Translations under genes and position numbers: made by a program
Notes under the pieces: generated by a model
The model's input: only the letters and a program-made list of their open reading frames with translations
Databases searched by the model: none
Told to the model about the DNA's origin: nothing
NCBI RefSeq assembly: GCF_003334255.1
Contig: NZ_QOWU01000103.1
DNA: 5,793 bases
Reading direction: 5' to 3' (one strand)
From: Escherichia coli
GTDB lineage: Bacteria; Pseudomonadota; Gammaproteobacteria; Enterobacterales; Enterobacteriaceae
Shown here: piece after piece, positions 1-5,793 of the stretch
Layout of the letters: the number at the start of each line of letters is the position of its first letter
Position numbering within the stretch: the first letter of the stretch is position 1

Positions 1-77
1 GCGCCTCAGCGCGCCGTCGCGTCGATAAAGATTACGGGATGGGGCGAAACTGGTATCTGTTCGAAAAGGGCCGTAAA
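1..77. repeat. Terminal redundancy: exact copy of 5717-5793, marking the circular junction of a 5716-bp replicon
   Basis: Base-by-base comparison shows gcgcctcagcgcgccgtcgcgtcgataaagattacgggatggggcgaaactggtatctgttcgaaaagggccgtaaa at both ends. The rep reading frame is continuous across the junction. Confidence 0.95.
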
Positions 78-452
78 TGGTCTTACAGGGCGATTCGTCA
101 GGGCTGGCCAGCATTCTCACCGTGGCTTGATGCAGTGATTCAGCGTGTCGAAATGTACAACGCATCGCTTCCCGTTCCGCTTTCTCCGGCTGAATGTCGG
201 GCTATTGGCAAGAGTATTGCGAAATACACCTACCGCAAATTCTCTCCTGAAGGCTTTTCCGCGGTACAGGCTGCTCGAGGTCGTAAGGGCGGTAATGCAA
301 ATTCATCAGAAAATCAGGCTATTAAAGGTCAGAAATCAAAGCGTGTAGCCGTTGCCACATCGGCACGAACTCTGAAGCCGTGGGTGACGTTAGGGATCAG
401 TCGTGCCACATACTATCGAAAACTAAAATGTGATCCAGATCTCGCAAAATGA
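1..452 (+). CDS. rep: ColE2-type replication initiator/primase Rep, C-terminal part. It continues from 5239-5793 across the junction; the first full codon starts at base 3 and the stop TGA is at 450-452.
   Basis: The listed ORF 39-452 is in the same phase as the open frame running off the window end (5239 minus 5716 is congruent with 39 mod 3). The joined product is 309 aa. The C-terminus (...TLGISRATYYRKLKCDPDLAK) looks like a helix-turn-helix DNA-binding tail. The ColE2-type ori follows the stop codon directly, as in ColE2-family plasmids. Confidence 0.9.
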   Translation, partial: ASARRRVDKDYGMGRNWYLFEKGRKWSYRAIRQGWPAFSPWLDAVIQRVEMYNASLPVPLSPAECRAIGKSIAKYTYRKFSPEGFSAVQAARGRKGGNANSSENQAIKGQKSKRVAVATSARTLKPWVTLGISRATYYRKLKCDPDLAK

Positions 453-486
453 GACCAGATAACAAGCCTTATCAGATAACAGCGCC
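453..486 (+). other. ColE2-type origin of replication (Rep binding and priming site)
   Basis: gaccagataacaagccttatcagataacagcgcc lies immediately 3' of the rep stop. It closely resembles the ColE2-P9 minimal ori as I recall it (...GAGACCAGATAAGCCTTATCAGATAACAGCGCC...). It contains the direct repeat CAGATAACA at 456-464 and 473-481. Confidence 0.7.
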
Positions 487-501
487 TGTAGGCGTTTTTT
501 T
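481..501 (+). terminator. Rho-independent terminator after rep, overlapping the ori edge
   Basis: Stem agcgcc(481-486)/ggcgtt(491-496) with loop tgta, running into seven T residues (495-501). Confidence 0.5.
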
Positions 502-577
502 GAGCGGGTAGGTTTGGGGTGATTTCCCGTGTTTCGTTTGGCAATGGTTTTAGCGTCTGTGTGTGAGTGGTGGTTGT

Positions 578-628
578 GCTCGCCGCAGTCTCAATGACCG
601 AGCGTAGCGAGCGAATGAGCGAGGAAGC
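578..628. other. Probable PriA-type primosome assembly / single-strand initiation (ssi) sequence
   Basis: gctcgccgcagtctcaatgaccgagcgtagcgagcgaatgagcgaggaagc closely parallels the pMB1/pBR322 stretch GCTCGCCGCAGCCGAACGACCGAGCGCAGCGAGTCAGTGAGCGAGGAAGC (recalled), which lies in the region of the n'-protein recognition site. ColE2 plasmids are reported to carry ssi signals. Confidence 0.4.
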
Positions 629-658
629 ACCAGGGAACCGGAACGTGAACGGAGGCTC

Positions 659-1105
659 TTACGCACTGTCTTTGGTGAGTAGCTCTTTCCCGCGTTTTTC
701 CCATTCCTGCCATTTTGGATGGTTGCGCGGTAGCTCTGCGATTCCTGCGAGTGCGCCTACCAGTTCGGCAGCACTAAACTTTGGTTTTCCGGTTTTGCTG
801 TCCACCAGTCCTGCCACAATCATGAGGCCTGCGGCCTTGTAGAGTTCATGATCCCGCGCCTTTCGTTCCGCCCTTGCGGCTGCCTTCCGTTCTGCCGCTA
901 TTATTGCCGTTACCCTGGCTTTTGCTGCGGCTGCTTTCTCTGCGGTTTTTTCTGCCCGTATCAGTGCGGACAACGTTTTTTCATCCGTCGTTGTTCGGTT
1001 TTTTTTCTCTGCCAGTAACACAAGTAATCTCTGCTGCTCTGACGGTGATTTCAGTCCGTTGATGTAGGCAATTTTTGCACTTAACCACTCTTCACGATTT
1101 GTCAT
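659..1105 (-). CDS. mobC: Relaxosome accessory protein, MobC (RSF1010) / TraD (Ti plasmid)-like, 148 aa from the internal ATG
   Basis: It is divergent from the relaxase across oriT, as in RSF1010. The motif ERKARDHELYKAAGLMIVAGLV resembles the MobC/TraD core (ERK..R..L...G......GL). The ATG at 1105 has the SD-like agaggt 6 nt upstream (revcomp of 1109-1114). The longer ORF start at 1192 has no SD and would run into oriT. Confidence 0.8.
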   Translation of the reverse strand: MTNREEWLSAKIAYINGLKSPSEQQRLLVLLAEKKNRTTTDEKTLSALIRAEKTAEKAAAAKARVTAIIAAERKAAARAERKARDHELYKAAGLMIVAGLVDSKTGKPKFSAAELVGALAGIAELPRNHPKWQEWEKRGKELLTKDSA

Positions 1106-1149
1106 TCTTACCTCTGCACTTTTGCCGTTAATGTGAGTTGTTATTGTGC

Positions 1150-1158
1150 ATAATATCA
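1150..1158 (-). promoter_or_regulatory. Candidate extended -10 promoter for the mobC-like gene
   Basis: The minus strand reads TGaTATTAT (TGn plus a -10 hexamer), about 45 nt upstream of the ATG at 1105. No good -35 was found. Confidence 0.3.
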
Positions 1159-1160
1159 CC

Positions 1161-1189
1161 TTGTCTGCCTGCGTGTGAGACCTTAAAAT
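1161..1189 (+). promoter_or_regulatory. Candidate sigma70 promoter for mobA
   Basis: TTGTCT (1161-1166), 17-nt spacer, TAAAAT (1184-1189). Transcription would read through oriT into mobA. Confidence 0.35.
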
Positions 1190-1253
1190 CATCCCTGATT
1201 AATTCAGGGATGCGCACTTAGACGTTTCTCTCCTTCGTCGAGAAACAGTGCGC
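1190..1253 (-). other. oriT, RSF1010/MOBQ-like, with predicted nic on the minus strand between 1213 and 1212
   Basis: An inverted repeat gtttctc (1224-1230) / gagaaac (1240-1246) has the same arm sequence as the RSF1010 oriT repeat as recalled. On the minus strand the repeat is followed by gtcTAAGTGCG|C, 11 nt to the predicted nick, compared with RSF1010 GAGAAAC-CGGTAAGTGCG|CCCT. A second hairpin follows: catccctga(1190-1198)/tcagggatg(1204-1212). Confidence 0.7.
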
Positions 1254-1276
1254 TCCTGCGGAGGGCTTAACGGCAG

Positions 1277-2362
1277 ATGGCAAGCTACCATTGTACAGTT
1301 AAAACTGGAGCAAAAGGCGTAGCCTTAAAACATGCTGATTATATTTCTAGATCCGGCGAATATAAGAACTACAAATCGCGGGAGGATCTGGAATTTTCGT
1401 CATCCGGTAACATGCCATCATGGGCGAAGAAAAATCCCGCAGAGCTATGGAAAGCAGCAGATGAATTTGAACGAAAAAACGGGACGGCATACCGTGAAAT
1501 TGAGATCGCATTACCGCGAGAACTGACACGCGAACAACGGATAGAACTTGTTGAAGATTTCGTGCAAAAGGAGCTTGGTGATCGCCATGCCTATCAGTAC
1601 GCGATCCACAATCCGCCAGGTGCAATCGACGGAAAGGAACAACCACACGCACATATCATGTTTTGCGAGCGGATTAATGATGGTATTGAACGCGATCCGC
1701 AGCAGTTTTTTAAACGTGCCAACAGCAAATCACCGGAGCGGGGAGGTGCAAAAAAGGCACGCTTTGGTGAGACACCACAAGAGCGAAAATCAGCCTTGGT
1801 TGCGCTACGTTCTCACTGGGCTGATGTGCAGAATGAACACCTTGCGCGGCACGGCCATCAGTCGCGCGTTGATCATCGTTCACTGAAAGAACAGGGTATC
1901 AAGCGCACACCGGAAGTTCATCTTGGTCCCGTTCGTGTTGCTGTTATGAATGCTGATCAGGTTTGTGCAATTCTGGCACGGAGAAACGCGGAACGGGAGA
2001 AGCTAGAAGCAGAGCAGGAACGGGACAGCATCATTGACCTTAAAACGACCTTGAAGGAAGCGTTAGCTGAACGGGATAACATACCACCAAGCCTGGATGA
2101 GCTTGGGGCAGAATTGAAGGCGTTTGTTGAAAGCTCGTTTGATGAACTCAATGAGGTAATGCAGCTTAATTCATTGATTAACGGTGCGCTGGACTCAATG
2201 ATGAAGCAATTCCAGGTGGAAGAGGAGCGGAAGTTGCAACAGGAACGACTAATTGAAGCCGAAAAGCAAAGAGACCTGGAGAGGGAAAGAGAAAGAGTGC
2301 GCCAGCGTGCGTATTCCTCACCAGCACCATCACGTTCACGTGATTATGGTATGAGCCGTTAA
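1277..2362 (+). CDS. mobA: MOBQ-family relaxase (MobA/MobL-type), 361 aa
   Basis: The N-terminus MASYHCTVKTGAKGVALKHADYISRSGEY parallels RSF1010 MobA (MAIYHLTAKTGSR...AKADYIQREGKY), so the predicted catalytic Tyr is Y22. The histidine triad region is HNPPGAIDGKEQPHAHIMF. The C-terminus is a charged coiled coil. SD ggaggg at 1260-1265. Confidence 0.93.
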   Translation: MASYHCTVKTGAKGVALKHADYISRSGEYKNYKSREDLEFSSSGNMPSWAKKNPAELWKAADEFERKNGTAYREIEIALPRELTREQRIELVEDFVQKELGDRHAYQYAIHNPPGAIDGKEQPHAHIMFCERINDGIERDPQQFFKRANSKSPERGGAKKARFGETPQERKSALVALRSHWADVQNEHLARHGHQSRVDHRSLKEQGIKRTPEVHLGPVRVAVMNADQVCAILARRNAEREKLEAEQERDSIIDLKTTLKEALAERDNIPPSLDELGAELKAFVESSFDELNEVMQLNSLINGALDSMMKQFQVEEERKLQQERLIEAEKQRDLERERERVRQRAYSSPAPSRSRDYGMSR

Positions 2363-2382
2363 GCACTGGAGGTTTTTATTTT

Positions 2383-3099
2383 ATGCAATTGGATGAACAT
2401 TCAAGAAAAATTGCTGCTCTTGTTGCGTATAATGATAAACAAATAAAAGAAATGAACAGGCTAATTACTCTGCTTAATGAAAGAGTGAATGACTTAAATA
2501 CCTTTACAAGTACTCTTGAACGTGAAGGTAAAGTTGTTTCTGGAATTTCTTATTCCTTTAGGGATAGTGTGTCTAATGTTAAATTTTATATTAATAAAGG
2601 AATGGATGAGGCATCTTGTAAATTACAGAAATCAGTCTCAGATACACTAACGTCATTACTCCGCGAAAAATTATCTTTCACTCTCAATGATGTAAAGAAA
2701 GAGTGGGTTGATTTCGAGGAGCAAACAAGTAAAGAGATAAAGGAATCATTAAAGCAGACGACCAGAGAGGCCGAAGTTGCGACAGGTATAATTAGAAAAA
2801 CAATGGAGAAGTATACAGTAACAAGGATTGTCGAAAAGGTAATTGTGTTGATTGTATTATTTTTATTGCTAATGATCGCTCCTGTTTTCTATGCTGAATA
2901 TCTCAAAATGAATATTAGTTCGCTAATGGAAGAACAGAAAAAACATGAATCCATGTTAAAAGAATGGAAAGAAAAAGCTCCATTGGCCGAGTTCTCGAAG
3001 TGTGGAGATTATCGTAAAGCATGCGTGTTAGTTGATGACGAAAGCGGATATTATTTTAATGAACAATCACCAAATAAAAAATATGCCATACTGAAATAG
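2383..3099 (+). CDS. Hypothetical coiled-coil, single-pass membrane protein, 238 aa
   Basis: GGAGG (2368-2372) lies 10 nt before the ATG and 20 nt after the mobA stop. About 150 aa are heptad-rich and charged. One hydrophobic helix, VIVLIVLFLLLMIAPVFY, spans aa 153-170. The 68-aa tail has Cys207 and Cys214. The gene is AT-rich like the rest of the cargo. I recognise no family. Confidence 0.75.
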   Translation: MQLDEHSRKIAALVAYNDKQIKEMNRLITLLNERVNDLNTFTSTLEREGKVVSGISYSFRDSVSNVKFYINKGMDEASCKLQKSVSDTLTSLLREKLSFTLNDVKKEWVDFEEQTSKEIKESLKQTTREAEVATGIIRKTMEKYTVTRIVEKVIVLIVLFLLLMIAPVFYAEYLKMNISSLMEEQKKHESMLKEWKEKAPLAEFSKCGDYRKACVLVDDESGYYFNEQSPNKKYAILK

Positions 3100-3108
3100 T
3101 GTTAAGTA

Positions 3109-3142
3109 ACTCATGCCGTCTTATGACTAAGGCTGCATGAGT
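3109..3142. terminator. Hairpin between convergent genes, a possible bidirectional terminator
   Basis: actcatgc(3109-3116)/gcatgagt(3135-3142) plus an inner stem gtctta/taaggc (one G-U pair) with loop tgac. There is no clear U-tract on either strand. Confidence 0.35.
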
Positions 3143-3156
3143 ATAAAAACGGCGTT

Positions 3157-3729
3157 TCACGTAAAAATAAAATAAATACCTGTACCTAATATAAAAATGG
3201 AACTACATATGCTTATGTATCTTGAGAATGATGGCGTCAATTTATCCCTTATCGTTAAGCTAATAGCTATGTAAATAAGATCTGTTAGGAATGATATAAA
3301 TATAAATAAAACACCCAATATAAAAAAGTTTAATGTGATATTTGTATTATTATCTATAAAGGTTGGTATTAACGCAGCAAAGAAAAGATACGCCTTGGGG
3401 TTTAATAATGGTATCAAAAAAGGTTTTTGCTCTTTTCTTTGTTTGTTTTTTTTATTAATTAAACCCATTAATCCTATGTATATTAAATAGCCTCCACCGA
3501 ATATTTTTATAATGTGAAAATGTTGTTCTGTGCTGGATGTTGAGGATAACGCGAAAAGAGATATTGCCATGACGATAGTCTCGCCAATTCTTATGTATAT
3601 ACTTGTTTTTATTGATGACTTTAATCCATGTAAAAAGGCATTGTTTATAACCAATGCAACGCCAGGCCCTATTGATATAGTTTGCGATAAGGTTACGATA
3701 GCAAATGATAATAATGTTGAATATTCCAT
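3157..3729 (-). CDS. LysE/RhtB-family amino-acid (derivative) exporter, 190 aa
   Basis: Family hallmarks can be read directly: N-terminal ...SQTISIGPGVALVINNA (PGP-type motif), KIFGGGYLIYIGLMGL, and LLNPKAYLFFAALIPTFID. About six hydrophobic segments. The start lies 6 nt after the upstream gene's stop. Confidence 0.88.
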   Translation of the reverse strand: MEYSTLLSFAIVTLSQTISIGPGVALVINNAFLHGLKSSIKTSIYIRIGETIVMAISLFALSSTSSTEQHFHIIKIFGGGYLIYIGLMGLINKKNKQRKEQKPFLIPLLNPKAYLFFAALIPTFIDNNTNITLNFFILGVLFIFISFLTDLIYIAISLTIRDKLTPSFSRYISICSSIFILGTGIYFIFT

Positions 3730-3735
3730 GTTTAC

Positions 3736-4686
3736 TTACCATGATATATTTCGTGGGAGCTTTTCATATACATATTCCATAGGAATTGCAGCTTTCGGTA
3801 ATAAATTTATAAATGTTGATATGTGTTTTAGTGAATTGCTGGCGGCGATTGAGTAAAAATTTCCGCTATTCCAATATATTGATGCGTATTTAAAATGTTG
3901 TTTAATTGCGGAAAGCATATCGTCAACACTAACTTCATTCAAATTCATTGTGTTTAGTACGATTTCCTTTTTGGTGTTAATCTCATCTTTCGAGAAATAC
4001 CTTTGTTTGAATGAATAATCTTTTTGGATTTCTCTTTTTTGATATTCATCATGTTCTGAACTATGTTTTTCTGTAAATATGAAAATACCATCATTATTTA
4101 ATAGCCTTTTTACGTGGTTTATTTGCCCAGATCTGTTAGGTGGGTACATTTGAAATGTGGTGTCTTCTATTATAATATCGAATCCTTGATTAAATTGTTT
4201 AAGATTTGAATTTTTTAGTCTTTCCTCTAACAGGAAAAATGGAGTGCAAATAAAATAAGCGTTTTCACTTGAGCCATACTTAAAAAATGCATGTTCATTT
4301 TCTTTTGTTGGACTGGTTGTTAATGTTTGTATGTTTCCTTTTGATAATTCTGAAATGGTTCTTGCCATTGCGCCCTCAGCCATACCAAGACACCATGTGT
4401 TTAATTTTTTGTTTAGCGTGATTGCGTATTTTATTACTGTTGTTCCTAATCTGCACTCTTCTTCCTTGCTGTATGGTATACTGCAAAAATAATGATTAAC
4501 GAAAGGGCCGCTGTTTTTTGTGAGGTGTTTGGCAAACTTAATGTAATCATAAGAATGAAAAAGCCGATCATCTATTTCTACTAGTCTAAAAGGTTTGTGT
4601 TTTTCCCCTGATGCAGTTGATGAGAAAAATTCTGCCATGCCGTTTATTCTCGGAGCGGAAATACATTCATTTATAAAATTATTCAT
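3736..4686 (-). CDS. Divergent class I SAM-dependent methyltransferase-fold protein, CmoA (carboxy-SAM synthase)-like, 316 aa
   Basis: SD agagga lies 7 nt before the ATG. WCLGMAEGAMA aligns to CmoA motif I YDLGCSLGAAT, and IQTLTTSP aligns to IIAIDNSP. FDIIIEDTTFQMY...LLNNDGIFIFTEK aligns to ...LNPGGALVLSEK. The C-terminal FSKDEINTKKEIVLNTM...SVDD...NSGNFYSIAA aligns to CmoA YSELEISQKRSMLENVM...SVET...QCFNFGSLVA. The CmoA sequence was recalled from memory. Confidence 0.8.
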   Translation of the reverse strand: MNNFINECISAPRINGMAEFFSSTASGEKHKPFRLVEIDDRLFHSYDYIKFAKHLTKNSGPFVNHYFCSIPYSKEEECRLGTTVIKYAITLNKKLNTWCLGMAEGAMARTISELSKGNIQTLTTSPTKENEHAFFKYGSSENAYFICTPFFLLEERLKNSNLKQFNQGFDIIIEDTTFQMYPPNRSGQINHVKRLLNNDGIFIFTEKHSSEHDEYQKREIQKDYSFKQRYFSKDEINTKKEIVLNTMNLNEVSVDDMLSAIKQHFKYASIYWNSGNFYSIAASNSLKHISTFINLLPKAAIPMEYVYEKLPRNISW

Positions 4687-4787
4687 TTTCCTATCCTCTG
4701 GTTTGATTTTTGGAATTTGTTGTTATGACTCTTCAATGCTAATTCTCTTGTAAGCTTTTTTACACGCCATAAACACGATTATGATGT

Positions 4788-4814
4788 TTTATATTGTCGA
4801 TATTTCGTTGTCCA
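4788..4814 (-). promoter_or_regulatory. Candidate promoter of the CmoA-like/LysE operon
   Basis: The minus strand reads TGGACA (4814-4809), 15-nt spacer, TATAAA (4793-4788). The alternative is a 17-nt spacer to TAAAAC. The spacing is suboptimal, and the leader would be about 100 nt. Confidence 0.25.
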
Positions 4815-4937
4815 GACTGGATATGTTTGGAAATTTGTTTTCATGCGGGTTAGTTCAGCTGGCTTTCTGGATGAGAAAGTTTGCTGTTTTGACCAGTTCG
4901 CGCTTCTGAAGGGGTGAAACCGATCATTAATCGCTTT

Positions 4938-4955
4938 TGTGCATAGTTATGCAGG
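4938..4955 (+). promoter_or_regulatory. ARG-box-like palindrome, a putative ArgR accessory site of the cer-like locus
   Basis: tgTGCATAgtTATGCAgg is a perfect 6-bp palindrome. It resembles the ColE1 cer box TTGCATAGGTATTCATA (recalled) and lies 102 bp upstream of the XerC arm. Confidence 0.45.
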
Positions 4956-5055
4956 CCCCTAAAAACGATTCTGACGCGTTTTTTGTGTTTTCCCTAGGTT
5001 TATCTTGTCTTTTTGAGTTTTTTGCGTCAGAAAGCGATTGAGAGCGTTTTAGAGG

Positions 5056-5083
5056 GTACGTACAAGAGGAGTTATGGTAAATG
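5056..5083 (+). other. cer-like Xer recombination core site (XerC arm, 6-bp central region, XerD arm)
   Basis: GGTACGTACAA-gaggag-TTATGGTAAAT compares with ColE1 cer GGTGCGTACAA-TTAAGGGA-TTATGGTAAAT. The XerD arm is identical and the XerC arm matches 10/11. The preceding gcgttttag also matches the cer flank as recalled. Confidence 0.78.
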
Positions 5084-5103
5084 GGTCTGGTTTTCGGGAA
5101 GGA

Positions 5104-5132
5104 TCGACAGGATTTGCCGTTGGGTGTAGTGT
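5104..5132 (+). promoter_or_regulatory. Candidate rep promoter
   Basis: TCGACA (5104-5109), 17-nt spacer, TAGTGT (5127-5132). This gives a structured leader of about 100 nt before the rep ATG at 5239. Confidence 0.4.
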
Positions 5133-5140
5133 AACCAACT

Positions 5141-5262
5141 GAAAAACAAACGCCCCTGAAATTCGTGCCGATCCGCCAAGACTGTCACGAAAATTCAAGG
5201 GGCGTGTGGGTCGTAACACACGGAGGAAATCCTAACACATGAGCGCCGTACTTCAACTCTTC
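5141..5262 (-). ncRNA. Antisense copy-number control RNA (ColE2 RNA I-like); the 5' end is approximate
   Basis: The minus strand carries a long hairpin (5206-5150, GC-rich base acgcccct/aggggcgt, 19-nt apical loop) followed by uuuguuuuu (5149-5141), a canonical intrinsic terminator. Candidate promoter TTCGTA (5297-5292), 17-nt spacer, TAATTT (5274-5269). The predicted length of about 120 nt is compatible with the reported RNA I of about 115 nt. Confidence 0.5.
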
Positions 5263-5793
5263 AGGGAAAAATTACCGCACAAACCGTACTGTACGAACGA
5301 TTTCACGTACGGCGTTCGCATTCTACCGAAAGATATCGCCATCCTTGCCCGTTTCATCCAGCAGAACCAGCCACATGCGCAGCACTGGCTGGCCTTTGAC
5401 GTTGACCGGACGGGGGCAGCGATCGACTGGAGCGACCGGAACTGTCCGGCCCCGAACATCACCGTAAAAAATCCACGTAACGGGCACGCGCATCTGCTCT
5501 ACGCGCTCACTCTTCCGGTGAGAACCGCGCCGGATGCATCGGCTTCGGCGCTCAAATACGCTGCCGTGATTGAGCGTGCGCTGTGTGAAAAACTGGGCGC
5601 GGATGTGAACTACAGCGGCCTGATCTGCAAAAATCCGTTCCACCAGGAATGGCAGGTGGTGGAATGGCGTCGGGAACTCTATACCCTCGACGAACTGGCG
5701 GATTATCTTGATTTGAGCGCCTCAGCGCGCCGTCGCGTCGATAAAGATTACGGGATGGGGCGAAACTGGTATCTGTTCGAAAAGGGCCGTAAA
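5239..5793 (+). CDS. rep: ColE2-type replication initiator/primase Rep, N-terminal part (185 codons, open to the window end, continues at base 78 via the junction)
   Basis: My translation has no stop codon: MSAVLQLFREKLPHKPYCTNDFTYGVRILPKDIAILARFIQQNQPHAQHWLAFDVDRTGAAIDW...NGHAHLLYAL... It contains a primase-type acidic DVD motif and a GHAHLLY motif, and matches my memory of the ColE2/ColE3 Rep N-terminus. Confidence 0.92.
   Translation, partial: MSAVLQLFREKLPHKPYCTNDFTYGVRILPKDIAILARFIQQNQPHAQHWLAFDVDRTGAAIDWSDRNCPAPNITVKNPRNGHAHLLYALTLPVRTAPDASASALKYAAVIERALCEKLGADVNYSGLICKNPFHQEWQVVEWRRELYTLDELADYLDLSASARRRVDKDYGMGRNWYLFEKGRK
5717..5793. repeat. Second copy of the terminal redundancy (identical to 1-77)
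   Basis: Exact 77/77 identity to the window start. Confidence 0.95.

Follow-up and report, generated by a model that had tools for sequence, protein, structure and literature searches.

The segment 1190-1263 of a mobilizable Escherichia coli plasmid is very probably the origin of transfer (oriT) of a pSC101-type mobilization module, which belongs to the RSF1010-related group MOBQ1. Its minus strand would be nicked, and the GTGCGC motif on its plus strand would be a pairing partner of the nic core. The whole stretch of DNA that was analysed, called the window below, is 5,793 nucleotides long and represents a complete 5716-bp E. coli ColE2-type plasmid; near-identical GenBank records are typed as mobilizable and MOBQ in PLSDB. 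The oriT itself is an ordinary addition to a known type, and the interesting part is a nic-pairing element that covaries with the nic core. The evidence comes from sequence comparison, which establishes the gene homologies, the nic motif together with its strand and spacing, the restriction of GNA loops to one strand, and the covariation. The coordinates that a preliminary description had given for the inner repeat, the outer GCGCAC/GTGCGC pair and the hairpin at 1190-1212 are all correct on rereading of the sequence (Table 1).

The preliminary description placed a MOBQ transfer module on a ColE2 replicon, and domain searches agree with this on both counts. The replicon type follows from PF03090 and a sub-threshold PriCT_1 match, and the relaxase matches PF03389. 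MOBQ modules on ColE2-type replicons have been described before (PMC6856555), and ColE2-P9 is named in another report (PMC3832669). The catalytic residues of the window MobA were assigned by alignment as Tyr22, Glu74/Glu76, His111 and His124/His126, and its Y, E-E and H...HxH align with those of RSF1010 MobA. Over 222 aa, the relaxase domain shares 45% identity with RSF1010 MobA, and it matches the R1162 MobA structure (PDB 2NS6) at E = 1e-37. The RSF1010 MobA alignment stops at residue 218 of the window protein, where the primase part is absent; the alignment with pSC101 MobA (51% identity) extends to the C-terminus. The TraD-like accessory protein is 55% identical to its pSC101 homologue, and its gene lies upstream of and divergent from mobA in 62 related loci. 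A mobX homologue is found downstream of mobA in 15 related loci. The gene list of the window holds no MobB gene, and the accessory protein has no detectable relationship to RSF1010 MobC (E = 0.068), which is not a PF06412 protein.

Table 1. Features of the mobilization region, in window coordinates
Feature	Position	Strand	Description
TraD-like relaxosome accessory gene	659..1105	-	148 aa, annotated 'TraD', Pfam PF06412; divergent from mobA
Divergent promoter-like site	1179-1150	-	CTCACA-18-TATTAT, points to accessory gene; consensus match 9/12
Divergent promoter-like site	1161-1189	+	TTGTCT-17-TAAAAT, points to mobA through oriT; consensus match 9/12
Hairpin hp2	1190..1212	-	Arms 1190-1198/1204-1212, perfect 9 bp, 5-nt loop; directly 3' of predicted nick
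Nic core 5'-TAAGTGCG|C-3'	1212..1220	-	Predicted nick G1213|C1212
3-nt spacer GTC	1221..1223	-	Between recognition hairpin and TAAG; length fixed, sequence variable in relatives
Recognition inverted repeat	1224..1246	-	GTTTCTC 1224-1230/GAGAAAC 1240-1246, 7 bp, 9-nt loop
5' element GCGCACT	1247..1253	-	Plus-strand image is the AGTGCGC 'pseudo-nic'; complements nic positions -6 to +1
Mini-hairpin hp0	1253..1263	-	CTCC-GCA-GGAG, GNA triloop closed by C:G; abuts 5' element
mobA	1277..2362	+	MobA/MobL relaxase, 361 aa, without primase domain; Pfam PF03389, E = 9e-38
mobX homologue	2383..3099	+	238 aa; 'hypothetical protein' in GenBank; 29% identical to pSC101 MobX, E = 6e-13

Because MobA and the TraD-like protein are 51% and 55% identical to their pSC101 counterparts and a MobX homologue is present, the closest characterised system is, to judge from these sequences, pSC101 rather than RSF1010. 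The earlier label of an RSF1010-type oriT is right in that the system is an RSF1010-related MOBQ one, and it has to be amended in that RSF1010 is not its nearest relative. pSC101 (NC_002056) shares with the window the gene order and orientation, with mobA followed by mobX, a divergent 'traD'-like gene, and the oriT between. On the accessory-gene strand both oriTs run GCGCAC, the repeat GTTTCT...AGAAA, N3, TAAGTGCG|C and a 9-bp hairpin at +1. The two differ in the replicon, which is Rep_3/iteron in pSC101 and ColE2-type in the window, and in the sequence of hp2. In the window the repeat has 7 bp and a 9-nt loop, and 1 nt separates it from the element; the repeat arm in the pSC101 record, AGAAAG-TC, is one base shorter than in all relatives. 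RSF1010 and the window have in common the arms GTTTCTC/GAGAAAC, the core TAAGTGCG|C, the 11-nt distance from repeat to nick and a hairpin that follows the nick, which in both is placed on the strand that carries the divergent accessory gene; RSF1010 reads GAGAAAC-CGG-TAAGTGCG|C, and the window spacer is GTC. The RSF1010 MobA is fused to a primase and works in a system with MobB and MobC, whereas the window has no primase part, no MobB and no MobC homologue. By these comparisons the window module resembles RSF1010 in its oriT without being an IncQ Mob module. The 38-mer used as the RSF1010 oriT query is found at 100% identity in 121 plasmid records, of which the ten listed are typed as mobilizable and one examined is IncQ1.

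The ColE2 replicon also raised membership in MOBQ4, the ColE9-J/pIGWZ12 group. ColE9-J and its relatives are likewise small enterobacterial ColE2-type plasmids with a MOBQ relaxase and a divergent accessory gene, and their oriT lies in an intergenic region of about 178 bp (PMC6856555), compared with 172 bp in the window. MOBQ4 MobC is however shorter than 100 aa and without known homologues (PMC6856555), whereas the window encodes a 148-aa PF06412 protein. The MOBQ4 relaxases have a SogL-like C-terminal domain and an RSF1010-like histidine spacing (H125, H133, H135; PMC6856555), while the 361-aa relaxase of the window has a 5-aa insertion between His111 and His124/126. Membership was rejected on accessory-protein size and family and on the relaxase features, set against the published description of the group (PMC6856555), and these differences put the window in a different MOBQ clade.

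In the oriT an outer inverted repeat, GCGCAC(T) at 1212-1218 and (A)GTGCGC at 1247-1253, encloses the recognition repeat, whose loop reads GA-CGAAG-GA on the minus strand, that is, a C-GAA-G mini-hairpin between tandem G.A pairs. C1212 is both the nic position +1 and the first base of hp2. The preliminary description had noted a second hairpin after the minus-strand nic, and a hairpin likewise follows the nick in pSC101 and RSF1010; among 86 non-redundant relatives, 62-64 have one that begins exactly at +1, like hp2, and its arms come in 57 different sequences. Folded as single-stranded DNA, either strand of 1180-1275 is far more stable than shuffled sequence (z = -4.8 and -5.5), and the minimum-energy fold makes -1 the last position of the outer stem and +1 the first of hp2. 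Most of the 571 matching PLSDB plasmid records conserve the core 1208-1270 to about 92-94%. Beside the oriT, the two promoter-like sites overlap within 1150..1189; both are weak and are consensus matches alone.

On the minus strand, which reads GAGAAAC-GTC-TAAGTGCG|C, the nick most likely falls between G1213 and C1212, 11 nt beyond the repeat. The window contains a single copy of the pattern GAAACNNNTAAGTGCGC, free of mismatches, where about 0.05 occurrences are expected by chance even with 2 mismatches allowed. Positions 1212-1220 of the minus strand, TAAGTGCGC, match all nine invariant bases of the MOBQ oriT consensus NWACCNNTAAGTGCGCCCTYNN, which includes TAAGTGCGC (PMC3832669). Bases +2 to +4 are ATC in the window as against CCT in the nic core TAAGTGCG|C(CCT). 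The nick is placed by analogy with RSF1010, at the experimentally determined nic position of that plasmid. Both TAAGTGCG and the 3-nt length of the spacer are constant in about 50 relaxase-linked relatives carrying AAGTGCGC, which were found through relaxase homology and have 54-92% relaxase identity. The arms of the recognition repeat covary in relatives, as in GTTTCAC/GTGAAAC, and wholly different repeats are found in Methylobacter.

The loops carry a strand signature of their own. The triloops of the main repeat are GNA on the minus, predicted nicked, strand in 23 of 28 cases, and TNC, which would be GNA on the opposite strand, in 0. Mini-hairpins like hp0 adjoin the 5' element in 43 of 58 relatives, and 25 of their 27 triloops are GNA in the minus-strand orientation, with TNC again in 0. 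Among 60 longer loops, an internal CGNAG is present in 30 and CTNCG in 2. We infer a minus-strand nick because the motif and its spacing are constant, because the motif lies on the accessory-gene strand and because the GNA loops are on the minus strand only. In RSF1010 the nic motif is on the mobC strand, opposite to mobA, and in pSC101 it is on the TraD-like strand.

The preliminary description had found the minus-strand copy to be the better MOBQ match, with the 11-nt spacing of RSF1010, and had noted that the plus-strand motif, GAGAAAC-A-GTGCG|C (1240-1253), has no TAA and stands 5 nt nearer the repeat. Both observations hold, and the minus strand has the spacing, core and arms of RSF1010. 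It had nevertheless left open which strand is transferred, and on this point the comparative data and the strand-specific loop composition point to the minus strand. That the plus-strand copy is a real or second functional nick, with the plus strand or either strand transferred, is highly improbable. In most relatives its GTGCG does stand beside the plus-strand repeat and changes in step with the core of the minus strand, and in some relatives the copy reads GTGCGCCCT, which resembles the RSF1010 sequence after the nick. A small hairpin also follows it, and in relative L053 it is canonical while the minus-strand core is TAAGTGCC. Set against this, the copy is without TAA, and its distance to the repeat varies from 0 to 4 nt in relatives, whereas the minus-strand pentamer always follows the repeat at 6 nt (11 nt to the nick). 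Its +1 base may be C, G or A, and it is absent from relatives L027, L041, L043, L049, L051 and L059, with absences in the Acinetobacter subgroup and in RSF1010. A plus-strand nick would also need TNC loops where the GNA loops are on the opposite strand only, and by synteny with RSF1010 and pSC101 nic belongs on the strand of the accessory gene. A variable spacing, a variable +1 base and its absence from some relatives indicate that the plus-strand GTGCGC is not a second nic.

What the plus-strand motif may be instead is suggested by its minus-strand image. The 5' element CGCAC lies just 5' of the hairpin and complements the five bases that precede the predicted nick. Among 88 non-redundant oriTs, element and nic pentamer covary in all 56 that carry the element, with the combinations GTGCG/CGCAC in 41, GCGTG/CACGC in 11, GCGCG/CGCGC in 4 and mismatched combinations in 0. 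None of 10,000 permutations was equally good. In a pair-count test, two pairs show GC->AU and AU->GC changes on both sides, a score that 0 of 500 shuffles reached, and slid controls collapse. Mapped on the relaxase tree, the nic pentamer has undergone at least 3 changes, and two separate clades show the combination CACGC:GCGTG. Relaxases with as little as 36-42% identity to the window MobA still come with a conserved, covarying complement of the nic core beside the recognition hairpin. A Watson-Crick helix of at least 4 bp that ends exactly at -1 can be drawn in 63 of the 88 oriTs. Scanning metagenomes by pattern gave matches about 2/3 of which were due to chance, had no repeat and were discarded; 32 loci were kept, and in only 15 of these 32 does the contig also carry a recognisable relaxase.

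By itself, covariation does not distinguish pairing within one strand from the co-evolution of two inverted recognition motifs. The two pentamers and hp2 could be duplex operator half-sites for a dimeric TraD-like protein or for MobA, serving relaxosome assembly and repression of the divergent promoters without any hairpin pairing. Palindromic half-sites would covary too, the 5' element is seen together with TraD-like genes and is lacking from loci in which none was found, and the promoter-like sites are directly beside the oriT. The hp2 arms are hypervariable, as specificity determinants are, and without a strand-specific wobble bias: a count meant to identify the folding strand gave 5 G.T and 8 A.C pairs in their stems, with the complement slightly more stable, and does not single out a strand. 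We nevertheless consider this explanation unlikely. The distance between the two pentamers, measured centre to centre, ranges from about 28 to more than 56 bp as repeat and loop change, which fits a hairpin rather than a rigid duplex site and could not accommodate a fixed dimer on B-DNA without extrusion of the repeat. What is conserved is precisely the pentamer ending at the scissile bond. Folding of a single strand is further favoured by the strand asymmetry of the GNA loops and by the Acinetobacter subgroup, where CGTGCTTAG pairs with CTAAG(T/C)GCG over 9 bp with G.T wobbles on the nicked strand only. In the wobble test of the outer helix, the Acinetobacter group alone is informative, the A.C 'extensions' elsewhere being trivial one-base spacer effects.

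The same extended stem could also act as RNA, in the 5' leader of mobA mRNA, where it would control stability or translation with hp0 sequestering the Shine-Dalgarno sequence. From the promoter-like site at 1161-1189, transcription would begin near 1196, ahead of the whole structure, and the plus strand folds no worse than the minus strand. On the plus strand the 3' arm of hp0 contains GGAG, which lies 14-17 nt before the ATG and is probably the Shine-Dalgarno sequence of mobA. A leader structure is improbable all the same. Its loops would be UNC, with the GNA bias on the opposite strand, and in plus-strand RNA the G.T wobbles of the Acinetobacter type would become A.C mismatches. The structure is 40-130 nt from the mobA start in many relatives, and occlusion of the Shine-Dalgarno sequence is thus not general. 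A scan of the oriT against Rfam gave 0 RNA family matches, which also counts against it. The pseudo-symmetry that the preliminary description saw in the nic motifs is real, conserved and covarying, and its best reading is a partner that pairs with the nic core within the strand rather than an alternative nic.

Such pairing is not universally required, as follows from several relatives without the 5' element and from the minimal R1162 oriT, which is 38 bp long and is not known to need an upstream complement. In relatives L053 and L054, the nic cores are altered and GCGCAC is kept. A distal complement was sought in the relatives without an adjacent element and was found in RSF1010 only. RSF1010 has no complement next to the repeat; its GCGCAC is 30 nt upstream, and in the predicted fold it closes a four-way junction. 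A paired nic core seems at odds with the binding of single-stranded substrates by relaxases, which takes place without stabilising base pairs (PMC3479197). In the literature searched, text queries for the motif and for pSC101/mobX gave no description of a pairing element.

An analogous layout exists among HUH enzymes, the class to which relaxases also belong. The transposases of the IS200/IS605 family (IS608 TnpA) and the REP-associated TnpA read their cleavage site through DNA-DNA base pairing. In the oriTs compared here, a 5-nt element located 0-4 nt 5' of the hairpin foot complements and covaries with the 5 nt before the predicted nick. The oriT element differs from these guides in the enzyme family, in its plain antiparallel Watson-Crick pairing and in that the adjacent element is absent from RSF1010 and some relatives. 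The likeness is an analogy of layout and not of membership.

A mechanism can be proposed in which the place of the nick, the covalent attachment through tyrosine and the transfer direction would follow the RSF1010/R1162 and pSC101 systems. MobA, aided by the TraD-like accessory protein and probably by MobX, would recognise the GTTTCTC/GAGAAAC hairpin on the minus strand. MobA would cut 11 nt 3' of the hairpin, at 5'-GTC-TAAGTGCG|C-3' (G1213|C1212), and its Tyr22 would remain covalently joined to C1212. The type IV secretion system of a helper plasmid would then export the minus strand 5'->3', with the accessory gene and the replicon entering first and mobA last. On the transferred strand the CGCAC(T) element, 5' of the hairpin, would pair with the five to seven bases that end at the nick. 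As hp2 begins at +1, the scissile bond of the folded strand would lie at the junction of two helices. For the function of this pairing we hypothesize that it may hold or present the 3' end for cleavage and rejoining, or may help to melt nic from the duplex. We put forward only tentatively that pSC101-type MOBQ oriTs have, as a class, an element at the 5' foot of the hairpin that pairs and co-evolves with the five nucleotides ending at the scissile bond, for DNA-guided presentation of nic or joining of ends. If this is true, the pairing could serve as a built-in splint that brings the two ends together for recircularisation, or could keep the nic region trapped outside the duplex.

These results add a previously unannotated oriT, predicted to be nicked at G1213|C1212 on the minus strand, to a very common family of small plasmids of E. 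coli, Salmonella and Shigella. Its core is conserved in about 570 PLSDB records, and the addition helps oriT annotation and the prediction of mobility. The nic-pairing element could serve to re-target or insulate mobilization systems. If the element acts in cleavage or rejoining, the presentation of substrate to a conjugative relaxase would depend partly on DNA-DNA pairing.

The first 77 bases of the window recur at 5717-5793; the window thus covers the whole of a circular plasmid of 5716 bp and then overlaps itself by 77 bp. At least 10 complete plasmid records of this size from E. coli and Salmonella match it in megablast at 100.0-99.9% identity, and plasmid records including NZ_AP022820.1, most of them from the same two hosts, are at least 99.8% identical to it. 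NZ_AP022820.1 is typed in PLSDB as mobilizable with a MOBQ relaxase. The preliminary description had placed a MOBQ module on a ColE2-type replicon, and a MobA/MobL relaxase and a PF03090 initiator are indeed found on one plasmid; such combinations are already known (PMC6856555, PMC3832669). The cargo has a GC content of about 29-33%, against ~50% in the backbone, and the 316-aa protein has only weak Pfam matches, which are spermidine-synthase/methyltransferase-like. The Rfam match lies just upstream of rep, where ColE2-type plasmids have their antisense RNA control region; the position is suggestive, and the match is probably due to chance.

Features of the plasmid and its oriT (window positions)
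Feature	Position	Strand	Detail
ColE2-type replication initiator	5239 across junction to 452		PF03090; sub-threshold PriCT_1 match
148-aa gene annotated 'TraD'	659-1105	minus	PF06412
Perfect 9-bp hairpin (3' hairpin)	1190-1198 / 1204-1212	minus	third helix of predicted fold
Outer repeat	1212-1218 / 1247-1253		GCGCACT / AGTGCGC
Inner repeat	1224-1230 / 1240-1246		GTTTCTC / GAGAAAC
Outer stem		minus	predicted fold; CGCACT:AGTGCG, encloses 5-nt bulge and repeat
5' mini-hairpin	1253-1263	minus	predicted fold; CTCC-GCA-GGAG
MobA/MobL relaxase	1277-2362	plus
238-aa ORF	2383-3099	plus
Low-GC cargo	3157-4686	minus	LysE-family translocator gene and 316-aa gene
repBA pseudoknot (Rfam)	5153-5201	minus	sub-threshold, 19 bits vs gathering score 45

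All coordinates reported earlier proved correct when re-read on the window sequence. On the minus strand the sequence is GAGAAAC-GTC-TAAGTGCG^C (caret, putative nick) and on the plus strand GAGAAAC-A-GTGCG^C; with two mismatches allowed, 0.05 matches to the composite motif are expected by chance in the window. The RSF1010 oriT reads GAGAAAC-CGG-TAAGTGCG^C. As a 38-mer it matches 121 plasmid records without a mismatch (100% identity), and the single record that was inspected is IncQ1. The experimental RSF1010 nick is reported to be TAAGTGCG^CCCT. RSF1010 and the window minus strand have in common the repeat arm, the 9-nt core and the 11-nt distance to the nick, and the minus-strand copy is thus the better MOBQ match, as first proposed; a MOBQ oriT consensus has been published (PMC3832669).

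RSF1010 MobA and the window relaxase domain share 45% identity (E = 2e-54); among solved structures, the best relative of that domain is the relaxase domain of R1162 MobA (2NS6, E = 1e-37). The RSF1010-type interpretation is supported, and pSC101 is the closer type. Its MobA is 51% identical to that of the window over the full length, its own 'TraD' is 55% identical to the accessory protein, its MobX is homologous to the 238-aa ORF product (29% identity, E = 6e-13), and an accessory gene likewise diverges from mobA-mobX with oriT between them. Judged from sequence, the whole mobilization module is of pSC101 type. An IncQ-type module was rejected because the window MobA has no primase fusion and MobB is missing; the accessory protein has no detectable relationship to RSF1010 MobC. 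MOBQ4, a clade on ColE2-type colicin plasmids, has a MobC of <100 aa without homologues and another relaxase C-terminus (PMC6856555), and it was rejected on both proteins. The oriT, unannotated until now, is of a known kind, on a plasmid already many times in databases.

Some annotations in this module deserve comment. The accessory protein of the relaxosome, 148 aa long, carries the annotation 'conjugal transfer protein TraD' (PF06412, Agrobacterium-type small TraD), a name easily confused with the F-plasmid coupling protein. In a paper on pSC101-like plasmids the TraD-like gene is described as encoding a T4CP (PMC10376468), a role that a protein of ~150 aa cannot have. The mobX homologue is a 'hypothetical protein' in GenBank; its product has a hydrophobic segment near residues 150-170, and its GC content is ~33%, well under that of mobA (~47-52%). 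In the pSC101 record NC_002056 (locus L086, 4095-4103) the nick-proximal arm reads AGAAAG-TC-TAAG, one base fewer than the AGAAAC-GTC-TAAG that every close relative has. Either the old sequence contains an error, or a real 1-nt deletion has reduced the repeat-to-nick distance.

The preliminary description left open which strand is transferred; four lines of evidence now agree on the minus strand. The first is synteny: the motif of an IncQ1 plasmid is on the mobC strand, opposite mobA, that of pSC101 (...GCGCAC-GTTTCT...AGAAAG-TC-TAAGTGCG^CCCTGATAA...) is on the strand of the TraD-like gene, and in 62 related loci the TraD-like gene lies upstream of mobA and divergent from it. The second is comparative constancy. 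We fetched 80 genomic loci with relaxases 54-92% identical to that of the window, and in about 50 of them (A/G)GAAA(C/G)-N3-TAAGTGCG^C occurs upstream of mobA on the opposite strand, with constant sequence and spacing. What changes is the repeat, by replacement or by covariation (e.g., GTTTCAC/GTGAAAC), and Methylobacter has long, entirely different repeats. The plus-strand copy could be a second nick site, a reading we disfavour: it stands 0-4 nt from the repeat in relatives, is followed by C, G or A, is missing at six loci, and synteny and loop composition are also against it. The third line is this loop composition. Among 28 main repeats with 3-nt loops, G-N-A is found on the TAAGTGCG strand in 23 and on the other strand in none; among 60 longer loops, an internal C-GNA-G occurs in 30 and C-TNC-G in 2, and the window loop, GA-CGAAG-GA, is of the former kind. 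C-GNA-G triloops form unusually stable DNA mini-hairpins, so these hairpins look built to fold in the TAAGTGCG-bearing strand. The fourth is an Acinetobacter subgroup, in which CGTGCTTAG, the 5' flank, forms a 9-bp helix with CTAAG(T/C)GCG that runs up to position -1; this helix has a 2-nt bulge and one or two G.T wobbles, which on the other strand would become A.C mismatches. These plasmids (loci L027, L041, L043, L049, L051, L058-L081, L194 and L196) have the same layout with a different solution, and in many of them oriT and mobA are separated by additional sequence, with oriT >260 nt upstream. Taken together, the comparisons support minus-strand nicking at an oriT of pSC101 type that is related to that of RSF1010. 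The nick would fall between G1213 and C1212, with attachment to Tyr22, which aligns with the RSF1010 catalytic Tyr25, and transfer would proceed 5' to 3', with the accessory gene at the front and mobA at the end.

The pseudo-symmetry noted earlier is real; as an alternative nic site the plus-strand GTGCGC does not stand, and it reads better as a complement of the nic core. On the minus strand it reads CGCAC(T), an element that directly adjoins the hairpin on its 5' side and is the complement of nic positions -5 to -1 (-6 to +1 in the window). It is found in nearly all relatives with the TraD-like gene, and several relatives without the gene also lack the element. Variant cores were sought by scanning metagenome contigs with AGAAACNNNTAAGCGYGC, retaining only matches that have the repeat; 32 loci were kept, 15 with a MobA-type relaxase on the contig, and 14 of these in the expected divergent orientation. 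In the exception, the distant L181 (relaxase 36% identical), an oriT-like site at 2638-2711 just upstream of mobA is on mobA's own strand, opposite to all other loci. Across 88 non-redundant oriTs, the pentamer GTGCG is accompanied by CGCAC in 41 and by no element in 6, GCGTG by CACGC in 11 and by none in 13, and GCGCG by CGCGC in 4 and by none in 13; mismatched elements number zero for each. This match was equalled in 0 of 10,000 permutations. In a loop-excised alignment of 48 oriTs, two of the five pairs have changed on both sides (GC to AU in 6 sequences, AU to GC in 11), a covariation that 0 of 500 shuffles reached and that collapses when the partners are slid. A neighbour-joining tree of the relaxase domains implies at least 3 changes of the nic pentamer and has CACGC:GCGTG in two separate clades. 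The pentamers might instead form a duplex operator for a dimeric protein, which is disfavoured by the strand asymmetry and by a pentamer-to-pentamer distance that varies from ~28 to >56 bp with the repeat and loop; a fixed dimeric duplex site is hard to reconcile with such variation, and a stem closed around the hairpin is natural. The rule is broken upstream of mobA on two Competibacteraceae contigs, L053 and L054, where the minus-strand core is altered (TAAGTGCC and TAAACGCG, respectively) and the element is still GCGCAC, leaving a canonical plus-strand GTGCGCCCCT; these two oriTs may have decayed, may contain sequencing errors or may be a genuine exception. Six metagenome oriTs (L110, L121, L137, L145, L161, L202) have the spacer GCG with the core TAAGCGTG. 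Their C-GCG-TAA-GCG can form a local CGC/GCG mini-hairpin whose GTAA loop includes part of the nic core; five are without the 5' element, and in L137 CACGC stands four bases away from the repeat.

As single-stranded DNA, the minus strand is predicted to fold into three abutting helices (-20.6 kcal/mol, z = -4.8), the outer stem ending exactly at -1 and the 3' hairpin beginning exactly at +1. In 63 of the 88 oriTs a Watson-Crick helix of 4 bp or more ends at -1, a hairpin begins at +1 in 62-64 of 86, with 57 distinct arm sequences, and a GNA mini-hairpin adjoins the 5' element in most relatives; the predicted three-helix layout is thus general among them. An RNA structure in the mobA leader is possible in the window, where the 5' mini-hairpin contains the Shine-Dalgarno sequence; the strand-specific signals, however, sit on the other strand. 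In RSF1010 (IncQ1 locus L002, 2693-2752) two mini-hairpins (CCC-GAA-GGG and GGCC-GTTA-GGCC) stand between the repeat and a GCGCAC that is 30 nt upstream of it; as a single strand, the region is predicted to form a four-way junction, which GCGCA:TGCGC closes across the nick (z = -3.25). Because the 38-bp minimal R1162 oriT reportedly does not need this GCGCAC, and several relatives lacking a TraD-like gene do without the element, the pairing is a widespread accessory feature and no universal requirement.

The covariation suggests that the pairing has a function. In the reading we prefer, the T-strand would form the helix between element and nic core, and this helix would help to hold the 3' side of nic or to present it, in initial melting or in rejoining; in the latter, two stacked helices would bring the 3'-OH close to the 5' end without a complementary strand. 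The closest analogy is the guide sequences of IS200/IS605 HUH transposases, similar in layout, in which bases 5' of the hairpin foot read those 5' of the cleavage site; relaxases are usually viewed as binding their substrate without such pairing (PMC3479197). No description of a nic-core complement was found in the searchable literature, which left out the primary pSC101 papers, and novelty is not asserted. The part of this oriT that deserves follow-up is the covarying complement of its nic core.

Follow-up and report, generated by a model that had tools for sequence, protein, structure and literature searches.

The AT-rich block of a small ColE2-type Escherichia coli plasmid combines a relaxase-linked gene with a portable enzyme-exporter operon

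What does a plasmid of the ColE2 type offer its host when it lacks a colicin operon? This question was raised by an Escherichia coli sequence of 5,793 nucleotides (the window), which represents a complete circular plasmid of 5716 bp, with bases 1-77 duplicated at 5717-5793, and which has 100% identity to E. coli JE86-ST05_p5 (NZ_AP022820.1). If a host keeps a plasmid of 5.7 kb, it may do so wholly because of the cargo. A first-pass annotation had described a block of foreign composition, beginning abruptly near the mobA stop codon and ending at about 4850, and the compositional part of that proposal was borne out. The G+C content was 0.322 at 2363-4850 compared with 0.503 in the remainder of the window (chi-square p = 8e-43), and a maximum-likelihood segmentation of the circle with two unconstrained breakpoints placed the AT-rich segment at 2371-4845, with the same step in a sliding G+C profile; the original hand counts of G+C (9/60 at 3301-3360; 38/60 at 5521-5580) were exact. 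Gene by gene, G+C was 0.33 for ORF238, 0.29 for LysE and 0.32 for ORF316, against 0.48, 0.49 and 0.50 for the backbone genes mobA, traD and rep.

The functions of these three genes had been called unclear, and our results support that they are undescribed; the accession numbers of the three proteins were not mentioned in the literature searched. Nor are they housekeeping genes of the host: in 5426 complete E. coli genomes, all 38 matching places were on plasmids and none was chromosomal. The plasmid itself is rare, being found in 29 of those genomes (0.5%). The AT-rich block is, however, two separate things, i.e., a mobilisation-module gene (ORF238) and a portable ORF316-LysE operon (Table 1).

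Table 1. Features of the plasmid, in window coordinates
Feature	Coordinates	Strand	Basis or remark
TraD-like mobilisation gene, divergent from mobA	659..1105	-	Pfam TraD PF06412, E = 2.1e-8; 447-nt CDS in public record
mobA, MOBQ relaxase	1277..2362	+	Pfam MobA_MobL, E = 8.8e-38; ORF238 is downstream partner
ORF238	2383..3099	+	Starts 20 nt past mobA stop; mobA-linked backbone gene
Stem-loop, likely shared terminator, between convergent ORF238 and LysE genes	3109..3142		RNA fold
LysE/RhtB-family exporter, 190 aa, second gene of cargo operon	3157..3729	-	Pfam PF01810
ORF316, predicted cytoplasmic class I methyltransferase-fold enzyme, first gene of cargo operon	3736..4686	-	
AT-rich upstream region of operon with ribosome-binding site and presumed promoter; right edge of variable slot	4687..4872	-	Homology breakpoints
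cer-like XerC/XerD recombination site	5055..5082	+	Just outside cargo slot

The assignment of the backbone to the ColE2 type was upheld, because Rep matches the Pfam Replicase family (PF03090, E = 2.5e-42). An origin-like sequence directly follows the rep stop codon, and AAAATGAGACCAGATAACAAGCCTTATCAGATAACAGCGCC, which spans that codon, presumably corresponds to the ColE2 origin. Typing in PLSDB classed the plasmid as MOBQ and mobilizable. The recombination site, GGTACGTACAA-GAGGAG-TTATGGTAAAT, exactly matches the XerC/XerD pattern that we take to be the ColE1 cer consensus, and no match occurred in 200 shuffles. As stated previously, no colicin, immunity or lysis gene was present in the list of ORFs in the window, and there was no LexA-box promoter, the sole match with one mismatch lying inside rep and representing no more than chance. 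An Rfam scan of the window gave no match at E ≤ 0.1.

The first gene of the AT-rich block, ORF238, encodes a protein with an extended helical region at the N-terminus, a single transmembrane segment (residues 152-170) and, at the C-terminus, a small domain in which two cysteines are conserved; the long predicted helices and single hydrophobic segment are consistent with its earlier label as a membrane coiled-coil protein. It could be assigned to no family in Pfam, NCBIfam or PADLOC, and its AF2 model was poor (pLDDT 57) and insufficient for a fold search. An exhaustive HMMER search yielded 11 matches only, with identities of 47% for the closest homologue and 24-34% for the next. The full-length homologues (P0079, P0084, P0085 and P0088) share the motif W-K-x-K-A-P-x-A-[DE]-x-x-x-C-G...C. 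In every readable context (the window, L098-L101, L102, L103 and L104) the gene lies directly 3' of a MobA_MobL gene, i.e., it adjoins the relaxase gene in independent elements, as would a gene of a MOBQ module. Because the homologue on a cargo-less plasmid is AT-rich too (G+C 0.376, compared with 0.486 for mobA), the drop in G+C at the mobA stop codon is a property of the mob-linked ORF238. Its predicted features and its position mark ORF238 as a membrane protein accessory to the TraD-MobA mobilisation module and as part of the plasmid backbone, and it would define a third, previously unnoticed, gene of a MOBQ mobilisation module. A comparison of two plasmid lineages gave a dN/dS of 0.23 for this gene.

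The first-pass annotation had instead viewed ORF238, ORF316 and LysE as one three-component accessory system. The three genes are indeed adjacent, have similarly low G+C and occur together on 27 of 34 PLSDB plasmids. However, ORF238 homologues follow mobA on plasmids that carry neither ORF316 nor LysE, and ORF238 was never found beside ORF316 outside the present plasmid family among the ORF316 loci examined. It is also convergent to the operon, with a hairpin in between (-16.2 kcal/mol, z = -2.8; none of 200 shuffles folded as well). We regard a three-component system as extremely improbable. The notion of a three-gene cargo was thus correct for ORF316 and LysE but not for ORF238, and co-occurrence shows that only ORF316 and LysE travel together.

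Sister plasmids delimit the position of the cargo. Those of 4.5 kb without it (L101 among them) have the gene order mobA-ORF240-rep-traD, and another (L104, 5152 bp) keeps ORF238 and has a DUF1868 gene in the cargo slot. The homology breakpoints lie at ~3259 and 4864-4873, with right-hand homology to the window resuming at 4864 in the cargo-less L101 and at 4873 in L104. A single cargo slot between ORF238 and ~4870 holds the ORF316-LysE operon, whose genes are on the same strand with a gap of 6 nt. The operon promoter presumably lies in the AT-rich upstream region, where a scan revealed no convincing sigma-70 site; overall, the sites in the scan were no more numerous than in shuffled sequence.

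ORF238, LysE and ORF316 are all under purifying selection, with dN/dS values of 0.18 for LysE and 0.09 for ORF316. Loss of the cargo genes was asymmetric: ORF316 was missing from 7 of 34 PLSDB plasmids with the present LysE, which was intact on them, whereas no plasmid carried ORF316 without LysE. At least two independent deletions were responsible (3882-4789 and 3781-4639), and the resulting exporter-only derivatives keep part of the upstream region (from 4790 in L014; 4640-4914 in L015).

The label of LysE exporter was well founded, the protein matching PF01810 with 69.8 bits (cut-off 25.6; E = 2.9e-19) over residues 17-188 of 190, and a crude hydropathy scan found five hydrophobic segments. 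Its top NCBIfam match was to the RhtB-type subfamily TIGR00949 (61 bits; cut-off 184). All named equivalogs (LeuE, RhtB, RhtC, EamB and LysE/ArgO) scored far below their NCBIfam cut-offs, the best being LeuE (50.2 versus 165), with RhtB at 41.8 versus 209, RhtC at 20.9 versus 288 and LysE at 16.9 versus 214. These scores assign no substrate to the exporter.

We are confident that ORF316 has a class I methyltransferase fold, for which the nearest structure is CmoA (PDB 4GEK/4IWN; H. influenzae YecO, 1IM8). On sequence, its family is uncharacterised and remotely related to CmoA. The earlier description as CmoA-like therefore stands in the sense of remote homology, but not of membership, since the equivalog cut-offs were missed (27.5 bits versus 193.3 for TIGR00740; 18.6 versus 285 for NF011995). 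ORF316 has only ~12-16% identity to CmoA and ~35 extra N-terminal residues with an invariant motif of their own. Its gene partner is an exporter (LysE or MFS in 83 of 95 loci), whereas that of CmoA is cmoB, and no cmoB-like gene was seen beside ORF316-family genes among the loci examined.

The ligands of SAM and Cx-SAM in CmoA, Tyr39, Gly64, Asp89, Asp117, Asn132 and Arg199, were mapped onto ORF316 using an hhalign alignment together with the family alignment. In the hhalign alignment, Tyr39 corresponds to Y72 (conserved), Gly64 to G101 (invariant) and Asn132 to D175 (invariant). Motif I is L-G-x-A-E-G, i.e., GxxxG as in CmoA. Two residues that contact SAM, Asp89 and Asp117, have no conserved counterparts in the ORF316 family, the former being T/S/C and the latter P149, where the alignment is uncertain. 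Arg199, the ligand of the Cx-SAM carboxylate, aligns with position 240, where the window has lysine and the family varies; K239, next to it, is invariant. Strand beta-2 (119-124) is followed by S125-P126, and none of 46 family sequences has an acidic residue there. In the family, the ribose-binding aspartate at the end of beta-2 is thus replaced by T/S/C-S-P, and the adenine-binding aspartate after beta-3 by G-P-F.

The nearest solved relatives of ORF316 are CysG and BelI, for which the methyl acceptor is a small carboxylic acid (PMC11408123). They are SAM- and Ca2+-dependent carboxyl O-methyltransferases of 3-isopropylmalate and 3-sec-butylmalate, and act within multi-enzyme beta-lactone pathways. 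Neither these enzymes nor MM_2633 (3DTN) have detectable sequence similarity to ORF316, which lacks the His-His-Asp motif and has no counterpart of the ribose- and adenine-binding aspartates of CysG (PMC11408123). Because two SAM-contacting aspartates of CmoA and CysG are not conserved, SAM binding by ORF316 is an assumption. A profile search for named relatives with the family alignment recovered only more unnamed family members, and no member with a known product, substrate or activity was found.

Relatives were found at 180 places in a one-genome-per-species collection and in 204 plasmid records, including rhizobial and agrobacterial symbiosis and At/Ti-type megaplasmids, soft-rot Pectobacterium and gut Firmicutes. 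A LysE gene lies directly downstream of, and co-oriented with, the homologue in Citrobacter, Pectobacterium, Niallia, Blautia and Ciceribacter, and the pair occurs in ~13 further metagenome loci, mostly with a G+C of 0.27-0.36. The two genes are on the same strand in all LysE-type loci, and overlap in Citrobacter (by 4 nt) and Blautia. Their neighbourhoods are otherwise unrelated, and in Pectobacterium the pair forms an AT-rich island (0.32 versus 0.51). Pairwise identities of the enzymes and their LysE partners co-vary with r = 0.96, a value inflated by one near-identical pair, without which the clade pattern stays. ORF316-LysE is therefore a horizontally mobile two-gene operon that recurs across phyla. 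In 71 of 94 loci (the Rhizobiales pattern) the enzyme gene is instead beside a divergent AraC regulator and an MFS pump. In 83 of 95 loci, a protein with four or more transmembrane segments was encoded within 2.5 kb of the enzyme, the other 12 having no adjacent membrane protein.

In 58 alpha-proteobacterial loci the ORF316 homologue is accompanied by a protein of ~470 residues, which has no sequence match in Pfam, NCBIfam or PDB. This arrangement resembled RcgR/RcgA of rhizobial plasmids in gene sizes, in an operon near tra genes and in its occurrence in Sinorhizobium and Shinella. The identification was rejected, because the paper on RcgR/RcgA describes an alpha/beta hydrolase and a six-transmembrane protein.

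What, then, might the operon do? On balance, we think that it probably makes and exports a small amino-acid-like metabolite, for which the likeliest pay-off is as a competitive antimetabolite. Soluble ORF316 would convert a common cytoplasmic metabolite, with S-adenosylmethionine as co-substrate, into a small product resembling an amino acid, which the LysE/RhtB-type exporter, tightly coupled to the enzyme, would pump out, so that the producer would also be protected; if the product were secreted in competition, the exporter would provide the immunity function, and the cargo would sit where relatives of the plasmid carry their colicin operon. Points against this reading are the two SAM-contacting aspartates that are not conserved, the promoter scan without a convincing site, the 12 loci that lack an adjacent membrane protein and the rarity of the plasmid. 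Of allelopathy, defence and metabolite handling, all left open by the first-pass annotation, we favour metabolite export. An anti-phage role was unsupported, since PADLOC gave only weak, partial matches at chance level (AbiZ, E = 6.5e-4, with the coiled-coil part of ORF238; mad2, E = 1.8e-3, with the methyltransferase core).

Detoxification systems, too, classically combine a regulator of the AraC type, an MFS pump and a modifying enzyme, and ArgO and LeuE are LysE-family exporters of toxic amino-acid analogues. ORF316 might chemically modify a toxin that enters the cell (a toxic analogue of an amino acid, for instance, or a plant or gut metabolite), with LysE (or MFS in rhizobia) expelling the compound or its modified form; the benefit of the plasmid would then be tolerance and not attack. 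Consistent with this, most family members lie beside a divergent AraC gene and MFS pump, typical of inducible efflux, and LysE shows NCBIfam similarity to exporters of that kind. That plasmids lost the enzyme but kept the exporter would be expected if the pump alone gave most of the benefit, and the exporter-only derivatives suit a resistance role as well as they suit immunity, which counts against our preferred reading. However, the enzyme is better conserved across phyla than the exporter (43-63% versus 26-55% identity) and under stronger constraint, as judged from dN/dS, and some loci adjoin quorum-sensing regulators, which more often control secreted products. The minimal cassette also occurs in hosts of diverse habitats (gut E. 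coli and Blautia; Pectobacterium; Niallia), and because these habitats are so different, a universal internal substrate fits better than a shared environmental toxin. We think that detoxification is unlikely.

Proximity to quorum-sensing genes could equally suggest that ORF316 makes a diffusible SAM-derived signal, released by the transporter. The homologue on S. meliloti pSymA follows a LuxR-type regulator beside traI and another autoinducer-binding protein, that of Blautia follows agrB and a LytTR two-component pair, and LysE/RhtB proteins are classically tied to efflux of homoserine and homoserine lactone. Since such adjacency occurs in two contexts only, would fit a quorum-regulated product just as well, and is not matched by any cognate receptor gene on the E. 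coli plasmid or in the Citrobacter, Pectobacterium and Niallia loci, we consider a signal improbable. Even less probable is that ORF316 degrades SAM (e.g., to methylthioadenosine and homoserine lactone) to counter SAM-dependent restriction on entry into a new host, with the RhtB-like exporter removing the toxic lactone. The module does adjoin relaxase genes in at least four independent settings (the present plasmid, a Citrobacter island, an Agrobacterium plasmid and the R. etli pB group), and methyltransferase-fold enzymes that cyclise SAM, i.e., AzeJ and VioH, exist (PMC11794875). Against this, the close structural neighbours of ORF316 do not include enzymes of the AzeJ type, 2.9 million viral contigs contained one match only, the pair also occupies ordinary chromosomal positions (e.g., beside gcvTHP in Pectobacterium), rhizobia have dedicated AraC regulators, and constant depletion of SAM would be costly to the host.

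Whatever its product, this minimal cargo consists of just an enzyme and an exporter, and no member of the enzyme's family has been characterised. Identifying the product would give a function to the whole ORF316 family and show of what a CmoA-like fold is capable without the usual SAM-binding acids. Were the product inhibitory, colicin-type plasmids could swap a protein toxin for a small-molecule one, and there would be a concrete candidate for the "amino-acid-derived microcins" of the 1970s-80s.

Compared with colicin plasmids of the ColE2/ColE3 group, the present plasmid shares the PF03090-type Rep, the origin-like sequence after rep, the cer-like site, the MOBQ module and a single cargo position. 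Unlike them, it has neither colicin, immunity and lysis genes nor a LexA box, and its cargo is a metabolic enzyme with a transporter.

A parallel to the cargo may be the amino-acid antimetabolite clusters of Pseudomonas, i.e., those for 3-methylarginine (mrsABC), AMB (ambABCDE) and FVG (gvg), in which the gene of a biosynthetic enzyme shares a transcript with that of a LysE/RhtB exporter. The mrsABC genes, in work attributed to Braun et al. in 2010, reportedly encode a SAM methyltransferase, an aminotransferase and a LysE exporter. The transporter in such clusters is usually of the LysE family; it secretes the toxic amino-acid-like product and protects the producer, to which deletion of both exporters of the FVG cluster was lethal (bioRxiv 10.1101/080572). 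As judged from its gene arrangement (the short gap here, the overlaps in Citrobacter and Blautia), ORF316-LysE would likewise be an operon of enzyme with exporter. It differs in having two genes only, an enzyme of a different, CmoA-like family, no aminotransferase or other tailoring enzyme and a putative rather than a demonstrated toxin, and in being carried by a 5.7-kb enterobacterial plasmid while recurring across phyla.

Amino-acid-derived microcins were reportedly ascribed to small plasmids by Perez-Diaz and Clowes in 1980. Intestinal E. coli excrete microcins 15m and 93m, small inhibitors related to methionine, for which no structure or gene is given in either source (PMC6795089; PMC12162799). 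It is conceivable, although we consider it quite doubtful, that ORF316-LysE is a two-gene "metabolite bacteriocin", in which chemistry of the SAM/methionine pathway yields a secreted amino-acid antimetabolite and the exporter confers immunity, and that it determines methionine-reversible microcins of the 15m/93m type. If so, the exporter-only plasmids would be explained as "cheaters". The present plasmid is rarer than the 7% reported for producers of the historical microcins. For microcins 15m and 93m, one would expect a determinant of this kind, i.e., a small E. coli plasmid that encodes a SAM-related enzyme together with an amino-acid exporter.

The window (5793 bases) holds an entire circular plasmid. 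Its 5716 bp are followed by a 77-bp overlap, bases 1-77 being identical to 5717-5793 because the record is circular. The plasmid has 100% identity with E. coli JE86-ST05_p5 (NZ_AP022820.1), and a near-identical sequence occurs in around 20 additional records; its prevalence is low, at 29 of 5426 complete E. coli genomes, and it was plasmid-borne every time. Its genes are listed in the table, together with those of related loci. An origin-like sequence at 449-485, similar to the ColE2 origin, overlaps the rep stop codon, and 5055-5082 is an exact match to the core of a cer-like XerC/XerD site, GGTACGTACAA-GAGGAG-TTATGGTAAAT. An Rfam scan of the whole window found no antisense RNA or any other RNA family.

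Coordinates of features in the window and in other loci compared (L-handles)
Feature	Locus	Coordinates	Strand	Remarks
rep, ColE2-type Rep	window	5239-5716 plus 1-452		split by window ends; Pfam Replicase, E = 2.5e-42
TraD-like gene	window	659-1105	-	Pfam
mobA, MobA/MobL relaxase	window	1277-2362	+	Pfam; relaxase linked to enzyme module
ORF238	window	2383-3099	same as mobA	starts 20 nt past mobA stop
LysE	window	3729-3157	-	
ORF316	window	4686-3736	-	
ORF238 family member	L098	5001-5723		
ORF238 family member	L101 (cargo-less sister plasmid)	1387-2109		
ORF238 family member	L102	1077-1661		
ORF238 family member	L103	3261-3863		
ORF238 family member	L104 (DUF1868 sister plasmid)	1249-1965		
DUF1868 gene	L104	2172-2969		AT-rich (0.33); in cargo slot, replacing ORF316-LysE
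Partner gene, ~407-470 aa	L096 (S. meliloti pSymA)	7034-8440		
Partner gene, ~407-470 aa	L097 (R. etli group)	2113-3519		
Partner gene, ~407-470 aa	L009	2131-3354		
Relaxase region linked to enzyme module	L002 (Citrobacter)	9728-12224		
Relaxase region linked to enzyme module	L006	7764-9785		
Relaxase region linked to enzyme module	L097	7641-12227		

The first-pass annotation had described an AT-rich cargo of three genes standing where a colicin operon would be expected, and the underlying observation was confirmed in full. G+C was 0.322 at 2363-4850 compared with 0.503 in the remainder (p = 8e-43). When two breakpoints were fitted blind by likelihood, the low-GC segment fell at 2371-4845; a sliding G+C profile had the same break, and both of the original hand counts of G+C were exact. 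None of the ORFs listed for the window could code for a colicin or for an immunity or lysis protein, and a scan of the window for LexA boxes gave none above chance. The interpretation was partly supported. The cargo is indeed foreign, uncharacterised, found in E. coli on plasmids alone and located in the place of the colicin operon; that its three genes form one system was not upheld, ORF238 being a gene of the mobilisation module.

A word-indexed search with ORF238 recovered copies of this plasmid family only, all with at least 88% identity, and when 1.8 billion representatives were scanned exhaustively with HMMER, 11 matches came up in total, the full-length relatives being one at 47% and three at 24-34% identity. 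These full-length relatives have in common the motif W-K-x-K-A-P-x-A-[DE]-x-x-x-C-G...C, C-terminal of a single transmembrane helix, and the N-terminus of the family is helical. Immediately upstream of every relative with a readable contig was a MobA_MobL gene, and a TraD-like gene in divergent orientation was usually present as well. The 47% relative (ORF240) occurs on 4.5-kb ColE2-type plasmids in the order mobA-ORF240-rep-traD, with the other cargo absent, and on the cargo-less plasmid its G+C is 0.376, compared with 0.486 for mobA; the shift in composition where mobA stops is a property of ORF238. Because these relatives are linked to mob genes, including on plasmids that lack the cargo or carry DUF1868, ORF238 is part of the mobilisation module. 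Its small, almost orphan family looks like an undescribed third gene of the MOBQ module, conceivably serving in coupling or exclusion.

What remains is a probable secretion cassette in which LysE is joined to an enzyme of a broad, uncharacterised CmoA-like family. ORF316 and LysE are separated by 6 nt and converge on ORF238, with a stable hairpin between. Homologues of ORF316 with 37-70% identity were found in Citrobacter, Klebsiella, Pectobacterium, many Rhizobiales, Niallia and Blautia; a collection with one genome per species gave 180 confirmed matches, and 204 plasmid records matched, for the most part rhizobial megaplasmids. In all enterobacterial and Bacillota loci, and some alpha-proteobacterial ones, LysE lies directly 3' of the enzyme on the same strand; the two genes overlap by up to 11 nt or stand as much as a few tens of nucleotides apart, and apart from the pair the surroundings are unrelated between loci. 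Another 13 or so loci of this kind, mostly from low-GC organisms, came from a metagenome scan. In most Rhizobiales (71 of 94 loci) the place of LysE is taken by an AraC regulator and an MFS transporter in divergent orientation, and a few loci have an MFS gene 3' of the enzyme; a polytopic membrane-protein gene lay within 2.5 kb of the enzyme in 83 of 95 loci. Pairing with an exporter is a constant feature of the family. The divergence of the enzyme and that of LysE covary from host to host, and the Pectobacterium pair forms an AT-rich island amid a neighbourhood of 51% G+C. With ORF316 and LysE paired across hosts and ORF238 linked to mob genes, two of the three genes pass the co-occurrence test suggested by the first-pass annotation, and the third fails it.

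The E. coli plasmid L104 (NZ_JBVWEU010000009.1; 5152 bp) is 92% identical to window 1145-3258, including ORF238, and homology restarts at 4873, beyond its DUF1868 gene. About 100 nt of the 3' end of LysE are left on this plasmid, so the slot exchanges its cargo; the variable stretch extends from the end of ORF238 to ~4864-4873. Between two plasmid lineages differing by ~8% in DNA, dN/dS was 0.09 for ORF316, 0.18 for LysE, 0.23 for ORF238 and 0.06 for mobA. ORF316 was missing from 7 of 34 PLSDB plasmids having this LysE, through two independent deletions with different end points, i.e., 3882-4789 in CP057837.1 (pRHB13-C13_5) and 3781-4639 in NZ_CP100506.1, the latter on a different replicon (rep_cluster_1778). 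Both left LysE intact, with part of the upstream region. No enzyme-only plasmid was seen.

The entire 2.5-kb block also occurs within far larger E. coli plasmid records (NC_019062.1, 30,016 bp; NZ_CP146684.1, 102.7 kb; NZ_MZ367885.1, 122 kb; NZ_OZ547118.1, 82 kb; NZ_JBXRYH010000003.1, 186 kb), which may be cointegrates, or assemblies including the small plasmid. The pair exists in a second enterobacterial version (OGQR01000309.1, L115 5001-6537; gene G+C 0.32), whose enzyme is 70% and whose LysE is 54% identical to those of the window; this version adjoins IS2 fragments on a 47-kb metagenome contig.

At 58 alpha-proteobacterial loci the ORF316 homologue is accompanied by a protein of ~407-470 aa and no assigned family, which had no match in Pfam, NCBIfam or PDB sequences. 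Its gene lies within the divergent AraC-MFS operon or directly 3' of the enzyme, and it is probably an additional pathway component in these loci. GNAT acetyltransferase genes flank the enzyme upstream in Citrobacter (L002 5260-5796) and two genes downstream in S. meliloti (L096 8452-9063); detoxification of amino-acid analogues is frequent among GNAT-type acetyltransferases. At least four independent elements, which between them have three relaxase types, carry a relaxase gene no more than one or two genes away from the enzyme module; this may simply be the place where plasmids store cargo. In the R. etli group a conjugal-transfer regulator of the SMa0974 family (L097 7067-7537) follows the module.

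The simplest account of the pair is make-and-export: ORF316 would turn a ubiquitous metabolite into a small compound, probably amino-acid-like, and LysE would export it. That the pair is conserved and translationally coupled, that other efflux pumps replace LysE elsewhere, and that the enzyme never occurs alone all argue for an exporter dedicated to the product of the enzyme. In Pseudomonas clusters for toxic amino-acid analogues the transporter is usually a LysE-family exporter, and the producers die once the exporters are removed (bioRxiv 10.1101/080572). By analogy, the benefit of the plasmid to its host could be an antimetabolite that is secreted while the pump confers immunity; plasmids with the exporter alone would then give immunity without production. 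An inducible detoxification module would fit the same data, although we regard it as rather unlikely. A signalling role, which we consider very improbable, would accord with quorum-sensing genes adjoining ORF316 homologues in S. meliloti pSymA (LuxR-type regulators and traI; L096 144-5760) and Blautia (agrB and a LytTR two-component pair; L012 831-4808). Cleavage of SAM as an anti-restriction measure is unlikely, because the ORF316 gene is almost absent among viral contigs.

If a secreted antimetabolite is made, one conceivable identity is microcin 15m or 93m. These 'historical' low-molecular-weight inhibitors are reversible by methionine and are described as methionine derivatives acting against homoserine O-transsuccinylase, which they block; producers of this type made up 7% of neonatal enterobacterial isolates; neither source gives a structure or gene (PMC6795089, PMC12162799). 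The present cassette, which pairs a SAM-related enzyme with an exporter of the amino-acid type and sits on a small, mobilizable plasmid of E. coli, would be a reasonable candidate determinant, albeit a long shot.

No member of the ORF316 family carried a functional name in the sources searched, which comprised homologue and family-profile searches. Family matches were all below threshold, i.e., to CmoA (TIGR00740, 27.5 bits vs 193) and to the spermine synthase and Methyltransf_31 cores. An AlphaFold model built on a 46-sequence alignment had a pLDDT of 94.8, and Foldseek agreed and added CysG. A sequence-profile search found no PDB relatives besides CmoA and YecO (E = 3e-4), and hhalign against E. 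coli CmoA gave a probability of 90.5. ORF316 is a remote relative of CmoA, not CmoA itself; its use of SAM is likely. The two share a P-x-Y motif in the N-terminal lid, GxxxG within motif I, a T-x-Q segment past beta-4, and the helical insert that binds the carboxy-SAM ligand in CmoA. However, ORF316 has ~35 additional N-terminal residues with invariant residues of their own and, unlike both CmoA and CysG (PMC11408123 for CysG), lacks acidic residues both where beta-2 ends (SAM ribose) and after beta-3 (adenine). The position of Arg199 of CmoA is variable in the ORF316 family, and an E-D pair that closes beta-4 is invariant.

What the first reader, a model, noticed from the sequence alone, without database searches (positions are those of the whole stretch)
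2383..3099. Orphan coiled-coil membrane-anchored protein appended to the relaxase gene
It starts 20 nt after the mobA stop with a strong GGAGG and no intervening terminator, so it is probably co-transcribed with the relaxase. Its composition, however, belongs to the AT-rich cargo. The architecture is about 150 aa of charged heptad-like sequence, one TM helix (aa 153-170, nt 2839-2892) and a 68-aa tail with a CGDYRKAC cysteine pair, which could form a disulfide if the tail is periplasmic. It could be a MobB/MbeB/MbeD-like mobilization or entry-exclusion factor. It could instead be the third component of the cargo system, for example a membrane sensor, effector or immunity-like protein. I cannot assign a family from sequence.
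Basis: partly seen in the sequence, partly recalled or inferred. Interest (0 to 1): 0.55.

Follow-up and report, generated by a model that had tools for sequence, protein, structure and literature searches.

The report
Divergent MobX plasmid mobilization protein
The gene after the relaxase is neither an orphan nor part of the AT-rich cargo: it is a diverged copy of MobX, the membrane-anchored helper protein that pSC101-type small plasmids encode right after their relaxase, so it is an ordinary but poorly understood part of the plasmid's transfer kit.

Summary
The window is a whole 5,716-bp E. coli mobilizable plasmid, read 77 nt past its start. It starts 20 nt after mobA behind a GGAGG. It encodes 238 aa with a heptad-periodic N-terminal part, one TM helix (aa 153-171) and a 67-aa tail carrying C207 and C214. 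It is under purifying selection (dN/dS 0.23).

It is not an orphan. It is a divergent, longer homolog of pSC101 MobX (BLASTP E 6e-13; hhalign 98.3 %, E 2.6e-14, nearly full length).

In all 16 other lineages examined, from Enterobacterales to Acinetobacter and Methylococcales, the homolog lies directly downstream of a MobA/MobL relaxase gene. Where the upstream flank is readable there is usually a divergent traD-like gene. The cargo differs or is absent. The LysE/methyltransferase pair accompanies it only in this plasmid lineage, so the "third cargo component" reading is rejected. Low GC is not diagnostic: mobX is also AT-richer than mobA in cargo-free relatives.

The two tail cysteines are the only invariant internal residues across 25 family members. 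The helix before the TM plus the TM also resemble IncQ MobB (hhalign 90.9 %; 0 of 60 shuffles reach the score).

Most likely it is a membrane-anchored relaxase accessory that raises mobilization efficiency.

The parts
659..1105 (-). traD-like relaxosome accessory gene (148 aa), divergent from mobA. First gene of the mobilization module.
   Evidence: Pfam TraD E 2.1e-08. RefSeq annotates it as 'conjugal transfer protein TraD'. A divergent traD-like gene is annotated or has a TraD Pfam hit in 10 of the 16 other lineages, pSC101 among them.
1191..1258 (+). oriT-like core: inverted repeat ATCCCTGA/TCAGGGAT, then GCGCACTTAG, then inverted repeat GTTTCTC/GAGAAAC, then AGTGCGCTCCTG.
   Evidence: Read from the sequence. 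The core is conserved with pSC101, Salmonella, Pectobacterium and Methylospira relatives. The oriT function and the nick position are inferred, not tested.
1277..2362 (+). mobA, a MOBQ relaxase of 361 aa with no primase domain.
   Evidence: Pfam MobA_MobL E 8.8e-38. NCBIfam MobQ and TraA_Ti hits. MOB-suite types the plasmid MOBQ.
2363..2382 (+). 20-nt mobA-mobX junction with GGAGG at 2368-2372. It contains no terminator.
   Evidence: Homologous junctions are -13 to +21 nt in the ten MobX-family loci measured.
2383..3099 (+). mobX-like gene (238 aa): the finding.
   Evidence: BLASTP against pSC101 MobX gives E 6e-13. hhalign gives 98.3 %, E 2.6e-14. Synteny. dN/dS 0.23.
2383..2838 (+). N-terminal helical, heptad-periodic domain (aa 1-152), predicted cytoplasmic. 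It contains an insertion of about 45 aa (roughly aa 55-100) relative to 194-aa MobX.
   Evidence: Heptad test. AF2 helices. Insertion seen in alignments. K/R bias on the N side of the TM, 5 vs 2.
2839..2895 (+). Single transmembrane helix, aa 153-171.
   Evidence: Kyte-Doolittle peak 3.03. All 33 family members examined have one dominant hydrophobic segment. This is the best-predicted part of the AF2 model, pLDDT about 80-85.
2896..3096 (+). C-terminal tail (aa 172-238), predicted periplasmic. It carries the conserved W195-K-x-KAP-x-A motif and the invariant pair C207/C214.
   Evidence: C207 and C214 are invariant in 15-sequence and 25-sequence alignments. The tail has the lowest dN/dS, 0.13. 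AF2 places the two Cys on adjacent strands, 204-207 and 212-216 (low confidence). Tails carry 2 or 4 Cys in 32 of 33 members and N-terminal domains are almost Cys-free.
3109..3142 (.). Strong hairpin between the convergent mobX and lysE genes. It is a likely transcript end or stabiliser for one or both.
   Evidence: RNA fold -25.1 kcal/mol, z -4.94, 0 of 200 shuffles as stable. It has no clear T-run, so the terminator function is inferred.

Best explanation
The ORF is a divergent, long-form member of the MobX family. MobX is the third gene of the pSC101-type MOBQ mobilization module: traD-like gene, then oriT, then mobA, then mobX.

**Proposed mechanism**
1. The gene is transcribed, and probably translationally coupled, with mobA.
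2. The product inserts into the inner membrane as a bitopic protein.
3. The ~150-aa coiled-coil N-domain stays in the cytoplasm.
4. The 67-aa tail sits in the periplasm, folded as a small beta unit pinned by a C207-C214 disulfide.
5. In donor cells the cytoplasmic domain binds the relaxase, or the relaxase-DNA complex. This holds the complex at the membrane next to the helper plasmid's coupling protein and type IV secretion system.
6. The result is a higher mobilization frequency. This is the role described for the small membrane protein MobB of IncQ plasmids.

**Shown here:** homology to MobX, invariable linkage to mobA, the architecture, purifying selection, and the invariant Cys pair.

**Inferred:** the topology, the disulfide, relaxase binding, and the effect on transfer.
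For: **Homology**
- BLASTP against pSC101 MobX (RefSeq product 'mobilization protein MobX'): E 6e-13, 29 % identity over 140 aa.
- hhalign of the long-form subfamily against the MobX subfamily: 98.3 %, E 2.6e-14, residues 4-219 against 2-178.
- phmmer over 1.84 billion representatives returns only family members plus two giant repeat proteins.

**Linkage**
- The homolog lies directly downstream of a MobA_MobL gene, with gaps of -13 to +21 nt where measured, in 16 further lineages.
- These lineages carry different cargo or none.
- The oriT-like core is shared with pSC101.

**Selection and conservation**
- dN/dS is 0.23 overall and 0.13 in the tail.
- C207 and C214 are invariant in 25 sequences that go down to about 16 % identity.

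**Topology cues**
- One TM segment, a K/R excess on the N side, and an even Cys count confined to the tail.

**MobB analogy**
- hhalign of the MobX family against five IncQ MobB sequences: 90.9 %, E 1.1e-6 over the pre-TM helix plus the TM.
- The score is 44.6. Block-shuffled controls give 17.5 +/- 2.5 with a maximum of 28.2, so 0 of 60 reach it.
- The title of Parker & Meyer 2007, cited, says that the relaxase's type IV transport signals require MobB.
Against: - No experiment on this protein exists, and none on MobX's biochemistry was available to me. The primary MobX paper (Meyer 2000, PMC111367) and Meyer 2011 are not in the library. That mobX is needed for efficient pSC101 mobilization rests on the RefSeq product name and on my recollection of that paper.
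- The AF2 models are low confidence (pLDDT 58-59, pTM 0.23-0.26). No fold or PDB match was found.
- The MobB similarity covers only 55 columns, which include a TM helix.
- The most conserved part is the tail, which is presumably periplasmic. MobB lacks such a tail, and the MobB-like model does not explain it.
- The gene is dispensable in some close relatives. It is a pseudogene remnant in ECOR24 plasmid LT985301. It is absent from 3.9-kb plasmids that carry a shortened mobA.
Confidence: 0.72

Rival explanations
1. Entry or surface exclusion factor. The membrane protein displays a disulfide-bonded periplasmic tail in recipient cells. This would block entry of related plasmids, or of DNA delivered by a particular helper type IV secretion system.
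For: - It is a bitopic membrane protein whose most conserved part is the presumably periplasmic tail, with an invariant Cys pair.
- Small mobilizable plasmids such as ColE1 do carry exclusion genes. An 'Exc2 family lipoprotein' is annotated on a cointegrate near this gene block.
- The gene evolves faster than mobA and traD. Against L006, TraD is 100 %, MobA 85 % and MobX 47 % identical. Specificity determinants often behave this way.
Against: - No member hits any Exc, TraS, TrbK or MbeD model.
- There is no signal peptide or lipobox. A 110-150-aa cytoplasmic coiled coil has no obvious role in exclusion.
- The invariable operon coupling to the relaxase argues against it, as do the RefSeq name MobX and the remote MobB similarity. 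All three point to a donor-side function.
- A mobilizable plasmid does not encode the mating apparatus that exclusion proteins normally recognise.
Confidence: 0.12
2. Third component of the AT-rich cargo, acting with the LysE exporter and the CmoA-like 316-aa protein as a membrane sensor, effector or immunity protein.
For: - Its GC content matches the cargo: 0.33 against 0.29-0.32.
- The three genes travel together into two large cointegrate plasmids.
- Between the two alleles of this plasmid lineage, mobX and lysE show similar synonymous divergence (dS 0.24 and 0.32). traD shows 0.04.
Against: - In all 16 other lineages the homolog sits after mobA without LysE or the methyltransferase-like gene.
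- Cargo-free 4.5-kb plasmids keep it.
- CP057837.1 keeps it without the 316-aa gene.
- Low GC relative to mobA is also seen in cargo-free relatives.
- The cointegrates also carry the mobA 3' remnant, so they simply captured a plasmid segment.
- It is convergent with the cargo genes, not in an operon with them.
Confidence: 0.04
3. Another plasmid housekeeping role at the membrane. It might tether the plasmid for maintenance or copy control, or regulate mobA. The linkage to mobA would then be historical only.
For: The function has never been tested for this subfamily. The gene is lost in some relatives without obvious loss of the plasmid.
Against: The linkage to mobA is conserved across replicons of unrelated types: ColE2-like Replicase, Rep_3, and pSC101 RepA. 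This ties the gene to the mobilization module, not to replication or maintenance.
Confidence: 0.08

Closest known systems
MobX of plasmid pSC101 (WP_010891053.1, 194 aa; RefSeq product 'mobilization protein MobX')
   Same: - It is homologous along almost its whole length.
- It has the same place in the module: traD-like gene, oriT, mobA, mobX, with a short gap of 12 nt in pSC101 and 20 nt here.
- It has the same architecture. There is an N-terminal 'K-I-A-A-L' start of a helical domain, one TM, and a tail with the W-x-K-K-A-P-L-A-D motif and a Cys pair followed by V-x-V-D.
- The oriT core is similar.
   Different: - Identity is only about 29 %.
- The window protein is 238 aa, not 194, because of an insertion of about 45 aa in the helical domain. 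It shares this insertion only with P0012 and P0017.
- The Cys spacing is C-x6-C here and C-x4-C in pSC101.
- GC is 33 % here and 50 % in pSC101.
- It is annotated 'hypothetical'.
MobB of IncQ plasmids (R1162/RSF1010 type; 'IncQ-type mobilization protein MobB', 136-137 aa)
   Same: - It is a small accessory protein of a MOBQ relaxase.
- It has a helical N-part followed by a W-[KR] motif and a single TM.
- There is a profile-profile similarity over the pre-TM helix and the TM: 90.9 %, E 1.1e-6, well above shuffled controls.
- It is reported to bind MobA through its N-domain, to need its membrane domain, and to raise transfer frequency (PMC4655240 citing Meyer 2011).
   Different: - MobB is encoded inside mobA in another reading frame, whereas this gene is a separate downstream gene.
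- MobB has only about 20 residues after the TM and no Cys pair.
- There is no detectable similarity in the N-terminal two thirds.
- Homology is suggestive, not established.
177-aa protein encoded directly after mobA in 5.2-kb Col156-type E. coli plasmids (WP_000168770.1; in 516 plasmid records)
   Same: It has the same position, 2 nt after mobA. It has the same helical N-domain, the 'Y-S-W-K-W' motif before the TM, and one TM.
   Different: - It has a short, Cys-free tail.
- The profile similarity to MobX is weak: 71 %, E 3.7e-5, 77 columns against the pSC101-type subfamily, and 28 % against the alignment seeded on the window protein.
- It is a positional analogue and possibly a remote homolog.
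ColE1 MbeB / MbeD and Exc1/Exc2
   Same: These are small accessory genes next to, or overlapping, a relaxase gene on a small mobilizable enterobacterial plasmid.
   Different: - They belong to a different relaxase class. ColE1's MbeA relaxase is MOB-HEN type, from my own knowledge.
- None of 15 family members matched MbeB_N, MbeD_MobD or Exc models among the families listed at E <= 1.

Membership tests
MobX (pSC101-type MOBQ mobilization accessory) | Sequence homology to pSC101 MobX | tested here: met
   BLASTP E 6e-13, 29 % over 140 aa. hhalign 98.3 %, E 2.6e-14, 172 aligned columns.
MobX (pSC101-type MOBQ mobilization accessory) | Gene lies immediately downstream of, and co-oriented with, a MobA/MobL relaxase gene, with a divergent traD-like gene and oriT upstream | tested here: met
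   Window layout. Same layout in pSC101. The mobA-mobX part holds in all 16 other lineages; a divergent traD-like gene is annotated or has a Pfam hit in 10 of them. oriT core conserved.
MobX (pSC101-type MOBQ mobilization accessory) | Helical N-domain, a single TM, and a 50-70-aa tail with a conserved Trp and a Cys pair | tested here: met
MobX (pSC101-type MOBQ mobilization accessory) | Size of about 194 aa | tested here: not met
   The protein is 238 aa, with an insertion of about 45 aa in the helical domain. This is a long-form variant shared with P0012 and P0017 only.
MobX (pSC101-type MOBQ mobilization accessory) | Required for efficient conjugal mobilization (the genetic definition) | not testable with these tools
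   This needs mating assays. The primary paper (Meyer 2000) is not held in the library.
IncQ MobB | Encoded within mobA in an alternative reading frame | tested here: not met
   The gene is separate and downstream. The two + strand ORFs inside mobA (1332-1526 and 1548-1886) show no hydrophobic TM-like run in their translations.
IncQ MobB | Sequence homology to MobB | tested here: inconclusive
   hhalign 90.9 %, E 1.1e-6, but over only 55 columns that include the TM. Shuffled controls are far lower, 0 of 60. Against a single MobB sequence the probability is 42.6 %.
IncQ MobB | Membrane domain plus a MobA-binding N-domain | not testable with these tools
   The architecture is compatible. Binding was not tested.
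ColE1 MbeB / MbeD (Pfam MbeB_N, MbeD_MobD) | Match to the family profile | tested here: not met
   Neither family appears at E <= 1 for the window protein. Neither is among the 25 most frequent families for the 15 members.
Entry-exclusion proteins (Exc2/TrbK-type lipoproteins, TraS/Eex-type) | Profile match, or a lipoprotein signal or polytopic membrane topology | tested here: not met
   No such hits. The N-terminus MQLDEHSRK has no signal peptide or lipobox. There is a single TM at aa 153-171.
Cargo system with LysE and the CmoA-like protein | Co-occurrence of homologs with the LysE/methyltransferase-like pair | tested here: not met
   Co-occurrence is seen only in this plasmid lineage. It is absent in all other lineages. 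One sister plasmid lacks the 316-aa gene.

The most novel reading that the evidence does not exclude
MobX, IncQ MobB and the 177-aa post-mobA proteins of Col156 plasmids may form one superfamily of membrane-anchored MOBQ relaxase adaptors. MobX-type members would add a disulfide-bonded periplasmic module whose Cys pair is invariant. Through that module a non-conjugative plasmid would reach across the inner membrane to dock on, or sense, a periplasmic part of whichever helper type IV secretion system is present. That contact could set helper specificity.
Probability: 0.25. Interest if true: 0.5.

Novelty: new member of a known kind. Interest (0 to 1): 0.25.

Why it matters
**Annotation.** This removes a 'hypothetical/orphan' label from a gene found on small E. 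coli, Shigella and Salmonella plasmids: 33 PLSDB records and 25 of 5,426 complete E. coli genomes. It places the gene in the mobilization module. The real cargo of this plasmid is therefore just the LysE exporter and the CmoA-like protein.

**The MobX family.**
- MobX has no Pfam or NCBIfam model.
- It is inconsistently named in RefSeq: 'MobX', 'hypothetical protein', and 'tRNA modification GTPase'.
- It is widespread, with 573 clusters at 90 % identity, reaching Acinetobacter and Methylococcales.
- It has an invariant Cys pair in a tail that is probably periplasmic.
- It shows a probable remote link to IncQ MobB.

**What follows.** A family model and one set of mating assays would clarify how MOBQ plasmids without a primase-linked relaxase present their relaxase to helper secretion systems.

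Tried and rejected
- **Profile libraries gave only coiled-coil noise.** Pfam, NCBIfam, PADLOC and PHROGs scans of the window protein found nothing. The AbiZ hit at E 6.5e-4 covers only helical residues and was discarded. NCBIfam scans of pSC101 MobX and relatives showed that no MobX model exists. A Pfam scan of 15 members and a PDB sequence search with the family profile gave nothing significant.
- **Structure prediction did not help.** Two AF2 runs with 9 and 25 sequences gave pLDDT 58 and 59. Foldseek against the PDB found nothing with E <= 0.001.
- **A genome-contig scan** with a tail motif returned only one near-identical contig, labelled as a Bacteroidetes MAG. That contig is probably a mis-binned enterobacterial plasmid.
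- **Key papers could not be read.** Meyer 2000, Meyer 2009 and Meyer 2011 are not held. Searches for 'MobX' found only annotation-level mentions.
- **The MOBQ4 paper** (PMC6856555) describes a related but distinct clade and says nothing on a post-mobA membrane protein.
- **RSF1010 itself (NC_001740)** is not in the plasmid collection. I used pDN1 and other IncQ MobB sequences instead.
- **The cargo hypothesis and the GC argument** were considered and rejected on synteny and on the GC of cargo-free relatives.

Full report
**What the window is.** The whole window matches a 5,716-bp circular E. coli plasmid (NZ_AP022820.1, JE86-ST05_p5) at 100 % identity, and about 20 near-identical plasmids from E. 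coli and Salmonella. The window runs 77 nt past the plasmid's start, so bases 1-77 equal 5717-5793. RefSeq annotates six genes:
- a ColE2-like rep gene;
- a divergent 'TraD' accessory gene;
- a MobA/MobL (MOBQ) relaxase;
- a 'hypothetical protein' (WP_001175444.1), which is the finding;
- a LysE-family translocator;
- a second hypothetical protein of 316 aa, with weak CmoA/methyltransferase-like hits.

**Observation check.**
- The ORF runs 2383-3099 and encodes 238 aa. The mobA stop is at 2360-2362, giving a 20-nt gap. GGAGG sits at 2368-2372, 10 nt before the ATG.
- No terminator-like site or unusual structure lies in the junction. A strong hairpin follows the stop codon at 3109-3142 (-25.1 kcal/mol, z -4.9).
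- GC is 0.333, against 0.484 for mobA.
- There is one hydrophobic segment, with a Kyte-Doolittle peak of 3.03 at aa 153-171. The tail has 67 residues and carries C207 and C214.
- The N-terminal 150 residues have real heptad periodicity. Power at period 3.5 is 86.5, against 32 or less elsewhere, and no shuffle out of 500 reaches the observed mean contrast.
- The ORF is a functional gene. Against the ~90 %-identical allele (CP057837.1), dN/dS is 0.23 overall and 0.13 in the tail.

**Homologs.** Curated libraries gave nothing.
- A word-indexed search of 5.8 billion proteins found only the two alleles of this plasmid lineage.
- An exhaustive phmmer search of 1.84 billion representatives added a handful of diverged proteins: P0017 (47 %, 240 aa), P0022 (34 %, 194 aa), P0023 (28 %, 195 aa), P0026 (34 %, 200 aa) and a 68-aa fragment.
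- Their contigs were decisive. Each gene lies immediately downstream of a MobA_MobL gene, and a divergent TraD gene lies upstream wherever that flank is on the contig.
- What lies beyond the module differs each time. The 4.5-kb plasmids have only rep, traD, mobA and this gene. Others carry a ParE toxin, a DUF2442 protein or a PAAR protein.

**Link to MobX.** I looked at what follows mobA in more distant MOBQ plasmids.
- A Pectobacterium plasmid has a 219-aa protein with the same N-terminal 'KKIAALIGH' and the same tail 'WQQKAPLADISTCDGKPCVKVD'.
- A tblastn search with that protein hit 547 plasmid records. Many of them are annotated 'mobilization protein MobX'.
- pSC101 itself (NC_002056) has traD, mobA and mobX in exactly this arrangement.
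- The window protein aligns to pSC101 MobX with BLASTP E 6e-13.
- The long-form subfamily aligns to the MobX subfamily with hhalign probability 98.3 %, E 2.6e-14, over residues 4-219 against 2-178.
- The long form differs by an insertion of about 45 residues in the helical domain.
- MobX has no Pfam or NCBIfam model. That explains the 'hypothetical' label here and the erroneous 'tRNA modification GTPase' label elsewhere.

**Extent of the family.**
- A profile search found 573 clusters at 90 % identity, none with a Pfam domain. Many are 156-157-aa Acinetobacter forms.
- Further contexts all place the gene directly after MobA_MobL. These come from Methylospira, soil and wetland metagenomes and Acinetobacter, on ColE2-like, Rep_3 and pSC101-type replicons.
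- The intergenic region between traD and mobA carries a conserved oriT-like core shared with pSC101. It has a GTTTCTC/GAGAAAC inverted repeat followed by AGTGCGC.

**Cargo hypothesis.** The LysE and 316-aa genes accompany the gene only in this plasmid lineage.
- One sister plasmid keeps mobX and lysE but has lost the 316-aa gene.
- Two large cointegrates carry the three genes together. They also carry the mobA 3' remnant, so they simply captured a plasmid segment.
- Low GC does not mark cargo. mobX is AT-richer than mobA in the cargo-free 4.5-kb plasmid (0.376 vs 0.486) and in a Salmonella plasmid (0.315 vs 0.426). The pSC101-type genes are about 0.50.
- Against the 4.5-kb plasmid, DNA identity falls gradually. 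It is 100 % in traD, 95 % at the mobA 5' end, 80 % at the mobA 3' end and 50-60 % in mobX.
- The module is therefore mosaic, and mobX is its fastest-diverging part. The AT-rich tract probably arrived by recombination within mobA from an AT-rich MOBQ plasmid that already had mobX in place. This last step is inference.

**Anatomy and conservation.**
- In a 15-sequence alignment that goes down to 15 % identity, the invariant residues are L13, W195, C207 and C214.
- In a 25-sequence alignment, only M1, C207 and C214 are invariant.
- Every member examined has one dominant TM segment and a 50-70-aa tail. An exception is one cluster representative, P0040, whose tail is extended to 95 aa. The tail holds 2 or 4 cysteines in all members except P0040, which has 5. 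The N-domain is almost Cys-free. Enterobacterial members have more K/R on the N side of the TM.
- This pattern fits an N-in, C-out bitopic protein with a disulfide-bonded periplasmic tail.
- AF2 places the two cysteines on adjacent beta strands, but the models are poor (pLDDT 58-59). Neither fold search nor PDB sequence search is informative.

**Mechanism.** No biochemical description of MobX was available to me. Meyer 2000 is not held. I recall that it defined mobX genetically as needed for efficient pSC101 mobilization, and I mark this as recollection.
- The nearest characterised analogue is IncQ MobB. [quoted passage not shown] Parker & Meyer 2007 tie it to the relaxase's type IV transport signals.
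- I retrieved five IncQ MobB sequences. They have a helical N-part, a 'W-T-W-R' motif and one TM.
- The MobX family profile aligns to them at 90.9 %, E 1.1e-6, over the pre-TM helix plus the TM.
- The score of 44.6 is far above controls. With the helix and TM columns shuffled within blocks, the mean is 17.5 +/- 2.5 and the maximum 28.2, so 0 of 60 reach it. With the TM left intact and the helix shuffled, the maximum is 24.5.
- I take this as suggestive of remote homology, not proof.
- The best-supported mechanism is therefore a membrane-anchored relaxase accessory, made with MobA, that brings the relaxase-DNA complex to the helper's coupling protein and secretion system.
- The conserved periplasmic Cys module has no counterpart in MobB and remains unexplained. 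It keeps alive a minority reading of entry exclusion or a periplasmic contact with the helper apparatus.

**Verdict.**
- The 'mobilization accessory' interpretation is supported, and the 'cargo component' interpretation is rejected.
- The gene is a new, divergent long-form member of a known but uncurated family.
- Interest is modest. The points worth recording are the absence of a family model, the invariant Cys pair, and the probable MobX-MobB relationship.

Noticed in passing
window 3157-3729 (-) and 3736-4686 (-): The real cargo is a LysE-family exporter (Pfam E 2.9e-19) plus a 316-aa protein. The 316-aa protein has only weak C-terminal CmoA/SAM-methyltransferase-like hits (NCBIfam CmoA E 2.3e-6, below the cutoff). 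Both genes have about 30 % GC. Sister plasmid CP057837.1 lacks the 316-aa gene but keeps lysE. In cointegrate NZ_CP146684.1 the block lies between McbF/McbG-like genes (an ABC protein and a pentapeptide-repeat protein) and a colicin E1-like operon. The function is unknown.
   Followed up: partly
window 1-77 and 5717-5793: The window is a complete circular 5,716-bp plasmid read 77 nt past its start. The rep gene therefore appears split: its C-terminal 137 aa are at 39-452, and the rest lies at the window's 3' end.
   Followed up: yes
L016 2723-3256 (NZ_AP022329.1) and 516 plasmid records: The very common 5.2-kb Col156-type E. coli plasmids encode a 177-aa 'hypothetical' protein 2 nt after mobA. 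It has the same helical-domain/'SWKW'/TM design but a short Cys-free tail. Profile similarity to MobX is weak (71 %, E 3.7e-5). It is possibly a third branch of a MobB/MobX-like superfamily.
   Followed up: partly
L002 5920-6300 (NZ_LT985301.1, ECOR 24 plasmid): This is a decayed mobX. Only the TM-plus-tail part remains, after a mobA 3' remnant. An in-frame stop replaces the residue after the first Cys (…ITRCG*YQKPCVQVE…). It shows that the gene can be lost once mobA is disrupted.
   Followed up: yes
L017 4129-4788 (NZ_KT351737.1), L022 (NZ_CP139921.1) and others: RefSeq names several clear MobX homologs 'tRNA modification GTPase', which looks like an annotation error. In the Pectobacterium copy the last ~25 residues are an extension. 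That extension matches sequences next to group II intron ltrA genes on many large plasmids, so the ORF end has probably been altered by an insertion.
   Followed up: no
window 600-3300 vs L006; whole window vs L030: The mobilization module is mosaic. Against a 4.5-kb cargo-free plasmid, TraD is 100 % identical, MobA 85 % and MobX 47 %, with a smooth identity gradient along mobA. Between the two alleles of the window lineage, the rep 5' region is only 70-83 % identical while traD and oriT are 99-100 % identical.
   Followed up: partly
window 3109-3142: A very stable hairpin (-25.1 kcal/mol, z -4.9) lies between the convergent mobX and lysE genes. It has no clear T-run on either strand. It could be a bidirectional terminator or an RNA stabiliser.
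   Followed up: partly
L015 (JAFAFR010000024.1): A 3.5-kb contig carrying a 90 %-identical copy of the gene is deposited as part of a 'Bacteroidetes bacterium' MAG. It is most likely a mis-binned enterobacterial plasmid.
   Followed up: no

What the first reader, a model, noticed from the sequence alone, without database searches (positions are those of the whole stretch)
3157..4686. Tightly coupled operon: CmoA-like SAM enzyme plus LysE/RhtB exporter, a candidate small-molecule synthesis and export pair
The two genes are on the same strand, separated by 6 nt (stop 3736-3738, next ATG 3729), and share one upstream region. This implies co-expression and possibly translational coupling. LysE/RhtB-family proteins export amino acids and derivatives such as lysine, arginine, threonine, homoserine and homoserine lactone, and cysteine/O-acetylserine. 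CmoA-type enzymes act on SAM itself, making carboxy-SAM from prephenate. A SAM-utilising enzyme paired with an exporter of amino-acid-like molecules suggests that a SAM-derived or methylated amino-acid metabolite is made and pumped out. Alternatively, a toxic SAM breakdown product such as homoserine lactone is expelled. The product could serve as an antimetabolite or bacteriocin surrogate, a signal, or a SAM-depleting defence with self-protection. All of these functional readings are inference.
Basis: inference. Interest (0 to 1): 0.8.

Follow-up and report, generated by a model that had tools for sequence, protein, structure and literature searches.

The report
Uncharacterised SAM-type enzyme plus amino-acid exporter
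A small E. coli plasmid carries a tightly linked gene pair, an uncharacterised relative of the carboxy-SAM synthase CmoA followed by a LysE/RhtB-type amino-acid exporter, that has been inherited as a unit across distant bacteria and most likely makes and pumps out a small amino-acid-like compound of unknown identity.

Summary
On the minus strand, a 316-aa gene (4686-3736) ends in TAA. Six bases later the ATG of a 190-aa LysE-family gene (3729-3157) begins. The window is a complete 5716-bp mobilisable E. coli plasmid, and the pair sits in its low-GC cargo.

The pairing is real. LysE lies directly downstream in 32 loci from Enterobacterales, Rhizobiales and Firmicutes. The two proteins co-diverge (r 0.95) and are under purifying selection. 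Other relatives sit beside or are fused to MFS or EamA exporters.

Relatives also associate with amino-acid-activating ligases: a LysRS fusion, an AMP-binding fusion and a BshC-like partner. GNAT acetyltransferases and LuxR/AraC regulators also recur nearby. The domain is embedded in giant phage 'polyvalent' proteins.

Best reading: a minimal synthesis-and-export cassette for an amino-acid-like metabolite. The product and chemistry are not established. I found no literature on the family.

The parts
3736..4686 (-). 316-aa enzyme gene. It belongs to an uncharacterised branch of the CmoA superfamily (class I SAM-methyltransferase fold) and is the first gene of the operon.
3730..3735 (-). 6-nt spacer (gtaaac) between the TAA of the enzyme gene and the ATG of the exporter gene. 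It leaves no room for an independent promoter, and the Shine-Dalgarno match is only weak.
   Evidence: Sequence. In homologous pairs the junction ranges from a 28-nt overlap to a gap of about 25 nt, often a 4-nt overlap. This is consistent with co-translation or translational coupling, which is an inference.
3157..3729 (-). 190-aa LysE/RhtB-family translocator gene, the second gene of the operon.
   Evidence: PF01810 LysE scores 69.8 bits (cut-off 25.6). The best NCBIfam models are homoserine/threonine efflux, LeuE and RhtB, all below their equivalog cut-offs. It has six hydrophobic segments. RefSeq annotates it 'LysE family translocator'. dN/dS is 0.18. It co-diverges with the enzyme.
3109..3142 (.). 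Hairpin between the convergent LysE gene and the 238-aa ORF. It is a candidate bidirectional terminator that would close the operon.
   Evidence: An RNA fold of 3162-3092 (minus strand) gives -17.7 kcal/mol, z -3.15, with 0 of 200 shuffles as stable. The consensus terminator scan did not call it.
4687..5238 (.). The only upstream intergenic region. It presumably holds the operon promoter and is shared divergently with the rep gene, which starts at about 5239 on the plus strand.
   Evidence: Gene map from the identical record NZ_AP022820.1, mapped onto window coordinates. No consensus-grade minus-strand promoter was found here, so the promoter position is not established.

Best explanation
The pair is a minimal 'make-and-export' cassette carried as cargo on a small mobilisable plasmid.

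The 316-aa protein is a soluble enzyme with the class I SAM-methyltransferase fold. It belongs to a previously undescribed sister branch of the carboxy-SAM synthase CmoA. It converts ubiquitous precursors (SAM, with or without a common metabolite) into a small amino-acid-like product. The LysE/RhtB-type exporter is translated from the same message, 6 nt downstream. It pumps that product, or a toxic by-product, out of the cell.

Shown here:
- the operon anatomy;
- the fold and remote homology;
- the exporter family;
- purifying selection on both genes;
- ancient co-inheritance of enzyme and exporter;
- recurrent replacement of LysE by MFS or EamA exporters;
- recurrent association with amino-acid-activating ligases and GNAT acetyltransferases.

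Inferred:
- that SAM is the substrate;
- that the exported molecule is the enzyme's product;
- the ecological role (competition through an antimetabolite, or signalling).

My favoured chemistry has about 0.25-0.3 probability on its own. In it, the enzyme uses the 3-amino-3-carboxypropyl part of SAM rather than the methyl group. It would release methylthioadenosine and a C4 amino-acid derivative of the homoserine-lactone, azetidine or diaminobutyrate type. This single reaction would fit every context in which the domain occurs:
- RhtB-like exporters;
- ligases and GNATs that act on a free amine;
- LuxR regulators with autoinducer-binding domains;
- fusion to nicotianamine synthase;
- an EctC-like neighbour;
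- injected phage proteins, where consuming SAM would blunt SAM-dependent restriction.
For: Anatomy: TAA, 6 nt, ATG, with one upstream region.

Enzyme:
- The model has pLDDT 94.5.
- hhalign to E. coli CmoA gives 88% probability.
- The equivalents of Y39, G64, Q136, K198 and the C-terminal NF motif are retained, together with family-wide invariant H65, E174, R185, K207, E219, K222, K227, K239, W272 and N276.

Exporter: PF01810.

Linkage to exporters:
- LysE lies directly downstream in Citrobacter, Pectobacterium, Niallia, Blautia, Ciceribacter and metagenomes.
- Enzyme and exporter co-diverge at r 0.95.
- An MFS gene overlaps the enzyme gene's stop codon in 10 loci.
- A divergent AraC-MFS unit is present in 69 of 80 genome loci.
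- Of 45 distinct contexts with enough flank, 36 have a LysE or a large polytopic protein within 3 kb.
- An EamA-enzyme fusion occurs in Chromera.
- MFS is in the Streptomyces operon, and an ABC exporter lies next to the LysRS fusion.

Pathway partners:
- class II LysRS fusion and AMP-binding fusion;
- GNAT next to the pair in Citrobacter and in at least 15 alphaproteobacterial loci;
- NAS fusion;
- EctC-like cupin.

Selection: dN/dS is 0.08-0.18.
Against: - No product, substrate or activity has been measured.
- The exporter-linked subfamility has lost three canonical SAM-contact acids. The CmoA D62, D89 and D117 equivalents are C/T, T/S and P. SAM binding is therefore not assured. The phage versions keep the first two.
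- Azetidine-synthase signature motifs are absent in 0 of 43 sequences.
- No SAM-lyase, LuxI or spermidine-synthase family reaches threshold.
- A large transporter within 3 kb is not rare by chance. Only the LysE adjacency and the conserved MFS cluster carry real weight.
- Natural 4959-bp deletion derivatives keep LysE but have lost the enzyme. The exporter is therefore not merely an appendage of the enzyme, and the enzyme is dispensable for the plasmid.
- The module is rare: 24 of 5426 complete E. coli genomes.
Confidence: 0.55

Rival explanations
1. Ordinary methyl transfer. The enzyme is a small-molecule methyltransferase that methylates a common amino acid, for example lysine, homoserine or threonine. 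LysE exports the N- or O-methylated amino acid and SAH is the co-product.
For: It has the class I methyltransferase fold, and every structural neighbour other than CmoA is a methyltransferase. There are weak Methyltransf_31 and Methyltransf_23 hits here and in relatives. RefSeq names the rhizobial relatives 'class I SAM-dependent methyltransferase'. The LysRS fusion and the LysE exporter both point to a basic amino acid.
Against: About 30 polar residues outside the cofactor motifs are invariant across very different genomic contexts, including phage injected proteins. That argues for one common substrate rather than varied methyl acceptors. Free-amino-acid methylation gives no obvious benefit in an injected phage protein. 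The nearest relative, CmoA, is itself not a methyltransferase.
Confidence: 0.22
2. Establishment or anti-restriction function. The enzyme consumes SAM in a newly entered host and so weakens SAM-dependent restriction (type I/III R-M, BREX), as phage SAM lyases do. LysE only removes the toxic breakdown product.
For: The same domain is embedded in giant phage or conjugative 'polyvalent' proteins that carry ART-PolyVal, LPD22, LPD38 and GGDEF domains. One of these is encoded beside a capsid gene. The gene is carried on mobilisable and conjugative plasmids and next to relaxase or tra genes. The literature raises SAM depletion by phage CmoA as an open question.
Against: Many copies are chromosomal or lie in regulated clusters with AraC or LuxR, a ligase, a GNAT and an exporter. 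These look like metabolite pathways. There is no PADLOC or anti-defence family match. Constitutive SAM drain would be costly to a resident plasmid.
Confidence: 0.1
3. A genuine carboxy-SAM (or similar SAM-analogue) synthase, working like CmoA, TglE or MccS, that supplies a modified cofactor to a transferase encoded elsewhere.
For: CmoA is the best fold and profile match. The equivalents of K198, Q136, the SEK motif and the NF motif are shared. Association with AMP-forming ligases recalls the phage CmoA-CmoX-CmoY system.
Against: The Arg199 equivalent, the residue that binds the carboxylate of carboxy-SAM, is not conserved. TIGR00740 scores 27.5 bits against a cut-off of 193. No CmoB-like gene is found in the window or in 182 related loci. 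A cofactor would not need an amino-acid exporter.
Confidence: 0.07
4. No shared pathway. The enzyme acts on a macromolecule (tRNA, protein or DNA) and the LysE gene is an independent amino-acid efflux gene that merely travels with it.
For: The superfamily's founding member serves tRNA modification. A LysRS fusion exists. phrog_4752 is labelled 'tRNA methyltransferase'. Deletion plasmids keep LysE alone.
Against: Co-divergence at r 0.95 extends down to 40% and 25% identity across phyla, with overlapping or nearly abutting genes. Three unrelated exporter families occupy the same position or are fused to the enzyme.
Confidence: 0.06

Closest known systems
CmoA (carboxy-S-adenosyl-L-methionine synthase; TIGR00740 / PDB 4GEK) and its homologues TglE, MccS and phage SpCmoA
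   Different: - Identity is 16%.
- It has an extra conserved N-terminal segment of about 60 residues.
- The Arg199 equivalent is variable.
- The D62, D89 and D117 equivalents are lost in this subfamily.
- It has family-specific invariant H65, E174, E219, K222 and W272.
- It has no carboxymethyl-transferase partner.
- It is partnered with exporters instead.
LysE/RhtB amino-acid exporters (LysE, ArgO, RhtB, RhtC, LeuE, EamB)
   Same: It matches Pfam PF01810 over the full length and has six hydrophobic segments and a similar size. Its best models are homoserine/threonine, leucine and homoserine-lactone efflux proteins.
   Different: It scores below every equivalog cut-off, so its substrate cannot be assigned. 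It is 15-20 residues shorter in the central loop than its cognates in other genomes. It forms a lineage that co-evolves with the enzyme.
Single-enzyme SAM-cleaving amino-acid synthases with a methyltransferase fold (azetidine-2-carboxylate synthases AzeJ/VioH) and phage SAM lyases
   Same: They follow the same logic: one SAM-utilising enzyme yields a non-proteinogenic amino acid plus MTA from SAM alone. AzeJ also has a degenerate glycine motif. SAM lyase gives homoserine lactone, which is a known RhtB substrate (my own knowledge).
Small bacteriocin/microcin plasmids (toxin gene plus export or immunity gene on a ColE-type mobilisable replicon)
   Same: The plasmid is small, mobilisable and ColE2-like, with a MOBQ relaxase. 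Its only cargo is a low-GC block that includes a producer enzyme and an exporter able to double as self-protection.
   Different: There is no peptide toxin, lysis gene or immunity protein. The putative product would be a small metabolite. No inhibitory activity has been shown.

Membership tests
CmoA, carboxy-SAM synthase | Score above the curated family threshold (TIGR00740 / NF011995) | tested here: not met
   27.5 bits against a cut-off of 193.3, and 18.6 bits against 285. Only the C-terminal half aligns.
CmoA, carboxy-SAM synthase | CmoA-type fold: Rossmann core plus C-terminal lid | tested here: met
   [not shown]
CmoA, carboxy-SAM synthase | Conserved Arg199 that salt-bridges the carboxylate of carboxy-SAM | tested here: not met
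   hhalign places Lys240 at this position. The column holds K, R, E, Q or S across 43 homologues, whereas the neighbouring K198 equivalent (K239) is invariant. This rests on a sequence alignment, not a superposition.
CmoA, carboxy-SAM synthase | Adjacent or co-occurring carboxymethyl transferase (CmoB, TglF or CmoX) | tested here: not met
   tblastn with E. coli CmoB finds nothing in the window or in 182 related loci. The host chromosome does have cmoB.
Class I SAM-dependent methyltransferase | Seven-stranded Rossmann-like fold | tested here: met
   The secondary-structure order, and more than 400 PDB methyltransferase matches at E<=1e-3.
Class I SAM-dependent methyltransferase | Motif I (D/E-x-G-x-G-x-G) and an acidic residue at the end of strand 2 that binds the SAM ribose | tested here: not met
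   Motif I reads C99-L-G-M-A-E-G. The end of strand 2 reads L-T123-T124-S-P. The phage subfamily keeps D-I-G-A-S-E-G and L-D-P-N. All Pfam methyltransferase hits are below threshold.
Class I SAM-dependent methyltransferase | Binds SAM and produces SAH | not testable with these tools
   Needs binding and turnover assays.
LysE/RhtB translocator family | Pfam PF01810 above the gathering score over the full length, with about six transmembrane segments | tested here: met
   69.8 bits against 25.6, covering residues 17-188 of 190. There are six hydrophobic segments.
LysE/RhtB translocator family | Assignment to a substrate-defined equivalog (RhtB, RhtC, LeuE, EamB or LysE) | tested here: not met
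   All score below their cut-offs: 61 vs 184, 50 vs 165, 42 vs 209, 21 vs 288, 20 vs 193 and 17 vs 214.
Azetidine-2-carboxylate synthase (AzeJ/VioH) | Signature motifs FY, PFNxxGN and RxxYYxxC | tested here: not met
   Motifs taken from PMC11794875. They occur in 0 of 43 family sequences.
Known anti-phage defence or anti-defence families | Match to a PADLOC model | tested here: not met
   There is only a 15-bit partial hit to a methylase domain (mad2). The exporter has no hit.
Conserved two-gene operon (functional pair) | Adjacency and co-evolution retained across distant taxa | tested here: met
   32 loci in 15 enzyme clusters have LysE directly downstream. Co-divergence is r 0.95 with a Mantel test of 0/2000.

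The most novel reading that the evidence does not exclude
The 316-aa protein founds a new class of SAM-consuming enzymes. These would release or transfer the aminocarboxypropyl part of SAM from a CmoA-like scaffold, and would be used in three arenas:
- an exported amino-acid antimetabolite or signal from small enterobacterial plasmids, paired with an RhtB-like pump;
- a LuxR-linked, ligase- and GNAT-tailored exported compound encoded next to the transfer genes of rhizobial and agrobacterial conjugative plasmids, possibly a non-LuxI route to a homoserine-lactone-type signal;
- SAM depletion by proteins that phages inject with their DNA.
Probability: 0.15. Interest if true: 0.85.

Novelty: new variant of a known kind. 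Interest (0 to 1): 0.62.

Why it matters
The enzyme family is sizeable: 613 representative clusters at 50% identity. It spans bacteria, phages and at least one alga, and it has no curated family, no structure and no literature that I could find.

Its invariant active-site residues differ from those of CmoA, so the chemistry may be new. Its two-gene form on a 5.7-kb E. coli plasmid is about the simplest experimental handle one could want: clone 1.5 kb, then compare supernatants and SAM, MTA and SAH levels.

A result would at once annotate hundreds of plasmid genes in rhizobia and agrobacteria that sit beside conjugation genes and LuxR regulators. It would also annotate a recurrent domain of phage polyvalent proteins. 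If the product is an antimetabolite or a signal, it is a plasmid-borne competition or communication trait circulating in human-gut E. coli and Salmonella.

Tried and rejected
- Curated libraries (Pfam, NCBIfam, PADLOC and PHROGs) gave no family-level assignment for the enzyme. They gave nothing at all for the 238-aa neighbour.
- Rfam found no RNA family in the window.
- The consensus promoter scan gave no convincing minus-strand promoter upstream of the operon, and it found no more sites than shuffled sequence does.
- The azetidine-synthase idea was rejected on signature motifs.
- Orthology to CmoA was rejected on Arg199, the family score and the missing CmoB partner.
- I tested whether the 238-aa ORF belongs to the module. 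It is absent next to every homologue outside this plasmid lineage.
- I tested whether the 470-aa rhizobial partner is the same domain as the extra 500 residues of fusion proteins P0085 and P0090. There is no detectable similarity.
- The AlphaFold-database fold library was unavailable.
- Literature searches by accession, by gene combination and by LuxR-solo surveys found nothing on this family. One search was wasted because 'lyse' matched 'lysergic'.
- The polyvalent-protein paper describes DNA adenine methylases but not this domain.
Full report
**What the window is.** Bases 1-77 are repeated exactly at 5717-5793. The whole window is 100% identical to the 5716-bp circular plasmid JE86-ST05_p5 of E. 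coli. There are about 30 near-identical or 92-97% identical plasmids in E. coli and Salmonella.

The backbone consists of:
- a rep gene that crosses the window ends (about 5239 to 452);
- a TraD-like gene;
- a MobA/MobL (MOBQ) relaxase.

The backbone has 44-60% G+C. The block 2380-4800 has 28-37% G+C and holds three genes:
- a 238-aa ORF (2383-3099, plus strand);
- the LysE gene, on the minus strand;
- the 316-aa gene, on the minus strand.

**Check of the observation.** The ORF table and the sequence confirm the anatomy. The 316-aa gene runs 4686-3736 and ends in TAA (3738-3736). Six bases follow (gtaaac), and then comes the ATG at 3729 of the 190-aa gene, which ends at 3157. A GGATAGG Shine-Dalgarno sequence precedes the first gene, whereas the second has only a weak one. 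The 6-nt gap leaves no room for a promoter. The only upstream intergenic DNA is 4687-5238, shared divergently with rep. A stable hairpin (3109-3142; -17.7 kcal/mol, z -3.15) lies between the end of LysE and the convergent 238-aa ORF. Co-transcription and translational coupling are therefore well-founded inferences, although no promoter was located.

**The exporter.** The 190-aa protein matches Pfam LysE (PF01810) over its whole length, at 69.8 bits against a cut-off of 25.6. It has six hydrophobic segments. Its nearest curated models are homoserine/threonine efflux, LeuE and RhtB, all far below their equivalog cut-offs. It is a LysE/RhtB-family translocator of unassigned substrate.

**The enzyme.** No Pfam or NCBIfam model reaches threshold. 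The best are sub-threshold hits to Spermine_synth and Methyltransf_31, and to the C-terminal half of CmoA. With an alignment of 43 homologues, AlphaFold2 gives a confident model (pLDDT 94.5, pTM 0.93).

Several results tie it to CmoA:
- Foldseek against the PDB ranks CmoA and YecO first.
- Profile-profile alignment to E. coli CmoA gives 88% probability.
- A PHROG of phage CmoA-like proteins matches at 2e-11.

The residues that define CmoA do not all carry over. I used the contacts listed for the CmoA crystal structure and checked the numbering against the K-12 sequence.
- Retained: the equivalents of Y39, G64, T134, Q136, K198 and the C-terminal NF motif.
- Lost: D62, D89 and D117 are C99, T123 and about P149.
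- Not conserved: Arg199, which binds the carboxylate of carboxy-SAM. It is Lys240 here and E, Q or S in relatives.
- No CmoB-like transferase occurs in the window or in 182 related loci.

I therefore do not file it as a CmoA. The azetidine-synthase signature motifs are also absent.

The family has its own invariant set: H65, E174, R185, K207, E219, K222, K227, K239, W272 and N276. This set is kept from enterobacterial plasmids to phage proteins. That argues for one conserved reaction on one common substrate.

**Is the pairing conserved?** Yes.
- Look-ups of individual homologues show a LysE gene immediately downstream in Citrobacter werkmanii (inside a mobilisable island), Pectobacterium brasiliense (chromosome), Niallia and Blautia.
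- Across 181 loci from genome and metagenome scans, 176 family genes were found. LysE lies directly downstream, between a 28-nt overlap and a gap of about 25 nt, in 32 of them. These represent 15 enzyme clusters at 80% identity.
- Enzyme and exporter identities co-vary (Pearson 0.95; Mantel 0/2000), down to 40% and 25% identity.
- Both genes are under purifying selection, with dN/dS of 0.08 and 0.18.

Where LysE is absent, another exporter usually stands in:
- An MFS gene overlaps the enzyme's stop codon in 10 loci.
- A divergent AraC-MFS unit is present in 69 of 80 genome loci, mostly Rhizobiales.
- An EamA-enzyme fusion occurs in the alga Chromera velia.
- MFS is in a Streptomyces operon.
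- An ABC exporter lies beside a LysRS fusion.

Of 45 distinct contexts with at least 2.5 kb on both sides, 36 have a LysE or a large polytopic protein within 3 kb. That last figure alone is weak, because such genes are common. The positional conservation is what counts.

**Other partners.** A profile search of 1.84 billion representatives finds 613 relatives. These include fusions to:
- a class II lysyl-tRNA synthetase;
- an AMP-binding adenylating enzyme;
- a nicotianamine-synthase domain;
- by eye only, a sulfotransferase-like P-loop domain.

One recurrent operon reads LuxR (with an autoinducer-binding domain), enzyme, (MFS), ligase, GNAT. It sits directly after traA-F-B-H on Agrobacterium vitis and Phyllobacterium plasmids. 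Citrobacter has a RimL-type GNAT just upstream of the pair. The family is on 204 PLSDB plasmids, 172 of them rhizobial or agrobacterial.

The whole domain is also embedded in 2000-5600-aa proteins that carry ART-PolyVal, LPD22, LPD38 and GGDEF domains. One of these is encoded next to a phage capsid gene. These are the 'polyvalent' proteins thought to be injected with invading DNA. Those versions keep the canonical motif I aspartate and the strand-2 aspartate.

**Interpretation.** The weight of evidence favours a biosynthesis-and-export cassette: one enzyme acting on ubiquitous precursors, and one amino-acid-type pump. The ligases, GNATs and regulators found with relatives are what one expects around a small amine- or carboxylate-bearing metabolite that is tailored, detoxified and secreted.

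The chemistry is open. I favour use of the aminocarboxypropyl part of SAM, at a probability of about 0.25-0.3, because a SAM-only or SAM-centred reaction explains several things together:
- the invariant active site across contexts;
- RhtB-like pumps;
- amine-acylating partners;
- the NAS fusion;
- the EctC-like neighbour;
- a role in injected phage proteins.

Plain methyl transfer is nearly as likely. A CmoA-type cofactor synthase is unlikely. SAM use itself is inferred, and the loss of three SAM-contact acids is a real caveat.

**Prevalence and stability.** The module is in 24 of 5426 complete E. coli genomes, always on plasmids. Natural 4959-bp derivatives have lost most of the enzyme gene but keep LysE and the 238-aa ORF. 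The 238-aa ORF occurs only in this plasmid lineage, on 33 plasmids, and is not found beside homologues elsewhere.

**Novelty.** I found no paper on the family. I rate it a new variant of a known kind: a SAM-fold enzyme plus exporter cassette built on an undescribed CmoA-superfamily branch. There is a modest chance of new chemistry.

Noticed in passing
window 1-77 and 5717-5793: An exact 77-nt repeat with 5716-nt spacing. The window is a complete circular 5716-bp MOBQ mobilisable plasmid read slightly more than once round. It is identical to NZ_AP022820.1.
   Followed up: yes
window 2383-3099 (+): A 238-aa ORF in the same low-GC block, convergent with LysE. It has one strongly hydrophobic segment near residue 153-175. 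It has no significant Pfam, NCBIfam, PHROG or PADLOC match. It occurs only on 33 E. coli and Salmonella plasmids of this lineage and never beside enzyme homologues elsewhere. Its function is unknown.
   Followed up: partly
window 2380-4800 versus the rest: G+C drops from 44-60% in the backbone to 28-37% in the cargo block. This suggests the three cargo genes were acquired from a low-GC donor.
   Followed up: no
L100 (NZ_JBMIQC020000005.1, 4959 bp) and similar plasmids: Natural deletion derivatives retain LysE and the 238-aa ORF but have lost all but about 160 nt of the enzyme gene.
   Followed up: partly
L098 8661-20117 (protein P0150); also proteins P0155, P0160, P0174: The whole enzyme domain is embedded in 2000-5600-aa phage 'polyvalent' proteins that carry ART-PolyVal, LPD22, LPD38, GGDEF and DUF7178 domains. 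P0150 is encoded next to a capsid gene. These copies keep the canonical DIGASEG and LDPN SAM motifs that the plasmid copy has lost.
   Followed up: partly
L013 7119-11100; L183 6999-11116 (Agrobacterium vitis F2/5 plasmid): A recurrent operon of LuxR (autoinducer-binding domain), enzyme homologue, 470-aa ligase-like protein and GNAT lies directly downstream of traA-traF-traB-traH on conjugative plasmids. Some loci insert an MFS gene. I did not check whether these plasmids also have a LuxI-type traI.
   Followed up: partly
[not shown]
   Followed up: yes
proteins P0078, P0127, P0156, P0107, P0087: The enzyme domain is fused to class II LysRS, to an AMP-binding enzyme (Streptomyces, in an operon with an EctC-like cupin, an acyl-CoA-dehydrogenase-like protein and MFS), to nicotianamine synthase, to an EamA transporter (Chromera velia), and to a P-loop domain that looks sulfotransferase-like by eye.
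   Followed up: partly
L011 831-6708 (mouse-gut Blautia contig): The enzyme-LysE pair lies immediately after an agr-like quorum-sensing set: a LytTR regulator, a histidine kinase, a 44-aa ORF and AgrB.
   Followed up: no
window 659-1192 (-): The TraD-like ORF is 177 aa as the longest ORF, but RefSeq annotates it as 148 aa (window 659-1105). The start codon is uncertain.
   Followed up: no

What the first reader, a model, noticed from the sequence alone, without database searches (positions are those of the whole stretch)
3736..4686. The CmoA-like protein has non-canonical SAM-pocket residues and extra N- and C-terminal segments
Aligned by eye to E. coli CmoA (recalled), the fold-defining segments are present but key positions differ. 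Motif I reads CLGMAEGA (nt 4363-4395 encode WCLGMAEGAMA) against DLGCSLGA, so the leading acidic residue is Cys. The motif II acidic residue that usually contacts the SAM ribose is Thr (IQTLTTSP against IIAIDNSP). About 35 aa at the N-terminus and about 30 aa at the C-terminus (SLKHISTFINLLPKAAIPMEYVYEKLPRNISW) have no CmoA counterpart. This points to altered cofactor or substrate chemistry, or to a ligand-binding, non-catalytic role, rather than a routine methyltransferase.
Basis: partly seen in the sequence, partly recalled or inferred. Interest (0 to 1): 0.6.

Follow-up and report, generated by a model that had tools for sequence, protein, structure and literature searches.

The report
Plasmid CmoA-like enzyme with exporter partner
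A small E. coli plasmid carries a conserved enzyme that has the methyltransferase fold but lacks the usual cofactor-gripping residues, is paired with an amino-acid exporter, and belongs to an unstudied family that probably makes a secreted small molecule.

Summary

It is not a CmoA orthologue. It scores far below the curated cutoffs, Arg199 is not conserved and there is no cmoB. It is unlikely to be a dead protein: about 50 positions are at least 97% conserved, concentrated at the active-site end (EDTTFQM, WNSGNF), and dN/dS is 0.09.

The window is a whole 5.7-kb mobilizable plasmid. Its low-GC cargo is this gene plus a co-transcribed RhtB/LysE exporter. Relatives always sit beside or fused to a transporter (LysE, MFS, EamA). 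Many also have an adenylating ligase, a GNAT, and LuxR, LuxI or AraC. A sister clade that keeps the canonical acids lies inside giant 'polyvalent' proteins of mobile elements.

Best reading: a make-and-export cassette for a small amine-bearing metabolite, probably derived from SAM. The chemistry is inferred, not shown.

The parts
3736..4686 (-). CmoA-like enzyme gene (316 aa plus stop codon), a member of an uncharacterised clade of the class I methyltransferase fold
4579..4686 (-). N-terminal extension (residues 1-36) with no counterpart in CmoA; holds the conserved motif APR(I/L)N..A.FF..TA.G..G.P
   Evidence: R13, F20, F21, T24, A25, G27 and P32 are at least 97% conserved in 129 members. pLDDT is 92-95. 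An FF..V..G version is present in the polyvalent-protein clade.
4471..4482 (-). SIPY (residues 69-72), equivalent to CmoA S35-V-P-G-Y39; in CmoA Tyr39 contacts the methionine end of the cofactor
   Evidence: Alignment A1. The role of CmoA Tyr39 is from PMC3663124. The position is Y in 33 and F in 4 of 37 members.
4372..4392 (-). Motif I, CLGMAEG (residues 99-105): the Gly-rich loop is kept (G101 invariant) but Cys stands where CmoA has Asp62
   Evidence: Position 99 is T, S, C or V in all members and never Asp or Glu.
4309..4332 (-). End of strand 2, IQTLTTSP (residues 119-126): Thr123 and Thr124 stand where CmoA has the ribose-binding Asp89 and Asn90
   Evidence: Position 123 is S, T, N, C or A in 129 members.
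4237..4245 (-). End of strand 3, TPF (residues 148-150): Pro149 stands where CmoA has the adenine-binding Asp117
   Evidence: Pro in 34 of 37.
4183..4236 (-). Insertion relative to CmoA between strands 3 and 4 (residues 151-168, helical)
   Evidence: The hhalign alignment shows gaps in CmoA here. The model has a helix at 150-158.
4147..4167 (-). Invariant EDTTFQM (residues 174-180) at the end of strand 4, the usual catalytic corner; Asp175 is equivalent to CmoA Asn132 and Thr176 to Phe133
   Evidence: Invariant in 37 of 37 members and at least 97% conserved in 129. The polyvalent clade has E(S/A)MxFQF.
3943..4053 (-). Cap helices after strand 5 (residues 212-248), a CmoA-type insertion with conserved Y215, R218, E219, K222, D223, K227, K239 and M247. 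The Arg199-equivalent position 240 is not conserved.
3856..3873 (-). Conserved WNSGNF (residues 272-277) on the last hairpin
3739..3834 (-). C-terminal extension (residues 285-316) with no counterpart in CmoA
   Evidence: P302 and Y307 are at least 90% conserved. pLDDT is 93-96.
3157..3729 (-). RhtB/LysE-family exporter gene (190 aa). It starts 7 nt after the stop codon of the enzyme gene, so it is presumably co-transcribed.
   Evidence: Pfam LysE E 2.9e-19, above its cutoff. Best NCBIfam matches are the homoserine/threonine, leucine and homoserine-lactone efflux families. The same adjacency occurs in Citrobacter, Pectobacterium, Klebsiella, Niallia, Blautia, Streptococcus and two Rhizobiales loci.
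4687..5238 (.). Divergent intergenic region between the enzyme gene and rep. It has a Shine-Dalgarno-like GGATAGGAAA just upstream of the ATG. No promoter could be singled out.
   Evidence: Sequence. The promoter scan found no more sites than expected by chance.
2200..5000 (.). Low-GC cargo island (about 30-35% GC against about 50% in the mob/rep backbone). It holds the enzyme gene, the exporter gene and ORF 2383-3099.

Best explanation
The ORF encodes an active enzyme of a distinct, unstudied clade of the class I methyltransferase fold. Its nearest solved relative is CmoA, but it is not a carboxy-SAM synthase or a tRNA enzyme. With the co-transcribed RhtB/LysE exporter it forms a two-gene make-and-export cassette carried as cargo on a 5.7-kb mobilizable plasmid.

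Proposed mechanism: the enzyme takes a primary metabolite, most likely S-adenosylmethionine, and uses it as a substrate through its amino-acid (aminocarboxypropyl) end rather than as a plain methyl donor. It turns this into a small product with a free amine, resembling an amino acid or homoserine lactone, and releases the nucleoside part. The exporter then expels the product. In relatives, an adenylating ligase N-acylates the same product and a GNAT acetylates it, under LuxR, LuxI or AraC control.

Shown here: the fold; the family-wide loss of the adenosine-binding acids; the conserved active-site motifs; purifying selection; and the repeated linkage to transporters, ligases, GNATs and quorum-sensing regulators.

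Inferred: that SAM is the substrate; that the product carries an amine; and the biological role of the product (toxin, signal or anti-defence by-product).

For: Active enzyme. About 50 positions are at least 97% conserved across 129 members that share only 37-55% identity. They are concentrated at the C-terminal ends of strands 4 and 5, in the cap helices and on the last hairpin. dN/dS is 0.09 between E. coli plasmid variants, and none of the 13 substitutions hits a conserved position.

Ligand end. Residues equivalent to the CmoA contacts with the methionine end are kept or made more polar (Y72, G101, D175). All side-chain contacts to adenosine are replaced. The Gly-rich loop survives, as GxxxG here and as canonical GxGxG in subfamily 2. 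A sister clade with the same catalytic motifs keeps the canonical motif I and strand-2 acids and hits generic methyltransferase Pfam models. This argues that the ancestor used SAM.

Make-and-export. A LysE gene lies directly downstream in seven genera across two phyla. In Rhizobiales an EntS-like MFS gene is present in 69 loci and a divergent AraC gene in 68. One relative is a fusion of an EamA transporter with this domain.

Precedents. The AMB toxin cluster includes the LysE-type transporter AmbA (PMC4357302). Methyltransferase-fold enzymes that cyclise SAM are known (AzeJ and VioH; PMC11794875).
Against: No ligand binding or chemistry was tested.

Losing all three acidic SAM contacts could equally mean that SAM is no longer bound.

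The AZE-synthase signature motifs are absent (one search compared), so the closest mechanistic precedent is not a relative.

The E. coli cassette has no ligase or GNAT, so conclusions drawn from rhizobial operons may not transfer.

The association with quorum-sensing genes may only reflect co-location in plasmid cargo regions.

The exporter could instead be removing a detoxified foreign compound.
Confidence: 0.42

Rival explanations
1. It is an ordinary SAM-dependent methyltransferase acting on a small amino or keto acid, and it merely holds SAM with unusual Ser/Thr/Cys contacts. The methylated product, either an antimetabolite or a detoxified compound, is exported by LysE.
For: The fold is class I methyltransferase. 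The Gly-rich loop is retained and is canonical GxGxG in subfamily 2. The sister clade has canonical SAM motifs. There are weak Pfam hits to Methyltransf_31 in 8 of 37 members. The 3-methylarginine cluster mrsA (methyltransferase) plus mrsC (LysE-type exporter) of Pseudomonas syringae is a precedent; this is recalled from memory and was not retrieved (one search failed).
Against: The acidic residue at the end of strand 2 is the most conserved SAM contact of class I methyltransferases (established knowledge), and no member of 129 has it. Two further acids are also missing. No Pfam or NCBIfam methyltransferase model reaches its cutoff.
Confidence: 0.25
2. It is an anti-defence enzyme. It destroys SAM, acting as a lyase that yields MTA plus homoserine lactone, to blunt SAM-dependent restriction or BREX when the plasmid enters a new host. 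The RhtB-type exporter removes the toxic lactone.
For: A sister clade of the domain sits inside giant proteins that carry ART-PolyVal and LPD22 domains. These are 'polyvalent proteins' of phages and conjugative elements, proposed to act against host defences on entry (PMC5512222). Phage SAM lyases give MTA plus homoserine lactone and counter restriction and BREX (PMC7877911 and bioRxiv 10.1101/2023.02.27.530186). The exporter's NCBIfam matches include the homoserine/homoserine-lactone efflux protein. The gene lies next to relaxase or tra genes on many plasmids.
Against: Chromosomal copies with no mobile-element context exist, for example in Pectobacterium between an ABC transporter and the gcv genes. 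AraC/MFS/ligase/GNAT operons look biosynthetic. The stand-alone clade is the one that lost the SAM-binding acids. PADLOC gave no meaningful hit. Only one relative was found in IMG/VR.
Confidence: 0.12
3. It is a non-catalytic ligand-binding protein or pseudoenzyme, one of the first reader's alternatives.
For: Canonical cofactor contacts are lost family-wide. No activity is known.
Against: The strongest conservation is at catalytic positions shared with a clade that has an intact SAM site. The gene occurs in operons with exporters and ligases, and as fusions to adenylating enzymes. dN/dS is 0.09.
Confidence: 0.07
4. It is a true carboxy-SAM synthase (CmoA function) that supplies a carboxymethyl donor.
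For: CmoA is the nearest structure and the best NCBIfam and PHROG matches point to it. Position 240 is Lys or Arg in 27 of 37 members.
Against: Scores are 27.5 and 18.6 bits against cutoffs of 193 and 285. Arg199 is not conserved. Asp62, Ser66, Asp89, Asn90 and Asp117 are all replaced. No cmoB-like partner appears in any locus. E. coli already has cmoAB.
Confidence: 0.03

Closest known systems
CmoA (carboxy-SAM synthase; PDB 4gek, 4iwn, 1im8)
   Different: Identity is only 13-16%. All side-chain contacts to adenosine are replaced. Arg199 is not conserved. The protein has an extra 36-aa N-terminus, a 32-aa C-terminus and an internal insertion. There is no cmoB. It is paired with exporters and ligases.
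AzeJ / VioH (methyltransferase-fold SAM cyclases that make azetidine-2-carboxylate)
   Same: A methyltransferase fold with a GxxxG loop, used to convert SAM itself into a small cyclic amino acid plus MTA. This is a model for how such a fold can make an exportable amino acid from SAM alone (PMC11794875).
   Different: The signature motifs FY, PFNxxGN and RxxYYxxC are absent. AzeJ keeps the ribose-binding Asp85. AzeJ and VioH are not among the top structural neighbours.
Phage SAM lyases (T3 SAMase, Svi3-3)
   Same: A possible functional analogy: SAM is split into MTA plus homoserine lactone, and the enzymes are deployed by mobile elements (PMC7877911).
   Different: The fold is unrelated, and no sequence or structural similarity was found.
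Toxic amino-acid clusters with LysE-type exporters (AMB ambA-E; 3-methylarginine mrsABC)
   Same: Biosynthetic enzyme or enzymes plus a LysE-family exporter for a non-proteinogenic amino acid (PMC4357302; mrs recalled from memory).
   Different: The enzymes differ (NRPS and oxygenases, or a canonical methyltransferase plus an aminotransferase). Here a single CmoA-like enzyme appears to suffice.
LuxI-type acyl-homoserine-lactone synthases
   Same: They use SAM as the source of the lactone amine. Relatives of this gene sit in an operon directly after a LuxR or LuxI gene.
   Different: The fold is unrelated (GNAT-like). No evidence shows that this family makes a lactone.

Membership tests
CmoA / carboxy-SAM synthase (TIGR00740, PRK15451) | Score at or above the curated equivalog cutoff | tested here: not met
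   27.5 bits against a cutoff of 193.3, and 18.6 against 285. Only the C-terminal half matches.
CmoA / carboxy-SAM synthase (TIGR00740, PRK15451) | Arg199 salt bridge to the carboxymethyl group, conserved in the CmoA family (PMC3663124) | tested here: inconclusive
   The window protein has Lys240 at the aligned position. Across the family it is K17, R10, E4, Q2 and N, S, T, A one each, so it is not conserved. The neighbouring K239 is invariant. The helix register could be off by one residue.
CmoA / carboxy-SAM synthase (TIGR00740, PRK15451) | Cofactor contacts Asp62, Ser66, Asp89, Asn90 and Asp117 | tested here: not met
   They are replaced by Cys99, Ala103, Thr123, Thr124 and Pro149. None of 37 members has an acid at positions 99, 123 or 149.
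CmoA / carboxy-SAM synthase (TIGR00740, PRK15451) | Adjacent cmoB (two-cistron operon, PMC4482062) | tested here: not met
   No CmoB-like gene is present in the window or in any of about 100 related loci. LysE, MFS or ligase genes are found instead.
CmoA / carboxy-SAM synthase (TIGR00740, PRK15451) | CmoA-type fold with cap insertion | tested here: met
   [not shown]
Class I SAM-dependent methyltransferase superfamily | Seven-stranded Rossmann-like fold | tested here: met
   591 PDB methyltransferase-type hits at E <= 1e-3.
Class I SAM-dependent methyltransferase superfamily | Gly-rich motif I after strand 1 | tested here: met
   LGMAEG (GxxxG, as in CmoA). Subfamily 2 has LGTGTG or LGAGAG. 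G101 is invariant.
Class I SAM-dependent methyltransferase superfamily | Acidic residue at the end of strand 2 that binds the ribose hydroxyls | tested here: not met
   Thr123. The position is S, T, N, C or A in all 129 members. The acid is present in the sister polyvalent clade.
Class I SAM-dependent methyltransferase superfamily | Binds SAM and transfers its methyl group | not testable with these tools
   Needs binding and activity assays or a co-folding or docking tool.
AZE synthases (AzeJ/VioH) | Signature motifs FY(17-18), PFNxxGN(133-139) and RxxYYxxC(172-179) (PMC11794875) | tested here: not met
   None is present in alignment A1. The end of strand 4 reads EDTTFQM.
LysE/RhtB exporters (the partner gene, 3157-3729) | Pfam LysE above its gathering score | tested here: met
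   69.8 bits against 25.6. The protein is below the NCBIfam equivalog cutoffs, so its substrate is unassigned.
Polyvalent proteins of phages and conjugative elements | Multidomain giant protein that combines unrelated effector domains | tested here: not met
   The window protein is a single 316-aa domain. Only a sister clade of the domain lies inside proteins of 1,800-5,600 aa that carry ART-PolyVal and LPD22.

The most novel reading that the evidence does not exclude
The family may be a LuxI-independent source of homoserine-lactone-type molecules. The CmoA-like enzyme would cleave or cyclise SAM to release the lactone amine, or would acylate and lactonise SAM using an acyl- or aminoacyl-adenylate made by the partner ligase. 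In rhizobial plasmids the ligase and GNAT would finish an N-(acetyl-aminoacyl)-homoserine-lactone-like signal, which the LuxR encoded directly upstream would read. In enterobacteria and Firmicutes the bare product would be pumped out by the RhtB-type exporter. In polyvalent proteins the same chemistry would serve to deplete SAM.

This reading fits several observations. The LuxR or LuxI gene lies immediately upstream in eight genera. Those LuxRs keep all six acyl-HSL-binding residues. Adenylating ligases are linked in three unrelated forms. The exporter resembles homoserine-lactone efflux proteins.
Probability: 0.12. Interest if true: 0.9.

Novelty: new variant of a known kind. Interest (0 to 1): 0.62.

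Why it matters
The gene is common cargo. It occurs on 199 PLSDB plasmids, in 28 of 5,426 complete E. coli genomes, and in 197 species genomes that are mostly Rhizobiales. Yet it is annotated only as 'hypothetical' or 'class I SAM-dependent methyltransferase', and no Pfam model covers it.

If the cassette makes and exports a small molecule, small mobilizable plasmids of gut E. coli would carry a chemical trait (toxin, signal or anti-defence function) that current annotation does not show.

The family also offers a natural experiment. A methyltransferase fold has lost all three acidic SAM contacts while keeping its catalytic corner.

Its tight operon linkage to LuxR and LuxI in plant-associated bacteria makes a possible new signalling chemistry directly testable with simple expression and LC-MS experiments.

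Tried and rejected
1. AZE-synthase membership was rejected because the signature motifs are absent.

2. A defence-system component was considered. PADLOC gave only a marginal hit (mad2, E 0.0018) for the enzyme and nothing for the exporter.

3. A phage origin was considered. PHROGs hit only a phage CmoA-like family over the C-terminal half, and one relative was found in IMG/VR.

4. I tested whether Glu104 in the Gly-rich loop compensates for the missing strand-2 acid, with covariation against Asn123. In 129 sequences, 25 have neither (TLGTGTG with LCCSP), so the idea was dropped.

5. I tested whether the roughly 490-aa fusion partners of P0278 and P0283 are the BshC-like ligase. The profile gave no match. 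The two partners are related to each other but remain unidentified.

6. I first took the giant proteins for PKS/NRPS megasynthases. Pfam shows polyvalent-protein domains instead.

7. A literature search by protein accession found nothing. 'CmoA-like' and 'CmoA homolog' searches gave nothing on this clade. The 3-methylarginine search was swamped by MRSA papers. Kim et al. 2013 (PMC3895326) is not held.

8. The promoter scan of 3000-5100 found no more sites than shuffled sequence.

9. The LuxR upstream of the cassettes scores far below the TraR equivalog cutoff (45.7 bits against 250), so it is not simply TraR. It does keep the AHL-binding residues.

Full report
**What the window is.** The 5,793-base window is one complete 5,716-bp circular plasmid plus a 77-base wrap: bases 1-77 equal bases 5717-5793. 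It is 100% identical to E. coli plasmid NZ_AP022820.1, and about 30 near-identical MOBQ mobilizable plasmids exist in E. coli and Salmonella. The backbone carries a rep gene (5239 across the origin to 452), a TraD-like gene and a MobA/MobL relaxase. A low-GC island at about 2200-5000 (30-35% GC against about 50%) holds three genes. These are an unknown 238-aa ORF (2383-3099, +), a LysE-family exporter (3157-3729, -) and the ORF of the finding (3736-4686, -). The exporter starts 7 nt after the enzyme's stop codon.

**Checking the observation.** Every sequence statement is correct: the ORF, the peptide WCLGMAEGAMA at nt 4363-4395, IQTLTTSP and the C-terminal string. The by-eye alignment to CmoA is reproduced by hhalign of a 37-member family alignment against E. 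coli CmoA (88% probability) and agrees with phmmer alignments to PDB CmoA/YecO.

The crystal-structure paper lists the CmoA cofactor contacts (PMC3663124). Asp117 contacts adenine. Ser66, Asp89 and Asn90 contact ribose. Tyr39, Asp62 and Asn132 contact methionine. Arg199 contacts the carboxymethyl group. The equivalents here are Pro149; Ala103, Thr123 and Thr124; Tyr72, Cys99 and Asp175; and Lys240. The contacts at the methionine end are kept or made more polar.

This is a family property, not a single mutation. No member has Asp or Glu at positions 99, 123 or 149 among 37 sequences or among 129. The protein has 36 extra N-terminal residues, 32 extra C-terminal residues and an internal insertion of about 15 aa. 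All are modelled at pLDDT above 90. The N-terminal part contains residues that are at least 97% conserved.

The family is large and unstudied. It has at least 224 clusters at 90% identity and 612 representatives at 50% identity. It occurs in 197 species genomes, mostly Rhizobiales, and on 199 PLSDB plasmids. Every source name is 'hypothetical' or 'class I SAM-dependent methyltransferase'. Literature searches found nothing on it.

About 50 positions are at least 97% conserved, including EDTTFQM at the end of strand 4, K207, the cap residues Y215, R218, E219, K222, D223, K227 and K239, and WNSGNF. Between two E. coli plasmid variants there are 31 synonymous and 13 non-synonymous changes (dN/dS 0.09), and none falls at a conserved position. 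This is the profile of a working enzyme, not a decaying or purely structural protein.

**A sister clade that kept the acids.** The exhaustive profile search also found the domain inside giant proteins of 1,800-5,600 aa. One of them carries ART-PolyVal and LPD22 domains. These mark the 'polyvalent proteins' of phages and conjugative elements, which are proposed to enter the recipient with the DNA and counter host defences (PMC5512222).

In these versions motif I reads (L/Y)DIG(A/G)SEG and strand 2 ends in (D/E)P, so the canonical acids are present. Some of these proteins hit generic methyltransferase Pfam models. They share the family's special motifs: FF..V..G, FDxHIxxSIP, E(S/A)MxFQF, EEKF, NE..KD...K, K...VL.GM and WxSGNF. 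The catalytic apparatus is therefore older than the loss of the acids. This argues that the ancestor used SAM and that the stand-alone clade changed how, or whether, it holds the nucleoside.

**Genomic context.** In Citrobacter, Pectobacterium, Klebsiella, Niallia, Blautia, a Streptococcus plasmid and two Rhizobiales loci, a LysE gene follows the enzyme gene directly, as it does in the window.

A second subfamily (349-357 aa, canonical GxGxG) lies in a fixed operon: LuxR, then the CmoA-like gene, then the ligase, then a GNAT. This is seen in Phyllobacterium, Sinorhizobium, Rhizobium, Ensifer and Shinella. In an Agrobacterium plasmid a TraI-like acyl-homoserine-lactone synthase gene overlaps the start of the CmoA-like gene by 8 nt. 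These LuxRs are not TraR orthologues, but they keep all six acyl-HSL-binding residues (the TraR reference sequence was recalled from memory).

Fusion proteins repeat the same themes. They include class II aaRS plus this domain, AMP-binding enzyme plus this domain, EamA transporter plus this domain, and a nicotianamine-synthase-like domain plus this domain.

**Interpretation.** The constant partner is a transporter. The frequent partners are a carboxylate-adenylating ligase (three unrelated kinds) and an N-acetyltransferase. The simplest reading is that the CmoA-like enzyme makes, from a primary metabolite, a small molecule with a free amine. That molecule is either exported as it is (the E. 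coli cassette) or acylated and acetylated first (the rhizobial operons). The ligase-plus-GNAT pairing mirrors MshC and MshD of mycothiol synthesis (my own knowledge).

SAM is the most likely substrate for four reasons: the fold, the retained Gly-rich loop, the retained contacts at the methionine end, and the intact SAM site of the sister clade. Methyltransferase-fold enzymes that convert SAM itself into a small amino acid are known (AzeJ and VioH; PMC11794875), although this family lacks their signature motifs. LysE-type exporters are established parts of toxic amino-acid clusters (AmbA; PMC4357302).

None of this chemistry was tested. I put 0.42 on this reading. A plain small-molecule methyltransferase gets 0.25, an anti-defence SAM-depleting role 0.12, a non-catalytic protein 0.07 and true CmoA function 0.03.

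**Most novel reading.** The exporter's matches include homoserine-lactone efflux proteins. The operon is linked to LuxR or LuxI, ligases are attached, and phage SAM lyases make homoserine lactone (PMC7877911). Taken together, these allow the idea of a LuxI-independent route to lactone-type signals. I give it about 0.12.

**Verdict.** The protein is a member of an unstudied, widespread, plasmid-borne enzyme family, which I class as a new variant within the methyltransferase fold. It is worth experimental follow-up, and simple binding, LC-MS and supernatant assays would settle the chemistry.

Noticed in passing
window 1-77 and 5717-5793; rep gene 5239 -> 452: The window is a complete 5,716-bp circular plasmid read with a 77-base overlap. 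The replication initiator gene (309 aa) runs across the window ends, so ORF 39-452 is only its C-terminal part.
   Followed up: yes
window 2383-3099 (+): A 238-aa ORF in the same low-GC island, convergent with the exporter. It has no family assignment, only weak chance-level hits, and looks like a coiled-coil protein with one hydrophobic segment. It is conserved in the related E. coli plasmids and annotated there as hypothetical.
   Followed up: partly
L012, L094-L099, L104, L106-L108 (LuxR upstream); L105 6295-8050 (LuxI overlapping): In rhizobial plasmids the second subfamily lies in a fixed operon: LuxR, CmoA-like, a roughly 466-aa ligase-like protein, then a GNAT. In one Agrobacterium plasmid a TraI-like AHL synthase gene overlaps the start of the CmoA-like gene by 8 nt. 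The LuxRs keep all six AHL-binding residues but are not TraR orthologues.
   Followed up: partly
[not shown]
   Followed up: partly
P0344, P0350, P0353-P0355, P0371, P0377 and about 40 others: A sister clade of the domain, with canonical SAM-binding acids, is embedded in proteins of 1,800-5,600 aa. One of these carries ART-PolyVal and LPD22, the hallmarks of polyvalent proteins of phages and conjugative elements. The domain does not seem to be described in the 2017 survey of such proteins.
   Followed up: partly
P0273, P0319, P0300, P0349, P0278/P0283: Fusion proteins join the CmoA-like domain to a class II aaRS, an AMP-binding adenylating enzyme, an EamA transporter, or a nicotianamine-synthase-like domain. 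P0278 and P0283 carry a shared unknown domain of about 490 aa, at the N-terminus in one and the C-terminus in the other.
   Followed up: partly
L009 3799-6708; L101 3519-7568; L109 2765-6088: The enzyme-plus-LysE pair lies next to an agrB/LytTR/histidine-kinase locus in Blautia, next to an AfsA-ACP-ketosynthase cluster in Klebsiella michiganensis, and divergent from a 307-aa XRE-family regulator on a Streptococcus plasmid. This may be coincidence or a wider link to cell-cell signalling.
   Followed up: no
L001 497-790: A short ORF about 7 kb upstream of the intact Citrobacter gene, next to an integrase, also matches the CmoA-like query. It looks like a fragment of a second copy.
   Followed up: no
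window 4141-4143 (residue 182): The window protein has Pro182 (MYPPNR), whereas two related E. coli plasmid variants and the family consensus have Ser (MYSPNR). This is a lineage-specific change just after the invariant EDTTFQM motif.
   Followed up: no
L001 7260-7796: In Citrobacter a RimL/RimJ-type GNAT (Acetyltransf_3) lies directly upstream of the enzyme-plus-LysE pair. This echoes the GNAT of the rhizobial operons and suggests N-acetylation of the product, possibly for self-protection.
   Followed up: no
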